Part shown: piece after piece, positions 1-64,000 of the stretch
How positions within the stretch are numbered: position 1 is the first letter of the stretch
Layout of the letters: the number at the start of each line of letters is the position of its first letter
Assembly: GCA_047601445.1 (NCBI GenBank)
Contig: JASGJH010000001.1
Span: forward strand, 3,392,001 to 3,456,000
Length of the DNA stretch: 64,000 nt
DNA from: Myxococcales bacterium
Lineage (GTDB): Bacteria; Myxococcota_A; Polyangia; Polyangiales; DASUME01
Direction: 5' to 3'
Made by a program: the position numbers and the translations under genes
Notes under the pieces: generated by a model
Seen by the model: only the letters and a program-made list of their open reading frames with translations
Databases searched by the model: none
What the model was told of the DNA's origin: nothing

Positions 1-36
1 GACGGTCACCCGGCGCAGGATAGCAAGAGTGTACGC

Positions 37-939
37 TCAGGGCCCGCGGCTGGCCGACCGAGCCTGAGCCTGCTCCAGGCGCAGGGAAGCGACGCGCTCG
101 CAAGCGAGGGTCACGCCCGCACCGCAGGCTTTGCCGAAGAGCTCCGCTGCCCGGACCGGATCCCGCTTGAGGGCGTCCCCCAGCTGCATGCATGCCTCTC
201 CGTCACTGGCCTTGCAGGCCAGCTCGAGCAGCGCGTGCTCGCGCTCGGGCGTGAAGGTCTCGTGACTGCGCTCCAGCTCGACCAAACTGCGACAGGCATT
301 GCCGCGTCCGCCCTCACAGGCGCGCTCCAAGTAGTGGGCACTCTCGGCGAAATGCGCAGGGTCACTCGAAATGCGACGCCCGTAGAAGTCGCAGGCCTCG
401 AGGTCACCGCGGTGACACGCCTGGGTCAGCAGCTCGAGGGCGCGGAACGTGTCTTGTCCCTCCTCGAGCAACAGCTTGGCCAACACGGTGCAGCCTACCG
501 CGTCTCCGCCGTCACAGGATTCCTCGAAGAGCACCCGGCCGCGCGCCTCGTCGCGCTCGATACCGAGACCACGGTAGTACAGGGAGCCCAGTCCGCGACA
601 GGCGGGGGCGTAGCCCTCTTCGCAGGCGTAGCGGTAGAGCTCCGCCGAGTAGCTGGCGCCGGAGTTACCCCGCGTCTCGAGGTCACGTCCTGCCGCGACG
701 CAGTCATCCAGGTGACCGGCCACACAGCGCCGCTCGGCCCGCACGGGCATGCACTGGTTCTTGGACGGCACGTACTCGCTGCCCACTTCGCAACAGCTAC
801 CCTGGGACATCCACTGCCCGGTGGGACAGTGCGGCACCGCTTCGGCGCTCTGGGCGGCGCCGAGCCCGAGGCTCAAGGCGGTCGCCGATAGGATGTTTCT
901 AACGAGTGTGTTGGAACCGGGCTTGGGGGCTGCTGTCAT
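37..939 (-). CDS. Secreted Cys-rich Sel1-like repeat protein
   Basis: Signal-peptide-like N-terminus (…AAQSAEA), then repeated ACxxG…ACxxLG units typical of HcpA-type Sel1 repeats. Confidence 0.8.
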   Translation of the reverse strand: MTAAPKPGSNTLVRNILSATALSLGLGAAQSAEAVPHCPTGQWMSQGSCCEVGSEYVPSKNQCMPVRAERRCVAGHLDDCVAAGRDLETRGNSGASYSAELYRYACEEGYAPACRGLGSLYYRGLGIERDEARGRVLFEESCDGGDAVGCTVLAKLLLEEGQDTFRALELLTQACHRGDLEACDFYGRRISSDPAHFAESAHYLERACEGGRGNACRSLVELERSHETFTPEREHALLELACKASDGEACMQLGDALKRDPVRAAELFGKACGAGVTLACERVASLRLEQAQARSASRGP

Positions 940-1185
940 GGGTGGGGCTTCGACTCTTTCCTGGTTTCGCTACGACTACCGCGGCACGCGTTCCGAACGC
1001 CCCACACACGCGTGCCACCAGGACGAGGCGGGGATCGAGTCCCAGATTGCCGCTGAAAACCCGCTTCTCGCAAGGGCTGACCGCGATTTTGGTGGGATGG
1101 CGTGGGCCGCGGGACCTCGCGTCGATCACCGTGTGGGCGCTTCCCCACTTGCACACGCAGCGCGAGGCGCGCACCCTGCTGCAAC

Positions 1186-2076
1186 ATGAACTTTCCGCAT
1201 CTCGCCTACGGCACGCCGCGCAAACTGCCGAAGCCTCAAGCTTTGCGCGGGCGCGTGGTGGTGCTGGACATCGCGTTTGCGGCGCAGGGAGCGGGGGGCG
1301 CCAGCTTCGAGCGCACCACCAAACCGTTCATCGACGGACTCGGTGATCGGCTGGCGATGTGGGTCGACCATCACGACCACGCCAAGCACGCGCTGTACGC
1401 CGACGATGCGCGCTTCGTGCTGCGCACCAAGGCACAGCACGGCGCATGTCCAGAGATGGTTACGCCGAGCCTCGTGAAGCAGGTTGGCGCCATCGATACC
1501 ATCTGCTGCCACACCGACTTCGACGGCCTGTGTGCAGCAGCCAAATGGATTCGTCTCGGCGAAGAGCCCTACCCCGGCGCGGACGCGGATGCCCACGCCA
1601 TCGATACCCGGCTGGGAACTCCGTCGGAGCTCGCCGAGACCATCGACCGCGCGCTGCGCGGGCGGCCCACCGACGAGGGCCTGCGCGGGTTGATCGTGCG
1701 GTTCCTGGCCGAAGGAGCATCCGATAAGGGGCTGTTCGGTCCCATTGAGGACGCCGCCACGGTGTTCCGCAGCCACGAGGAAGAAGCGCGTCGGCTGGCG
1801 CTGCAATACGAGGTGATCGGGGACGTCGCGCTGGTGAACGCCAGCGACGCGCGCGTGCACTACGACAAGACGCTGCTGCTGCTGCTGGGGCAGGAGCGCG
1901 CCACCATTTCCATCGTGTACGACCGCACCACGGTGACCGCTGCCGCACGCTTCGACAGCGGCGTAGACCTGCTGGCGAAGCTGGGACTTGAAGGCGGAAT
2001 GCCTACACGCGTGAGTGTACCTGTGGGAAAGCTCGCGTTTGTGCTCGAGCGGCTCGGTGTGAAACGGCCGAGCTAG
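1186..2076 (+). CDS. DHH-family phosphoesterase-like protein
   Basis: ATG at 1186 within ORF 1102..2076; motifs VVLD, WVDHHDH and HTDFDG. Confidence 0.6.
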   Translation: MNFPHLAYGTPRKLPKPQALRGRVVVLDIAFAAQGAGGASFERTTKPFIDGLGDRLAMWVDHHDHAKHALYADDARFVLRTKAQHGACPEMVTPSLVKQVGAIDTICCHTDFDGLCAAAKWIRLGEEPYPGADADAHAIDTRLGTPSELAETIDRALRGRPTDEGLRGLIVRFLAEGASDKGLFGPIEDAATVFRSHEEEARRLALQYEVIGDVALVNASDARVHYDKTLLLLLGQERATISIVYDRTTVTAAARFDSGVDLLAKLGLEGGMPTRVSVPVGKLAFVLERLGVKRPS

Positions 2077-2135
2077 GGCGCGCCAACCGCGATTCTCGAG
2101 CAGATCTGCCAGCGGTTGCCGGGCTATACTGGGCC

Positions 2136-3239
2136 ATGGCACTACCTCTTTCGTTCTTCGAACGTCTCCCCAAGACCGACCTCCACGTCCACCTCGACGG
2201 GTCGCTGCGCGTGAGCACGATCCTCGAGCTCGCGGAAGAACAGGGCGTCAAGCTCCCCGCGGAGACGCCCGAGGAACTCCTCAAAGCCATGAACTGCGGC
2301 ATTCGCACCGGTTCGTTGGTGGAGTACCTCAAGGCCTTCGACGTCACCTTGCGCGTGCTGCAGACCGAGCAGGCGCTGTCGCGCGTGGCCTACGAGCTGT
2401 GTGAAGACGCGGCCAACGAGAACGTGCGCTACATGGAGATCCGCTACGCCCCCATGTTGCACACCAAGCTAGACCTGCGCTTGACGGCCGTGGTCGAGGC
2501 CGTGCTCTCGGGCATCGCGCGCGCACGCGAGGAGCTCGGCGTGCACGCCAAGGTCATCATCTGCGGCATCCGCAACATCTCGCCGGAGTCGTCGCTCGAG
2601 ATGGCGCGCCTGGCGGTGGCCTACAAGAACCGCGGCGTGGTGGGGTTCGACCTGGCAGGCGCCGAGTACGACCACCCACCGAAGCATCACCGGGATGCGT
2701 TCGAGCTCATCCGCAAGAACAACATCAACTGCACCATCCACGCGGGCGAAGCTTTCGGGCCCGAGTCCATCGCCCAGGCCATCCACGTGTGCGGCGCCCA
2801 TCGCATCGGACACGGCTGTCGACTCTGGGAAAACGGCGACTTGTTGGCGTACGTGAACGACCATCGCATCCCGCTCGAGTGCTGTCCTTCGTCGAACGTG
2901 CAGACGGGCGCGGTGCCCGAGTTGGGCCGCCATCCCATCAAGCTCTATCACGACCTCGGTTTGCGGGTGACCGTGAACACCGACAACCGCCTGATCACGG
3001 ACACCTCGGTGTCACGTGAGTTGTGGCTCTGCCATACCCAGCTGGGGCTCTCGCTCAGCGACATCAAGCACATCGTGCTGAACGGCTTCAAGGCGGCCTT
3101 CTTGCCCTTCCACCAGCGTCAAGACTACGTGCGGCGCATCGCGGAGGAGCTCGACCGCTTCCACGACGATGGCAGTATCTCGCACCCCGACATGGACAGC
3201 CTGGTCCCGCGCTCTTCCCTCCACCCGGCCACCGTGTAA
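2136..3239 (+). CDS. add: Adenosine deaminase
   Basis: LPKTDLHVHLDGS, GFDLAG, TIHAGE, RIGHG, CPSSN and NTDN motifs. Confidence 0.92.
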   Translation: MALPLSFFERLPKTDLHVHLDGSLRVSTILELAEEQGVKLPAETPEELLKAMNCGIRTGSLVEYLKAFDVTLRVLQTEQALSRVAYELCEDAANENVRYMEIRYAPMLHTKLDLRLTAVVEAVLSGIARAREELGVHAKVIICGIRNISPESSLEMARLAVAYKNRGVVGFDLAGAEYDHPPKHHRDAFELIRKNNINCTIHAGEAFGPESIAQAIHVCGAHRIGHGCRLWENGDLLAYVNDHRIPLECCPSSNVQTGAVPELGRHPIKLYHDLGLRVTVNTDNRLITDTSVSRELWLCHTQLGLSLSDIKHIVLNGFKAAFLPFHQRQDYVRRIAEELDRFHDDGSISHPDMDSLVPRSSLHPATV

Positions 3240-3284
3240 CCTTGCCCGATGCGCGCCGAACCGTGTGAGGCGCAGCAACCCGGC

Positions 3285-4067
3285 ATGTTCGATAGTCACT
3301 GCCACCTCGACGACGACGCCTTCGACGCTGACCGCGGCGAGGTCCTGGCGCGCGCGCGAAGCGCGGGGCTGACGGGCATCGTGGTGCCGGGCTACGAGCC
3401 TGCGGAGTGGGCCGACCTGGCGCACTTCTGCGAGCAGGATCCGCTGCTGTGTTGCGGCGTGGGCCTGCATCCCTGGTATGTGCCTACTTTGGAGGCCGGG
3501 GCCCTCGAGGCGGCCCTGCAGGAACTCCCTGCCAGCGCGGCGCGAGCCCGCGCGGTGGCGATCGGCGAGTGTGGTCTCGATGGCGCCAAGGCGCGCCGTG
3601 GTGGGGCCAGCATGGAGCTGCAAAAGCGCGTCCTCGAGCGGCACCTCGACGTGGCGAGCGCGCTCGCGCTGCCCGTGATTTTGCACTGCGTCGATGCGCA
3701 CGGCGCACTGCTCGAGTTGCTCGAGCGACGCGGCCCGCTCACGCGAGGCGGCGTGATGCACAGCTACAGCGGGCCCGCCGATCTCATCGCGCGCTATGCG
3801 CGGCTCGGGCTCTACTTCAGCTTCGCCGGCGTGGTGAGCCACGAAAACGCCAAGCGCCCCCGCAAAGCCCTGTGCGGCGTCCCGCTGTCTCGCCTGCTGG
3901 TGGAGAGCGATGGCCCAGATCAGGCGGCCGAGGGCGCGGGGAGCCGACGCTCGGAGCCTGCGCACATTGTCCGCCTGCTCGACATCTACGCGAATCTACG
4001 CACGGAATCGCGCGCCGACCTGGGTCAGGCCTGTGCCGACAACGGAGCCGCACTCTTCGCGCGCTGA
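3285..4067 (+). CDS. tatD: TatD-family nuclease
   Basis: MFDSHCHL start, GLHPW, IGECGLD, VILHC, MHSYSG and ESDGP motifs. Confidence 0.9.
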   Translation: MFDSHCHLDDDAFDADRGEVLARARSAGLTGIVVPGYEPAEWADLAHFCEQDPLLCCGVGLHPWYVPTLEAGALEAALQELPASAARARAVAIGECGLDGAKARRGGASMELQKRVLERHLDVASALALPVILHCVDAHGALLELLERRGPLTRGGVMHSYSGPADLIARYARLGLYFSFAGVVSHENAKRPRKALCGVPLSRLLVESDGPDQAAEGAGSRRSEPAHIVRLLDIYANLRTESRADLGQACADNGAALFAR

Positions 4068-4086
4068 GCTGCTACCTTGGGGCCCC

Positions 4087-4968
4087 ATGTCGATGGACCT
4101 ACCTGCCCGCGACCCGCTCGTGCCCCAGGAGTCGAGGGAGACCTCGTCGTCGGGCGGCGGTCTAGATCGCGAGACCGTCTACCGGACGCACCGGCGCTTC
4201 GACCGGGCCGCGCGTCTCTTCACCGAGCCGGGGCTCGCGCGCTTGATGGACGCCCGGGTGGTGATCTTCGGGCTGGGCGGCGTGGGCTCCTTCGCCGCCG
4301 AGGCGCTCTCGCGCAGCGCCGTGGGCAACCTGGTGCTGGTGGACTTCGACGAGATCTGTGTGACCAACGTCAACCGCCAGCTGCACGCGCTCAAGGGCAA
4401 CGTGGGCAAGGCCAAGGTCGACGTGATGGCGGAGCGTCTGCGCTTGATCCACCCGACCGGCAACGTGGACCCCGTGCCCACTTTCTACAACGCCGAGACC
4501 AGCGACCAACTGCTCGACGGGCGCATCGACTACGTGGTGGACGCCATCGACAACATCACGGCCAAGGTGCACTTGCTGGCCACCTGCATCCGGCGCGGCA
4601 TTCCGGTGGTGTCTTCGATGGGCGCGGCGGCCCGGCTCGATCCCACCCGCGTGCGCACGGCGCCTCTCGGAGAGACCTACAAGGACCCCTTCGCGCGCAA
4701 CGTGCGCAAGCTCCTGCGTCAGAAGCATGGCGTGGAGGCTGAGCAGGGCCTCGAGGGCGTGACCGCTGTGTTCAGCGACGAGGAACCCACCGTGCCGAGC
4801 GAGGTCCACTACGACCACGGCCAGGGCTTCCGCTGCGTGTGCCCCAACGGCGACAATGGCCTGCACAGCTGCGAGAAGCGCAGCCGCATCGAAGGCAGCG
4901 CGGCCTTCGTGGTGGGGACCTTTGGCCTCACCTGCGCCAGCGTCGTGGTGCGTCAGCTGATCAAGTAA
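4087..4968 (+). CDS. tcdA: tRNA threonylcarbamoyladenosine dehydratase (ThiF/E1-like)
   Basis: GLGGVGS, DFDEICVTNVNRQ, VVDAID, SSMGAA, DPFARNVRK and GSAAFV motifs. Confidence 0.85.
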   Translation: MSMDLPARDPLVPQESRETSSSGGGLDRETVYRTHRRFDRAARLFTEPGLARLMDARVVIFGLGGVGSFAAEALSRSAVGNLVLVDFDEICVTNVNRQLHALKGNVGKAKVDVMAERLRLIHPTGNVDPVPTFYNAETSDQLLDGRIDYVVDAIDNITAKVHLLATCIRRGIPVVSSMGAAARLDPTRVRTAPLGETYKDPFARNVRKLLRQKHGVEAEQGLEGVTAVFSDEEPTVPSEVHYDHGQGFRCVCPNGDNGLHSCEKRSRIEGSAAFVVGTFGLTCASVVVRQLIK

Positions 4969-4997
4969 GGACTGCTCAGCCGCGCGACACTTGGCTC

Positions 4998-5056
4998 GCG
5001 AAGCGAACCTCGCGGTCGGGCGGGCCCCGGGGCGGGGAGGTCGCGTGAACTCCCCG
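4998..5056 (-). repeat. Single copy of a two-part REP-like element (palindrome A + motif B)
   Basis: Minus strand reads CGGGGAGTTCACGCGACCTCCCCG-linker-ACCGCGAGGTTCGCTTCGC, matching both unit types of the array at 40153-40526; lies between convergent genes. Confidence 0.85.
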
Positions 5057-5060
5057 AAAA

Positions 5061-5612
5061 TTAACGCCGCATGGTGCCCCGGTCGGCGGTGGTCACGTAG
5101 GTGCCGCGCGGCCAGTGGCGGAAATAGGACACGTCGAGCACGGGGCCGCCGTCGTCGGCGTACTCTCCCGTCGGGTGCCCGTAGACCTTGAGCAGAGACC
5201 CGACCGCGACGTGATCGGGGCCCTTCTTCTCTTCGGGCTTGAGCATGAGGTCTCCGTCGAAGGAGCCCAGATCGCGCTCGGCGATCGTGAGTCGGCAGGA
5301 GGACGAGCTCTGCTCCGAGCACAGGTGGCGCTCGTGATGGGCGTGCAGTTCCATGGAGACGCGGGTCTTGCCGTTGCCCAAATCGCGTAGGCCACGTACC
5401 ACGCCGAACCAGCCGATCTCCGTTGTTTGGAAGCCATTCGGGTCGCGTTTGACGTCCTCCAAGGGCACCGCCTGGGCCGACAGATAGTGAGCCTTCTCCG
5501 CGCGCAGCGGCTCGTAGCTGCGGGCAAAGTTGTAGTTGTTGGCACCGCCGCAAGCGGCGCAGGCGAGGGACCAGGAGAGGAGGGACCAGAAACGGAGTTG
5601 GCGCGTCGACAC
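5061..5612 (-). CDS. Lipoprotein, possibly Slp-family
   Basis: Lipobox-like ACAAC; the pattern GWFGVV…GSLLKVYG…GGPVLDV…RHW resembles Slp/YeaY lipoproteins. Confidence 0.55.
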   Translation of the reverse strand: MSTRQLRFWSLLSWSLACAACGGANNYNFARSYEPLRAEKAHYLSAQAVPLEDVKRDPNGFQTTEIGWFGVVRGLRDLGNGKTRVSMELHAHHERHLCSEQSSSSCRLTIAERDLGSFDGDLMLKPEEKKGPDHVAVGSLLKVYGHPTGEYADDGGPVLDVSYFRHWPRGTYVTTADRGTMRR

Positions 5613-5677
5613 GCTTGCCCTTGTACCATAGAGTGCGGCGCGCGAAGCCCCTCAAGGGCTCGCGGGGAGATGTCTAG

Positions 5678-7153
5678 ATGCCTTCGTCCGCTCGACCGGG
5701 ATTGGCCTTCGACGAGCCGCTGATTTTCGAACGCGGGACCCAAGGTCGGACCGGAGCCAGCCTGCCCGAGGCCGACGTGCCCGAGGTCGACATGGGAGCC
5801 CTGCTGGGTGCCCAGTACCGCAGCGAGCCCACGCCGCTCCCCGAGGTCAGCGAGCCCGAGGCCTTCCGGCATTTCGTGCGCCTGAGCCAGCAGAACTTCG
5901 CGATCGATCTGGGCATGTACCCGCTGGGTTCCTGCACCATGAAGTACAACCCCAAGATCAACGAGTGGGCCGCCCGCTTGAACGGCTTCGCGCGCCTCCA
6001 CCCCTACGCGCCCGAGGCCATGCTGCAGGGCGCGCTGGAGCTGATGTACCGGCTCGAGCGTGGGCTCGCCGAGGTGTGCGGCATGGACCGCGTCTCGCTG
6101 CAGCCCGCGGCGGGTGCCCAGGGCGAGCTCGCGGGTCTGATGATGATCCGCGCCCACCACACGGCCCAGGGCCGCAGCCCGCGCAAGGTGCTCATCCCGG
6201 ACACCGCCCACGGCACCAACCCTGCTTCCTGCGCCCTCAATGGCTTCGAGGCCGTGTCGTTCCCCGGCAGTGAGGGCGGCACCGTGGTTGCCGAGACCCT
6301 CGCCAGCTACATCGACGACGACGTCGCGGCGGTGATGATCACCAACCCGAACACCGTGGGCCTGTTCGAGAGCGACCTGCCGAAGATCGCGCAGATGGTT
6401 CACGACAAGGGCGGCCTGGTGTACGGCGACGGCGCCAACCTCAACGCGCTGATGGGCCGCGCACGCCCGGGCGATCTCGGCATCGACGTGATGCAGTTCA
6501 ACCTGCACAAGACGTTCACCACGCCGCACGGCGGTGGCGGTCCGGGCTGCGGTCCCGTGGCGTACAAGAACGTGCTCGCGCCGTACGCTCCCACGCCCAC
6601 CGTCGAGCGCCGCGACGACAACACCTACTATCTCGACTACGCGCGTCCCAAGAGCGTGGGCCGCCTGCGCACGTTCTACGGCAACTTCGGCATGATGGTG
6701 CGCGCTTACACCTATCTGCGCGAGATGGGCGCCGAGGGGCTCAAGCAAGCCACCGACCTCGCCGTGCTCAACGCCAACTACCTGCGAGCTTGTCTGGCCG
6801 AGCAATGGCACGTGGCCTACGACCGCTCCTGCATGCACGAAGTGGTGATCTCCGACAAGCTGCTCAAGGCAAGCGGTGTCACCACGCTGGACGTGGCCAA
6901 GCGCCTGCTCGACTACGGCTTCCACCCGCCCACCGTGTACTTCCCCCTGGTGGTCAAGGGCGCCATGCTCATCGAGCCCACCGAGACCGAGACCAAGCAG
7001 ACGCTGGACGAGTTCGTGGATGCCCTTGCGAGCATCAAGCGCGAGTCTCAGGAAGACCCGGAGATGGTGAAGGCCGCGCCCCACCTCACACGGCTACGCC
7101 GGCTGGACGAGACCCGCGCCGCGCGCAAGCCCGTGCTGCGCTGGACGCCCTGA
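5678..7153 (+). CDS. gcvPB: Glycine dehydrogenase (decarboxylating) subunit 2
   Basis: YPLGSCTMKYNP, AHGTNPAS, YGDGAN, PLP-lysine motif NLHKTFTTPHGGGGPG and IEPTETE; 491 aa fits the split P2 subunit. Confidence 0.95.
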   Translation: MPSSARPGLAFDEPLIFERGTQGRTGASLPEADVPEVDMGALLGAQYRSEPTPLPEVSEPEAFRHFVRLSQQNFAIDLGMYPLGSCTMKYNPKINEWAARLNGFARLHPYAPEAMLQGALELMYRLERGLAEVCGMDRVSLQPAAGAQGELAGLMMIRAHHTAQGRSPRKVLIPDTAHGTNPASCALNGFEAVSFPGSEGGTVVAETLASYIDDDVAAVMITNPNTVGLFESDLPKIAQMVHDKGGLVYGDGANLNALMGRARPGDLGIDVMQFNLHKTFTTPHGGGGPGCGPVAYKNVLAPYAPTPTVERRDDNTYYLDYARPKSVGRLRTFYGNFGMMVRAYTYLREMGAEGLKQATDLAVLNANYLRACLAEQWHVAYDRSCMHEVVISDKLLKASGVTTLDVAKRLLDYGFHPPTVYFPLVVKGAMLIEPTETETKQTLDEFVDALASIKRESQEDPEMVKAAPHLTRLRRLDETRAARKPVLRWTP

Positions 7154-7198
7154 TCGCGCTGAACACCCGCAATCAGGCCCGACGCGTTGGCGGCGGAG

Positions 7199-8359
7199 CT
7201 ACTCGCAGGGCGTGACCCCGAGTGCCTTCGGGCAAGCATCAGGGTTACCGTCGAGGGCCTTGCTCGCCTGCAATACTCGGCATTCGAGCGTGTCGCCCTT
7301 GGCGCCGGCCACACTGTAGCCTCCCGAGAACGGCAGGGCCTTGCACTGGCTGATGCAAGTCCCCATGGCATCGCTGCCGGCGAAGTGCTCGGCGAATCCC
7401 TGCGTGCAGCCGGTCTGAGCGAGCCCACAGTAGACCTCGCACGGATCGCCGCAGGGCTGAGCGGCGATGGGGCCCGCGCTGGGGCAGCTGGTGGCGTCCA
7501 CCAGAGATGCGTAGCCGCGCCAGCGGCGGCATGCGACCGAGTTCCCGGTGACCTGCTTGGCCAAGCCAGACGGCAGGGCGTTGCACACCGCCATGCACTG
7601 CGATCGGCTCCCGTACAGCGCGCGATCGCCCGTGCACGCGACGCCGACCAGCTTGCAGTAGTCGCCGCAGTCCGGCTCGGTGTCGGGGCCGAGATCGCAG
7701 CTCACTGCGTCCGAAGGATCGGGCACCAGGGCGGCGTGGCCACAGTGTGTGTCGGGATCCGTGAAAGAAGCCACCGAGAGATGCGCGAGGCGACACTGGA
7801 TGGTGTCCGGGAAGGTCATGAAGTCCTGCTCGGCGTTCACCACCTCGTTGTCGTGCAGCGCGCTGCACTGGCGCTCGCATTCCGCGCGATCCAGGTCTGG
7901 CTGACACACCGCCTGGAACAGCGAACAGTACCCCTGGCAGTTGGTGCCGCAGTTCTTCACCGAGCCCGGCGCGCCGCCCCCGGGTCCCGCGGCGGGGCAA
8001 TAGGCGGGGATCTCGAACGGCACGTTCTTGAGCGTTGCGGCCTGCTCGGCGCGCGCCTTTCGACACGCCAACGTGTTCTGGTTGGACTCGGGATCGGCGT
8101 GCAGATCGAAGTGTTGGCAGACCGCCAGACAAATGGCGTGGGAACCTCCGAAGTCAGGCAAGTCGACGAAGGTGTCGTTGTCGCCCGAACAGGCATCGAT
8201 GACGTCGTCACAATAGGTTTGGCAGGCGGAGCTCGGCTGCACGACGCCGCCCGTGCCCGCGTCATCGTCGAGGGTGCGACCGTCCAGGCCGATCAGCTTT
8301 TGACAGCCGAGCACCCCGAACGCGCACGAGAGCCCCAAAACTGCGTGGGAAAGACGCAT
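7199..8359 (-). CDS. Cys-rich repeat lipoprotein (four ~85-aa, 8-Cys repeats)
   Basis: Start MRLSHAVLGLSCAFGVLGC (lipobox) overlaps the upstream stop (TGATG); four repeats of CxxYC…C…C…C…[ND][TS]xxCR…C…C. Confidence 0.75.
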   Translation of the reverse strand: MRLSHAVLGLSCAFGVLGCQKLIGLDGRTLDDDAGTGGVVQPSSACQTYCDDVIDACSGDNDTFVDLPDFGGSHAICLAVCQHFDLHADPESNQNTLACRKARAEQAATLKNVPFEIPAYCPAAGPGGGAPGSVKNCGTNCQGYCSLFQAVCQPDLDRAECERQCSALHDNEVVNAEQDFMTFPDTIQCRLAHLSVASFTDPDTHCGHAALVPDPSDAVSCDLGPDTEPDCGDYCKLVGVACTGDRALYGSRSQCMAVCNALPSGLAKQVTGNSVACRRWRGYASLVDATSCPSAGPIAAQPCGDPCEVYCGLAQTGCTQGFAEHFAGSDAMGTCISQCKALPFSGGYSVAGAKGDTLECRVLQASKALDGNPDACPKALGVTPCE

Positions 8360-9372
8360 CAGAATACTCCTCCTAGATCGAGGCCCGCGAAGGCTGGTGA
8401 GAGCGCCGGCCGCAGACTCAAGCGCCGCGGCTTGGGCGCCGTGAAAAAGAGCACCGCGCCGGCCGCCACGAGCACGCCGCCCGCGATGAAGGCGCCATTC
8501 GAGATGCGCGCGGCGTCGTTGGCCTGATCGCTCAGTCGTATGCCGCGCGGCGTGCAGCGATCGTGGGGGCAATCCGCCTCCGCGTCGTTGTTCTTCATGA
8601 TGGCCTTGATGCCGAAGCCGCCGCCGAGGGCCAGACCGACTACACCGGCTGCTCCGAGCGCGACGCCCACGGCTCGCTGCACCGTGCCGTCGCGTGTACC
8701 GTCCCGTTCGCTGACTGCCGGCGCGCCACCGACCTGGAGTCGGCCCTGGGCCGTCTGTGGTGCGTCGCTCGCAGGCAGCACACTCACGGGCGGCGCACTC
8801 AGGGGCGGCACGGAGATGCGCTCGCGAGCTCCGTTGTCCGGCACGTGCACGCTGGTCGACCAGGCGTTGCGCCCTGGCGCGCGCGCGTCGATACGCTGGG
8901 GGCCCGGATCGACGGGAATCGGGATGCCCCACAACCCCGGGGCCACCAGCGTACCGTTGCGGGAGATCTCGAGCCCCTCCGTGCTGCTGCCCGCGGGGAC
9001 CTCCAGCGTGAGCGTCGACAGATTGCGCTCGAGCTTGTCGGCCCGCTTGCGCCCGGCGTCGGCACGCTCGGCCTGTCCGGCCGCTGCCGCCTGCGACGAA
9101 GCCTCACGAAACATGGCCCATGCGCTCGCCGTGCGACCAAGGCGCTCGTAGCACTCGGCGAGGTAGAGCATGGTACCGATGCCGTGCTCGATGGCCTGGC
9201 TCTGCTCCAACCGTGTGCAGGCCTCGGCGAAGTTGCCCTCGCGCATCAGCGCGAGCCCACGGTCGAACAGCGCCTCGGCCGCGGCTTTGTCGGCCGCTTG
9301 TGTTTGGGCCCACGCACTCGAGCTCGAGACCACGAGGGACATGACGCAAGCACACAGCCAACGCAGATTCAT
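8359..9372 (-). CDS. TPR + PEGA-like domain protein
   Basis: Signal peptide, TPR (AEALFDRGLALM…YLAECYERLG), PEGA-like IPVDPGPQRIDARAPG, and C-terminal hydrophobic segments. Confidence 0.8.
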   Translation of the reverse strand: MNLRWLCACVMSLVVSSSSAWAQTQAADKAAAEALFDRGLALMREGNFAEACTRLEQSQAIEHGIGTMLYLAECYERLGRTASAWAMFREASSQAAAAGQAERADAGRKRADKLERNLSTLTLEVPAGSSTEGLEISRNGTLVAPGLWGIPIPVDPGPQRIDARAPGRNAWSTSVHVPDNGARERISVPPLSAPPVSVLPASDAPQTAQGRLQVGGAPAVSERDGTRDGTVQRAVGVALGAAGVVGLALGGGFGIKAIMKNNDAEADCPHDRCTPRGIRLSDQANDAARISNGAFIAGGVLVAAGAVLFFTAPKPRRLSLRPALSPAFAGLDLGGVF

Positions 9373-9432
9373 GGGTCACTCCGCTTGCAACGCGCGCAGA
9401 CGGCGCGCTCTTGGGGTTCTGCTGGCGTCAGC

Positions 9433-10923
9433 TCAACGTCTGCCGCCGAAATCGGATATGCCGTGGGGACTGCCGGTTTCCTGAGGAATTTTTCCGCTCG
9501 CCTCGGGCCCGGGTACTCCGGAGGGCCTCGCCGGGGCCGGCTCCGAACTGGGCTTGGGACGCGTGCGCGGCACCTTGGGCGCCGGGCTGGGATCCGCGGC
9601 AACCTGCGCAGGCGGCACCTCGGAGGGAACGGCCGCGACTGGCTCGCTGGATGGCTTGGGCTCGCCGAGCGCGTCGTTCCCCACGGGCTTGAGGAGGGAC
9701 GTGCTGGGCACCGGAGCGTCGCCGCTCGCCACGCTCGGCAAAGGCGGCACGGGGGGCTGGCCGACGTTCCGGGTCCCCGCATCGGCGCCGATGGTGAGGG
9801 CCGCGTTTCCCGTGTCGCGTGCACCGCCCGCGAGTCGTCGCGAAAGCGCCGCACTCAAGCCTGCGCCAGCGACCAACAACAACACCAGCAGCGCCCAACG
9901 ACGCCGTGACCAACCTGGTGGGGCGTCCAGCTGTGCGCCGCTCGGTACGCGAACGGACGCCTCATGCGGCGCCGACGCGCTCTGGTGACTCTGGCGCGGA
10001 GGAGGCGGATGCGAGGACACCTTCACCGTGCGCGATACGGAGACCTGGGGCGTGGGCGCGAAAGGCAAGAGCGCCTGGGAGAACTCTTGGGCGCTCGCGT
10101 AGCGCTCGTCGCGCGACTTCTTGAGCGCGCGCATGACGATTCCCTCGAGTCCCACGGGCAGGTTCAAGCCCAGGCTCGAGAGCGGCTCGGCTTCGGTCGT
10201 GAGTACGGCGGTGACGAGCTGCGGAATGGTCTCGCCATAGAAAGGCGTGCGACCCGTGAGGAGCTCGTAGAGGATGATGCCGAGCGCCCAGATGTCCGTG
10301 CGGCCATCGACATCCCTGGAGGAGTTCAATTGCTCCGGAGACATATAAATGGGCGACCCCACCAGCGACGCCGTCTTGGTCAGCGTGCGGTGCGGCGTGC
10401 CCGAACTCGACAGCGACTTCGAGACGCCGAAGTCCAGCACCTTGAGCAAGCGCCCCCCATCGGGGCGCTGCACCATGAACAGATTGGCGGGCTTGAGATC
10501 GCGGTGCACGATGCCGCAACCGTGGGCCTCGCTCAGCGCCTCGCAGGCCTCACGCACGATGCGCACGGCCTCGACCGCGGGCAACTTGCCGCGCTGAGCA
10601 AGCTCGTCCGCCAGGTCCATCCCCTCCAGGTACTCCATCACCAGGAAGGGTGTGCCATCGTCGAGCGCTCCCGTATCGAGCACACGACACACGTGCTGGC
10701 TGCGGATACGCGCGGCCGCGCGGGCCTCACGCTGGAAACGTTCGATCGCCGATTCGTCGTGCTGCAGGCGCTCGCGCAGGAGCAACTTGATGGCGACGCG
10801 CTGATCGAGGCCCGTGTGCCACGCCGCGATGACGACGCCCATGCCGCCCTCGCCCAGGACGCGCTCCACCACGTACTTGTTGGCGATTATCTGGCCCGTC
10901 GCGACCGGAGAGGAGTTGCGCAT
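9433..10923 (-). CDS. Membrane Hanks-type Ser/Thr protein kinase
   Basis: GEGGMG, VAIK, HRDLKPAN, DFG, YMSPE and DIWALG; TM helix followed by a Pro-rich tail. Confidence 0.95.
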   Translation of the reverse strand: MRNSSPVATGQIIANKYVVERVLGEGGMGVVIAAWHTGLDQRVAIKLLLRERLQHDESAIERFQREARAAARIRSQHVCRVLDTGALDDGTPFLVMEYLEGMDLADELAQRGKLPAVEAVRIVREACEALSEAHGCGIVHRDLKPANLFMVQRPDGGRLLKVLDFGVSKSLSSSGTPHRTLTKTASLVGSPIYMSPEQLNSSRDVDGRTDIWALGIILYELLTGRTPFYGETIPQLVTAVLTTEAEPLSSLGLNLPVGLEGIVMRALKKSRDERYASAQEFSQALLPFAPTPQVSVSRTVKVSSHPPPPRQSHQSASAPHEASVRVPSGAQLDAPPGWSRRRWALLVLLLVAGAGLSAALSRRLAGGARDTGNAALTIGADAGTRNVGQPPVPPLPSVASGDAPVPSTSLLKPVGNDALGEPKPSSEPVAAVPSEVPPAQVAADPSPAPKVPRTRPKPSSEPAPARPSGVPGPEASGKIPQETGSPHGISDFGGRR

Positions 10924-11258
10924 TAGGGTCCTCGGTGAGCACCGCGCCCGCAGATGTCTCGAAACCTAGTCGAGCCATGAGGACGAGGCGAGCGCCGCCC
11001 TCGCGAGAGTGGAACGGAATCGACCGAGCCGTGAGTAAAAGCGGACGAGGCACGCACTTCGCGGCCAGGAGTTTTCGCCCCGTTATCGAGCGCGACTCCG
11101 GACGATGGCGAATGCCTACGCGTAGACAGTCCGCCACGAGCCGGTCCTGGACGAGGATCGTGCATTTACGTGATGTACGAGCGAATGCGCGGAGTGCTCC
11201 CCGCGTCGAGGCCTGATTTCGCCGGTGGCGCAGGCATGATGCACGGCTGCACGATCCA

Positions 11259-11275
11259 TTGCGCAACTTGCGCAA
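11259..11275. promoter_or_regulatory. Tandem palindrome TTGCGCAA-C-TTGCGCAA, candidate regulator site
   Basis: Two perfect 8-bp palindromes in the ~385-bp non-coding region upstream of the kinase operon. Confidence 0.3.
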
Positions 11276-11307
11276 GTCAGCGGCCGTGCGCGCTTAGTCA
11301 GGTGGAA

Positions 11308-12228
11308 CTAGAAGCAGTCGGCCAGCTGACTCAGTTCCTTGCGCGCGAGCTCGGCCGTGACCAGCAAGGGGAGCTCGAAGCGTGGCAGCGGCAACTCTTC
11401 CTGGACGCGAGCCAGCGCGTCCGCCTGCACGCGCTCGCGCAGCGTGCGCCGACGGCCGGCCACCAGCAGCGAATGGATGGGGCTTTCAGGCGCGATATCA
11501 CGCGCCACCGAGGTAACGATGTCCCCCTCTTCGGCGCTGAACAGCCTGGGCAGCAGGCCATTGACCACGAGGCCCGCCACGGGCAGCCCGAGCTCGTCCC
11601 GCAGCGCTGCGTTGAGCTCGATGCTCTCACTCACCGGCATGTCTTCGGGCAACGTGACGATCAGCGCGCCAGCGCGCGTAGGGTCCGCGAACAACTCCCA
11701 GGCTCGCTCGGCTTCGCGCCGCAAGAGGCCGGGCGGCGCCACGTCGAGCAGCACGCGCGGCACGCGCATCATCTCCAGCCCATGGCCGGTGGCGGGCGAG
11801 TCGAGGATCACCATGTCGTAGCGCTTGCGCCCGTCGGGCGTGAGCTCGCGCGCGTGAAACTGCGCCTTGCCGAGCATCGACCAAGCCTCGATGCCGGGCG
11901 TGCCGCGCAGGAAGGCCGCCACCAATCGGTTCTCGAAGATGGCGCGGTACAGCGCGCGCACCTTGAGCACCATCATGCCGTACTCTTCGAGGGCTTCCTT
12001 GGGGTTCATGTTGACGGCGTCGATGCCCGGCAACACGGTCTGGTTGTAGGCCCCGATAGGCGGTACTTCGAGCAGCTGACTGACGCGCTCCTTGGCGTTG
12101 CACATTGCGATCAGCACGCGCTTGCCACGCCGCGCGGCGGCCAACGCCAGAGCGGTACTCACGGTGGTTTTACCCACTCCGCCTTTGCCCACCACTGTCA
12201 CGAACTGCAGATTGAACAGATCAGGCAT
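11308..12228 (-). CDS. ArsA/Get3-family ATPase
   Basis: Deviant Walker A GKGGVGKTT, DSPATGH, TLPEDMPVSE and VVN; likely ATG at 12228. Confidence 0.85.
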   Translation of the reverse strand: MPDLFNLQFVTVVGKGGVGKTTVSTALALAAARRGKRVLIAMCNAKERVSQLLEVPPIGAYNQTVLPGIDAVNMNPKEALEEYGMMVLKVRALYRAIFENRLVAAFLRGTPGIEAWSMLGKAQFHARELTPDGRKRYDMVILDSPATGHGLEMMRVPRVLLDVAPPGLLRREAERAWELFADPTRAGALIVTLPEDMPVSESIELNAALRDELGLPVAGLVVNGLLPRLFSAEEGDIVTSVARDIAPESPIHSLLVAGRRRTLRERVQADALARVQEELPLPRFELPLLVTAELARKELSQLADCF

Positions 12229-12291
12229 CCAGGCGATTTCTCTTCTCGAAAGAGGGGAGTCTACCAGCATTAGGGCCGCGCGCAGGTGGGG

Positions 12292-12945
12292 TCAACCGGG
12301 CGCCTCGACGAGCAGGTCGGCAGGCGCCGGGACGAGTAGCGCCGTGAGCTCCTCCGGGGAGCCGTCCAGGGCTAGCCAACGCTCGACGGCATCCACCGAG
12401 CCGAGCACTGCAGGCATGCGCCCGTGAATGGGGGCCACCCGTTCGTTCGGCGGCACAGTGATGACCGCGTACGTGCCTACCCGCTCCCCGGAAGGGGCAC
12501 GCCAGCTCGCCCATAGCCCAGCCAGGGGCAGGAAGGGCAGCTCCGACCCCACCAGCCGGAACACGAAGCGCTGGCTGCGCTTGCCCTCCTTGTGCCATTC
12601 GTAGAACGCGCTCACCGGAACCACGCAGCGGCGACTGCGGAAGGCTTCTCGAAAGGCTGGCTTTTGCTCCAGAGTCTCGGCGCGAGCGTTGAACATCTTG
12701 TCCCCCTCGGCCAGGGAGGTCGCCCAGTGCGGCACCAGGCCCCAGCGCGACAGCCCGAGCCAGCGCTCGGCCTGGGCACGCTCGGAGCTCGGCTTGCGGG
12801 TCAGTACGATGGGGCCCTGCATGCGCGGAAAGTGCTCACGGGCCAGGCCCGCCAGCGTTTCCCCGAGCTCGGGCATGCTGACGTCGACGCGAAACGCCGA
12901 GATCAGCGCTTCCGGATCGGCATCGAGCTCATAGCCCCCACACAT
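12292..12945 (-). CDS. SOS response-associated peptidase (SRAP/YedK/HMCES family)
   Basis: N-terminal Cys2 (MCG), RWGLVP, FNARAET, FYEW and IHGRMP. Confidence 0.9.
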   Translation of the reverse strand: MCGGYELDADPEALISAFRVDVSMPELGETLAGLAREHFPRMQGPIVLTRKPSSERAQAERWLGLSRWGLVPHWATSLAEGDKMFNARAETLEQKPAFREAFRSRRCVVPVSAFYEWHKEGKRSQRFVFRLVGSELPFLPLAGLWASWRAPSGERVGTYAVITVPPNERVAPIHGRMPAVLGSVDAVERWLALDGSPEELTALLVPAPADLLVEAPG

Positions 12946-12974
12946 CCGCTCAAGACTGGGGCACGCGGCGGTCG

Positions 12975-13661
12975 CTAGCCAGCCTGGAGCTCGATACGGA
13001 ACACATTTCGCCCCAGCTTTTCCTGGCTAGACAGGCGGGCGCCCAGGGTGCGCGCAAGGATGCCCGCCGCGAACAGGCCGAGCCCACGCCCGTAGCGCCC
13101 ATCGGCGCGCCCCTTGATTTGCAGCTGGCCGTCCAAGGTGAAAGCCACATCCCCCAGGCTGGCTGCGAGGGGCTTGCCCTCGTCGCTGACCTCCACCGCC
13201 ACCTTGCCCTCATCGAGCACGGCCCGCACCACCACGGTCTTGCCGGGTGCGTGTTGGTGACCGTTGCTGATCAGCAGCTCGATCAGGCGCTCGAGGGCCT
13301 CACCGCCGACCACGTTGAGCTCACGCTCCGGCGGGATGAACATGACCGAGCCGAACTTGATGCGCCCCTGGGCGCGGTCGAAGACCTGCCGCAAGTCCTG
13401 CACGGTGGTGGGGTGCGTCTCGTGCTCGTTGAAATAACGGCCCATCCAGGCAAGCTGGTCGAGCCCGCGCATGAGATCCCCGAGCGCTTGCTGAGAGTCC
13501 GCCAAGGCCTCTTGAAGCTCGGACGACGGCAACGTGGGATCGCCGATACCGTCACGCACGAAGCCGAGGTTGGCCGCCAGGGTCGCGGCGGGATTACGTA
13601 GATCGTGAACGATCAATCCGAACAACCATTCCAACTGAGCAGGCTGCGCTTCGGGCACCAT
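12975..13661 (-). CDS. Small soluble histidine kinase-like protein with no sensor domain
   Basis: HDLRNP H-box, LISNG N-box, degenerate G1 (DEGKP) and GRGLGL G2. Confidence 0.7.
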   Translation of the reverse strand: MVPEAQPAQLEWLFGLIVHDLRNPAATLAANLGFVRDGIGDPTLPSSELQEALADSQQALGDLMRGLDQLAWMGRYFNEHETHPTTVQDLRQVFDRAQGRIKFGSVMFIPPERELNVVGGEALERLIELLISNGHQHAPGKTVVVRAVLDEGKVAVEVSDEGKPLAASLGDVAFTLDGQLQIKGRADGRYGRGLGLFAAGILARTLGARLSSQEKLGRNVFRIELQAG

Positions 13662-13690
13662 TCCCTCCGACGCCACAACTGTTCAATGCC

Positions 13691-14680
13691 TCAAGGAAAT
13701 GGCAACACGTCGTCTTCACCGTAGCGATCGATCAGTGCGGCCACATAGGAGAGCAGCGTCAGCCGGCGTTCCTCGAGCGCGGCCCACTGGGCGCTCGTCA
13801 GGACCGCACCCAGCCCCCGCGCGCGCAAGGTTTGCTCGAGCTTGTGTGGGTCGTTCGCCTTGAGACTTTCCACGAAACTTCGGGAAAATCGCTGCACGCG
13901 CCGGAGCCGGGTGAGGAGACGTCCCCGTTGGGTCGCAGACAGAGGATCGCCGAAGGCCACGTTGTGGTCCCGGAAGTAGATGAAACTCTCACTATGATCA
14001 CCCTGAGCGTTGGCCCCGCTGAAGCGGTCCCAGTTGGCGATCAAGTAGTCGAAACACACCATCGTGCTGATCTGCGCAGCCAGGACGCGCGACTTGTCGC
14101 GGTCTGACAGCGGGTGCTCCTGAGACAGCCAGCGTGACCAGCGCTCCACCCCCTCCTCGTTGTCGAGCCCGAGCTCGTGCAAGTCCGGGATCCAGTAGAT
14201 GGCCGCACCCTGCACGCTGCCATCGCGCACGATCATGCCCGCCTCGAGTTCTGGCCAGCGCTCCTGATAGCGACCGCGCAACCATCCCTGGAGCTGCGCC
14301 ACCGAGAAACTGCGCTGCACGGCCGGCACCACGTTGGCGATGCCCAGAGCGCGCCCGACGGCGAAGGCGGCCAGCTCCGCGCGATAGCCCTCGGGGTGAG
14401 CCTTGGAGGCCGGCTTGAAGGCGGCATCGACGGGGCCGGCCAGGTCCATCTTGAAGGCCACCGAGCTGGTGCCCACGGGCTTTAACGAGATCGGTTGGGC
14501 GCTGCCCAGGGCTGCTTCGATCTCGGCGACGGAAACTCCCGCGTCAACGCCGAACTCTTGCGAGTCCTCGGGACGCGCTTGCGCATGCGCCGAGTCGCGC
14601 AGCGCCAACCCGGAGTGCCACCACGACACCGTGAGGGCCAGGGCGATCCAGAGCAGCTTCCTTCGCGACACGCAAGACAT
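13691..14680 (-). CDS. Atypical kinase-fold protein (Fam20/four-jointed-like), probably exported
   Basis: Hydrophobic leader ending AHAQA; AAFKP (Lys), AELAAF (alphaC Glu), FDYLIANWDR and RDHNVAF. Confidence 0.55.
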   Translation of the reverse strand: MSCVSRRKLLWIALALTVSWWHSGLALRDSAHAQARPEDSQEFGVDAGVSVAEIEAALGSAQPISLKPVGTSSVAFKMDLAGPVDAAFKPASKAHPEGYRAELAAFAVGRALGIANVVPAVQRSFSVAQLQGWLRGRYQERWPELEAGMIVRDGSVQGAAIYWIPDLHELGLDNEEGVERWSRWLSQEHPLSDRDKSRVLAAQISTMVCFDYLIANWDRFSGANAQGDHSESFIYFRDHNVAFGDPLSATQRGRLLTRLRRVQRFSRSFVESLKANDPHKLEQTLRARGLGAVLTSAQWAALEERRLTLLSYVAALIDRYGEDDVLPFP

Positions 14681-14742
14681 GGGGCGACGCAAGCTTAGTC
14701 GAAGCGCGACCGCGGGCGACGCGTGCAGAGCAGACCCGGCTC

Positions 14743-14871
14743 TCAGCGTTTCCGCTCACGTTGCTTGCGCGCCAGTTCGGCACGCGCAGCCTTGGCTCCA
14801 TACACGAAGCCCAGGGCGAAGCCGATCAGCAGGACACCGGGGATGTACAGGACGTGGGCGGCGGACGGCAT
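14743..14871 (-). CDS. 42-aa single-TM small protein (not in the ORF track)
   Basis: MPSAAHVLYIPGVLLIGFALGFVYGAKAARAELARKQRERKR*; starts 3 nt after the ccmD-like stop. Confidence 0.65.
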   Translation of the reverse strand: MPSAAHVLYIPGVLLIGFALGFVYGAKAARAELARKQRERKR

Positions 14872-14874
14872 GGC

Positions 14875-15153
14875 TCAGGCCTTGCGCTTTTGCTCGAGTA
14901 GGGCCGACAGGCGCTCCACTTCCGCGGCCGTGCGGCGCTGCATCAGACCCAGCCGAGCCACATAGGCGAGCAGCGCGGCGAGCACGAAGCCGTAGGCGCC
15001 GATGAGCAAGGGACCGCCGGGGACGCTCTCCTTTTGCGGGCCCTCGACGGCCTGGAACGTGGTGGCGCGGCTCTCCTCCGCGCCTTCCTGGGCCTGGGCG
15101 ATGCCCGACCATCCGAGCCAGAGCACGAGACCAAGCGTTCGAATCCAACTCAT
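14875..15153 (-). CDS. CcmD-like heme export accessory protein
   Basis: ATGA overlap with the ccmC stop; GAYG…LLAYVARL TM followed by a charged coil. Confidence 0.6.
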   Translation of the reverse strand: MSWIRTLGLVLWLGWSGIAQAQEGAEESRATTFQAVEGPQKESVPGGPLLIGAYGFVLAALLAYVARLGLMQRRTAAEVERLSALLEQKRKA

Positions 15154-15869
15154 GCGTGTTCCTCCAACAGACCGAGCTCGGCCGCGTCGAGCTCCAAGAG
15201 CTGCACCCGCTGACGTTCGCGCTCCGCCCGAGCGCGCGCCCAAATCAAGAGCGACGATAGCGCCAGAAAGGCCAGGCCGCTGATGCGCAGGGCGCTCGCC
15301 ATGTCAGGGTGAAGCCCGCCGCCCTTGGCGGTGATCACGGTGGGGTGCTGACCGCGCCACAGCTGCACGCTGTAGTGGATGATGGGCATCAAGGCGCCGC
15401 CGAGCAGGGCCAAGCCCGCCGCGAAGCGTCGCTCGACCTCCCCGGTGGAGCCGAGATTCCGCAGCAGCAGGTAGGCCGCGTAGATCATGCCCGTGAGCAG
15501 CGTGGTGGTGAGGCGCGGATCCCAGGTCCAGCCGGTGCCCCACGCCTTGTAGGCCCACAACGGGCCCGTGACCATCACGATCACGCAGAACACGGAGCCG
15601 ACCTCGGCGCCCCCGACCGCCACCGCCTCCCACGCGTCATTGCGCTTGGCGAGATAGACCGCGCTGCCGATCACGCTGAGCGTGTACCCCACGTACATGG
15701 CCCAGGCGCTGGGCACGTGAAAGTAGAAGATCTTCTGCACGATCCCCATCTGCAGCTCCACCGGGGCCACCGCGAAGATCACGTACAGGGCGCGCGCCAG
15801 CAGCAGACCGGTGACGACCGCCAAGAGGACGAATCCCCAGGGCGGTTTGGGCGAGGGCGAAGGACTCAT
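15150..15869 (-). CDS. ccmC: Cytochrome c biogenesis heme exporter CcmC
   Basis: IFYFHVPSAW, WWD domain TGPLWAYKAWGTGWTWDPRLTT, and SVQLWRGQHP. Confidence 0.9.
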   Translation of the reverse strand: MSPSPSPKPPWGFVLLAVVTGLLLARALYVIFAVAPVELQMGIVQKIFYFHVPSAWAMYVGYTLSVIGSAVYLAKRNDAWEAVAVGGAEVGSVFCVIVMVTGPLWAYKAWGTGWTWDPRLTTTLLTGMIYAAYLLLRNLGSTGEVERRFAAGLALLGGALMPIIHYSVQLWRGQHPTVITAKGGGLHPDMASALRISGLAFLALSSLLIWARARAERERQRVQLLELDAAELGLLEEHA

Positions 15870-15909
15870 GGCGGACAGCCTAGCGCGAAGCTATCTCCCC
15901 TGAAACAAC

Positions 15910-17100
15910 GTGGCAAAGCCCCGACGCCAGAGCTATTTCCCCCTCCCCCTTAGCGAGACCTTTTTGGGCTCCCTGACCCGAACCGGCCGCAAGCTGGCCC
16001 TGGGCCCCTCGGCAGGGGGTGCGCTCTCGGACGCGGTGGCCGAGCTGAGCCGCGTCTATACGCGCGAACGCGACGCGCTCGCCGAGCGCAGCCGGGGCCA
16101 GACGGTGCTGGGGGCGCGGCTCGCCTTCTTTCTGCCGCGCGATCTGGTCAAGGTCCTCGGTCCGCTGTCCGAGATAAAGGACTGGCTCGTAGCGCACCCG
16201 GAGCGCAGCCTGCGCGTGCTCGACGTCGGTGCCGGCCTCGGCGCCACCAGCCTGGGCCTCTCGCGTTTCCTGCGGCTCGCGGGTGCCCGCGTGGAGCGCC
16301 TAGAGGTCACGGCCCTCGAGCGCGATGCGCGGGCCCTCTCCGTGTTCGAGCACCTGTGCGGTGAGTTGGTCGCGATGCCGGACGAATTCGTGCCGATTCA
16401 GCTCGACGCGCGGACCCAGGACGTGAGCGATGCGCGCCTGGGCAGCGAGTTCGACCTGGTGTTGTTCGGCTTCGTGCTCAACGAGCTCTACACGGACCTC
16501 CCCGTCGAGCAGCGCATCACGCGGCGCACCCAGCTGCTCGAGCAAGCCGCGAGCAGGCTGCGACCGGGCGGCGCAGTGATCGTGCTCGAGCCCGCGCTCA
16601 AGGAGAGCACGCGGGAGCTGATGCGCGTGCGCGACGAGCTCGCCGCAAGCCCCAAGGCTCCCTTCGTGTTCGCGCCCTGCACGCGCCTGGGTCCATGCCC
16701 GATGCTCGCTGGCGAACGCGATTGGTGTCACCAGGAACTGCCGTATGTGCTGCCTCCCGCGCTCGCGCAGGTGGCCCAGGGCGCGGGCCTACGCTTCGAG
16801 GGCTTGAGCTATGCGAGCCTCGTGCTGCGCAACGAGCCGCGCGTCTTCACGCCGGCGCCGGGGGCCGAAGGAGACGCGCTCTACCGCATCGTAAGCGAGC
16901 GACTCGAGAGCAAGGGCAAGCTCGAGCTGTACGGCTGCGGCGAGGCCGGCTACGTGCGCTTTACGCGGCTCGAGCGCGACGACAGCGAGGAGAACCGCGC
17001 CTTCGGGGAAGCCCGCCGCGGAGACCTCTTGCGCATCGCCGAACCACTGGATCCCCCTGGGCGGCTCGGCAAACAAACCCGCGCAAAGCGCCAGTCGTAG
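15910..17100 (+). CDS. Rsm22/METTL17-like SAM methyltransferase
   Basis: VLDVGAGLGA, FVLNEL, VLEPA, APC…CP…DWCH, and SKGKLELYGC. Confidence 0.75.
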   Translation: MAKPRRQSYFPLPLSETFLGSLTRTGRKLALGPSAGGALSDAVAELSRVYTRERDALAERSRGQTVLGARLAFFLPRDLVKVLGPLSEIKDWLVAHPERSLRVLDVGAGLGATSLGLSRFLRLAGARVERLEVTALERDARALSVFEHLCGELVAMPDEFVPIQLDARTQDVSDARLGSEFDLVLFGFVLNELYTDLPVEQRITRRTQLLEQAASRLRPGGAVIVLEPALKESTRELMRVRDELAASPKAPFVFAPCTRLGPCPMLAGERDWCHQELPYVLPPALAQVAQGAGLRFEGLSYASLVLRNEPRVFTPAPGAEGDALYRIVSERLESKGKLELYGCGEAGYVRFTRLERDDSEENRAFGEARRGDLLRIAEPLDPPGRLGKQTRAKRQS

Positions 17101-17103
17101 CGT

Positions 17104-18144
17104 TCAAGAAGCGCGCTGCGCGAGCGCCACGTCGGGGCTTTGCCCCTGAAGCGGCGGGCGATGCGCGCTCCGATACTGAGCCGGGGTCAGCCCCGTCCAG
17201 CGCTTGAAGGCGCGGTGATAGGCACTCACCTCCGAGAAACCAAGGGCGTTGGACACCGCCTCCGCCGAGCGCTTGGGGTCCTTGGCGAGAATCAAGGCAC
17301 GGTCCCGCTGCATGTCGTCGATGAGCTCGCGGAAGCACACGCCCTCGGCCGCCAGCCGGCGTCGCAGCGAACGCTCGGACATGCCCAGTGCGCCGGCCGT
17401 GTGGGCCATCTCCGGGCGCTCGCCGAGCTTCAGGCCCGAGAGCACGGCGCGCGCGCGCTGACTCACACGCGCGGTGGAGAGGCGCTCGAGCGCGCGATTG
17501 GCCTCCGCCTTGAGCAGCGCATGGAGCGCAGGATCCCAGTTCGGCTGCTCGAGCTCGAGGAAGTGCTCGGGAAACACGAAGGCGTTGTAGAGCATGTCGA
17601 AGCGCACGTTGGGACCGAACACACGGAAGTAGTCTTCGGCGTAGTTGGGCCGCGGATGGGCGAACCAAATCTCGAGCCCGCTGCGTCGCGACACGAACAG
17701 CTTTCCGAACTGGGCGAAGCGGGCCATGCCGAACTCGGCCGACAGGCGCAGCGAGCGCGGGCTGCCCACCACGCTGGGGTAAACCACGAAGGCTCGCCCG
17801 TCTTCGACGCGCAGCTCCGGACGCTGGGCGTCGAGGATCAGCGGGTAGTAGGTGAGCGCAACTTGGATGCACTCACGCAAGCTGCGGGAGTTCGCGGCCA
17901 GCTGCCCCACGATGCCAAAGCCTTGACCTCCCCCTTGCTCCCCCAGGTGAAGTCCCAGGGCCTCGTCGCCGGTGACCTCGAAGGCGCGCTCCTCGAGCCA
18001 GGCATGGGGGCTGCGCGTCACGCCGGACGGCCGCGCTTCGCGCCGCTCGTCACCCGCCCGCGCGATCAGGAGGCTCGGGTCGATGCCGACGCCCTGGGAG
18101 ACCGTTTGCAGCAGGGAACCAACGAGGGAGGTGGAGGCCAACAT
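17104..18144 (-). CDS. AraC-family transcriptional regulator (OruR/ArgR-like N-domain)
   Basis: C-terminal HTH LGMSERSLRRRL…LGFSEVSAYHRAFKRWTG. Confidence 0.9.
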   Translation of the reverse strand: MLASTSLVGSLLQTVSQGVGIDPSLLIARAGDERREARPSGVTRSPHAWLEERAFEVTGDEALGLHLGEQGGGQGFGIVGQLAANSRSLRECIQVALTYYPLILDAQRPELRVEDGRAFVVYPSVVGSPRSLRLSAEFGMARFAQFGKLFVSRRSGLEIWFAHPRPNYAEDYFRVFGPNVRFDMLYNAFVFPEHFLELEQPNWDPALHALLKAEANRALERLSTARVSQRARAVLSGLKLGERPEMAHTAGALGMSERSLRRRLAAEGVCFRELIDDMQRDRALILAKDPKRSAEAVSNALGFSEVSAYHRAFKRWTGLTPAQYRSAHRPPLQGQSPDVALAQRAS

Positions 18145-18211
18145 GTCCGAGCTTCTCGCACCCGCGGTTCCAATCGGGCTTGAACGAATCGGCTCTCCTG
18201 GGCTGCCAAAG

Positions 18212-19534
18212 TCACTTTTCCGGTCGTTCCGGCCTCAGGCTTTTCAGGAGGGCTTTCAATTTCTGCTCGAAGCCGACGTCCTTGGGCTCGAAGTAGCGCT
18301 GGCCCACCAACTTGTCCGGCAGGTAGGTCTCCCCCGGCAGCGTGCCTCCGTGGTCGTGGGGGTAGCGATAGCCCGAGCCGTAGCCCCACTCCTTCATAGA
18401 CTTGGTCGCGGCGTTCCGAAGCTTGAGGGGCACTGGCAGGGCGCCGTGCTTCTGCACGTCCTCGCGCGCCTTCACCCAGGATTTGTAGCTGGCGTTACTC
18501 TTCGGGGCGCAGGCCAGGTAGTGACAGCACTGGGCCAGCGCGAACATGGCTTCGGGCATGCCCAGGCGCTGAAAGGCCTGGTCGGCGGCCACCGCGATGC
18601 CGAGGGCCGCGGGGTCGGCCGTGCCGATGTCCTCGCTGGCGAAGATGATCATGCGCCGCAGCACGAACTGCGGATCGTCACCCGCCTCGAGCATGCGCAT
18701 CATCCAGTAGATGGCGGCGTCGGGGTCGGAGCCACGCATCGATTTGATGAAAGCGCTGACCACGTTGTAGTGCTCTTCACCGCTCTTGTCGTAGAGCAGC
18801 GTGCGCCCGGACAGGGCCTCGGCCACCCCCTCCTCGGTAAGCTCGTGGGCCCCACGCCCCTGGGCGTGCTTGGCGGAAAGCTCGAGTACGTCGAGCGCGC
18901 GCCGGGCGTCTCCCCGTACCTCGCGCGCGATCAAGCGCAGCACCTCGTCGCTGGCTGCGAGCTGCATCATGCCGAGCCCGCGCTCGCTGTCGTGGAGCGC
19001 GCGCGACAGCAGGAAGGCCAGATCCTCCTCACTGTGTGATTCCAGCCGGAACACCCGGGCCCGCGACAGCAACGCGGCATTCACCGCGAAAGAAGGGTTC
19101 TCGGTGGTCGCGCCGATCAGCGTGACGGTCCCCTTCTCGACGTGCGGCAAGAGCGCGTCCTGTTGAGCCTTGTTGAAGCGGTGAATCTCGTCGACGAAGA
19201 GCGTGGTGCGCTTGCCGTAGAGCTTCTTTTGCTCCTGCGCTTGCTGGATGGCGGCGCGCAGCTCGGGCACGCCGGCCAGCACGGCGCTGAAGGGCACGAA
19301 GTGCGCGCGAGTCTCGTGTGCCACCACCTGGGCCAGCGTGGTCTTACCAGTGCCCGGGGGGCCCCAGAGGATGATGGAGGGCACACGATCCTGGGAGATC
19401 GCCTCGTACAGCAGCTTGCCCGGCGCGATGACGTGCTTCTGCCCCACCAGCTCGTCCAGCGAGCGCGGACGCATACGGGTGGAGAGGGGGGCCCCCTCGG
19501 GCCTTTGCTCTGCGGCGTGGTCGAACAGATCCAC
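18212..19534 (-). CDS. rarA: Replication-associated recombination protein A (MgsA/RarA)
   Basis: PLSTRMRP, GPPGTGKTT, DEIHRFNKAQQD, GATTENPSF, SAFIKSMRGSDPDAA and YRYPH; GTG start at 19534. Confidence 0.95.
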   Translation of the reverse strand: MDLFDHAAEQRPEGAPLSTRMRPRSLDELVGQKHVIAPGKLLYEAISQDRVPSIILWGPPGTGKTTLAQVVAHETRAHFVPFSAVLAGVPELRAAIQQAQEQKKLYGKRTTLFVDEIHRFNKAQQDALLPHVEKGTVTLIGATTENPSFAVNAALLSRARVFRLESHSEEDLAFLLSRALHDSERGLGMMQLAASDEVLRLIAREVRGDARRALDVLELSAKHAQGRGAHELTEEGVAEALSGRTLLYDKSGEEHYNVVSAFIKSMRGSDPDAAIYWMMRMLEAGDDPQFVLRRMIIFASEDIGTADPAALGIAVAADQAFQRLGMPEAMFALAQCCHYLACAPKSNASYKSWVKAREDVQKHGALPVPLKLRNAATKSMKEWGYGSGYRYPHDHGGTLPGETYLPDKLVGQRYFEPKDVGFEQKLKALLKSLRPERPEK

Positions 19535-19637
19535 CCATTCGGTGTAGCGCACCCCGCTGCCCAGGGCAGGTCTCGAGCGGAGCTCGAAATTGGGCCTCGA
19601 CAAGCGCCGCGCACGTAGGCTCTTATCCGAGCGCTGC

Positions 19638-20525
19638 ATGGAACCATCGTCGGCAGGCCCGCAGGGGCGCCTCTTCGTCAGTCCATCCGGAGTGGCTTTC
19701 CTGGGACGCGGACTGAGCAACGAACCCCACAAGCACTTCACTGCTTCCATCACCTTGGCTCTCGAGGGGACCTTGCGTGTTCGCAGTGACGAGGGTCACG
19801 AATGGCAGGACGTGTACGGCATCGCCGCCTTGCCGAACGCCTCGCAACAACTGCTCGAGTCCGACGCACAGTTGGTCAACCTCCAGGTCGATCCCGAGAC
19901 GGAGGCCTACGCCCGACTGGCGGCTCGCCTGTGGGTGGATCAAGAGCTGGTCTTGTTCCGTGAGCGTGAGCTCGGCGGACTACGCGCGGCGCTGCACAGC
20001 GCGGCCATCTCGAGCTCTCCCGGTGTCGCGCTCTGGACCGCAACGCTCGACGCGCTGGGAGGCCCGGCAACCGGTCCGCGCACGTTCGATCCCCGCATTG
20101 CCCAGGTGCTGGCCACGCTCAAGGGCGCCATGCCCGACGCACCCACGGCCCAGGAACTGGGCGACAAGGTCGGCCTCTCGGAAGGTCGCTTGATCCACCT
20201 GTTCAGCGAGCAAGTCGGCGTTCCCCTGCGACGCTACGTGCTCTGGCTGCGCATTCGTCACATCGTGTTCTGCCTGGCGGTCGGCAAGAACCTCACCGAC
20301 GCGGCCCACGAAGCGGGCTTCGCCGACTCGGCCCACCTTACCCGGGTGTTCCGCAGCATGTTCGGCCTGGCCCCCTCGCAGATCCTGCGCTCGGATGGCG
20401 TCACCATCTCGCTCGAGATCCCCTCGTTGCCCCTCACCGGTCCCCACGCGGTGCAAGACATGGAGCGTCTGCGCATCATGATGGCGAAGCTGGCCGCGGG
20501 CTCGAAGTGGCCGCCCATCCCGTGA
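19638..20525 (+). CDS. AraC-family transcriptional regulator
   Basis: LSEGRLIHLFSEQVG…AAHEAGFADSAHLTRVFRSMFG. Confidence 0.9.
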   Translation: MEPSSAGPQGRLFVSPSGVAFLGRGLSNEPHKHFTASITLALEGTLRVRSDEGHEWQDVYGIAALPNASQQLLESDAQLVNLQVDPETEAYARLAARLWVDQELVLFRERELGGLRAALHSAAISSSPGVALWTATLDALGGPATGPRTFDPRIAQVLATLKGAMPDAPTAQELGDKVGLSEGRLIHLFSEQVGVPLRRYVLWLRIRHIVFCLAVGKNLTDAAHEAGFADSAHLTRVFRSMFGLAPSQILRSDGVTISLEIPSLPLTGPHAVQDMERLRIMMAKLAAGSKWPPIP

Positions 20526-20528
20526 GCT

Positions 20529-22304
20529 CTAGATGTGCTTGTGACTGCGGCGAGCGACCGCTTTGCGTTCCGTTTCGAGCGCTCCGTCCCATAGACCACG
20601 GAAGAAGTAACGGGCGTTGACCCCGAGGGTGCGCGTCTTGTAGCCGCCCTCCTGCACCACCAGTGTCGGCAACCCGAGCCGTCCGATGGCGCGTCCGTTG
20701 CGCTCGAAGTCCTGGGCCCCCAGAGACCAGCTGCCCGTGGGGTCCGCCTTGGCGGTGTCGAAGCCCAGGCACACCACGAGGAACGACGGAGCGAAGGTGT
20801 TCACGGAAGCCAGTGCCTGCGTGAGCACGCGCAGGTAGCGTTGCCCATCCAGCTTTTCCTCGAGCGGCAGGTTGATGTTGAAGCCGCGCCCATCGTCCTC
20901 ACCGGTCTCGTCGGCGAAGCCCGAAAAATAGGGATAGGCGAAGCGCGGGTCGCCGTGGATGGACACCGTGAGCACGTCGGAACGACGATAGAAGATGTCT
21001 TGCTGCCCATTGCCGTGGTGATAGTCGACGTCGAGAATGGCGACCCGCCCGTAGGTGGAGAGGTAGTTGGCGGCCACCGCGGCGCTGTTGAGGTAGCAGA
21101 ACCCGCCGAACACGCGGCGCTCGGCGTGGTGTCCTGGGGGTCGCACGAGTGCGTAGGCGAGGCGTCGCCCATGGATGATCGCGCGCGCCCCGGTCATGGC
21201 GCAGTCCACGGCGCGGCGCGCGGCGGGCCAGGCGTTTTGATGCAACGGCGTGAAGGTGTCGATGCAGAAGTAGCCGGCGCGGATGGGCATCTCCCGCGGC
21301 GGTCGCGCGGGATTGCGGATGGGGAACACGTAAGGGTAGACCGACTCCTTGCCCTGCAGCGTCTTGCACATGCGCTCGAGGTAGCGGACGAAGTCGGCGT
21401 CGTGGACCTGCAGGATGTAGTCCTCCGAGAAATGCTGCGGCTGGATCACCTCGAACAGATCGAGCTTGTCGAGGTCGCGGCGGATGGCGCCCACGCGGAT
21501 CGGTGACTCCACGTAGCCGCGCTCGCGCACGTGGTGAATCTCGTGCTTGTCGTTGACGATGAGAAGCACACGCCGGTCCTCGGGCGTCTTCGCTACCGGG
21601 GCCACGGGTGCGCGCTGCGCGTAGCGCGGAGGACGCAGCTTGATGGGATCGTCCTTGAACGAGCGCGCCACGCGGTCGACGTATTCGGGTGGACACAGCC
21701 AGGCGTACTTACGCTCGAGGATCGCGCGCACGATGGAGCGCGCTTCGCTGCGGCGTAGGGGCCGCCCCGATCCGAGATCATCGAACACCAGGTGAGGTAG
21801 ATCCGTATCGCCCTCCTTCACCGGGCTCTCGTAGGCCGTGTGGGTGATGGGCCGCGCCCCGTAGCGCTCGTAGAACCTGAGCCGGGCCCGGTTGTCCTCC
21901 AGGAACTCGAGCCGCGACACCGCTTCGGGATCGTCCGGCAAGCACTCGAAGAACAGGCCACGTACGTCGAGGATCTGACACTCCTCACGCACACGTTCGT
22001 AGAGGGCTCCCCCTACGCCGCCGCCCACCTGACCGGGTGTGGTCGCAATGAAGTCGAGGAAGCAAAACGACAAATCCGGCGCGTGCATGAGCACGGCGCC
22101 GCCCAACACGCCGTTGCGGTTCTCGGCCACGAACACCACGCGTCGGAAGCGGCTCTTGAGCGGGTCACGAAGCTGCGCGGGCAGCGCCGCAATCTCCTCC
22201 TGAGCCACGGCGGGAAACTGCGCCAAGAGCAGGGCTTGCACTTTGTTCAAGGCGGCACGGTTCACGGGCAGCACGTCGTCGTGGATCCGGCGAATGCGAA
22301 ACAA
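20529..22304 (-). CDS. GNAT acetyltransferase-like + histone deacetylase/acetylpolyamine amidohydrolase fusion
   Basis: N-terminal GGGVGGALY…RFYERYG (GNAT); C-terminal RPPGHHA, GFC, DVDYHHGNG, GFD and QEGGY. Confidence 0.85.
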   Translation of the reverse strand: MFRIRRIHDDVLPVNRAALNKVQALLLAQFPAVAQEEIAALPAQLRDPLKSRFRRVVFVAENRNGVLGGAVLMHAPDLSFCFLDFIATTPGQVGGGVGGALYERVREECQILDVRGLFFECLPDDPEAVSRLEFLEDNRARLRFYERYGARPITHTAYESPVKEGDTDLPHLVFDDLGSGRPLRRSEARSIVRAILERKYAWLCPPEYVDRVARSFKDDPIKLRPPRYAQRAPVAPVAKTPEDRRVLLIVNDKHEIHHVRERGYVESPIRVGAIRRDLDKLDLFEVIQPQHFSEDYILQVHDADFVRYLERMCKTLQGKESVYPYVFPIRNPARPPREMPIRAGYFCIDTFTPLHQNAWPAARRAVDCAMTGARAIIHGRRLAYALVRPPGHHAERRVFGGFCYLNSAAVAANYLSTYGRVAILDVDYHHGNGQQDIFYRRSDVLTVSIHGDPRFAYPYFSGFADETGEDDGRGFNINLPLEEKLDGQRYLRVLTQALASVNTFAPSFLVVCLGFDTAKADPTGSWSLGAQDFERNGRAIGRLGLPTLVVQEGGYKTRTLGVNARYFFRGLWDGALETERKAVARRSHKHI

Positions 22305-22361
22305 GGATTCCTCCGCAAGCAGCGCATCCCGGCGACGCCACCGGTGCCCTGAATCCTGAGT

Positions 22362-23540
22362 CTACCCCCGCTCGTGTCCGACGCTCCCGTCCACATACAC
22401 CCGGGGCACCCGCGTATTGATGCTGGTCAGTACCTCGTGGGGGATGGTCCCCGCCCACTCTGCCAGCTCCTCGATGCGGATCGTGGCCCCAGGATCTTCG
22501 CGTGAGCTGCCGAGCAGCACCACCTCGTCGCCGTTGAACGCACTGGTCCAGCCGATGTCCACCATCACCTGGTCCATACAGATTCGCCCCACTACCTTGA
22601 CCCGGCGACCGCGCAGCAACACTTCCGCCCGGCCACTCATGCTTCGTACGTAGCCGTCGCCGTAGCCCACGGGCAGGGTAATCACACGTGTTTGCTCGTG
22701 GGGCGACCAGCTCGAGCCGTAGCTGACGGGGTGGCGGGGCTGCACCACTTTGAAGAACACCACGCGCGTGAGCCAGCGCAACGCTTGCTGCACCGGCAAC
22801 GAAAGCCGCAACCCCTGTGCGGGGCTGGAGCCGTAAAAGAGGATGCCAGGACGCACCATGTCGAGGTGGCTCTCGGGCAGCTGCAAAATGGCGCCCGAGT
22901 TGGCGGCGTGGCGCAGCGGCGTGGGGAGGCTGCGGCGTTCGTAGAAATACAGTGCCTCGTGGAATCGCTCGAGCTGCAGCCGAGCGTGGGACAGCTCGGC
23001 TTCGTCGGCGTTGGCGAAGTGCGTGAATACCCCCTCGATCTTCAGGTGCCGCTTGGACAGCGAGGCCTCGAGCAGCTTCTCGGCGCTGTACCAGTGAACA
23101 CCGATGCGCTCCATGCCGGTGTCGATCTTGAGGTGCACGCGTGCGCTTCGTCCCATGCGCGCGGCGCACTCGTCGATGGCGGTGAGCTTGTCGATGGACG
23201 ACGCCGTGAGGGTCAGGTCGTGCTCGAGGAAGCGCGGCACCTGCGAGCCCACGATGCCGCCCATTACGAGCACCGGCATCTGCACCCCCGCCTGACGTAA
23301 CCTCAAGCCCTCCTCGAGATACGCCACGCCCACGTAGGGCGCGCCAATCTGTTCGAGCTTCTTCGCGACGGCCACCGCACCGTGACCGTAGGCGTTGGCC
23401 TTCAGAATGGGCATCACCTGGGCCGGAGCCACATGACGCGCGATGAGCTCGTAGTTCTGGGCGAGCAGCGCCAGATCCACCTCGAGGTGGGTCGGCCGCA
23501 GCTCATCCTCGGCCACCGTGGGTTCGTGCAGCGCGCTCAC
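22362..23540 (-). CDS. alr: Alanine racemase
   Basis: KANAYGHG, KIDTGMER, THFA, VRPG, VSYG, GYGDG and GRICMD. Confidence 0.93.
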   Translation of the reverse strand: MSALHEPTVAEDELRPTHLEVDLALLAQNYELIARHVAPAQVMPILKANAYGHGAVAVAKKLEQIGAPYVGVAYLEEGLRLRQAGVQMPVLVMGGIVGSQVPRFLEHDLTLTASSIDKLTAIDECAARMGRSARVHLKIDTGMERIGVHWYSAEKLLEASLSKRHLKIEGVFTHFANADEAELSHARLQLERFHEALYFYERRSLPTPLRHAANSGAILQLPESHLDMVRPGILFYGSSPAQGLRLSLPVQQALRWLTRVVFFKVVQPRHPVSYGSSWSPHEQTRVITLPVGYGDGYVRSMSGRAEVLLRGRRVKVVGRICMDQVMVDIGWTSAFNGDEVVLLGSSREDPGATIRIEELAEWAGTIPHEVLTSINTRVPRVYVDGSVGHERG

Positions 23541-24079
23541 GCTGGTGTTTTATAGCCCGAACGTGCGTTCGTGTACCAGTACAGCACGGTGGCGATCGTC
23601 TTGGCGTCCTCGATCTCGCGCTCACGGATCATGCGCAGGACTTCCTGCAGAGAGCGTTCATGGACCTCGATCTGCTCGGTGGGATCGAGGTGCTGCGCGG
23701 TGCGCACGAGATCGCGCGCCACGAAGGCGTACATGCGCTCGTCGGAGACTCCGGGGGCCGGATAGAAGTCGAACAAGTGCTCGAGCACGCCCGCGCGATG
23801 CCCCGTCTCTTCTTCCAGCTCGCGCGGCGCGCACACCTCCGGACGCTCACCTGGTTCGAGTGTGCCAGCGGGCAGCTCCCAGAGCGTGCGGTTCAACGTG
23901 AAGCGACGATTGCGAATGAGGAGCAGGCGATCGTCGCTGAGCAGGGGCAGGAGGATGACCGAGCCCGGATGCACGATGACCTCGCGAAGCTCGCTCCCGC
24001 CGTCGCTTCGGGGCACCTCGCGGCGTTCGACCCGGAAGCGCTTGCCCTGGACCAAGATCTCTGGTGGCCTCGAAGACAT
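23537..24079 (-). CDS. Nudix hydrolase (ADP-ribose pyrophosphatase-like)
   Basis: Nudix box ELPAGTLEPGE…RELEEETG; EDAKT. Confidence 0.9.
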   Translation of the reverse strand: MSSRPPEILVQGKRFRVERREVPRSDGGSELREVIVHPGSVILLPLLSDDRLLLIRNRRFTLNRTLWELPAGTLEPGERPEVCAPRELEEETGHRAGVLEHLFDFYPAPGVSDERMYAFVARDLVRTAQHLDPTEQIEVHERSLQEVLRMIREREIEDAKTIATVLYWYTNARSGYKTPA

Positions 24080-24121
24080 CTTCTCAGCCTAGCTCGGGCC
24101 GGCGCGCGAGCGAGTCCGCGC

Positions 24122-24815
24122 TCACTTGTCCTTGGCCGCGGCTGCCTCGCGATCCGCGATGCGCTTGCGCACCTGGACGTAGTCGGTATCCATCGCAATG
24201 ACCGTGTCGAGCGCCGCCAAACGCGACGCCGCCATGGTCTTGGCAGCTGCGTCGGAGGTGCCGGCCTCGAGTCGAACGTAGGCGTCTCGTCGATCGGCCA
24301 GGCTCGCCTGACTGAGCTCCGCCACGCGCGCGCTGCCCACCGCGGCCAGCGTCGCGTAGCGCGGATCCTTGGCCAATGCCGCAAAGCGCGCGCAGGTCTC
24401 GTAGGCCGCGCGGGCCTCCTGCCAATCGGCCTTGACGAGCTGCGCGTCCCCGAGATGACAGAAGGCGCGCGGATTGGCCGACTCGAGCTGCGCCGCACCG
24501 CGCAGCGTGGCGATGGCACCCTCGAAATCCCTCAGCACGATCTGCCTCAGCCCAAGCAAGACGCGCTCGCTGTAGCTGCCATTGGGATTCGAGCTCTGGC
24601 GCGGGGGCTGACGCGACCGCGGCCACTTCGGGGGTCGGGGTTGCCTCCACCGGAACGGGCGCCGGCTCGGGGCGTGCCTTGCGCGGCTTGGGCGCCGGGG
24701 TCGTCTTCTCGACCGAGGGTTGGGTGCCCCAAATGTCCTGGGCTGCGGCCGACGAGCCCGCGCCCGCGACGACAGCCACCAACAATCCCGCTCCGAGAAT
24801 CACACGTGAAGACAT
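24122..24815 (-). pseudogene. Exported TPR protein split by a +1 frameshift near 24590-24607 (may be a sequencing error)
   Basis: The signal peptide and Pro-rich segment (MSSRVILGAG…) are in one frame and the TPR part (…SERVLLGLRQIV…AFCHLGDAQ) is in the next frame. Confidence 0.65.
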
Positions 24816-24896
24816 GGACCCGAATCTAAACTTGGGCCGGTCGAACGCGCAATCGCCTTGACCCCAGGCACCAGGAAAGTCACGAGCTTGGCTCGC

Positions 24897-25355
24897 ATGA
24901 AGCGGCTCAAACTCGCCCCTCCGCCCACGGTCCCCAAGAGCCTCTACGTTCACACGGTGGCCTTCTATGAGACCGACGGCATGGGCATCGTGCACCACTC
25001 GAATCACGTGCGCTTCCTGGAGCTGGCTCGCGTGGCCTTCCTGGCAGAACACGATCGCCCCTACGAGCAGTACGTAGCGGATGGCTTCCACGTGCCGGTC
25101 GTGCGCGTGGAGGTGGCGTACTACCGCCCCTGCCGCTTCGCCGATGCCATCCAGATCGCCTGCTGGCTGCATGGAGCCCGCAATGCGTCGCTGAGCTTCG
25201 CCTATCGGCTCGAGGTGGCAGGCCAGCTTGCGGCCTGCGCCATCAGCGAACACGCCATCATCGACCGAGAGGGGCACCCCGTGCGCATCCCCGCGTCGAT
25301 GGCTACCAGAATCGATACCTGGCTCGGGGGTGCCCCGGGCGCGGAGGTGCCATGA
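24897..25355 (+). CDS. Acyl-CoA thioesterase (YbgC/4HBT family)
   Basis: FYETDGMGIVHHSNHVRFLELAR hot-dog motif. Confidence 0.88.
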   Translation: MKRLKLAPPPTVPKSLYVHTVAFYETDGMGIVHHSNHVRFLELARVAFLAEHDRPYEQYVADGFHVPVVRVEVAYYRPCRFADAIQIACWLHGARNASLSFAYRLEVAGQLAACAISEHAIIDREGHPVRIPASMATRIDTWLGGAPGAEVP

Positions 25356-25987
25356 GCGATATCCGCCAGGAGATGTGCGCCACGATCGAGGAGCTCTATC
25401 GACACTCCTTGATCACCGCCACGGGCGGCAATGTGAGCGCTCGTACACGGGACAATCCGGAGCACGCCTGGATCACGCCGAAAGGACTCTTCAAAGGAGA
25501 CCTCTCGCCCGAGGTCATGGTGCGTATCGATCGCGACGGCAACTCCGTGTACCCGGGAGGTCGTGAGCCCTCGAGCGAATTCCTGATCCATGCTGCGCTC
25601 TTACGTGCGCGACCCGACCTGCAAGCAGTCGTGCACTGCCACGCGCCCAAGGCCACCACGCTGGTGAACGCGGGCCTGCCCTTTCTACCCATCTCCACGG
25701 AAGCGGCCTTCCTCGCCAATATCGGAAGGATTCCCTTCGTGGTCCCGGGCACGCAGGCGCTGGCGGATGCGCTGGTCACCGCGCTGGGCCAGGGCTGGGC
25801 GGTGTTGATGCAAAATCACGGGCTGATCGTGGCAGCGCGATCGCTGCGCAGAGCCGCTGACATCACTCAAATCGTGGAGCGCACCGCCGAGATTATCCTC
25901 GGTTGCTATGCCGTGGGCCGGGAGCCCCCGGTGCTACCCGCGGATTTGGTCGCCGAGCTGTCTCGAAAAGCCGACCTGATCGCGTAG
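25352..25987 (+). CDS. Class II aldolase/adducin-family protein
   Basis: GGNVSAR, PSSE…H, HCH and QNHG metal ligands; ATGA overlap with the thioesterase. Confidence 0.88.
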   Translation: MSDIRQEMCATIEELYRHSLITATGGNVSARTRDNPEHAWITPKGLFKGDLSPEVMVRIDRDGNSVYPGGREPSSEFLIHAALLRARPDLQAVVHCHAPKATTLVNAGLPFLPISTEAAFLANIGRIPFVVPGTQALADALVTALGQGWAVLMQNHGLIVAARSLRRAADITQIVERTAEIILGCYAVGREPPVLPADLVAELSRKADLIA

Positions 25988-26144
25988 TGGAAGGGAATTG
26001 TGCGAAACGTTCCCGTTCGCGAAAAGTTGCCGAAGCCTAACAGCGATCTGCCTTTTGGGGCTCCACAGAAGGGGGCATTCGTGCAACATCAGAGGCCCCG
26101 CCATAACGGATCCGTGCGCACGCGACTCAGGAACGGTGAAACGA

Positions 26145-27293
26145 ATGGGCCAGAGCGAGACCAAGGGAGCGAGCGCAGGCCAGGTCCAGGCTGACGACTC
26201 GCTCTTGCGCTTGGATGAGCCCTTGGCCCGCTACACCGAGGAGCCCAGCGAGCCCTCGTACTCGCAGGTCCTCTCCAACGCCGGCCGCGCAAACGCGCTA
26301 CCGAGCGTGCGTCCGAGCGCGCGCCCCTCGATTCGCCCATCGGCCTTCGGTCCACCGCGCACGAGCACGCGCCCCCCAGCAGCTGGCGAAGCCCTGCCAT
26401 CCGGCGAGCAAATCCTGGAGTTCGTGAAGGCCCCGCGCGACACCATCTCGCCCGCCCTGTCCGAGCTGGCTGCGAGCCTCGAGCAGGAGCTCGAGCAAGA
26501 GAGCGAAGGCAAGCCGGACGAACCCACGCCCACGGGCCCGCGGCGCAAAGTGCGCGCACCCGAGCAGGGCACGTCGCTCGCTGCCGCCATCGCGAGCTCC
26601 GAGAACCCGGCCACCTTCCGCGCCGACCTCGAAGATCTCTTGCCCTTCGTCAGCGCCAAGCACAGCGTGCCGCCCACGCTGCCGGCGCTGCCCGAGAAGC
26701 CGGCCCCGCGTCCGCAGGACCTCAAGCGCAATCGCATCAGCGTGGCCATATTCGGCGCCATGCTGCTGGCCAGCGTGGTCCCTCTGGCGCGCTACCTGGG
26801 GAGTGCCAAGCCCAGCGAACCCAGCAAGGCGAGCTCCACGACGAGCGACCTGGTGGGAACGTTGCCCGAGCTGGCCGCCGACGTTCCGCCCTCGAACGCG
26901 GCGCCTTCCCTGGCCGAGAAGCTGCCCGCCGATCCGATGCTCGAGGCGCTCGCCCAAGCCGAGTCGAACCTGCCGGCAGACCCGGTCGCAGCCGCCGATC
27001 AACTGATGAACCTCGGGCTGAAGGCGCTCGCGAACGGCGACGAACGCTTTGCCGAGGCTTTGCTGGGTCGCGCACTCAAGCGCGACGACGACAACCCGCG
27101 CGCCTACTTCGCGCTCGCCAAGATCCGCATGTCGCAGGGCAACCTGCAGGGCGCCGAAGGCTGGGTCGTGTCGGCACTGCACAAGCGCCCACGCCGCGCC
27201 GAATACCACGCGCTCTACGCCACGGTGCTCGAAGCGATGGGACGCACCGAAGAAGCCGCCAAGGCGCGCGCCCGAGCCGAAGAGCTGCGCTGA
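26145..27293 (+). CDS. Bitopic membrane protein with disordered N-terminus and C-terminal TPR
   Basis: Pro/Ser-rich N-terminus, one TM (ISVAIFGAMLLASVV), then TPR helices. Confidence 0.7.
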   Translation: MGQSETKGASAGQVQADDSLLRLDEPLARYTEEPSEPSYSQVLSNAGRANALPSVRPSARPSIRPSAFGPPRTSTRPPAAGEALPSGEQILEFVKAPRDTISPALSELAASLEQELEQESEGKPDEPTPTGPRRKVRAPEQGTSLAAAIASSENPATFRADLEDLLPFVSAKHSVPPTLPALPEKPAPRPQDLKRNRISVAIFGAMLLASVVPLARYLGSAKPSEPSKASSTTSDLVGTLPELAADVPPSNAAPSLAEKLPADPMLEALAQAESNLPADPVAAADQLMNLGLKALANGDERFAEALLGRALKRDDDNPRAYFALAKIRMSQGNLQGAEGWVVSALHKRPRRAEYHALYATVLEAMGRTEEAAKARARAEELR

Positions 27294-27444
27294 TTCGCGG
27301 CCCAATCTGCTCGCGTCGCCCAAGGGCGCGCTTCGACTTGCCCGAGCGCTGACCGCTCTGAGCTCGCGAGACATCCGGTGGCCTTTTTGCAGCCAGGATG
27401 CCGCGCGGAAAGCTGCACGAAACGGCTCGTCCCTACCCTCCATG

Positions 27445-27461
27445 CTGGCACGCCTGTCGTA
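27445..27461 (+). promoter_or_regulatory. Possible sigma-54 promoter for the amt pair
   Basis: CTGGCACGCCTGTCGT: perfect -24 TGGCAC, but -12 is GT rather than GC; about 50 nt before the amt start. Confidence 0.35.
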
Positions 27462-27511
27462 CGGGCGCGCTCGGCGCCCCTCGTGCGCCGTTTGACGTGT
27501 GGAGAAGACAG

Positions 27512-28984
27512 GTGGGCGCTGAACCCTCGACCGCGGAACTCGCTCGCTCGTTGAGCGAGACCCAGATCGCCATGAACATCATGTGGACCATGCTGTGCGG
27601 GTTCCTCGTGATGTTCATGCAGGCCGGCTTCGCCATGGTCGAGACGGGCCTCACGCGGGCCAAGAACGTGGCCCACACGATGGGCATGAACTTTCTGGTC
27701 TACAGCATCGGCATCCTGGGATTTTGGGCCGTTGGGTTCGGTCTGCAGATGGGCGGCGTCGGCGCGCTCACCACGTTCGGCGGCGACACTGCACTTTCGC
27801 GCGAGCTGGTCGTGATGTTCGACGGCAAAGAGCACGGTGTGTTCGGTCTGAGCGGCTTCATGCTGCCGCCTTCGATCTTCACGCCAGCGGTCGCCACCAC
27901 GTTCTTCTTCCAAATGATGTTCATGGACACCACCTGCACGATCCCCACGGGGGCTCTGGCGGAGCGCTGGAAATTCGCCTCGTTCATCCTGTTCAGCTTC
28001 GTCATCGCCACCGTGATTTATCCGGTCTATGCCAACTGGGTGTGGGGCGGCGGTTGGCTCTCCTCCCTCGGCAAGAACTACGGCCTGGGTCACGGCCATC
28101 TGGACTTCGCGGGCAGCTCGGTCGTGCATCTCACGGGGGGAGTTCTCTCGCTCGTGTGCTGCAAGCTACTCGGGCCGCGCTACGGCAAGTTCGGACGCCA
28201 GGGCGAGGTGCATGCGCTGCCAGGCCACAACGTGCCGATGACCGTGTGTGGAACCTTCGTGCTGGCCTTCGGGTGGTTCGGCTTCAACGCAGGCTCCACG
28301 CTGGCGGGAACCGACACACGCCTTGCGGTCGTTGCGGTGAACACCATGCTCGCCAGCGCGAGCGGCGCCTTCGCATCGTGCTTGTTCACGTGGTCTCGCT
28401 TCGGCAAACCCGACGTCAGCATGATGTGCAACGGGATGCTGGCTGGCCTCGTCGCAGTGACGGCCTCGTGTGCTTTCGTGTCTTCGCTCTCCGCGCTCGT
28501 GATCGGCGCCATCGGAGGCGTGCTGGTGGTGGTCTCGACGCTGTTCGTGGAGCGCACCCTCCGCATCGACGATCCCGTGGGCGCCATCTCGGTGCACGGC
28601 GTGAACGGACTCTGGGGCATCGTCGCGCTCGGATTGTTCGCTGACGGAACCTACGGAAACGGCTTGAATGGTGTTTCAGGGAATGTGCGGGGCTTGTTCT
28701 ATGGCGACGCGGGCCAGCTCGGAGCCGAGCTCATCGGCATCGTGGCCAACGTCGTGTACGTAGGCATTGCGGGGGTGCTCGCGTTCACGCTGATCGACCG
28801 CCTGGTCGGCAACCGCGCGTCGCTCGACGACGAGATCGGCGGGCTCGATTTGGCGGAAATGGGGATGGAGGGCTACGCCGCCGACCGCCCGCTGACGCCC
28901 GATCTCGAAAGTATGGAAGCCCACAGCTTGGCCCCAGAACGGCCGCCCGCGGTCGCCCGCGCCCTCTCGACTCCGACCGGATAG
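27512..28984 (+). CDS. amt: Ammonium transporter (Amt), copy 1
   Basis: FMQAGF, GALAER, DFAGSSVVH, WFGFNAGS and DDPVGAISVHG (twin His); GTG start after GGAGAAG. Confidence 0.93.
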   Translation: MGAEPSTAELARSLSETQIAMNIMWTMLCGFLVMFMQAGFAMVETGLTRAKNVAHTMGMNFLVYSIGILGFWAVGFGLQMGGVGALTTFGGDTALSRELVVMFDGKEHGVFGLSGFMLPPSIFTPAVATTFFFQMMFMDTTCTIPTGALAERWKFASFILFSFVIATVIYPVYANWVWGGGWLSSLGKNYGLGHGHLDFAGSSVVHLTGGVLSLVCCKLLGPRYGKFGRQGEVHALPGHNVPMTVCGTFVLAFGWFGFNAGSTLAGTDTRLAVVAVNTMLASASGAFASCLFTWSRFGKPDVSMMCNGMLAGLVAVTASCAFVSSLSALVIGAIGGVLVVVSTLFVERTLRIDDPVGAISVHGVNGLWGIVALGLFADGTYGNGLNGVSGNVRGLFYGDAGQLGAELIGIVANVVYVGIAGVLAFTLIDRLVGNRASLDDEIGGLDLAEMGMEGYAADRPLTPDLESMEAHSLAPERPPAVARALSTPTG

Positions 28985-28991
28985 GCCCCCA

Positions 28992-29048
28992 AAGTGCGCT
29001 TTGGCAATCTGCCGGAAACACACTTCGTGCCTACAAGTGCGCCCTGGC
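28992..29048. promoter_or_regulatory. Direct repeat AAGTGCGCYYTGGC x2 upstream of amt copy 2
   Basis: 28992-29005 AAGTGCGCTTTGGC and 29035-29048 AAGTGCGCCCTGGC, 43 nt apart. Confidence 0.4.
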
Positions 29049-29121
29049 CATAGTTATTACTGGGACGAAACTTTCGAGAAATACATCCCGGCTAGTTTCC
29101 CTCCCACGTGGAGGTAACGAA

Positions 29122-30615
29122 ATGAGTGTACGCCAAGCAAGGGCGATGGGATGGCTGGGGCGGGGATTGCTCGCCGCAGGAACGGTTGTGACGAGCGGGC
29201 TCGCTAGCCTGTCCACTGCGTTGGCGGAAGACGCCCCGGCAGACCTCGCGGCGCGCGTCGCCGACCTCGAGGCGTACATGAACAACACCAAGCCTGCCGC
29301 GCTGACGGTGGCAGGTCCTGGTCACAACGCCTGGTTGATGACCAGCGCGGCCCTCGTGCTGTTCATGACGCTGCCTGGCTTGGCCCTCTTCTACGGCGGC
29401 CTCGTGCGTCGCAAGAACATCCTGTCCGTGGTTGCCCAGTGCGGTGCGATGCTCGGCTTGGTCCCGCTGCTGTGGTGGGCCTTCGGTTACAGCATGGCGT
29501 TCGCGCCCGGCAATCCCTTCGTGGGCGGCTTCGACTTGGCCATGCTCAAGGGCGTGGGCGGCGGCACAGGGATGCTGTTCTGGATCTCGGACATCGTCTT
29601 CTGCATGTTCCAGATGATGTTCGCCATCATCACGCCGGCACTCATCGTCGGCGCCATCGCCGAGCGCATGAAGTTCTCCGCACTGGTGGCCTTCCTGGTG
29701 CTCTGGATGGTGGCTGTGTACTTCCCCATGGCGCACATGGTGTGGGGTCCCGGCGGCTTCATGAACGGCATCGGCAACGCCGAGGCGGGCATCAAGGCCA
29801 TCGACTTCGCGGGCGGCACCGTGGTGCACATGACCTCGGGTTGGTCGGCGCTCATCCTCTGCCTGATGCTCGGGCCGCGCGCGGGCTTCGGCAAGCGCCC
29901 CATGGCTCCTCACAGCCTGGCCTTCACCGCCATCGGCACCGGCATGCTCTGGGTCGGCTGGTACGGCTTCAACGCGGGTAGCGCCGGCGCTGCCGATGCG
30001 ATCGCCGCCAACGCCTTCGCCACCACCACGCTCGCCGCTGCCATCGCAGGCGCCACCTGGCCCGCCATCGAGTGGCTCACTCACGGCAAGCCCACCGTGC
30101 TCGGCTTCTGCTCGGGCGTCGTCGCGGGCCTCGTCGTCATCACGCCGGCCGCCGGCTTCGTCACGCCCTCCGCCTCCGTGGCCATGGGCGCCATCGCGGG
30201 CGTCGTGTGCTTCTTCGCCTGCACCAAGCTCAAGGCCGCCCTCAAGTACGACGACGCGCTCGACACCTTCGGCGTCCATGGCGTCGGCGGCACCCTCGGC
30301 GCGGTGCTGACGGGCGTGTTCGCGACCCCCAGCGTCAACTCGGCCATCGAGCCCCTGATGGGTAGCCTGCTCGTGGAGCAGCTCAAGTCCATCGGCTTCA
30401 CGCTCGTCATCTCCGTGGTGTCCACGGTGGTGCTCGCCTCCATCGTCAAGGCCGTCATGGGACTTCGTCCCAACGCGGACGACGAGGAGACCGGCCTCGA
30501 CTACACCGACCACGGCGAGAGCGGCTACCACGACGAGACCGGTGGCGGTCACCTCTCGTTCCCCACGGCGGCTCGCGAAGAGACCGCTGCGGCCGCGGCT
30601 CCGGTCAAGGCCTGA
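29122..30615 (+). CDS. amtB: Ammonium transporter AmtB-type, copy 2
   Basis: FMTLPGLALFYGG, FQMMFAIIT, DFAGGTVVH, WYGFNAGS, DDALDTFGVHG and GLDYTDHGE; GGAGG RBS. Confidence 0.95.
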   Translation: MSVRQARAMGWLGRGLLAAGTVVTSGLASLSTALAEDAPADLAARVADLEAYMNNTKPAALTVAGPGHNAWLMTSAALVLFMTLPGLALFYGGLVRRKNILSVVAQCGAMLGLVPLLWWAFGYSMAFAPGNPFVGGFDLAMLKGVGGGTGMLFWISDIVFCMFQMMFAIITPALIVGAIAERMKFSALVAFLVLWMVAVYFPMAHMVWGPGGFMNGIGNAEAGIKAIDFAGGTVVHMTSGWSALILCLMLGPRAGFGKRPMAPHSLAFTAIGTGMLWVGWYGFNAGSAGAADAIAANAFATTTLAAAIAGATWPAIEWLTHGKPTVLGFCSGVVAGLVVITPAAGFVTPSASVAMGAIAGVVCFFACTKLKAALKYDDALDTFGVHGVGGTLGAVLTGVFATPSVNSAIEPLMGSLLVEQLKSIGFTLVISVVSTVVLASIVKAVMGLRPNADDEETGLDYTDHGESGYHDETGGGHLSFPTAAREETAAAAAPVKA

Positions 30616-30639
30616 TCCGACGCCCACGCTGGGCACCTC

Positions 30640-30676
30640 GAGGGGCCGCGGTGGAGACGCCGCGGCCTTCGCTTTT
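30640..30676 (+). terminator. Probable intrinsic terminator after amtB
   Basis: GGCCGCGG-N8-CCGCGGCC stem followed by TTCGCTTTT, between convergent genes. Confidence 0.6.
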
Positions 30677-30716
30677 CCGTCGAGCGCTCTCCGTCAGTCG
30701 CTCTACGGCGGGCTCA

Positions 30717-31349
30717 TCACTCCTTGAGCGTGACCTTGAAGGGTTGGCTGATCTCCTGGAACACGGCCAACGCCTCCAGCTGTGCGGCGTCTGCCGAGAG
30801 GCGCGGCCAACGCTCGAGTTCGAGCAAACCTGGCAGAGCCTCCGTGGTGAAGCGCAGGACACACGCCACGGCGATGTCGGCGTGACTCAGCTGCGAGCCC
30901 AGCCAGTGCGGCGCCATGGACTCGCGTCGCTCGGACTCGAGGAGATCGAGCGTGTCCGTGATCTGGGCGCGACAGCGGTCACTCCACACGGCCGACGGAC
31001 GATCACGCAACACCCCCTCGTAAACCAAGCTCACGGCCTTGTCCCCGAGGCCCGTCGCGAAGCTGATCACGCGCAGTCCCCGTCGGCGCGCGGGGCCCGA
31101 GCGCGGCAAGAGCTGCTGCTCGGGCTCCACGCGCTGGTCGAGCTCGTCGAGGATGGTGGCACTTTCGATCAAGCTGGTGCCGTCGGGGAGCACCAGCACG
31201 GGCACGCGGCGCAGAGGGTTGAAGGCCGCCAGGCGATCGGCGTCGCCCCATACGGACCACGGGCGGTGCTCGAAGGGGATGCCGTAGAGGCGCATGGCGA
31301 TGCCGACACGGCGCACGAATGGGGAGTCGAACTGACCGATGAGGATCAT
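30717..31349 (-). CDS. Glutathione S-transferase family protein
   Basis: SPFVRRV, NPLRRVPVL, LIESATI and LSHADIA. Confidence 0.9.
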   Translation of the reverse strand: MILIGQFDSPFVRRVGIAMRLYGIPFEHRPWSVWGDADRLAAFNPLRRVPVLVLPDGTSLIESATILDELDQRVEPEQQLLPRSGPARRRGLRVISFATGLGDKAVSLVYEGVLRDRPSAVWSDRCRAQITDTLDLLESERRESMAPHWLGSQLSHADIAVACVLRFTTEALPGLLELERWPRLSADAAQLEALAVFQEISQPFKVTLKE

Positions 31350-31513
31350 GGGAGGCACCTTAGGCGATCGCGCCTGGAGCGTCCCGGGTGAGGATCAAGG
31401 CTGATGAGCCTGACGGGGGCCTGGGCGATCGCTCGGGAAAAGCGCCGGCTCCCTCTCGGGCGTAACACCTGAGCACTTGTCAAGGGGATCAGGGCACGCG
31501 ATATCTCAGCGTC

Positions 31514-34500
31514 GTGATCACCATCGTCGCCGAAAAGCCCTCCGTTGCCCGCGATATCGGGCGCGTATTGGGCGCCACCCAGCGAGGCGATGGCATGCTG
31601 CGCGGCGGGGGCTATGCGGTGACCTGGGCGGTCGGCCATCTGGTCGCACTGGCCGAGCCGGAGCGGGTCGACCCACGCTGGAAGTCGTGGCGCTTCGACT
31701 ATCTCCCCATGCTGCCGGAGCAGTGGCCGCTCTACGTGGTGGAGTCCACACGCGCGCAGTTCGAGGTCGTGCGTCGCTTGATCACGGCCCCCGAGACCAC
31801 CCAGGTCGTGTGCGCCACGGACGCGGGGCGCGAAGGGGAGCTCATCTTCCGCTACATCGCCGAGCTCGCCGAGCTGCGCAAGCCGGTCAAGCGCCTGTGG
31901 ATCTCGTCGCTCACCGACGAGGCGATTCGCGCGGGCTTCGAGCGCCTGCGCGGCGGGGCCGAGTTCGACGCGCTGGCCGACGCGGCGCGCGGACGCAGCC
32001 GGGCCGACTGGCTGGTGGGGATGAACCTGTCGCGGGCCTACACCTTGAAGGCGCAGAGCCAAACCGCGTTCGGTGAGAAGAGCCAAGTGTTCTCGGTGGG
32101 GCGCGTGCAGACGCCTACCCTGGCGATGATCGTGGAGCGCGATCGCAGCATTCGGAGCTTCGTTCCCGAGGAGTATCTGGAGGTCGTGCTGTCGCTCTCG
32201 CCGATCCCCGAGGGCCAGCTGTTCGAGGCGCGCTACGTGCGCTCCCCGGAGGATCGCGAGCCCAGTCGATTGCCGGTGAAGCCCAAGCTCGAGGGACAGC
32301 TTGGCGGACGCGAAGAAGCCGAGGCGCTGTGCGCTCGCGCCCGCACGGGCGAGATCGCGGTGCAGGCGGTGGAGCGTGAGGAAAAGCGCGCTCGCCCCCA
32401 GCTCTTGTACGACCTCACGGAGCTCCAGCGGCACGCGGCGCGTCTCTATGGCTTCTCGGCCAGCCGCACGCTGGAGATCGCCCAGCGTTTGTACGAGGAG
32501 CACAAGCTACTCAGCTACCCGCGTACGGACAGTCGTCACCTCACGAGCGATGTGGCGCGCACGCTGCCGGAGATCGTGGCGGCCGTCCGCGCTCCCTACG
32601 AGGCCTTGTTCGTGGTGGACCCGGCGCAGGGCTCACTCGGCAGGCGCTTCGTGGACGACGCCCAGGTACGCGACCACCACGCCATCATTCCCACGGGTAA
32701 GCCGTGTCGCCTGGGCCAGAGTACCGACGAGTTCAAACTCTACGACCTGGTCGTGCGGCGACTGTTGGCTGCGTTCCAACCGGACTACGTCTGGGCAGTC
32801 ACGTCGGTGCGCGTCGAGGTTAGCGCGAACGCGAGTTCCAGCGACGGTGCCGCCAAGTCGGGCTCCGCGCTCTCCGAGGCCACGGTCGATCACTACCTGG
32901 CGCGCGGGACCACGGTGCTGGCCGAGGGCCACCGCCAGCTCGACGTGAAGCTACGGGGGCGCTTCGACTCAAACGCAGTCGAGACGGAGTTGCCGCCGCT
33001 TGCCGAGGGAGAAGCGTTGCGGCTCGAGCAAGCGCGCGGCGACGAAAAGCAGACTCGTCCGCCACCGCCCTTCAGCGAGGCCAGCCTGCTGACAGCCATG
33101 GAGACCGCGGGTCGGGCCCTGGACGACAAGGAACTCTCCGAAGTCATGCGTGAGCGTGGGCTCGGTACGCCAGCAACCCGCGCGGCCATCATCGAGACCT
33201 TGTTGGCCCGCAACTTCGTGGTGCGCGATCAAAAGAGCCTGCGCAGCACGGAACGCGGCGAGGCGCTGATCGAGGCGGTGCATCCGCACGTAAAGAGCGC
33301 CCAGATGACGGGCGAGTGGGAGCACAAGCTACGGCAAATCGAGCGCGGAAGCCTGCAGCTCGAGCGGTTCATGGACGAGATCGCGGACTACGTTCGCGAG
33401 GTGGTGGGCAGCGTGGGCCAGGGCATGCCTCCCACCAGCACCAGGTCGTCGAGCGCCGCGTCGCACGCGTCGGCCATGCCGCTCGCCGCACGCCCCGAAG
33501 GTCGTCCGGCTCGGGCGCGCGACGCCGATGCGGAGCCCTATCAAGCGCGGGCCCCAGGCAGCGAGCCGTACCAGGCGCGAGCGCATGGCGGCGAGTCTCC
33601 CGCAACTCGGGCACCGAGCGCAGCAGCCAGACCGCGCGCGCCCGTGGTGCCGGGCACTCCGCTCGTCGAAGTGCTCGAGCAGCGCTTTGGCTTCTCGTCT
33701 TTCCGCCCCCATCAACGCGAGATCTGCGAGCTACTGGTGGCCGGCAACGACGCGCTGTTGGTGATGCCCACGGGAGCGGGCAAGTCCCTGTGCTACCAGC
33801 TGCCGGGCGTGGCGCGCGGAGGCACCACGCTGGTGGTGAGCCCGCTCATCGCGCTGATCGAAGATCAGGTGAGCAAGTTGCGCGCTCAGGGCTTGGTGGC
33901 GGAGCGCATTCATTCGGGGTTGCCACGCGACGCCGCGCGTGAGGTTTGTCGCAACTACCTGCGGGGTGACCTGGACTTCCTCTTCATCGCGCCGGAGCGC
34001 CTGCGCGTTCCCGGCTTCACCGAATTACTCGAGAAGCGTCCGCCGGCGCTGATCGCGGTCGACGAGGCCCACTGCATCTCGCAATGGGGCCACGATTTCC
34101 GGCCAGACTATCGCATGCTGCGCGATCGCCTGCCGAGGCGCGGCGCAGGCCCGGTGGTCGCACTCACAGCCACAGCCACACCCGAAGTCCAGCGGGACAT
34201 CGTCGACCAGCTGGGCATCCCCGGCGCCGCGCGCTCCATCCATGGCTTCCGCCGGCACAACCTGGAGGTGCAGGTCGTGGAAGCATTGCCGCGGCTGCGC
34301 GAGGACCTCGCGCGCAGCGTGCTCGGGCAAGCGGGACGACTCCCCGCCATCGTGTACGCACCCACTCGGAGTCGGGCCGATGAGGTCGCCGCGGCCCTCG
34401 GACAACGCTTCCGCTGCGCCGCCTATCACGCGGGCATGGATGGCAGCGCCCGTGAGCGCGTGCTGAGTGCGTTTCTTTCGGGACAGCTGGACGTGGTCGT

Positions 34501-35392
34501 GGCCACCATCGCCTTCGGCATGGGCGTCGACAAGGCCGACGTGCGCACCGTGCTGCACATGTCGAGTCCGGGCAGCGTCGAGGGTTACTACCAGGAAATC
34601 GGCCGGGCGGGGCGCGATGGCAAGCCCTCGTTGGCATTGCTGCTCACCTCGGCCGGCGACCGCCGCACCCACGAGTTCTTTTTCGAGCGCGACTACCCGG
34701 ACACGAGTGAACTCGAGCGGGTGTACTCCAAGCTCTCGGAGTCCCCCGTCTTCAAGGGCTCCTTGGCGCGCGTGCTCAAGCTCGAGGACGAAGTGCTCGA
34801 CCGCATCCTCGACAAGCTGTGGGTGCACGGGGGCGCGCGCATCGATCACGACGACCAAATCGTGCGGGGTCATGCCGAATTCCGCCGCACCTACCCCAAG
34901 CACCGTGCGAGCCGCGCCGCCCAGATCGCGCACATGGCCCGGTACATTCACACCGAAGAGTGCCGCATGCTGGCCCTGATCCGGCACTTCGGCGACGACG
35001 AAGATCTGGGCAAGCCGTGCGGCAACTGCGATCGCTGCCGACCCGAGCGGCGCCTGTTCGCGGGCCAGGCAGCGGAGCCCCAACCGCGCCCGCGCGCGGC
35101 CCGCACCCGCGGCTCGGAGCGGCGCACGCGAGCACGCCCCAACTACGACGACGTGGCCTCGGTGGAGGCCCCCGCCAAGCTCGTGGAGGCCCTGCGCACC
35201 TTCCGGCGTGAGGAAGCTCGGGCGCGGTCCATTCCGGCCTTTCGGGTGCTCACCGATCGCGTGCTCTTTGCCCTGGCCGAGGGCTGTCCGGCGAGCGAAG
35301 CGGAGCTGTTGGAGATCCAGGGCGTGGGACCGGCCCTGGCCAAGAAGTACGGCCCACGGTTGATCGCCATCGTGCGCGAGTGCACCCGCTGA
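31514..35392 (+). CDS. topB: DNA topoisomerase III - RecQ helicase - HRDC fusion protein
   Basis: Topo IA motifs: [24 protein letters not shown], catalytic [16 protein letters not shown]. RecQ motifs: [47 protein letters not shown]…CGNCDRC. HRDC at the C-terminus. One uninterrupted frame. Confidence 0.92.
33533..33622 (+). repeat. 30-bp coding tandem repeat (2 clear + 1 degenerate copy) in the Topo-RecQ linker
   Basis: Encodes [10 protein letters not shown] / [10 protein letters not shown] / [10 protein letters not shown]. Confidence 0.7.
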
Positions 35393-35445
35393 GAGCTCCG
35401 CTTCGAGGTTGGCAGTCGCGAAAAATTCGCCATGCTGGGCGCGCC

Positions 35446-37182
35446 ATGTCGGGCCCATCCACCTCAGGTTTCCGTGCCGCACTCTGGCTGTGTTCGTGCC
35501 TGAGCCTCATGGTCTACAAGGCCGTGACGGTGCTGCCCGTGTCCCCCGGGGGAGCCGCGAGTTCGCTGTTCGTCGAGGCCGCCTTCATGGGGCTGATCTT
35601 GGGCTCGTTTCAGCTCTTGGCCCACCTGTTACCGCGTGCCGATCGGCTCCTGGGCTGGGTCTTCGGAGTGCTGATGCTGGTGTGTCTCACCTTCTTCACC
35701 TCGCACGCCTACTTCTTCGCGTCAGCGGCCGAACGTCGCTTCTCGCCTCTCGACGTCGATCTCGCGGCCATTGGGTATTTCTTCAGTCACGTGTTGCCGC
35801 TCGACGGACTCGCCGCGTTACTCGCGACGGCACTGGTGAGCTTTGGCGGCGCCACCTGGATTTCGCGCCGGACCGACCTCAGCGCGTCACGGGCCTTCCG
35901 TGCAACGCTCGCGGTTCCGCTTCTGGCATCCATGGCACTCGTGGGGTGGGCGCCGCGCGTGCCCTCCCCCGTGATGGACATGGCCTACGGCGTCGTCGAG
36001 GATCTGCGCACGCCCAGGCTCGACCTCTCCGGCGTGCGAGCGCTCCCGGGTTCGCCCGCCGAGCTGGACCTCTCGGCACACTTGCTCGACACTCCTGCCC
36101 GCGACGAGCTCGGCTTCGCCCGCGTCTTGGTGTTCGTCATGGAGACGATGACCGCCGAGAACTTCGAGCGCGAACGCAAGGCACTGCCGAGCGCGAGCTT
36201 CGTGAACGCCATGCGCAGCCACAGTCGGCGCTACACCCGCTACTTCCCGAGCAATCAAGACAGTCGCACGGGCATGCTCGGCATGCTGTCCTCGAGGCTC
36301 ATCCCCTACGAGGCCTATACGGAAGTGGGGCGCGATCACTATCTCTACCTGGCGAAGCGCCCCTCCTTGGTGGACGCCATGCGCGCACGCGGCTACCAGA
36401 CCGCCTTCGCGGTATCCCAGGATGAGATCGAGCTGGTGGTGGGAGACATGCCCTGGCAGCGCGTGCTCCATCTCGACCAGGCCGCTCTCGAACGAGCGCG
36501 CAAGGCAGGCCAGCTGTGCTTCGTGCCCTACGAGTTCGAGCACAGCTGCGAGGACTTGGCCCTGTTGCCGCAGGTGCTCGAGCTCATCGACCAGCACCCC
36601 AGGTTGTTCCTCTACCAAGAGTTCGTGTGGGGCCACGCCTCGGAGTACAACGAAGCTTCCGGCAAGACCAACACCGCCTACTACTCCCAGTACCTCGACG
36701 CCGTCGTCGCGCACCTGTCCGCGAAGGGGTTGCTCGAGGACACCTTGATCGTGCTCACCTCGGATCACGGCTTTCGCGACACGAGTTTACAGGGCGATCC
36801 CGAGGTGGTGCGCATCCCCCTGCTGTTCCACGCGCCTCGCTTCGCAGAGCACGAGGACGAGCGGCTATTCGCTCACATGGACTTCGCTCAACTGCTCTTC
36901 CACGCGCTGGCTGCTCAGCAGCCCGAGCCGCGCGAGCGCCCCTTCACGCTGGTGGTGGGACCCACGGGCTCGTCCTTCGTGCTGGGACTGACGCGAGAGC
37001 GCGAACTGATGTGGTTCAAGACGAGCGCCGACAAGCAGCTCCTTCTGCGCCACGTGATGCTCGACCGCCAGGGCAAGCCCGTGCGCGCGCTCGAAGACAC
37101 CACGCGCCCGGCGGGCTTCCTCAAGCTCTTCTACGACTATCGCGCCCACTTCGATGCCCAGGGCATCCCGGCCACGCCCTGA
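35446..37182 (+). CDS. Membrane-anchored alkaline-phosphatase-superfamily enzyme (LtaS/sulfatase-like)
   Basis: About 5 N-terminal TMs; FVMET, WGH and DTLIVLTSDHG metal-binding motifs. Confidence 0.7.
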   Translation: MSGPSTSGFRAALWLCSCLSLMVYKAVTVLPVSPGGAASSLFVEAAFMGLILGSFQLLAHLLPRADRLLGWVFGVLMLVCLTFFTSHAYFFASAAERRFSPLDVDLAAIGYFFSHVLPLDGLAALLATALVSFGGATWISRRTDLSASRAFRATLAVPLLASMALVGWAPRVPSPVMDMAYGVVEDLRTPRLDLSGVRALPGSPAELDLSAHLLDTPARDELGFARVLVFVMETMTAENFERERKALPSASFVNAMRSHSRRYTRYFPSNQDSRTGMLGMLSSRLIPYEAYTEVGRDHYLYLAKRPSLVDAMRARGYQTAFAVSQDEIELVVGDMPWQRVLHLDQAALERARKAGQLCFVPYEFEHSCEDLALLPQVLELIDQHPRLFLYQEFVWGHASEYNEASGKTNTAYYSQYLDAVVAHLSAKGLLEDTLIVLTSDHGFRDTSLQGDPEVVRIPLLFHAPRFAEHEDERLFAHMDFAQLLFHALAAQQPEPRERPFTLVVGPTGSSFVLGLTRERELMWFKTSADKQLLLRHVMLDRQGKPVRALEDTTRPAGFLKLFYDYRAHFDAQGIPATP

Positions 37183-37220
37183 GTTGACCAGTTGCACGTG
37201 CTCGGCCACGCTGCTCGGCC

Positions 37221-38399
37221 ATGTCGTCTCGCCCGCTCGTGGGTCTCGCCGCCCTGTTCACCATCATGCTGGTGATCTCCGTCGTCCGGCTGTCGGCGCG
37301 CGTGGAGGAGCTCGAGTCCCAATATCACGGGCCCAATACGGCTGCGCAGACGCCCGCACCGTCGCAGCCGCAGCTGCCACGCCCGGCCCCGGCCGTGCCT
37401 CAGCCGGTGATCCCGCGCGGGGATCTCTCGGAGCTGGAGAAGTCCACCATCGGGTTGTTCTCCGCGCGCTCGGCCAACGTCGTGCACATCACCACGGTGC
37501 AGGTGCGCACCGATCCGTTCCGTCGCAACGCGCTCGAGGTTCCGCGCGGCACCGGTTCCGGCTTCATCTGGGACGTCGCGGGCCACGTGGTCACCAACTT
37601 CCACGTCATCCAGGGCGCCGACGGAGCGCGCGTCACACTTCACGACCGCAGCGTATGGCCCGCGAAGCCCGTGGGGGTCTCACCGCGCAACGACATCGCG
37701 GTGTTGCGCATCGAGACCTCGGGGGCCGCTCTCACTCCGATTCAGCTCGGCAGCTCCCATGACCTGTCCGTGGGCCAACAAGTGTTCGCCATCGGCAGCC
37801 CCTTCGGGCTCGATTACACGCTCTCCACCGGTATCATCAGCGGACTCGGCCGTGAGATCGAGGGCATCACCGGCATCCCCATCACCGGCGCCATCCAGAC
37901 CGACGCCGCCATCAATCCGGGTAACTCGGGTGGCCCCCTGCTCGACTCGAGCGGCCGCCTGATCGGCATGAACACCTCCATCCTGAGCCCTTCCGGCGCC
38001 TCCGCTGGCATCGGCTTCGCAGTGCCCGCCGACACCATCGGGCGCGTGGTGCCCCAGCTTATCCAGTACGGACGCGAGATTCGCCCCAGCATCGGCGTCG
38101 AGCTCGCGGAGGACGCCATCGTGCAACGCTTCGGCCTCCAAGGCGCGCTCGTGCTCAACGTGGTCCCGAACAGCCCCGCCGCGAAGGCAGGTCTCAAGCC
38201 CACCGTTCAAGACGCTTCGGGGCGCATCAGCCTGGGGGATCTGATCATCGCCGTCGACGGAGGGCCCGTGACCAAGAACGCGGACCTGTTCCTGGCCCTC
38301 GAGAAGCACAAGGAAGGCGAGCGCGCCAAGCTCAGCCTGCAGCGCGGCAACTCCATGGTCGAGGTGGAAGTCGAACTCGTGCTGAACGTGGGGAACTAG
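37221..38399 (+). CDS. HtrA/Deg-type serine protease with one PDZ domain
   Basis: GSGFIW, TNFHV, DIAVL and QTDAAINPGNSGGPL; C-terminal PDZ. Confidence 0.93.
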   Translation: MSSRPLVGLAALFTIMLVISVVRLSARVEELESQYHGPNTAAQTPAPSQPQLPRPAPAVPQPVIPRGDLSELEKSTIGLFSARSANVVHITTVQVRTDPFRRNALEVPRGTGSGFIWDVAGHVVTNFHVIQGADGARVTLHDRSVWPAKPVGVSPRNDIAVLRIETSGAALTPIQLGSSHDLSVGQQVFAIGSPFGLDYTLSTGIISGLGREIEGITGIPITGAIQTDAAINPGNSGGPLLDSSGRLIGMNTSILSPSGASAGIGFAVPADTIGRVVPQLIQYGREIRPSIGVELAEDAIVQRFGLQGALVLNVVPNSPAAKAGLKPTVQDASGRISLGDLIIAVDGGPVTKNADLFLALEKHKEGERAKLSLQRGNSMVEVEVELVLNVGN

Positions 38400-38445
38400 T
38401 TCGACGGAAGGTGACCGCGCAGCGGAGGGGACCCCAGCGCTGCTG

Positions 38446-40101
38446 TCAGACTCCGAAGCGCTGCGCGATGGGGTAGCGTCGGCCCGAGCCGAAAGCCTTG
38501 CGGGTCAGGATCAAGCCCGGCGCCATTTGCCTGCGCTTGTACTCGTTGAGGCGCACCAGACGCACGATACGCTTCACCGTGTCCGCGTCGTAGCCACGCG
38601 CGATGATCTCGTCGGCCGACTCGTGATCTTCCACGTGCAGCTCGAGGATGGCATCGAGTACGTCGTAGGGCGGCAGCGAGTCCTGATCTGTCTGGTTGGG
38701 GCGTAGCTCCGCACTGGGCGCCTTGGTCAAGGTGCTCTCGGGGATCACGCTGCGCCCCGCCTGGCGGTTGAATTCGCGCGACATCGCGTAGACGAAGGTC
38801 TTGGGGGCGTCGGCGATCACCGCGAGTGCGCCCGCCATGTCGCCGTACAGCGTGCAGTAGCCCACCGCCACTTCGCTCTTGTTGCCCGTGGTGAGCAGCA
38901 AAGAGCCGAGCCGGTTGGAGAGTGCCATCAAGACGTTGCCGCGGATGCGCGCCTGAATGTTTTCGTAGGTGACGTCGCCGGGCTTCGCTTCTCCGAGCGC
39001 GTCGAGGTGTGGCGGGAGCTCTGCGAGATAGCTCTGGAACAGGGCCTCGATGGAGATCTCTCGAAAGCGAATGCCGAGCTGGCTCGCGAGCTCGGCGGCA
39101 TCCTCGCGGCTGTGCTCCGACGAGTAGCGCGTGGGCAGCGCGACGCCGAGCACATGCTCCGGTCCCAGGGCACGCACGGCGATGGCTGCGGTGAGCGCGC
39201 TGTCGATGCCACCGGAAAGGCCGAGCAACACGCTCGAGAAACCGGTCTTGTGGACGTAGTCGCGGGTGCCCATGGCGAGCGCCTCGAGGGCCGCGGCTTC
39301 GTCACTCTCGGGCACCTCGGCGATGGGCCCTCCGCTCTCCACCGAAGCCACCAGGAAGTCTTCCTCGAAGGCCCGCGCGCGCGCGATGAGCCTGCCGCTC
39401 GGATGAAAGACCGCGGACTGCCCATCGAACAGCACGTCATCGTTGGCGCCCACCTGGTTGACGAACACCACCGGCAGCTGATGCGCGCGCGCCACCTCGC
39501 TCAGCATCTGGGCACGCCCCTCGCGCTTGTGCAGCGTGAACGGAGAGGCCGAGACGTTGATCAGCAGGTCGGCGCCCTCCGTGACCAGATCCGACACAGG
39601 ATTCACCGCGTAGCGCGGCACGCGCAGGGCGCTGCGGTCGGCCCAGATGTCCTCGCAGATGGGCACCCCCACGCGGGACTTCCCCAGCGTGAACAGCAGC
39701 GAGCGCTCGCCCTCCGCGAAGAAGCGCTGGTCATCGAATACGTCGTACGTGGGCAGCAGACGCTTGCGCCCCACCGCTTCGATGCACCCGCCGCGCACCA
39801 GCGCCACCGCGTTGAATAGGCCCGGTCGATCGCTGGCCGGTGCGCTCTCCACGAACCCCACCAGGCACGCGAGCTCGCGCGGCAGCCGGCCCACGAGCTC
39901 GTGCAGGCTGGCCGTCACGGCGCGCAGGAACGCCGGGCGATCCAGCAGGTCACGCGGCGGATAACCCACCAGGGCGAGCTCGGGAAACACCGCCAGGTCG
40001 GCGCCTTCCGCACGGGCACGCTCGGCTCCCTGCAGGATTTTCAGGCTGTTGCCCGCGAGGTCGCCCACGGTCGGGTTGATTTGACAGAGTGCCACACGCA
40101 T
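38446..40101 (-). CDS. nadE: Glutamine-dependent NAD+ synthetase
   Basis: CN-hydrolase domain (FPEL, K…YDVFD, ICEDIW) plus SGGIDS, NIQARIR, TGNKSE, GYCTLYGD and PSAELRPNQTD. Confidence 0.95.
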   Translation of the reverse strand: MRVALCQINPTVGDLAGNSLKILQGAERARAEGADLAVFPELALVGYPPRDLLDRPAFLRAVTASLHELVGRLPRELACLVGFVESAPASDRPGLFNAVALVRGGCIEAVGRKRLLPTYDVFDDQRFFAEGERSLLFTLGKSRVGVPICEDIWADRSALRVPRYAVNPVSDLVTEGADLLINVSASPFTLHKREGRAQMLSEVARAHQLPVVFVNQVGANDDVLFDGQSAVFHPSGRLIARARAFEEDFLVASVESGGPIAEVPESDEAAALEALAMGTRDYVHKTGFSSVLLGLSGGIDSALTAAIAVRALGPEHVLGVALPTRYSSEHSREDAAELASQLGIRFREISIEALFQSYLAELPPHLDALGEAKPGDVTYENIQARIRGNVLMALSNRLGSLLLTTGNKSEVAVGYCTLYGDMAGALAVIADAPKTFVYAMSREFNRQAGRSVIPESTLTKAPSAELRPNQTDQDSLPPYDVLDAILELHVEDHESADEIIARGYDADTVKRIVRLVRLNEYKRRQMAPGLILTRKAFGSGRRYPIAQRFGV

Positions 40102-40152
40102 TGCCCAGGCAGTGTGCGAGTGAACCGTGACTCCGACAAGCGAGCATGCTTC

Positions 40153-40331
40153 TGCACGGGGAGGTCACGCGACCTCCCCGCCCGTCGCGGTTGTTGCACG
40201 GGGAGGTCACGCGACCTCCCCGCCCGTCGCGGCTGTTGCACGGGGAGGTCACGCGACCTCCCCGCCCGTCGCGGCTGTTGCACGGGGAGGTCACGCGACC
40301 TCCCCGCCCGTCGCGGCAAAGCCGCGACGGG
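40153..40331. repeat. Tandem array A: 4 x 42-bp palindromic units plus a terminal hairpin
   Basis: Units start at 40153, 40195, 40237 and 40279; each has CGGGGAGGTC-ACGC-GACCTCCCCG; the array ends in CCCGTCGCGGC-AAA-GCCGCGACGGG. Confidence 0.95.
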
Positions 40332-40526
40332 ACCCACCCCACCGCGAGGTTCGCTTCGCTCACTGCGACGCGACCCACCCCACCGCGAGGTTCGCTTCGC
40401 TCACTGCGACGCGACCCACCCCACCGCGAGGTTCGCTTCGCTCACTGCGACGCGACCATCCCACCGCGAGGTTCGCTTCGCTCACTGCGACGCGATCCGC
40501 TCCACCGCGGGTTCGCTTCGTTCACG
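40331..40526. repeat. Tandem array B: 4 full + 1 partial ~41-bp units
   Basis: GACCCACCCCACCGCGAGGTTCGCTTCGCTCACTGCGACGC at 40331, 40372, 40413, 40454 (40 bp) and 40494 (degenerate). Confidence 0.95.
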
Positions 40527-40549
40527 AGGCGTCCTGTTTCGCGCGAACC

Positions 40550-42226
40550 TCACTGGGCGCGCGCTGCACCGTGCTTGGCGTCGCCCGGCGTGACCACGAC
40601 CAGCGCGTAGTCGGAGGGATTGAGGTTGGGCGGAACCGCGAACGAGCCGTGGAACTTTCCCTCGGCGTCCGAGACCACCACGCCCAGGAGCACCGCGTGG
40701 GTGCCCATCGGTTGAGCCAGGGACACCTCTACGCGCAGCCCGGGCACCGCACTGCCCGCCGGGGTCTGCGAGCTGCCCTCCACCTCGAACACGCTGCCGC
40801 GCATGACCTCGGGGATGAAGCGGCTCACGCGCAGCACGATGGGCTCGCGGTTGTCGGAGAGCGGTGTCTCGGAGCTCACGCTCTGGCCCTGAGCCAGCGT
40901 GGGCTTGAGCCGCATGTCCCCGGGGCGTCGCACCTCGTCGCCCTTCTCGAGCTGACCGGTGCCTGCCCCCGCCTGGGCCATCAGCTCTGCCGCGCGTGAG
41001 TAGCTCTCTTCGTAGGCCAGCGGGCGCGGCCACGGGTCCGAGACGGCAGGACGATAGTGCTCGCGGTCACGCACCGAGCGTGGATCGAGCCCCGCCGCGG
41101 CGCCGCCCAGGTCGAGCCGCAGCCAGCCGACTTCGGGCAGCTTCAGCTCCGCCCAGGCGTGGGCCTCGTTCTGCACGAAGCGACACGGAATGCCGAGCGC
41201 CTGGGCCGTGATCACGAAGGCATAGGTGCGGTGGCGGCAGACTCCGCGCTTGTTGCGCGCGAGATCCAGGTAAATGTTGCCGGTATCGCGCGGCGGTTCC
41301 CGGGACTCCTCGAAGGCCCGAAAGTGCTCGACCAGGGTCTTGAGCACGGCGTTGGCCGGCATGTCCGGTCGCAGCTTCAGCTCACGCAGGACGCGCCCTG
41401 CGTCGCCGCGCACGCTCTCCGGAAGGGGCGGGACTTCGCGCGCGAGGCTGTCGGCGCGACTGTCGGGCAACGCAGCCCCGAAATAGCTGCGAGGTGCGTC
41501 GAGCACGTAGGTGACGCGTACCTGGCTGGCGGGCGTGCCCTGGGCGATGATCACGAAGTTGTCGGCGGCGTCGCGCTCCACGCGCAGCGAGGTCAGTGGC
41601 TCGCTCGAGAGGGTGAGGATGCGCGACTCGGGCGAGACCGTGGGTAGGGGCAGCACGTTGCCCTCGGTGAAGTCGAGCACCACGCTGCCCCAGAAGCGAT
41701 CACGCTCCCGGGAGTCGGGCGGTTCCGCGCCGAGGCCCTCGATGCGCACCGGCACGCGCGAGGCATCGCTCACGAGCAACACCGGCGTGGTGCCGTCGAG
41801 AGCCACCGAGTCGAGCGCCGTCACGCGCTTGAAGGGCGTGATGGCGGGGGTGAACACCTCGTAGTAGCCCAGGGTGCCCTCGAGCTCCGTGATGCGATCG
41901 GGCCGAAACCCCACCGAACGTCGACCGGGCTGCTCCGCGCCCATCCCGTCGCCCGAGCCCGCCAGCATCGGCTTCTCTTCCCCTTCGCGCAGGGGACCTC
42001 CGGCCGGCGGCAGCACGGACTTGCCGCCCGAGGTCACGGCGTCGTCGAGGCCCGCCCCAAAGGCATCGAGCTCACGTGGGTCATAGCGAGGGATGTAGGT
42101 GTGCGGCGCCGCGGAATCACAGGCCCCCACCAACAAGAACGCCACAAAAACCAGCCGACCGCGGAAAAGCTCGGCGCAAGCAAGCCAGCCACGGGCGGGT
42201 GACCGTGGATGTTCATCGCGACTCAC
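40550..42226 (-). CDS. Transglutaminase-like domain protein, probable lipoprotein, with C-terminal Ig-like region
   Basis: Cys-His-Asp triad GVCRH / AHAWAE / RLDLG; LLVGAC lipobox-like; start uncertain. Confidence 0.75.
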   Translation of the reverse strand: MSRDEHPRSPARGWLACAELFRGRLVFVAFLLVGACDSAAPHTYIPRYDPRELDAFGAGLDDAVTSGGKSVLPPAGGPLREGEEKPMLAGSGDGMGAEQPGRRSVGFRPDRITELEGTLGYYEVFTPAITPFKRVTALDSVALDGTTPVLLVSDASRVPVRIEGLGAEPPDSRERDRFWGSVVLDFTEGNVLPLPTVSPESRILTLSSEPLTSLRVERDAADNFVIIAQGTPASQVRVTYVLDAPRSYFGAALPDSRADSLAREVPPLPESVRGDAGRVLRELKLRPDMPANAVLKTLVEHFRAFEESREPPRDTGNIYLDLARNKRGVCRHRTYAFVITAQALGIPCRFVQNEAHAWAELKLPEVGWLRLDLGGAAAGLDPRSVRDREHYRPAVSDPWPRPLAYEESYSRAAELMAQAGAGTGQLEKGDEVRRPGDMRLKPTLAQGQSVSSETPLSDNREPIVLRVSRFIPEVMRGSVFEVEGSSQTPAGSAVPGLRVEVSLAQPMGTHAVLLGVVVSDAEGKFHGSFAVPPNLNPSDYALVVVTPGDAKHGAARAQ

Positions 42227-42298
42227 CCACCGCGCACCTGCGTCGCTCGGGGTTCGGCTGTATGCTGGTCGAGGGGACCAAACCGGGTCCATCAAGGC

Positions 42299-43327
42299 AT
42301 GAGCATACTACTCGCGGTCCTCGGTATTTCAGTTCTCGTGATCGTGCACGAAGCCGGTCACTACCTCGCGGCCCGCGCCTTCGGCATGCGGGTCCTGCGT
42401 TTCAGCGTGGGCTTCGGCCCCACCATCGCGAAGTTCCAGCCCCAGGGGAGCAGCACGGTGTTCCAAATCGGCCTGGTGCCGTTTTTGGCGTACGTGCAGA
42501 TCGCCGGCATGAACCCGGCCGAAGAGAACGACCCGAACGACCCCGAGCTCTACTCGAACAAGGGCGTCCTCGCGCGTTTCCTGACCATCTTCGCCGGTCC
42601 CTTCGCCAACTACCTGATCGCGTCGGCCCTGGTGTTCAGCCTCGCCTTGATGGGTCACCACGGCGAGAATCCCCCGCACGAGCCCATGGTGGTGGACAGC
42701 GTCCAGCCGGGGTCCCCCGCCGAGAAGGCCGGCGTGCGCACCGGTGACATCATCGTGCAGGCGGACCAAAAGCCGGTGAAACACGTGGGCGACCTGATCG
42801 AGATCACCGCCCCCCGCGCGAAGAAGCCCACCCTCTACCTGGTGGAGCGCGGCGGCAAGCAGCTGGCTCCCCTCACCATCGTCCCGATGGACGATCACGG
42901 GCGCGGCATCATCGGCATCATCCCGAAGGTCCGCAACGACCCGATGCCGGTGGGCAAGGCGCTGGCTTACTCGGTGCTCTACCCGTTCGAGCTCACGCTC
43001 CACCAGCTCGAGGGCTTCGCCCACATGTTCAAGCAGGGCAGTACCGAGGGGGTCGTCGGTCCGGTCGGCATGGTGAAGATCGTGGCCACCCGCACGGGGA
43101 ACTTCGTGCAGCTGGCCAACATCCTGATCCTCATCAGCGTGGCGCTCGGCATGTTCAACCTGATGCCGCTGCCTGCCCTCGACGGTGGCCGCCTGGTCTT
43201 CCTCGGTTACGAGATCATCACGCGCAAGCGCGCCAACGAGCGCGTCGAGAACCTCGTGCATACGGTGGGTCTGGTGCTCTTGCTGTGTCTGATCGCCCTG
43301 GTCACCTTGCGCGACGTGGCCGGCTGA
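42299..43327 (+). CDS. rseP: Site-2 intramembrane metalloprotease with PDZ (RseP family)
   Basis: HEAGH, FSVGFGP, AGPFAN, PDZ, and NLMPLPALDGG. Confidence 0.9.
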   Translation: MSILLAVLGISVLVIVHEAGHYLAARAFGMRVLRFSVGFGPTIAKFQPQGSSTVFQIGLVPFLAYVQIAGMNPAEENDPNDPELYSNKGVLARFLTIFAGPFANYLIASALVFSLALMGHHGENPPHEPMVVDSVQPGSPAEKAGVRTGDIIVQADQKPVKHVGDLIEITAPRAKKPTLYLVERGGKQLAPLTIVPMDDHGRGIIGIIPKVRNDPMPVGKALAYSVLYPFELTLHQLEGFAHMFKQGSTEGVVGPVGMVKIVATRTGNFVQLANILILISVALGMFNLMPLPALDGGRLVFLGYEIITRKRANERVENLVHTVGLVLLLCLIALVTLRDVAG

Positions 43328-43620
43328 CGGGTCGTCCCAAGCACCTTCTCCGACCCGCCACCGGCACTTCTCCGGCCCTCCCCGGCAATGCTCAGATCGC
43401 CTCGACAGGGGACCTCGGGTGCGCTGGCGTCTGCTGCCCCCCGACCGGAACTACGTTCGCGAGCCTACGCTGGGTAAACAGCGCTCCAAGACGCATTGGC
43501 CGCCGACGCGTAAGAGGGTTTTCCCGCTGGCTATGGGAAGCCGCTGTCCATACACTCGCGTCCGAGGTTTGGCTCGCGCACCGACCGCCGGACGGCGACC
43601 TTACCTGAGGAGGGCTCCGT

Positions 43621-44565
43621 ATGGTGCGCAGTTGGTGTTTCCTGATGGCCGCGGCATGTCTAGCTGGCTCGCTCACGGCCGGTGTCGCCCGCGCCCAGGA
43701 CAAGGGCGACGGGTTCTCCCTGGACGACCCGGACCAGCAGCCGGCTGCCAAGAAAGCCCCCGCCCCGGAAGAGGTTCCGCTGCCTCCCGAGGAAGAAGAG
43801 AGCGGCCTGCTGAGCGACGAGCAAGCGTTGCAGGAAGAGCGAGCGCCCAAGGAGGAGTTCCGCGAGTCCACGGACCCCTACGAGGATCCCAGCAAGGCCT
43901 ACTACTTCGTGGGCGTGGGTTGGCGCTACATCCGAATGTCCGACTATTTCTTGAACCCCTTCCTGGATGCGGCCCCCTCGGTGGGCACGGCGGGCAGCTT
44001 TTTCGGCGAGTTCGCCTACCGCAAGGACGGCTTCTCGGTCGGCGCGAACGTCGGTTGGGTCAAGTGGAACTTCCACGGTCCCTTCCAGATCGCCGGTGAC
44101 CCCACCACGGACACGGAGTGGCTCGACACCAACTGGAACCTGCTCATGCTCACCTCGACCATCACCTGGTCCACGCAGTTCACCGAGTGGATGTCACTCG
44201 AGTACGGTCTCGAGGCCGGTGTGGCCTTCATCTTCGGCAACATGATCCGCACCGAGGCCTATCCGGGAGCCAACGGGAACTACGCCAAGTGCGATGGCCC
44301 CGGCTTGAACGACCCCACCTACTGCGCGCTCCCCATCAACGGCGCCGTCCGGACCAACGCCGCCAATGAAGACGGCGAGCACTACGGCGTGAAGGCCGAG
44401 CGCGGTATCGCCAACGGCGGCGTGCCCTACGCGGTGCCGGTACTGGGGCCCAAGCTCTCGCTGCGCTTCAAGCCTATCCACCAGATCGCCCTGCGCATCG
44501 ACGTGCCGCTACCCGCCCTGCCGGTCGGCTGGATGGGCGGACTTTCCGCGCAGTACGGCTTCTGA
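43621..44565 (+). CDS. Hypothetical outer-membrane beta-barrel protein
   Basis: Signal peptide (VARAQ), alternating beta-strand pattern, C-terminal …SAQYGF; GAGGAGG RBS. Confidence 0.6.
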   Translation: MVRSWCFLMAAACLAGSLTAGVARAQDKGDGFSLDDPDQQPAAKKAPAPEEVPLPPEEEESGLLSDEQALQEERAPKEEFRESTDPYEDPSKAYYFVGVGWRYIRMSDYFLNPFLDAAPSVGTAGSFFGEFAYRKDGFSVGANVGWVKWNFHGPFQIAGDPTTDTEWLDTNWNLLMLTSTITWSTQFTEWMSLEYGLEAGVAFIFGNMIRTEAYPGANGNYAKCDGPGLNDPTYCALPINGAVRTNAANEDGEHYGVKAERGIANGGVPYAVPVLGPKLSLRFKPIHQIALRIDVPLPALPVGWMGGLSAQYGF

Positions 44566-44775
44566 CCCGCCAGCGGGTGCTCCTCGCCCGCTCGTTCATG
44601 TTCTTTCCTTCCAGCGCGCGCCCGCCGCTCTCCCCGAGCGCACCAGGCACGTGCTCCAGCTCCCCGAGTGAGCCGGGCGCAGGCTCGGCGCCCCCTCGAG
44701 GGCGCGAGAATTGCCGAGAATTGGGTAGAGGACAGGGGCTTGCCGCCGAAACGCTCCTATGGGAAAACGGCGGGC

Positions 44776-45831
44776 ATGTCGCGTTTGTCTCGGGTCCTTT
44801 GTGCGCTTCTCTTGGCCGTCGCTGCGGCCGGCTCGCTTCACTCCTCCGCCAGTTCGCAGGCTCTCCCCCCAGCCGCGCAGCCCGCGGTCGAGCGCACACC
44901 CGAGGACATCGCGCGGCGCAAGCAGGCCATCGTGAAGGCCGATGGTGAAGAGGTCACGGTGGGTGAGCTCGAGGACTTCCTCAACTCCCAACCTCCCATG
45001 ATGCGCGAGCGCTATCGCAACCCCGACGAGCAGAAGAAGCTCATCGAGAGCATGTTGCGCGTGGACTTGTTGGCGACCGAGGCGGCGCGCAAGGGCTACG
45101 ACAAGAACCCCACCGTGGTGCGCACGGTGAAAGACAGCTCGGTGCAGGCGCTGCTACGCGCCGAGATCGACGCCAAGTACTCGCCGCAAACCGTGTCGGC
45201 GGAGGCCGTGAAGGCCTATTACGACGAGCACTCGGCGGAGTTCCATCGGCCCGCCATGCGGCGTGCGAGCATGATCGTGCTGGGCACCGAGGCCGAAGCC
45301 AAGCAGCTCTTGGCGGAAGCCCAGAAGGCCGACGTGCGCAAGTTTGCGGAGCTCGCCAAGCAGCACAGCACCGACAACGAGAGCAAGCTACGGGCGGGCG
45401 ACCTGGGTTACTTCGGCAAGGACGAGGGCGTGGGAGCCAACGAGCATGTGCCGAAGGCCGTGCGCGCCGCGACCTTCACGCTGAAGACCACGGGCGACGT
45501 TTCGCCCAAGCCGGTGCAGCTGGACGCGGGTGGCTTCGCCATCGTGCGGCTCACGGGCGAGCGACCCGAGCGCAATACCGAGCTCTCGGAGGCCGACCTC
45601 ACCATCCGCACCAAGCTGTGGCGTGAACAGCGGCAGCAGGCCCTCACGTCCTTGGTCGACGGGCTGCGAACCAAGGAAAAGCCCCAGGTGTTTGCCGAGC
45701 GCGCCGACTGGATCAAGTTCGACGATATGGACAAGCGCCCCGCCGGCTTCTCGCCAGATCGCCCCGGCCCGGCGGCACCAGGTGCCGGCCACCCGGTCGA
45801 TCCGCACGCTGCCCCCGGAGCTGCGCCCTGA
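44776..45831 (+). CDS. Exported parvulin-type peptidyl-prolyl isomerase (PpiC/PrsA-like)
   Basis: Signal peptide; FAELAKQHSTD…AGDLGYF…GDVS…GFAIV. Confidence 0.85.
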   Translation: MSRLSRVLCALLLAVAAAGSLHSSASSQALPPAAQPAVERTPEDIARRKQAIVKADGEEVTVGELEDFLNSQPPMMRERYRNPDEQKKLIESMLRVDLLATEAARKGYDKNPTVVRTVKDSSVQALLRAEIDAKYSPQTVSAEAVKAYYDEHSAEFHRPAMRRASMIVLGTEAEAKQLLAEAQKADVRKFAELAKQHSTDNESKLRAGDLGYFGKDEGVGANEHVPKAVRAATFTLKTTGDVSPKPVQLDAGGFAIVRLTGERPERNTELSEADLTIRTKLWREQRQQALTSLVDGLRTKEKPQVFAERADWIKFDDMDKRPAGFSPDRPGPAAPGAGHPVDPHAAPGAAP

Positions 45832-45836
45832 GCGAG

Positions 45837-46886
45837 GTGAGCACTCAGGAGCGGGCTCTCCTGCGTGAGCTCGTGGCCGCTTATCAGCGGATCAACGAGA
45901 GCTTGTTCAAGTCTGCCCTGCGCTCTCCCCAGTTCGCGCTGAGCGACGCCGACTCGTTTCTGGGACGCTGGTTCCCGAGTTCGCGCACGCTCGAGCTATC
46001 GCGTAAGTTCGTCCTGAGCCACGACTGGACCGTGGTACTCGAGGTACTCAAGCACGAGATGGCGCACCAGTTCGTGCACGAGGTGTTGCGGGAGCACGAG
46101 ACGCCCCACGGCCCGGCCTTTCGCGATGTGTGCGCGCGCCTCGGCATCGACGAGCGCTCGGGCGGGGTGCCGCAGGCGGCTCAATCGACCGAGCAGAAAC
46201 GCCTGCTCGAGCGCGTGCACAAGTTGCTCGCTCTCGCCCAGAGCGACAATCAACACGAGGCCGAAGCAGCAGCCGCAGCGGCGCAGCGCCTGATGCTGCG
46301 CCACAACCTGGACCTTGCCGAGAGCAGCACCCCCACGCAGTACTCGTTTCGCCAGCTCGGACGCGTGACCGGCCGGGTCAGCGAGTGGGAGCGTCGGCTC
46401 GGCAACGTGCTGCGGGATCACTTCTTCGTGGAGATCATCTGGGTGCCGGCCTATGTGCCCGAGCAAGCCAAGCGCGGCAGCGTGATGGAAGCCATCGGCA
46501 GCCCAGAAAACCTCGAGCTAGCTGCCTATGTGTACGACTTTCTGAAGCACACCGCGGAGCGTCTCTGGCTTGCCCACCAACGCGACAACGAGATCGCGAA
46601 CAATCGTGATCGGCAGCCCTACTATGCCGGCGTCATGAGCGGGTTCGCGCAGAAGCTGGCGCAGGAGGCCAAGCGGCATCGGGCCGAAGGGCTCATCTGG
46701 GTGCCTCAAACCAAGCTCGGTGAGTACACACGCAAGCGGCACCCCTACCTGCGCACGATCCATCATCAGGGGCACCGGCGCCGCGACGCCTTCGCCGAAG
46801 GTCAGCGGGCGGGACGCGACGTGGTGCTCCACCGGGGCATCACGGGCCAGAACAGCCGCGGCGAACGTCGTCTCTTGCGCGGCTGA
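45837..46886 (+). CDS. SprT-like metalloprotease + DUF2786 domain protein
   Basis: VLKHEMAHQ…PHGPAF (SprT); RVHKLLALAQSDNQHEAEAA (DUF2786). Confidence 0.8.
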   Translation: MSTQERALLRELVAAYQRINESLFKSALRSPQFALSDADSFLGRWFPSSRTLELSRKFVLSHDWTVVLEVLKHEMAHQFVHEVLREHETPHGPAFRDVCARLGIDERSGGVPQAAQSTEQKRLLERVHKLLALAQSDNQHEAEAAAAAAQRLMLRHNLDLAESSTPTQYSFRQLGRVTGRVSEWERRLGNVLRDHFFVEIIWVPAYVPEQAKRGSVMEAIGSPENLELAAYVYDFLKHTAERLWLAHQRDNEIANNRDRQPYYAGVMSGFAQKLAQEAKRHRAEGLIWVPQTKLGEYTRKRHPYLRTIHHQGHRRRDAFAEGQRAGRDVVLHRGITGQNSRGERRLLRG

Positions 46887-46981
46887 CGTCTGCGCGGGGA
46901 CATCGCTGCGCGAACAGATGAGAGCGGCAGATGAGAGCGGGCACCGGCACGGACGGCGCCTTGCTGCGGCACTTGGTCAGC

Positions 46982-48004
46982 TCACTGCCGGGGCTTTTGA
47001 GCCAGGAAGAACGCCATCGGCGTGAACACGCCGGCTTCGCCCGAGGCCACCAACGCATCGGCGCCACGATTGAGGAAGTCGCTGATCTCGGCCGTGCCCT
47101 TGGGCGCGATGCGCGCTGTCTCCAGGGTACGCGTGAGGGCCTTCACCATGACCTTGCCGGCCGACGTGCGGCGCAGGCCGGTGTTGGAGAGCTCCTTGCC
47201 AGCCAGGCTCAGGTACCAGGGCACCTCGGGATCACCTTCGATGGCCTTGTCTTGAGCATCGAGCACGTCGAAGCCAGCCGCGCGGAAGCAGTTTCCGGTC
47301 TCCTCGAGCGTCCAGATGTCGGGCAAGCCATTGCCCTCTTCGATGTCACCCTTCATGCGCACGTGGGCCGGGTTGTTGGCGTCGTAGCTGCCGGTGAGGC
47401 ACCACTCGTAGACCGCGATCCTGCCGCCGGGCTTGAGCACGCGGAAGAGCTCCCGGAACAACGCGGTCTTGTCGGGCGCGTGGCAGGTCGCCTCGAAGGC
47501 GTAGACGTGGTCGAACGAAGCGTCGGGCTCCGGGATCTGCATGAAGTCTGCTTCGAGCAGCGAGCACTGGCCATCGAGACGCGCGGTCACGTTGTACTGA
47601 CGGGCCTTCTTCACCTGGTAGGCGTTGTTGTTCACGCCCACGACGGAGGCGCCGCTGAAGCGGGCCATCTCGCGCATGGGACCGCCGACACCGCAGCCCA
47701 CGTCGAGCGCGCGCTGGCCGGCCCCGAGGCCCAGACGCAGCGCGACGTAGTGCTGGTGGCGCTTGATGGAGGCCTCGAAGGGCTCGCCGCGGTAGCGCGG
47801 GGCGAAGTGGAAGGACTCGCCCCAACCGCGCTCGTAGATGTCGGTGACGAGATCGTAGTAGCCGCGCACCATGTCCGTGTAGCTATGCTTGCGAGCGTCC
47901 ACGCTGCCTCCACCGTTGTCGTGGAAAGCGCGGTATTGCCGGACGTCGTCGCGAATATCGCCGCGCGCGTGCCCCGCACGGGTCTCAACCGATGCTGCTG
48001 CCAT
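46982..48004 (-). CDS. Sterol 24-C-methyltransferase (SMT/Erg6) homologue
   Basis: YYDLVTDIYERGWGESFHF, LDVGCGVGGP, GVNNNAYQ, YAFEATCHAP, LKPGG…YEW and IEEGNGLP. Confidence 0.88.
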   Translation of the reverse strand: MAAASVETRAGHARGDIRDDVRQYRAFHDNGGGSVDARKHSYTDMVRGYYDLVTDIYERGWGESFHFAPRYRGEPFEASIKRHQHYVALRLGLGAGQRALDVGCGVGGPMREMARFSGASVVGVNNNAYQVKKARQYNVTARLDGQCSLLEADFMQIPEPDASFDHVYAFEATCHAPDKTALFRELFRVLKPGGRIAVYEWCLTGSYDANNPAHVRMKGDIEEGNGLPDIWTLEETGNCFRAAGFDVLDAQDKAIEGDPEVPWYLSLAGKELSNTGLRRTSAGKVMVKALTRTLETARIAPKGTAEISDFLNRGADALVASGEAGVFTPMAFFLAQKPRQ

Positions 48005-48308
48005 GGCGTGTTGTCCTCCGGTTCACGGTGTACTTGCTCGAACTGGGTCAAACAAGCGCCAACTCTCGGGAATTTGGACGATACGGAGCTCTGTATCAGC
48101 GTCGGATTTGCGTCGATCCTGGAGTGATCGCATGAATCCGTCTTCGACGCCTTGGAGCACAAAATCGTGACACGTAGTAACGATGCAGCGACCGACGCGA
48201 GCGAGCCTGAGCGATAAGAGGATCGAAGCAAGAGATGGAAATCTCGCAGCAACAAGGACCTGCTCCGCAGCTGGTGCACCCCCGGATGGGAACGCAGCGA
48301 GCTGAGCC

Positions 48309-48647
48309 ATGACGCTGAGGCAGGTCGCGCTCCTAGTCGCACTGGGCGTCTTCTTGTGGATCGTGTTTCGCGCCGGACGCGAGCGTGAGCTGTTCGTGCT
48401 GGCCGTGCGCTCGGGCAAGACCCGCTTGGTGCGCGGCAAGCTGCCGCCTTCGCTGTTCGCGACCCTCAGCGATGTGATGCAAGCGGCCAAGGTCGAGCGC
48501 GCGACCGTACGCGTGTGGCGAGAACAGGACCACGCGCGGCTCGAGGCGAGTGGGCTCAACGAGTGGGTGCTGCAACGCGCACGCAACGTCCTCGGAACCT
48601 ATCCGCTGGCCAAGCTACTCAGCGCCCAGACACTGCGTGCGAAATGA
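48309..48647 (+). CDS. DUF3634-like small membrane protein
   Basis: N-terminal TM, LFVLAVRSG…RGKLP and QRARNVLG. Confidence 0.65.
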   Translation: MTLRQVALLVALGVFLWIVFRAGRERELFVLAVRSGKTRLVRGKLPPSLFATLSDVMQAAKVERATVRVWREQDHARLEASGLNEWVLQRARNVLGTYPLAKLLSAQTLRAK

Positions 48648-48656
48648 CTTCACGGC

Positions 48657-48672
48657 GAGGTCACGCGACCTC
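48657..48672. repeat. Solo core of REP-like palindrome A
   Basis: GAGGTCACGCGACCTC, identical to the array A core, at the junction of two convergent genes. Confidence 0.75.
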
Positions 48673-49039
48673 AACGCTCGTCCTCGCTCGGCGCCCCGCA
48701 GGCGAGCCACTCGGCCAGGTCCTCGCGCTGGGAAAGCGGTGGGTCGTCGGGCCCCGGGGGCATGGAGTCGTTGTCGAGGGCGGCGCGCGCGAAGATGCGA
48801 TCGGCGTGCAAGCGGATGCCGCGCAAGCTGTCGAAGTTGAACTCGCCGGGCGCACCGTGACGATTGGCCGCATAGGGCTGGTGGCAGCGAGTACACCAGC
48901 GGGCCATGAACTCCTCCCCGAAGTTCTCGTAGCTCAGCGAGGTCCCGTTCGGTGGGCACTCGGCGTCGTCGAGCTGCGCAATGGAGCAACCAGCGGCCAG
49001 CAGCATGCCCGCAGTCAACGCGAAGCGATGCGCGCTCAC
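48671..49039 (-). CDS. Monoheme c-type cytochrome lipoprotein
   Basis: Lipobox LAAGC, heme motif CTRCH and distal MPP. Confidence 0.75.
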   Translation of the reverse strand: MSAHRFALTAGMLLAAGCSIAQLDDAECPPNGTSLSYENFGEEFMARWCTRCHQPYAANRHGAPGEFNFDSLRGIRLHADRIFARAALDNDSMPPGPDDPPLSQREDLAEWLACGAPSEDER

Positions 49040-49686
49040 AGCGCCACCTCCGCGCCGATCAGGGCGAGCACCCCAAAATACAAAGCCGGGCCGCGGTCGT
49101 CGGGCGACATGAACGCGAAAGCTTCGCCGCCGGCGCTGAGCTTGACCTTGCCGAGTTCGAGGATCTGATAGCGAGCCCCCACGTCGAGCTCACCACCCAT
49201 GCGATGACGGATCCCGGTACCGACACCGAAGGGCACGAGCCAGGGCTTCTCACGGGCCACCGCCACCGATTCCTCGTGCTGGTGCACGCCGGAGATGCGC
49301 GCAGTCAAGCGAGTGCGCTCACCGATCCGGGGCGCGATGCCTGCGCCGAAAGCCAAGGTGGTGACCAGGCGCTCGTCCACGTTGGCGTATCCCTCGCGGA
49401 GCTGCGCGCTCAGTGTGATCCAGTCGAACAGTCGCGTGCCGAGCAAGACGCTGCCGCAGCCGAGGTAATCGCCACGCCAACTCGAAGCCCCCCCGCCCAC
49501 GCCGAGGTCCGCGAGTAGTACGTAGCGCGCGGCTTCTTCGGCGAAGACGGGCGAGCTCCAGCCGAGGGCCAGCCAGAACAGCGCGGCGGCCACGGCGCGG
49601 ACGCCGAGCACGCGTTGCGCACGTCCGAACACACGCAACTCCAGCGGCAGGACGCAGAGCGTCCTCCAGAGTCCCGAAAGGCTCAT
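49036..49686 (-). CDS. Hypothetical exported/outer-membrane protein
   Basis: Signal-like segment ending SPVFA, beta-strand-like pattern; stop overlaps the cytochrome start; start uncertain. Confidence 0.55.
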   Translation of the reverse strand: MSLSGLWRTLCVLPLELRVFGRAQRVLGVRAVAAALFWLALGWSSPVFAEEAARYVLLADLGVGGGASSWRGDYLGCGSVLLGTRLFDWITLSAQLREGYANVDERLVTTLAFGAGIAPRIGERTRLTARISGVHQHEESVAVAREKPWLVPFGVGTGIRHRMGGELDVGARYQILELGKVKLSAGGEAFAFMSPDDRGPALYFGVLALIGAEVAL

Positions 49687-49997
49687 TTCGCAAGCTCCCC
49701 GCGAGGGCATGTCGATTCGCAGTCGCGCGCCGGCGTCGCCTCGCATGGCTTATTGCCCGCTGCGTGCAGGACCGTTCAACGGTCCGCGCGTTTTCGGGTC
49801 GGAGGCTCGCAGTCAGACACTCGAGATGGGTCATGAACGCGAGCCGACGTCGTGATGTGGGCGTCGACCGCTGCGTGTAAGCGCGGGCTCCGCTGGTGAT
49901 CACACGCCCGCAGATCGAAAAAATCAGGGCAGCCCGAGAAAGCGTCGGAACAGTGTTGTCGATCACATGAAGTGCGGAAGCGTGCAGCGTTACAATC

Positions 49998-52679
49998 ATG
50001 GGCGGCGTGGGAGTGACGACCGCAGATTCAAAGGGTGCCGAGCGCACCGTAAGCCAGGGCGGAAAGGCCGTGTTGTGGCTCGGTGCATCCGAAGCCCCCC
50101 TCGCCTTGGTCACGCACCTGCGCAGTCGCGGTATCGCGCTGGCCACCCTGTCCACGCAGGAGCCCCCGGTGGCGCGCCTGATGTTGGTGGAGCCTGCAGT
50201 CTCGCCGGCCGCGCGCACCGCCAACCTGAAAGGCCGCCGCGTGGCGGTGATTCACCCGGACCCGGGCAGCGCCGACGCGCTCGCCCAGGCGCTGCGCGGA
50301 CGCGGCGCGCAGGTGGTGGCGCTGAGCCTCAACCCGGAGTCCCTGCAGCGCGTGGAGGCGCTCGATCCGGACGCGGTCCTGATGGAGGTCACGGACTTCT
50401 ACGGGGCCTGCTGGGAAATCGTGCGCGCGCTGTGGCAGCACCCGCGGCTGAAGTACGCGCCGGTGTTGCTGGCCACTCCGGAGGGCGTGGCGAGCTATGC
50501 CCAGGGAACGCCGGACGTGCCGAGCCTGTGCCTGGCCGTGCAGACGGTGAGCGAAGACTACGCGCGCATCGAGCGAGCCTCCCAGGGCGAGAGTCCGTTC
50601 GAGCTCGAGCTGGCGCAGCTCGGGCCCGCCAAGCTGCTGCGCGTGCTGACGGAGTCCGGTCGAGGGCTACGGGCGACCCTGCAATGCCCCACGGCGGATT
50701 TCGAGCTCGACGTGGCCGAAGGCATCATCGTGGGCGCCCAGGGCAACGCCAAGGGCGCGGCGAACGATCTGTATCTCGGTGTGCACGCACTGGCCTTGCT
50801 GATGAGCCAGGAGCGCGGACAGGTGCAGGTGCGGGTGGCGAACCATCCGGCGGCCACCAACGTGATGGCTCCCCTCGATGCGGCACTGGATGCCGCCCGC
50901 GAGGCCAAGGCGGCGGCTCCGGTCGACGTGGCGGCCACGCGCGAGGTGGCGTCGCGCATGTCGCTGCCCGGTACGCCGGCAGGGAGCCCCGGCCCAGGCG
51001 TGGTGATCAAGCCGAACCCGGCGGCCGCCAAGCCGTTGGCTGCCAAGGCGGTCGGCGCGTTCGAGCCGGCACGGCCGCCGAAGCGCGCGGAGGCCGCGAA
51101 GCCAGCGACGCCCGCGACGCCCGCGAGGACGAACGAAGCGACCAAGCCCGCTGAGCCGGCCAAGGCGCTCGAGCCCAGCAAGCCGGCACCTATCGTCAAC
51201 GCGGCGCCCAAGGTAGACGCCGTCGTGACGGTGCCCGCGCCCGCCCCCAGCGCCGAGCCAGAGCGCCCAAGCGAGCCGGCGCAGGCCGCGGAGGAGCCCG
51301 GGCCGAACGATCACAAGACGGTCGAGTTCGCGGCGGTCGATGAAGAACCGAAGCGTGCGCCCCCCGAGCCAGTGAACCTCGCGCAACCGAAGAAGACGTT
51401 GCACGGCTTGCCCCCACCGCGGCGCACCACGAGCACCGGTCGGATCATGGCGGTGGTGCCGCGCGAAGGGGAGAGCCTCGACGCAGTCGCCCCGAGCCCC
51501 ATGGCGGGCGGGGCGCGTATGACGCCGCAGCAAACCGCGCTAGCCCAGGTGCGCGCGACCCTCAAGGCTCAGGCAGATGGCAACGTGCTCAACGGCGAAG
51601 CCAATGGCCTCTCGACCCAGAGCGCGGCCGCGCCGCGACTCGACGCGCTCGCTTCCGAGCTTCCGCTCGAGGATTCGCGGGTCACCTCGTCCCGCAACGT
51701 GGGCCGCGCTGCCCAGGACAGCGAGGCGCTGACCGCGAGCCTCGCCTCGGGCGTGAGCCGCGTGAGCGAGCTGGAAGCGCCGGACGCGGACGACGTCATG
51801 GAGCTCGGCGCGATGAAGCGCCCGCTGGGAATCAACCTGCAGCGCTGGCACGTGTGGGCAGCCCTCGGAGTCCTGGGCTTGACGCTGGCAGGCGCAGTCG
51901 GCCTCTCGCTGCTGCGTTCCGAAGCCGGTGCGCCCGCAGCGGTCAGCGCTCCGCCCGCATTGCCCGCGACCACGGCCAAGCTTGCGCCGAGCGAACTCGC
52001 CGGAGCTCCCAAAGCTGACGACCTCTCCGCGGCGCAACCGGCGCCTACGGCGGCGCCCGCTCAGCTGGGTTCGAGCGCGCAGGCGCAGGCCGAGGATCCT
52101 CAAGCCGCCGATGGTGCCGAAGAAGAAGACGAGGATGGATCCGCGACGGGCTCGGCGCTGGCGCCCAATCGCCAAGCGAGCGCCCTGGTCAGTCAGGGTC
52201 ACAACTTCCGCAAGCGCAAGCACTACGCGCAAGCCAAGGCTCGCTATCAGGCAGCGCTCTCGCTCTTGCCCGGCTACCCGCGTGCGTTGGCGGGGCTCGC
52301 GCAGCTCGCCATCGCGCAAAACCGCGGCAAAGAGGCCGTGGGCTTCGCGCAAAAGCTCGTTCAAGCGCGCCCTGGCCAGGGCGCCTATCAGCTGATGTTG
52401 GGCGACGCGTACCGAAGCGCCGGCATGATGAAGGAAGCCCAGCAAGCCTGGCAGGCCGCCGTGCGCGCGGGCAGCTCGGATGCCAAGGCGCGACTCAAGG
52501 CGACGCCCGCGCCGACGCCCGCCACGGCCAAGGCCGGCACGGCAGCCAAGCCCGCTGCAGCAACGGCGCCTGCCACTGCCAAGCCTACGACGGCTGCGCC
52601 CGCCGCTGCCAAGCCTGCAACGGCTGCTGCCAAGCCGGCGACCACGCCGACGACCAAGGGCCCTGCGTCAGCTCGGTGA
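49998..52679 (+). CDS. Receiver-like/DUF4388-like N-terminus, Pro/Ala linker, TM, TPR and AKP-rich tail
   Basis: Receiver-like fold PDAVLMEV…PVLLAT without canonical acidic residues; TM WAALGVLGLTLAGAVGLSLL; TPR helices; AKPA repeats. Confidence 0.65.
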   Translation: MGGVGVTTADSKGAERTVSQGGKAVLWLGASEAPLALVTHLRSRGIALATLSTQEPPVARLMLVEPAVSPAARTANLKGRRVAVIHPDPGSADALAQALRGRGAQVVALSLNPESLQRVEALDPDAVLMEVTDFYGACWEIVRALWQHPRLKYAPVLLATPEGVASYAQGTPDVPSLCLAVQTVSEDYARIERASQGESPFELELAQLGPAKLLRVLTESGRGLRATLQCPTADFELDVAEGIIVGAQGNAKGAANDLYLGVHALALLMSQERGQVQVRVANHPAATNVMAPLDAALDAAREAKAAAPVDVAATREVASRMSLPGTPAGSPGPGVVIKPNPAAAKPLAAKAVGAFEPARPPKRAEAAKPATPATPARTNEATKPAEPAKALEPSKPAPIVNAAPKVDAVVTVPAPAPSAEPERPSEPAQAAEEPGPNDHKTVEFAAVDEEPKRAPPEPVNLAQPKKTLHGLPPPRRTTSTGRIMAVVPREGESLDAVAPSPMAGGARMTPQQTALAQVRATLKAQADGNVLNGEANGLSTQSAAAPRLDALASELPLEDSRVTSSRNVGRAAQDSEALTASLASGVSRVSELEAPDADDVMELGAMKRPLGINLQRWHVWAALGVLGLTLAGAVGLSLLRSEAGAPAAVSAPPALPATTAKLAPSELAGAPKADDLSAAQPAPTAAPAQLGSSAQAQAEDPQAADGAEEEDEDGSATGSALAPNRQASALVSQGHNFRKRKHYAQAKARYQAALSLLPGYPRALAGLAQLAIAQNRGKEAVGFAQKLVQARPGQGAYQLMLGDAYRSAGMMKEAQQAWQAAVRAGSSDAKARLKATPAPTPATAKAGTAAKPAAATAPATAKPTTAAPAAAKPATAAAKPATTPTTKGPASAR

Positions 52680-53144
52680 GGACTTGTGGTCGCCACCGGC
52701 CCAGCTAGACGGTGGGTCGCTGGCCGGGAACGACTCCCAACTCGCCTCATCGACAGCATCCCAGTCGTAGCGCCGGCCGATGCTGGCAGCGCGAACAGCG
52801 AACCCCTCCTCGCGCTCGGTCACGCGCTGAGCCTGCTCTCGGACACGGCGACGTTTGTGCCATGCGCTGGCCAGTGCATGCTCCACGAGCTCGGTCCGAT
52901 GGGCCAGGCGCAGCAGGAACCCCGGAACAGTCTCGGCGGCCTTGCGCAGCCCCCTGCTGATCGGTGCGTGGCTCGCGCCGCCGGACTCGAGACTACGATG
53001 CAACTTCTGTTCGCTGACGGTACGCATGATCCCTGGCTCGTGCATATCGCGCGCCGCCTCACGCACGGAGGCTGCGCGTACAGCGAACGCGTGGACCTCC
53101 GAGAGCAGCGGAAAGCCGAGCTGCAGGCTTGCCCCACGATGCAC
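52668..53144 (-). CDS. Hypothetical protein with C-terminal DEASxESFPASDPP motif
   Basis: GTG overlaps the queA-like stop (TAGTG); the acidic motif VDEASWESFPASDPPS recurs in small bacterial proteins; start uncertain. Confidence 0.45.
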   Translation of the reverse strand: MHRGASLQLGFPLLSEVHAFAVRAASVREAARDMHEPGIMRTVSEQKLHRSLESGGASHAPISRGLRKAAETVPGFLLRLAHRTELVEHALASAWHKRRRVREQAQRVTEREEGFAVRAASIGRRYDWDAVDEASWESFPASDPPSSWAGGDHKSSPS

Positions 53145-54229
53145 TAATGACGCAGCTCATGGCGCCACACGATCATCGAGTCGCCGAATTCGTGGCTACG
53201 CAGGCCGCTGGCCGCGGCAAGCGTCAGCGCACGCTCGAGCTGGGGGCGCTCCACGAAGGCTGACAGCAGCTCGAAATGGCTCTCGCCCGGCGCATGGAGA
53301 CCCGTGAGAAGTTCGTCGACCAGGGCCAGCGAGTGCTCCCCGCCGATGCGTAAGCTGGTGATGCCTTCTCCTGGCAGACACGCCCCACTGGCGCGGAAGC
53401 TGCCCTCGAGCGCGCGTACGACGCTGGTGCCCACCGCGAGCACGCGGCTGCCAGCGCGTCGCGCCTCGCTGATCTTGTCGACGGTGGCAGCCGGAATGCG
53501 ATAGCGCTCCGGCAGCGGAAGCGCACGATCGAGCACGGGATCACCGCTTGCGCTCAGCCCCGCGGCATGGGTGACGGCAGCCAGTTGCACCCCGCGACGG
53601 CGCAGCTCGCGGAGCACCCTGAAACTCAATGGGCGCCCGGCCGAGGGCATTTCCACCGCCCACGGCTCCGCTGCATACAGCGTCTGCACCGACCACAACT
53701 CGAGCAGCTCGCTCTGATGGCTGTACTGCACCGGCCTTGCGCTCGCATAGAGCGCCGCCCACAGCGCGCTCCCCTCGCGATCGAAGCGCAGCTCGACCAG
53801 GCGGTCGAAGCGCGGCGACACCCGCACGACCTCGGCCGTCAACGCGCCGAGCCGTAGCCGATCACCAGACTCCACGACGGGTGGCAGCGCGCGCAGCTCG
53901 GTGCGTGTGCGGTGATCCCCCGCGCCGAACAGCACGGCCTGGAAACGCGTCTCGTCGAGTCGCGCCAGCAGTCGCACTTCCAGTTCTGCACCGTCATGCT
54001 CGCCGCGCAGCGATGCCGGCATGGTCGCCGCATCGTTGACCACCAACAGATCGCCCGCCTCGAGGGCGCTCGGCAGCTCGCGGAACGGCACGATGGTGGT
54101 GCCACGGCGCGGATCCACTTGCACCAACCGCCCCACGTCCCTGGCCGTGCTGGGCCCCGCGGCTGGCCTCAACTCGAGGTGCGGCTGGGTCCCGGGCCAT
54201 GCTCCAGCATAGGTCTCCACGTATGCCAT
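53144..54229 (-). CDS. QueA-like protein (SAM:tRNA ribosyltransferase-isomerase paralogue)
   Basis: GDLLVVNDA, VEMPSAG, AVGTSVVRALE, LLTGLHAPGESH and HEFGDSM; the canonical PLPPYI, HVGxGTF and TNFH motifs are altered. Confidence 0.8.
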   Translation of the reverse strand: MAYVETYAGAWPGTQPHLELRPAAGPSTARDVGRLVQVDPRRGTTIVPFRELPSALEAGDLLVVNDAATMPASLRGEHDGAELEVRLLARLDETRFQAVLFGAGDHRTRTELRALPPVVESGDRLRLGALTAEVVRVSPRFDRLVELRFDREGSALWAALYASARPVQYSHQSELLELWSVQTLYAAEPWAVEMPSAGRPLSFRVLRELRRRGVQLAAVTHAAGLSASGDPVLDRALPLPERYRIPAATVDKISEARRAGSRVLAVGTSVVRALEGSFRASGACLPGEGITSLRIGGEHSLALVDELLTGLHAPGESHFELLSAFVERPQLERALTLAAASGLRSHEFGDSMIVWRHELRH

Positions 54230-54230
54230 C

Positions 54231-54953
54231 TCAGACCTCCTGTGCCTGTACCTTCAGGCGTGTGCCCGAAGCGATGTGCTCGCTACGCTCCAAGTAGCCT
54301 GCGATGCGGCACGCCACGTGTTCGGGCCGCGCCAGCGTTTCACGGTCCGCGTCGGGCATGGCGTCGCTATGCATGCGGGTGTCCATCTCGCCGGGATCGA
54401 CGCTCCACAACCGGACCCCGGTCCCCTCGAGCTCCACAGCGAAGGAGCGCGTGAGGTGATCGAGCGCGGCCTTGGAGATCCCGTAGGCGCCCCAGGTCGG
54501 GTAAGCCTCTTGTGCGGCATCCGAGCTGATGTGCACCACCAGGCCCGAACCGCGCAGCAGCATCGAGCCCAGCAGGGCCTTGCTCAGCCGGAACGGTCCC
54601 ATCAGGTTCGCCTGCAGGACCGCCTCGAAGTCCTCGCACTCCGTGTCGAGCAAGTAGCCGAGTGGCAGCGGACCGAGCGTGCTGGCGTTGTGGATCACGA
54701 CGTCGATGGGGCCGACCAGCGCCGCCGCTTGCCCCACCAACGGATGAATGGCGCGCTTGTCTGCGATGTCCGAGACCACGCCGTGCACCTCACCACCCGT
54801 CTCACGCAGCGCCTCCACGGCTCGCGACAACTCCTGGCCGTCACGCGCCGTGACCACCACGCGACTGCCACGTTGGAGCAATTCCGAAGCCAGCGCCCGG
54901 CCCAGGCCGCGGCTGCCTCCCGTGATCAAGACCGCCTTGTTTCGCAGTTCCAT
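54231..54953 (-). CDS. Short-chain dehydrogenase/reductase
   Basis: TGGSRGLG, HNAS, ISS, catalytic YGISK and DPGEMDT. Confidence 0.92.
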   Translation of the reverse strand: MELRNKAVLITGGSRGLGRALASELLQRGSRVVVTARDGQELSRAVEALRETGGEVHGVVSDIADKRAIHPLVGQAAALVGPIDVVIHNASTLGPLPLGYLLDTECEDFEAVLQANLMGPFRLSKALLGSMLLRGSGLVVHISSDAAQEAYPTWGAYGISKAALDHLTRSFAVELEGTGVRLWSVDPGEMDTRMHSDAMPDADRETLARPEHVACRIAGYLERSEHIASGTRLKVQAQEV

Positions 54954-55040
54954 GGAACCTCCTGGACTCGAACCTACGGAGCCTCCGACATCCTGTCGTC
55001 GAACTTGCTAATCCATTGGCAGACGGCCATTGTGTCGACC

Positions 55041-55598
<558 letters not shown>

Positions 55599-55669
55599 AG
55601 ACGAGCGCCCCAGGAACGACCAGCTGAAAGCGAGCGCCATCCAACGACGAGCCAGGAGCCACTTCTCCC

Positions 55670-56071
55670 TCAGAAGCGGTACACCACCCCTGGACCGAGC
55701 GAGACCCGCGGCGCCCGACAGCGCCGCCTGCGCCGCGCGACCGCCAGATCGATGCCCCAGGCGAGCGCCGTGCCCGAGAGACTACCCAGCAAATCCCAGG
55801 TGAAGTCGCGCCAAGATGGATCACCATGCCCCGCCGCATCCCAGGCTTCCTTGGCGATGCCCGCGGCGAGCGCCACTGAGAAGCCCGAGAGCGCTCGATA
55901 GGGGCGGCGCTCGAGCCACACGCTCGAGACCCCATAGCCGGCCGCCGCGATGCCCAAGCTGACACCGAAATGCAGCCCCTTGTCCGGGGCGACCCAGGCG
56001 TCCTCCGCGCGCGCCGTGCCGTTCGGCGAAAGACAAAGACTCGCGAGCAACAGGAGAGCGACGAACCTCAA
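55670..56071 (-). CDS. YfiM-like protein
   Basis: DKGLHFGVS…GIAKEAWD…SWRDFTWD. Confidence 0.65.
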   Translation of the reverse strand: MRFVALLLLASLCLSPNGTARAEDAWVAPDKGLHFGVSLGIAAAGYGVSSVWLERRPYRALSGFSVALAAGIAKEAWDAAGHGDPSWRDFTWDLLGSLSGTALAWGIDLAVARRRRRCRAPRVSLGPGVVYRF

Positions 56072-56074
56072 GGT

Positions 56075-57985
56075 TTAGCTCCGTCGGCCATCCGACAACG
56101 CGGCTGCGCTGTCGAGGCGGGAGGCGCGCTGGCGTGCGCGCTCGAGGGCCCCGTAGACCTTGTTGAGTAGCTCGTCGGTGGTGAATGGCTTGCGCAAGAG
56201 CTCCACATGCTCGCGCAACACACCGCGCGGAGCCAGCACCTCGTCGGCGTGGCCCGTCATGAACACGGGGACCGCGGAGGGAAACTGCCTGCTCACCACA
56301 CGCTGCACCTCGTTGCCGTCCATGTCGGGGAGCATGACGTCGGTGAGCACGAGGTCGATGGGCGGCAGCTCGTGAGAGAGGAGCTCCAGGAGCTCGACCT
56401 GCGACCCCGCCGAACAAACCTGGTAGCCGTACTGCTCGAGTAACTCCACCGTCAGGCGCAACACGGCCTCGTCGTCGTCCACCACCAGAATGCGCTCCTC
56501 GCCGTGGAGGTCGCGGTCCACCGGGCGGGTCGAGCGCGGACGCAGCTCGCTCACTTTGTCCGTGGCCGGAAAGAACAGCTGCACGGTGGTGCCCCGACCC
56601 AGCGCGCTCTTGAGCGAGATGCGACCGCCGTGCTGCTCCACGATGCCGTGTACGATCGAGAGTCCGAGGCCGGTACCCTTGCCGCGAGCCTTGGTGGAAA
56701 AGAAGGGATTGAAGGCGCGCTCGACCACGCTGCTGCTCATGCCGGCGCCCGTGTCGCGCACCGTGACGAACACGCCGGGCACGGCGTTGCGCTCGAGTTC
56801 CGAGCGGGTGATTTCGAAACTCAGACTGCCCCCGTTCGGCATGGCGTCGCGCGCGTTGGCAGCCAGGTTCATCCATACCTGTTCGAGTTGGGCCCGGTCG
56901 GCCTCGATGTGCGGCACTTCGGAGTCGCACCAGATCTCGAGGCGGATGTTCTCTGGCAACAAGCGGCGCAAGAGTGGCTCGAGTTGCAAGAGGCTCTGGC
57001 CCAGGTCGATTGGCCGCACTTCCAGCACTTGCTTGCGTGCGAAGGCCAAGAGGTGACGCGTCAGGGCCGCGGCGCGCTCGGCAGCGCTCACCAAATGATC
57101 CATGTACGTGCGCTGACGCGAGCCCGGCTCGGCCAAGGTCTGCGCCAGCTGCGCGTAGCCGATTACCGGTGTCAGCATGTTGTTGAGGTCATGGGCCACG
57201 CCGCCCGCGAGCTTGCCCACCGACTCCAGGCGCTCGGCGTGCGCCAGGCGCACCTTCCCCTCGGCCAAAGCTTGCTTCGACATCGCCGCCGACAGCAGCT
57301 CGTTCGAGAGCGCGTATCCGCCCAACACCAAGATCGCGGTCCACGAGTACTCGACCAAGTAGAGCGACTCGATGACCCCCTCGCTGATGAGGGCATCGTT
57401 GAAGGCGCCGACGGCGAACACCACGATGGCCCAGGTGATGTTGCGCGAGCGGCGTCGGTCCCCGGCGCGGCGCACCTGAATGGCGACCCACAGGGCGTAG
57501 ACCGTGACGTAAACCATGCCGAGTGCCAGCACGTCGTAGAGGGGCCCCATCTTCGCTTCGTAGTAGGTCACGTGTCCGAAGACGGGCAGATCGAAGTTCT
57601 TGATGGCGGGCTCGGGGCGGAACATCCAGCCATCCCGCTCGACCAGGGTGATCAGCGCCAGCAGTGGGAAGGCCCAGGCCAGGCGGCGCGCGACCTTCGG
57701 CCCCGGATGCTCCGCATAGGCTTCGACGAAGTAGAGGAAGCTCAGCCCCGCGCTCGAGATGATCGTCATCTGCGCGCGCTGCCAGAACATACCCTGCTCC
57801 ACGCTCGTGCTGATGTAGAGCCCCATGCTGGCCATGTCGTACAGGGCGATCAACACGGCCGTAATGCCGAAATGGAGATCGGCACGCAGGCGCGCACTGC
57901 TCCTGAGGTACAGCAGCAGATGAAAGACGCCAGCGTGCAGGGTGATTCCGGAGAGCACTGCGACTGGCAGTGCCGTGGCAGTCAT
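56075..57985 (-). CDS. Hybrid sensor kinase (multi-TM input, HisKA, HATPase, receiver)
   Basis: About 7 TMs; AHDLNNML, NARDAM, DTGAG, FSTK, GTGLGL; receiver VVDD…TDVMLP…KPF. Confidence 0.92.
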   Translation of the reverse strand: MTATALPVAVLSGITLHAGVFHLLLYLRSSARLRADLHFGITAVLIALYDMASMGLYISTSVEQGMFWQRAQMTIISSAGLSFLYFVEAYAEHPGPKVARRLAWAFPLLALITLVERDGWMFRPEPAIKNFDLPVFGHVTYYEAKMGPLYDVLALGMVYVTVYALWVAIQVRRAGDRRRSRNITWAIVVFAVGAFNDALISEGVIESLYLVEYSWTAILVLGGYALSNELLSAAMSKQALAEGKVRLAHAERLESVGKLAGGVAHDLNNMLTPVIGYAQLAQTLAEPGSRQRTYMDHLVSAAERAAALTRHLLAFARKQVLEVRPIDLGQSLLQLEPLLRRLLPENIRLEIWCDSEVPHIEADRAQLEQVWMNLAANARDAMPNGGSLSFEITRSELERNAVPGVFVTVRDTGAGMSSSVVERAFNPFFSTKARGKGTGLGLSIVHGIVEQHGGRISLKSALGRGTTVQLFFPATDKVSELRPRSTRPVDRDLHGEERILVVDDDEAVLRLTVELLEQYGYQVCSAGSQVELLELLSHELPPIDLVLTDVMLPDMDGNEVQRVVSRQFPSAVPVFMTGHADEVLAPRGVLREHVELLRKPFTTDELLNKVYGALERARQRASRLDSAAALSDGRRS

Positions 57986-58058
57986 GACCCCCACTCGGGG
58001 CATCCTATCCGATCGCCCGCGGCCGGCAAACACGCTGTTTTGGATGATGAGGCGGGGT

Positions 58059-58652
58059 TCACCAGCGAATCACGTGGCGCCCCCGGAAGGGCCCGCGCAG
58101 CTCGGCGTCGACCTGGGCGGGGAGCTCGATGGCTTCGAAGGTCCCGCGGGCGGCGCCCAGCAGGTACGACTCGATGTAGTTGAACTCGTCGGAGAACTCC
58201 ATGCAGGCGGTGCGCTCGTCCGGGAAGCTCAGCGTCCAGGTCGCATGGTTGCTGCCCTGGCGGTGCCCGATGATCGCCTGGCGGAGCAGGTCCCTGGGCT
58301 CCCGCGAGAGCACGCGCACCAGGAGCTTGCCGAGCACGCTCTCGGCGAACACGCGCGCGTTGACGCGTCCGATCTCCAGCATGCCCTCGTGGACCCGCGA
58401 AGGCTCCGTGAGCAAAGCGGCTCCCACCACCAGCTGCTCGAGGAACTCGCTGTTGGGGTACCAAAGTACTGTGGCGCGACGCGTGGGAAACAGGTCGCGA
58501 TAGCGGTCGAGCAGGCCGGCGCGCTCCAGCACGACCTCGATGCTGCGGAAGTACACCCCGCGCATCCTGGCGGTGGCGGGCAGCAGCTCGAGCCGCGCCT
58601 GCAAGTGGCAGTAGGCGTCGACTTCGGTCAGCAGTCTCGAGACCTCGCTCAT
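58059..58652 (-). CDS. DUF2378 / TIGR02265-like myxobacterial protein
   Basis: MRGVYF, WYPNSEF and FAESVLGKL pattern. Confidence 0.75.
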   Translation of the reverse strand: MSEVSRLLTEVDAYCHLQARLELLPATARMRGVYFRSIEVVLERAGLLDRYRDLFPTRRATVLWYPNSEFLEQLVVGAALLTEPSRVHEGMLEIGRVNARVFAESVLGKLLVRVLSREPRDLLRQAIIGHRQGSNHATWTLSFPDERTACMEFSDEFNYIESYLLGAARGTFEAIELPAQVDAELRGPFRGRHVIRW

Positions 58653-58745
58653 GCGGGTATCCTACCCGAGCATGCGCGCGCGGATTGAATCCCTCACCCT
58701 AATGAGAACGATACTGCGCGCTCCACGTGCGTTTTCCCACGCGGT

Positions 58746-60374
58746 TCATTCCGCGCGCGCGGAGCGAGAAGGAAGCTCGAATCGAAGCCCCGCAGCCAGG
58801 CCCGGAAAGGCCTCGATGCGTGGATTGTCGTGACTAAGCACGACGCGTCCGAAGGGCGCCTGTGAGCGTTCCTGGGAATCGCTGCTGAAGTAAAACTGGT
58901 AGCTCGGCGCCACCATCAAGCCGAGCCCGGGCGTGACGATGAAGGTGAAGGGCACGCGAATTCCCTGCTGGAAAGTGGGTTCGCGCGCGCCGTCCCGATA
59001 GATGTATTCGGAGATGGCATCGACATCGAGGCGGAAGAACCGATACTCCACCGCACGCACGCCGATGCCGAGCGCGGTCACGAAGCGCTGGCCCGCGGAG
59101 CCCGTGCGCACGCCGACGTAGTAGAAGTTATGCACGAGCTCTCCGCCGTGCATGGCGCCGACCAGGATGCTGCCACTCTCGCTGGGGCCCCAGAGATCGA
59201 GATCGGTGCGTCCGTTCTTCACGATGCTCACGATGCCGATGGGGGCGCGATTCTTCTCGGCGTAGTTGAAGAGCCCGAGCTGCAGGCCGTGGGCTTCCTT
59301 GCCGACGATGTTGCCGAGTCCGATCTGCACACCGTGCATGCTGCCCAGCGCGACATTGCCCAGGCTCGCCTGGACGCCCTTCAGGTTGCCGCCCGAGATA
59401 TTGCCCATGCCGCCCTGGAAGCCGCTCACGTCGGAAGTGGCGAAGTTGAGTAGTCCCCCCGAGTAACCGGTGAAGGTTCCGACGTTGAAATTGAGCAAGC
59501 CCGCGCTGGCCCCCGAGCGGTTGTGGAACACCAGGTTGACCAGGCCCACGGTTGCGCCAGCTTGCGCGCCACGAACAACATTGACTAGGCCCGCCAGCAC
59601 ACCGCCCGACGAACGTCCCACCACGTTGACCAATGAAACAAGCACGCCTTGCTGGGAGCCGTACACCGCATTCACGGCGCCGCCAACTTGCACGCCGCAC
59701 ATGAACTCTTGCTGCATGTTGACGAGACCCGAGATCGAGAGGCCTCTCACGCCACGCGAATAACTGCCGAACGCGCCGAAGGAGAGCGCCCGCACCGCCC
59801 GCCGACCGCCCGGCGCAGAGGAGAAGCCGACGTAGGGCAAGAAATCGATGCCCACCGGGATGGTGGCGCGCGGCAGGCAGGCGTTGAAGACCGTCAGCGG
59901 ATCGCGCGCGAGGGGCTCGGGCTCCGCGCTGGCCAGCCGGACCGGCGGGGGTTTCTCGGTGTCGCGCGGTGCAAGGTCGAGCTCCGAGAGCAAGCCTGCG
60001 GCCTCGTTGCGCAGCATGTTCGAGGCCAGGAAGGTCACCGTCTCGATGCCTTCGAGATCGTGGTCGAGCAGCGGAGCGTCGCGCTCTACGCGGAGGCCGT
60101 CGCCACCCTCGAGGACAATGCGCACGCCGTCGGCCCCCAGGGCCTCCACGCGCAGCATGGGTTGATCGGGCGCTGGCTGCGCCAAGCTCGTAAAGCCGAA
60201 ACCGAGCTCAGCCTCGAGCGAGACGCGCAGCGCCTCGGGCGAGAGCACCGCGGGGTCCACATACAAGCCGAGGGCTGAACCGGATTGTGCGCGGGCTCGC
60301 ATCCAAGGAGCGAGACCGAGAACCATCAAGGCCGTCAGCAACAGCCAGGCGCGAACAGGGGCTGAGTTCGACAT
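58746..60374 (-). CDS. Exported protein with GxQxGxxN (LA_2272-like) repeats and a barrel-like C-terminus
   Basis: Signal peptide; about 10 repeats such as GVQVGGAVN, GVQIGLGN and GLQLGLFN. Confidence 0.7.
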   Translation of the reverse strand: MSNSAPVRAWLLLTALMVLGLAPWMRARAQSGSALGLYVDPAVLSPEALRVSLEAELGFGFTSLAQPAPDQPMLRVEALGADGVRIVLEGGDGLRVERDAPLLDHDLEGIETVTFLASNMLRNEAAGLLSELDLAPRDTEKPPPVRLASAEPEPLARDPLTVFNACLPRATIPVGIDFLPYVGFSSAPGGRRAVRALSFGAFGSYSRGVRGLSISGLVNMQQEFMCGVQVGGAVNAVYGSQQGVLVSLVNVVGRSSGGVLAGLVNVVRGAQAGATVGLVNLVFHNRSGASAGLLNFNVGTFTGYSGGLLNFATSDVSGFQGGMGNISGGNLKGVQASLGNVALGSMHGVQIGLGNIVGKEAHGLQLGLFNYAEKNRAPIGIVSIVKNGRTDLDLWGPSESGSILVGAMHGGELVHNFYYVGVRTGSAGQRFVTALGIGVRAVEYRFFRLDVDAISEYIYRDGAREPTFQQGIRVPFTFIVTPGLGLMVAPSYQFYFSSDSQERSQAPFGRVVLSHDNPRIEAFPGLAAGLRFELPSRSARAE

Positions 60375-61223
60375 TCAGGGCTTCTTGCCGAGGACGTCGA
60401 GCAGGGCTCGCGCTTCGTCGCGACGATAGCCGCCCTTGACCTGCCCCTCTGCGAACGGGCGCAGCGCGCTCGTGGCTTCGGCCTTGCGGCCCAGACGCAC
60501 CAGGCAGATGGCGCGGTTGTAGGCGGCGTCGATGGCGAAGATGCCGTTGGGGAAGCTCTTCGAGTAGCGCTCCCAGAGCGTGAGCGCGGTGGCGTAGTCG
60601 CGCGCCGTGAAGTGCGCGCGGTGGGCTTCGCGGTAGAGCGCGAGATCCGCGCTCGGCGGCCGTGGTGCAGGCGACGCGGGCTCGGCACTGGGCTCGGCGG
60701 GCGCGGGGTCGGCACTGGGCGCTTCGCTGACGGTGGGCACCCGGCTCGGAGCTTCCTGCACCACGCGCGGCTTCTCACGCGAACGCGCGGGACGCTCGGA
60801 AGGCACGCTGGGTACGGAGGCCACGGATTGGGCCGGCTCCGACGCTTCGGGCGTGGGCGCGACGATCGGCTCGGGCGGCGCGACCGGTTGGGGCTCGGGC
60901 GCTGGCACGGCCAACACTTCGGGCTTGGACTGTGGCTTGCGCGCGCGCTTCTCGGCCGGGGCCTCGGGCGCTTGCGTTTCCGCGAGCCACGTCTGAACGG
61001 CGCGCACGGCGCGTTCGATGCCGCCGTTGGTGGCCGCGAAGGCGGAGCCGGCCACGAAGGCAGCGGCCAGCGGTAGCACCCAGCGCAGGGCGCTCGCGCG
61101 GCGCGCGCGCTTGGTGCTGGAGCTCGCCATCAGACGCGCGCGGGTCTCAGCCAAGTCGTCGTCGGACGGCAGGCTCTCCTCACGCAGCGCGCGCGTGGCG
61201 CGTTGGAGCAGGTCGTCATTCAT
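60375..61223 (-). CDS. Putative anti-sigma factor (TM + Pro-rich linker + TPR-like C-terminus)
   Basis: ATGA overlap with the ECF sigma stop; single TM; YREAH…YSKSFPNG…AICLVRLG. Confidence 0.7.
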   Translation of the reverse strand: MNDDLLQRATRALREESLPSDDDLAETRARLMASSSTKRARRASALRWVLPLAAAFVAGSAFAATNGGIERAVRAVQTWLAETQAPEAPAEKRARKPQSKPEVLAVPAPEPQPVAPPEPIVAPTPEASEPAQSVASVPSVPSERPARSREKPRVVQEAPSRVPTVSEAPSADPAPAEPSAEPASPAPRPPSADLALYREAHRAHFTARDYATALTLWERYSKSFPNGIFAIDAAYNRAICLVRLGRKAEATSALRPFAEGQVKGGYRRDEARALLDVLGKKP

Positions 61224-61840
61224 CGCACGCCCCTCCTTTCCAGTTCCTCGCGCAGCTTCTTCTTCGCGTGGAAGAGTCGCGTACGCATCGTGGCCTCGGG
61301 GGCCCCCACGATCTCGCCGGCCTCGCGCGACGTGCGCTCCTCGACCTCGCACAGCACGAAGGCCACGCGCTGATCGAGCGGTAAGGCGTCGAGCGCAGAG
61401 CTCAGGGCCTGCGCCAGGCGCTCTCGGTTGAGGTGGTGTTCGGGAGTGCCAGCTGCCGAGGGCTCGGGTTCACGCGCCAGTCGCTCACCCGCCGCGCGCC
61501 GCCGCGCGGCCGAGCGCACGTGGTGCCGCGCGTGATTGACGGCGATGGAGATCAAGAAGGTCCGCAACGATGCGTTGCCCTCGAAGCGCTGAATCGCCGT
61601 GGGCACCGTCATGAACACTTCGTGCACCAAGTCCTTGGCCGCGTCCGCGTCGCCGACGAGTCGTCGTGCGAAAGCGAGCAACGCCGCAGCATGCTGATCA
61701 TACAGCTCGCCGAGAGCCGCAGCGTCGCCTTCCTGCAGGCGCTCGACGAGCATGCCCTGGGCCGCGACACGGCTGGTATCGGCGACCACCCTCACGGGCG
61801 CGACCATAGCACTGCTGGGCTCGAGGCTCATGACGTCCAT
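61220..61840 (-). CDS. ECF sigma factor
   Basis: GDAAALGELYDQH, DLVHEVF, LPLDQRVAFVL and ATMRTRLFHAK. Confidence 0.92.
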   Translation of the reverse strand: MDVMSLEPSSAMVAPVRVVADTSRVAAQGMLVERLQEGDAAALGELYDQHAAALLAFARRLVGDADAAKDLVHEVFMTVPTAIQRFEGNASLRTFLISIAVNHARHHVRSAARRRAAGERLAREPEPSAAGTPEHHLNRERLAQALSSALDALPLDQRVAFVLCEVEERTSREAGEIVGAPEATMRTRLFHAKKKLREELERRGVR

Positions 61841-61894
61841 GATTGGTGCCCGCTCCGTTCGGGAGTGTTCAACCGAATTGGTAAGTGCCCGGGA

Positions 61895-62722
61895 TTACCG
61901 CGAAAACTTGACCGTGATCGGGGCTACGGCGACCACCGCCCGCCCGCTCGTATCGAGGGCCGGTTCGAAGCGCGCGGCCAGCAAGCAGGCGCGCGCAGCG
62001 GGGCCGAAGCCCTGGGACAGCGGGCGCTCGGCGAGCACCGAAACGGCCCTCACCGAGCCGTCGGCGGCCACCGTCACGCGCACGGCCGCGTCGCCGCGAT
62101 CGCTCTGGGCTCGCTCCGGGAAAAAGCCGCGACAAGGATCGAACATGGTCAGCTTCGGGGCTCGCCCCAGCTCGCCGCGAAAGGGCGCGTTGGGGTCCAC
62201 CACGGGCGCAGCTACCGGCGCAGGCTTGGCGGTGCTAGCACCGAGCCCTTCCTTGGCGGTCCCGCCGCGCGCGACCACACCGTATCCGAAGGCACTTCCG
62301 TTGGGGTCGGTCACGAAGCGCACGGGCTCCTGGCTGTCGGGCGTTTCTTCCGGGGCCGTGAGCAGCGGAGCGGCGCTCGCCGCCTTGGGCTCCTCTTTGG
62401 GTGCGCTCGGCGCGCGCGCGCGCACTGGCCTCGGTTCGGGTGCCACGGGCTTGGGCTCTTCGAGCTTGGGTGGAGGCTCAGGGGCCGGAGGTGGCGGTGG
62501 CGCGGGCGGCAACAGCGAAACCTCGGTGACCACCATGGGTCCCTGCTTCGGGGACACCTCAGCGTGGAGCGCGAGCCACGCGAGGCCGGCGTGACACAGC
62601 ACGGCCACCACGACCGATCCGCCGTGGCGCAGCTTGGTCGCAGCGCGCTCTCGAGCATGCGAGCGAAGCGTGGAAGCCGCCTCGGGCACCTGATCGTGTG
62701 TCAAACCCAGGGGGGTGCTCAC
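61895..62722 (-). CDS. tonB: TonB-family energy transducer
   Basis: TM with SxxxAVLCH, Pro-rich linker and TonB_C (FPERA…VTVAADGSV…FEPA). Confidence 0.8.
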   Translation of the reverse strand: MSTPLGLTHDQVPEAASTLRSHARERAATKLRHGGSVVVAVLCHAGLAWLALHAEVSPKQGPMVVTEVSLLPPAPPPPPAPEPPPKLEEPKPVAPEPRPVRARAPSAPKEEPKAASAAPLLTAPEETPDSQEPVRFVTDPNGSAFGYGVVARGGTAKEGLGASTAKPAPVAAPVVDPNAPFRGELGRAPKLTMFDPCRGFFPERAQSDRGDAAVRVTVAADGSVRAVSVLAERPLSQGFGPAARACLLAARFEPALDTSGRAVVAVAPITVKFSR

Positions 62723-63126
62723 GGCTGCTTCTCCGCGCCAAAGGCCACCTTGGTGATGCCCACACCGCGCAGCAGGTCGAGCACGTGCATGACCTGTCCG
62801 TGCTCCACCTTGGAAGAAGCGGACAGCACCGCGCGTAGATCCGGAGTGCGCGCGAGCTCGCTGGCCGCCAACCCACGCAGCTGCACGTCCTGCGTGATCA
62901 CCTGGTCGTTGGCGCGCAGCGTGCCGCTCGCATCGATGGTGACCGTGAACATGGTCTGCGTCTCACCGGCGCTGGCGGCCTTGGGAAGATCGAGCGGCAT
63001 GGCCTGGGAGACCACGAGCTTGGCGGTGACCATGAAGATGATCAGCAGCACCAGCGTGATATCGACCAGGGGCGTCACGTTGATGCCCGTAATGTCTTCG
63101 CCTTGATCGGAGGAAGAGGCAGCCAT
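62719..63126 (-). CDS. exbD: ExbD/TolR biopolymer transport protein
   Basis: INVTPLVDITLVLLIIFMVT and LDLPKA. Confidence 0.92.
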   Translation of the reverse strand: MAASSSDQGEDITGINVTPLVDITLVLLIIFMVTAKLVVSQAMPLDLPKAASAGETQTMFTVTIDASGTLRANDQVITQDVQLRGLAASELARTPDLRAVLSASSKVEHGQVMHVLDLLRGVGITKVAFGAEKQP

Positions 63127-63129
63127 GGT

Positions 63130-63844
63130 TCAAGCTCCTTCGCGTGCCACGGAGAACAGACGCAGATCGTGGCCAGACGTGCCCTCCAGGCGGAACACCG
63201 GGGCCTGGTTCGTGTTGGCCTCGAGGTGCACCAAGAGCACGTGCGAGAGCGCGTCCGTGTTGGCGCCGATGCCGCGAATTTTGCGCTGAAAAGCGTTGTA
63301 AGCGGCGACCGCGGGGATGGCCACCAAGAGGCCGATGGCGGTGGCCACGAGGGCCTCTGCGATGCTGTCCATGACGGCGGTGGTGGCCGCCGCGGTGGCG
63401 CCCACGTGACTCGAATTCTTCGAAGGCCAGGATGATGCCCACCACGGTGCCGAACAGCCCCACGAAGGGCGCGTTGTTGCCGAGCGTGCCGAGGAAGCCA
63501 AGCCGTCGATCGAGGCGCGTGCGCTGCACCGCAACGGCGCCGGCCATGGCCTCGCGAGCCGCGTTCACGCCGCGCGCTCCTTCGTCGAGTCCGGCCAGCA
63601 CCACCTGCGCTTCACTGCTGTGCGAAGCCAGGAGCACACCGCGTGCACTCGGCAGGTCGTCGGCGCGCAGATGTCGGGTGAAGTCGCGGGCGAGTAGCTC
63701 GAAGTTTCCCGAGATGGAGAGGAAGAACCAGGCTCGTTCCACGATGATCGTGAAGCTCACGAGCGAGAGCCCGATCAAGAGCCACATCACGGGCGCGGCG
63801 CCCAGGTTCAACATCAAGAGTTTGGTTTGAGTGACGATGTCCAT
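63130..63844 (-). pseudogene. exbB: ExbB/TolQ/MotA proton channel with a +1 frameshift near 63413 (may be a sequencing error)
   Basis: The first frame gives …LGTLGNNAPFVGLFGTVVGIILAF; the last TM (IAEALVATAIGLLVAIPAVAAYN) lies in the next frame (63130..63534). Confidence 0.85.
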
Positions 63845-63852
63845 GGCGCTGT

Positions 63853-63928
63853 GTGCCCAACGCTAGGCCGAGCGTTCAAATAAAAATCGGCTCCGATTCC
63901 TTTGAACGTCCTCACCGTTGGCGGGCAC
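63853..63928. promoter_or_regulatory. Long nested inverted repeat immediately upstream of exbB
   Basis: GTGCCCAACG…CGTTCAAA…AATCGG-CT-CCGATT…TTTGAACG…CGTTGGCGGGCAC. Confidence 0.55.
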
Positions 63929-64000
63929 TAGAGCGCGTCATGTCGAATTCAACCCTCGTTCGCCCGCCCTCGCGGGTGAAGCGGCGCTCTCTTGCCCGCG

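Follow-up and report, generated by a model that had tools for sequence, protein, structure and literature searches.

A single gene at 31514..35392 (+) of the window, by which we mean the whole 64,000-nucleotide stretch of DNA analysed, encodes a 1292-aa fusion of topoisomerase III (TopB), a linker, a RecQ helicase, and an HRDC domain. Judged from its sequence, this fusion is probably a tethered strand-passage enzyme, driven by its helicase, that removes the links from late intermediates of replication and recombination. The frame begins with GTG. It is stop-free from end to end, as a sequence-only reading of this DNA had claimed, and the other strand, read in this register, contains stops. The third-position G+C is 0.70–0.96 in each 50-codon block, including those of the linker. 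The Pfam scan that the same reading had suggested matched all of the topoisomerase, RecQ, and HRDC domains: Toprim (aa 4–132), Topoisom_bac (151–621), DEAD (731–893), Helicase_C (944–1036), RecQ_Zn_bind (1128–1176), and HRDC (1222–1287). Together with the conserved catalytic residues, the NCBIfam matches, and the full-length homologues, this supports one covalent chain of TopB, RecQ, and HRDC in which neither active site is broken. All features described below lie on the + strand.

The topoisomerase core, aa 1–632 (31514..33409), scores above the cut-offs of the topB model TIGR01056 (550 vs 515.75) and of PRK07726 (657.6 vs 597), while its score with the topA model TIGR01051 is 204.7, under the threshold of 456.4. 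Its closest PDB matches are topoisomerase III chains (E 9e-95). By these family models, the fused half is a TopB-type topoisomerase III, predicted to carry out single-strand cleavage and decatenation. The TOPRIM domain (31523..31909), identified by Pfam and alignment, contains E7, K8, D103, and E107, and the catalytic Tyr335 (32516..32518), with Arg337, is in the sequence SYPRTDS; in topoisomerase III chains of known structure, the aligned motif is TYPRSD. D103, E107, Y335, and R337 are present in 115/115 aligned homologues and E7 in 114/115, with one gap. The TOPRIM acidic residues and catalytic tyrosine had been recognized previously, and Tyr335, E7, D103, and E107 bear this out; a refinement is that the motif is DAGRE, in which Gly replaces the second Asp of the E. 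coli DPDRE motif. The same Gly is seen in 52 of 53 fused sequences, 32 of 33 stand-alone TopB sequences, and also in Listeria TopB, so on this alignment it is a subfamily trait.

A topoisomerase III-specific insertion at aa 530–548 (33101..33157) is 19 aa long in 115/115 homologues and has a net charge of −1 to −3 in 114 of them. It is absent from the TopA of this genome, whose corresponding segment is 16 aa shorter, and it aligns with the topoisomerase III chains, with a single gap in the case of E. coli. We take its position to be that of the ‘decatenation loop’ of E. coli. The insertion is acidic in the fusion, whereas that of E. coli is rich in Lys and Arg, which is a point against the unlinking role proposed here. 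The fused core has no C-terminal Zn ribbons or Toprim_Crpt repeats, and the RecQ module stands in their place; two stand-alone relatives have Toprim_Crpt at the corresponding position.

The two enzymes are joined by a low-complexity linker rich in Pro, Ala, Gly, Ser, and Arg, about aa 633–716 (33410..33661), which is not conserved. The span from V630 to L721 varies between 30 and 151 aa, with a median of 82, among the 115 aligned homologues, and the mean column conservation is 0.21 for the linker, compared with 0.69 for the topoisomerase and 0.77 for the helicase. A stop within the linker would have spoken against a single chain, and none is found in 115/115 homologues; continuity was judged here by conservation in independent assemblies.

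The RecQ motor comprises aa 717–1036 (33662..34621), with Walker A K757, DEAH at 850–853, an aromatic-rich loop, motif III, and motif VI. It is followed by the Zn-binding domain, aa 1047–1175 (34652..35038), with Cys1150, 1169, 1172, and 1175, a short basic spacer (35039..35176), recognized in the homologue alignment, and HRDC, aa 1222–1287 (35177..35374; Pfam E 6e-18). Walker A, DEAH, motif VI, and the four Cys are retained in 115/115 homologues. The score with TIGR00614 (recQ_fam) is 369, above the cut-off of 219.8, which places the protein in the broad RecQ family, but the score with the recQ equivalog TIGR01389 is 467, under the cut-off of 640.2. Furthermore, Pfam gives no RQC match (PF09382) in the fusion, which thus lies outside canonical bacterial RecQ, and only about 46 aa separate the last Zn Cys from HRDC. 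The two other RecQs of the genome do match RQC.

In the AlphaFold2 model, a winged-helix domain at about aa 1061–1119 (34694..34870) splits the Zn domain, flanked by helices at 1047–1060 and 1123–1145, and the pLDDT across this part is 95–98. Its best structural matches are winged helices (4wcg, Z 7.8, rmsd 1.6, 59 residues aligned; 3maj, DprA, Z 7.4, rmsd 2.0, 60 aligned); Foldseek gave no match for the insert at E 0.001 or better, with winged-helix regulators in the top rows. The insert has conserved RDYP and LxKLWxHGG motifs and is specific to the clade, and the spacing from G1036 to C1150 is 112–118 aa in 115/115 homologues. In 59 of the 115, though not in this lineage, an extra block of about 100 aa occupies the position of the basic spacer; its similarity to the inserted winged helix is weak (HHalign 52%, E 1.5e-4), and it does not match RQC. 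HHalign gave no support for reading one or the other winged helix as a displaced RQC, with probabilities of 0.3% and 1.9%. A single-sequence fold of the RecQ half had a pLDDT of 36 and was set aside. The fusion-type RecQs form a clade apart from canonical bacterial RecQ (SH-aLRT 98), and this half is apparently an undescribed RecQ subfamily with a relocated winged helix. The earlier description of an intact RecQ with HRDC therefore holds for the motor motifs, Zn Cys, and HRDC, but it overlooked the missing RQC and the rearranged winged helix.

RecQ uses ATP hydrolysis to unwind DNA, and topoisomerase III cuts a single strand by means of a tyrosine and passes another strand or a duplex through the break. 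In the mechanism that we propose, the motor, steered by the inserted winged helix and HRDC, would load onto branched or gapped DNA and open single-stranded DNA beside its own topoisomerase III, which would take out the links. Likely substrates would be converging forks, precatenanes, hemicatenanes, D-loops, and other joints made by RecA. Other organisms use adaptors for this purpose, namely SSB in E. coli and, in yeast, Rmi1 together with the N-terminus of Sgs1. In the fusion, the tether would take their place and would act by raising the local concentration rather than as a rigid machine. In this genome, the fusion would work alongside the ParC/ParE-like enzyme and RuvC. Because RecG was not found here, the fusion may also cover the helicase role that RecG has for topoisomerase III in E. 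coli.

The premise from which the sequence-only reading started, that RecQ and TopB cooperate in E. coli, stands in vitro and is contested in vivo. The parts of PMC13760219 available to us describe catenation and decatenation by E. coli RecQ and topoisomerase III in vitro, which is a precedent for cooperation, and those of PMC5714178 describe in vitro catenation and decatenation of replication products by the pair, both of which are used in cell-free replication systems. By contrast, the accessible text of PMC13244152 (2026) reports that no physical interaction of RecQ with topoisomerase III was seen in E. coli and that their genetic link lacked substantiation; in the authors' in vivo assays, the helicase that acts with topoisomerase III is RecG, not RecQ. 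Our literature searches turned up no study of the present fusion.

The fusion is the only TopB of this genome, which also encodes TopA, gyrase, a ParC/ParE-like pair, RuvC, and two other RecQs, with a canonical RecQ at 766 bits elsewhere. Two models and two RecG queries found no RecG in the genome, which is a single contig and 98.7% complete. Matches to the RecG wedge domain, by a model that misses known RecGs among its own controls, occur in 11/31 genomes with the fusion, 7/26 with stand-alone TopB, and 11/23 with no TopB. A general replacement of RecG by the fusion was rejected, as there is no co-occurrence pattern with RecG absence. In the phylum sample, 11 of 20 fusion genomes, belonging to three of eight families, show no Topo VI and no second GyrA/ParC-type gene, where any second PF00521 match was counted as a proxy for Topo IV. 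Both are also lacking in 8/71 genomes without a TopB match and 4/51 with stand-alone TopB. Replacement of Topo IV/VI by the fusion looked strong in the first 71 genomes and was weakened by the next 80, so that it is kept as a lead for three families only. The association between the fusion and Topo IV/VI loss is weak, and this genome itself has the ParC/ParE-like pair.

A more specialized role, as a dedicated double-Holliday-junction dissolvase, is possible but doubtful. The fusion would then be a bacterial counterpart of BLM-TOP3A-RMI: its motor would bring the two junctions together, and its topoisomerase III would free the final hemicatenane, giving non-crossovers. Both enzyme families and HRDC are in one chain, the extra winged helix of the model could bind branched DNA, RecG, the E. 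coli branch-migration partner, was not found in this genome, and engineered yeast Top3-Sgs1 fusions are on record, judging by a cited title. Against this, RuvC is present, the canonical RQC winged helix is missing, and PMC13244152, in the text accessible to us, places BLM closer to RecG than to E. coli RecQ in branched-DNA remodelling. We would also be surprised if the most ambitious statement held in full: that the fusion is an ATP-driven enzyme that, through a RecQ with a relocated winged helix, can unlink daughter chromosomes and dissolve double Holliday junctions on its own, forms a second natural class of single-chain helicase–type IA topoisomerase after reverse gyrase, is the main decatenase besides gyrase in lineages without Topo IV/VI, and does the job of RecG as partner of topoisomerase III where RecG is missing, as here.

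Both halves are present in 119/119 other homologues among the matches listed, in independent genomes; relatives in other myxobacteria had been suggested as possible and do exist, and the family extends beyond them. In a TopB tree of 53 fused and 33 stand-alone sequences, the fused TopBs are all on one side of a branch with SH-aLRT 98 and the stand-alone ones on the other. Separate trees of the two halves, which had been proposed as a check, are not in conflict: for the 51 fused sequences common to both, 15 starred splits are identical and none conflict, with a patristic r = 0.86. From these trees, the two halves are inherited together, and their co-inheritance is tight across phyla. The fusion is an old and widely kept design. 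Relatives do not keep a separate gene pair. The fusion is nevertheless dispensable, since 20 of 150 genomes of the phylum sample carry it. The helicase half occurs without a fused topoisomerase at 14 loci in several lineages, one of them in a genome with a distant, separate TopB, and the 9/9 genomes with such free RecQs that were searched gave only TopA-like matches. A locus that had seemed to be a further free RecQ was rejected as a tandem partial copy of a fused gene. No convincing free TopB of the fusion clade was found, and the five TopB-only matches inspected look like cut or frameshifted fusions. Thus, the dependence between the halves looks one-sided in these genomes, with free RecQs but no free TopBs found.

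These distributions bear on the view that fusion serves only co-expression or co-localization, with the halves acting separately. RecQ would then target TopB to forks or damage, or would have replaced a C-terminal DNA-binding tail, with no kinetic coupling. The long, unconserved linker, the free helicases, and the position of the RecQ module where two stand-alone relatives carry Toprim_Crpt repeats all fit this view. So does the presence of the same RecQ type behind a kinase-like N-terminus in 2 of the 23 profile matches with a long N-terminal extension, which is TopB in 20. However, pure targeting has no need for Walker A, DEAH, and motif VI, yet these are kept in 115/115 homologues, and the tight co-inheritance across phyla also argues against it. 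We consider it quite unlikely.

It is highly improbable that the fusion is a mesophilic reverse-gyrase-like enzyme, making an ATP-driven, one-way change in supercoiling. By language-model features, the family that ranks next is reverse gyrase (score 0.87), which is also, in the consulted text of PMC8185306, the sole characterized helicase–type IA fusion. However, the score with TIGR01054 (rgy) is 114, against a cut-off of 471.7, the domain order is reversed, as had been pointed out before, the topoisomerase is of TopB type, the free linker length fits a rigid gate-control mechanism badly, and gyrase is present in the genome. That the fused frame is an artefact of assembly or annotation, or that two neighbouring genes were recently joined by chance read-through, has next to no chance of being correct. 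Sequence comparison already refutes it at family level, since the 119 homologues come from several sources, 9/9 genus relatives have the fused frame or a contig break and none a stop between the halves, and RefSeq proteins from cultured species are fused. The halves are in different frames at three long-read loci (L007, L010, and L034), but in two of these, L007 and L034, the frame is also broken within domains, a sign of sequencing error.

In one Listeria record, recQ and topB are adjacent separate genes, by gene order an independent linkage of the two. Among 1788 neighbouring frames at 50 loci, no gene family recurs near the fusion across lineages, and synteny is at genus or family level only, so that no pathway is pointed to. 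A mobile origin was considered and rejected: among the best 5000 records, no plasmid covers 80% of the query. No promoter-like site was found near the gene, and two supplementary files of M. xanthus proteomics have no topoisomerase entry.

Whether RecQ and topoisomerase III are partners in bacteria is unsettled, with cooperation in vitro set against the 2026 E. coli genetics favouring RecG (PMC13244152, as far as its available text goes). Because the in vivo link is contested in E. coli, the fusion is a useful test case, and that it is kept intact across several phyla argues strongly, at the level of genomes, for a real partnership in some bacteria. It offers a one-gene system in which two point mutants and a severed linker would suffice to take helicase–topoisomerase coupling apart, with no need for the Rmi adaptors of the human BLM complex. 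The gene occurs in cultured myxobacteria, with WP_254044020.1 and WP_253978582.1 as examples, which makes it accessible to genetics. Cell-free replication systems that now use topoisomerase III and RecQ, as described in the accessible text of PMC5714178, could also benefit from a single-chain decatenase.

How does the fusion compare with known systems? It shares with E. coli RecQ and TopB, which act with SSB, the enzyme families, a TopB-type core with the topoisomerase III insertion, the RecQ motor, the Zn domain, and HRDC. However, the E. coli enzymes are separate proteins, whereas the fusion is one chain, with a TopB of the DAGRE subfamily and a RecQ without RQC, whose Zn domain is interrupted by a winged helix. 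Similarly, it has all motor motifs, the four Zn Cys, and HRDC in common with canonical bacterial RecQ (TIGR01389) but differs in lacking RQC and in belonging to a separate clade. In the Sgs1-Top3-Rmi1 and BLM-TOP3A-RMI1-RMI2 complexes, RecQ is held to topoisomerase III through a disordered N-terminal region, according to the available portion of PMC3905885, and in the fusion, too, the topoisomerase lies on the N-terminal side of the motor, with a disordered linker between them. That dissolvasome is non-covalent and Rmi1-dependent, whereas in the fusion the join is covalent and in one frame. Eukaryotic Top3 is without the bacterial loop and uses Rmi1 instead (PMC13244152, in the text seen); Pfam found no Rmi-like OB-fold part in the fusion chain, and no such neighbour recurs at the fusion loci. 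Junction dissolution has been demonstrated for the Sgs1/BLM complexes and would be a candidate activity of the fusion. Finally, reverse gyrase also has an SF2-type ATPase and a type IA topoisomerase in one polypeptide (PMC8185306, from the portion available). There the helicase comes first and is tightly coupled, giving positive supercoiling in hyperthermophiles, whereas in the fusion the topoisomerase comes first.

The fusion gene at window positions 31514–35392 on the forward strand starts with GTG and is stop-free through 1292 aa, and third-position G+C is high along the whole frame, including the linker. The Pfam scan placed Toprim (aa 4–132) and Topoisom_bac (aa 151–621) in the N-terminal half, and DEAD (aa 731–893), Helicase_C (aa 944–1036), RecQ_Zn_bind (aa 1128–1176), and HRDC (aa 1222–1287) in the C-terminal half; RQC had no match in the protein. 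The sequence-only reading had claimed a topoisomerase III, a RecQ helicase, and an HRDC domain in one frame and had named such a scan as a check; the open reading frame, with the domains of both halves matched, bears that claim out. With the NCBIfam models, the N-terminal half scores above the TopB cut-offs and below those of TopA and reverse gyrase; its C-terminal counterpart exceeds the broad RecQ family cut-off without reaching that of the canonical RecQ equivalog. The nearest solved structures by sequence are Topo III chains for the TopB half (E 9e-95) and bacterial RecQ chains for the RecQ half (E 9e-90).

A divergently oriented glutathione S-transferase gene lies upstream of the fusion, and a sulfatase-like frame follows it on the same strand. 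This frame encodes a membrane protein and, with the gene of an HtrA-like protease on that strand too, occupies 35380–38399; the protease adjoins the fusion in two same-genus genomes as well. No gene family was found to recur beside the fusion across lineages. Elsewhere in the window are two tandem ammonium transporter (Amt) genes (27398–30615, forward strand) and, between nadE and the next gene, two abutting tandem arrays (40106–40525), the first with four copies of a 42-nt unit containing a 24-nt palindrome and the second with about five copies of a 40–41-nt unit. These arrays resemble REP/BIME-type repeats, and their core words occur 53 and 45 times genome-wide.

The fusion is real and widespread. 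Full-length homologues with both domains, which the earlier reading had proposed to look for, are abundant: when the best 120 of 7999 matches are considered, each of the 119 besides the query has both halves, in a set that favors full-length forms by design. In an alignment of 115 of the 120 homologues (four lacking HRDC and one carrying a large insertion were excluded), Asp-103, Glu-107, the catalytic Tyr-335, and Arg-337 are invariant, as are Walker A, DEAH, motif III, the motif VI core, and the four Zn cysteines (115/115), while Glu-7 and Lys-8 are conserved in 114, with one gap. The TOPRIM motif reads DAGRE instead of DPDRE in nearly all TopB rows, whether fused (52 of 53) or stand-alone (32 of 33), so it characterizes the subfamily and does not reflect decay. 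The decatenation-loop-like Topo III insertion (aa 530–548) has a fixed length and an acidic charge. The span from Val-630 to Leu-721, which brackets the linker, varies from 30 to 151 aa among the 115 homologues and is rich in Pro, Ala, Gly, Ser, and Arg, and column conservation is 0.21 in the linker, compared with 0.69 in the topoisomerase and 0.77 in the helicase. A stop in the linker, which the earlier reading had named as refuting its claim, was seen between the halves in none of the same-genus genomes; all nine have a fused frame or a contig break.

The distribution is patchy. TopB-like matches turned up in 79 of 150 other genomes sampled evenly from the host's phylum. A fused frame containing both halves is present in 19 of the 150, a twentieth fusion is truncated at a contig end, and G144 has a damaged copy. 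At the G144 locus (L193, contig C121), the topoisomerase is incomplete and the RecQ half shares only 27% identity with the query. The guess that homologues exist in other myxobacteria proved right and too narrow, as the carriers include Acidobacteriota, an Oligoflexus bin, and Ca. Contendobacter besides Myxococcota; Myxococcus guangdongensis, Pyxidicoccus xibeiensis, and Polyangium jinanense are cultured carriers. The host groups with Polyangiales; a protein carrying that name is identical to one at a same-genus locus.

Separate trees of the two halves, which had also been suggested, agree with each other. For the 51 fused rows common to both, 15 starred splits are identical and none conflict, and the patristic distances have a correlation of 0.86. 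In the TopB tree of 86 rows (quick IQ-TREE), a branch with SH-aLRT 98 separates the 53 fused rows from the 33 stand-alone ones; as the latter were all drawn from the host's phylum, a single origin is possible yet unproven. In the RecQ tree of 96 rows, for which 24 of 53 other RecQs were retained, 55 fused and 17 unfused rows bearing the insert described below group in a single clade (98), the unfused ones being dispersed within it. Three of these 17 are unsafe: two begin at a contig edge, and the third, from a P. jinanense locus (L029:1–13410), is a tandem partial copy of a fused gene. A 5580-bp exact direct repeat with 7830-bp spacing surrounds that partial gene, reflecting either a tandem duplication or an assembly artefact. 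When 10 genomes were searched for TopB, nine gave only TopA-like matches of ≤35% identity (genome completeness not given); the tenth is the P. jinanense genome itself. Genome G025 is a counter-case: its insert-type RecQ is free, and it also encodes a distant, separate TopB. A search for shorter TopB proteins returned many records marked partial or continuing into helicase; five inspected TopB-only matches terminate in linker or out-of-frame sequence. One of them is a shortened version of a 1263-aa fusion that belongs to the same cluster. The simplest reading of these sequences is an old fusion that was passed on as a unit and lost its topoisomerase half now and then. Because the tree root is not fixed, there may instead have been repeated fusion.

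The RecQ half is rearranged. Its alignment with E. coli RecQ breaks past the motor and restarts at the cysteines, and the gap from Gly-1036 to Cys-1150 is near-constant at 112–118 aa in 115 of 115 homologues. An AlphaFold2 model of aa 1036–1185 (61-row alignment, mean pLDDT 90) predicts an insert of three helices and a two-strand wing (aa ~1061–1119) between two long helices of the Zn domain. The leading structural matches of this predicted insert are winged helices with Z 7–9, among them 4wcg (Z 7.8, rmsd 1.6 over 59) and DprA 3maj (Z 7.4, rmsd 2.0 over 60); such middling values in a model indicate fold, not function. A further block of about 100 aa follows the Zn domain in 59 of 115 homologues, is absent in the host lineage, and resembles the insert weakly (HHalign 52%); neither matches RQC by HHalign. 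An insert-region profile found 215 representatives at E 1e-30 or better. Among the best 150 of these, 38 include the helicase start, and 23 of the 38 have a long N-terminal extension (20 TopB, 2 kinase-like, 1 low-complexity). Proteins P0383 and P0396 carry an insert-type RecQ behind a Ser/Thr-kinase-like domain, P0383 with repeats resembling Sel1 repeats, judged from motifs. Protein P0092 has a zeta-toxin-like nucleotide kinase domain inside the fusion's linker, and P0207, per its source annotation, joins a TopB of the fused clade to an ArsA/ParA-like ATPase.

The fusion is the sole TopB in the host genome (one contig, 98.7% complete), which also has TopA, GyrA, RuvC, a ParC/ParE-like pair slightly below the curated Topo IV cut-offs, and two other RecQs, one canonical and one more with RQC. 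Topo VI was not found there, nor was RecG: the best match to the recG model is Mfd, the wedge model has no match, and searches with two RecG sequences of the same order matched Mfd alone. The host topA (L189:2614–5011; host contig 1 near 376600–379000) appears in two frames, with the TOPRIM start out of register with the rest, probably a sequencing error; if the split is real, the fusion would be the host's only intact type IA enzyme. Searches for a second GyrA/ParC-type gene and for Topo VI, with G144 set aside, found neither in 11 of 20 fusion genomes, in 4 of 51 with a stand-alone TopB (7 of 58 excluded by a size limit), and in 8 of 71 genomes without a TopB match. Replacement of Topo IV/VI by the fusion is a lead only, since just 3 of 8 families account for the 11 genomes and some one-contig genomes have none of the compared enzymes. 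The four Acidobacteriota fusion genomes searched each have a single GyrA/ParC-type gene, and the Oligoflexus bin has two. Across the phylum sample, genomes largely have either Topo VI or a second GyrA/ParC-type gene: Topo VI is present in most of those with one GyrA-type gene. We rejected a general replacement of RecG, as RecG wedge matches do not track the fusion (11/31 fusion, 7/26 stand-alone-TopB, and 11/23 no-TopB genomes).

What might the protein do? Judged from its sequence, it is two intact enzymes, flexibly tethered and co-inherited, plus an extra DNA-binding-type fold. The available parts of two papers report that the ATPase and helicase activity of RecQ drives catenation by Topo III (PMC13760219) and that RecQ stimulates decatenation of replication products by Topo III (PMC5714178). 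The RecQ motor would produce single-stranded DNA at branched or linked structures, through which the tethered Topo III would pass strands. We consider a general unlinking role of a helicase-coupled Topo III probable. Against it are the patchy distribution, a helicase half able to live alone, and the other decatenation and junction-resolution enzymes of the host. A dedicated double-junction dissolvase is unlikely, and simple co-localization of two uncoupled enzymes somewhat more so. Also counting against the unlinking role, the available part of PMC13244152 reports that E. coli Topo III cooperates with RecG, not RecQ, and that earlier genetic support for a RecQ link was not substantiated; this makes any in vivo partnership less likely a priori, although it concerns canonical RecQ in one species. 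Reverse-gyrase-like supercoiling is very improbable, the N-terminal half falling below that cut-off, and an artefact is scarcely credible.

No description of a natural TopB–RecQ fusion was found in the full-text literature, covered mostly without subscription papers and supplements, and the available parts of PMC12288472, PMC13760219, PMC3905885, PMC13244152, PMC5512222, PMC3000357, PMC8185306, PMC5714178, and PMC8813930 do not mention one; some review or genome paper possibly does. Databases already contain the architecture: a homologue is annotated by one source as 'DNA topoisomerase III/RecQ family ATP-dependent DNA helicase', and the ESM Atlas has clusters of 70 to 322 members with both domains. 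The protein is a real, conserved, and apparently unstudied case of a known partnership joined in a single chain, and its RecQ is unusual. In that partnership, as the available part of PMC3905885 describes it, E. coli RecQ and Topo III interact functionally but not physically, and the disordered N terminus of yeast Sgs1 binds Top3–Rmi1. In a Listeria monocytogenes record (L200:2980–6929), recQ and topB are separate adjacent genes 23 bp apart, in the order opposite to that of the fusion.
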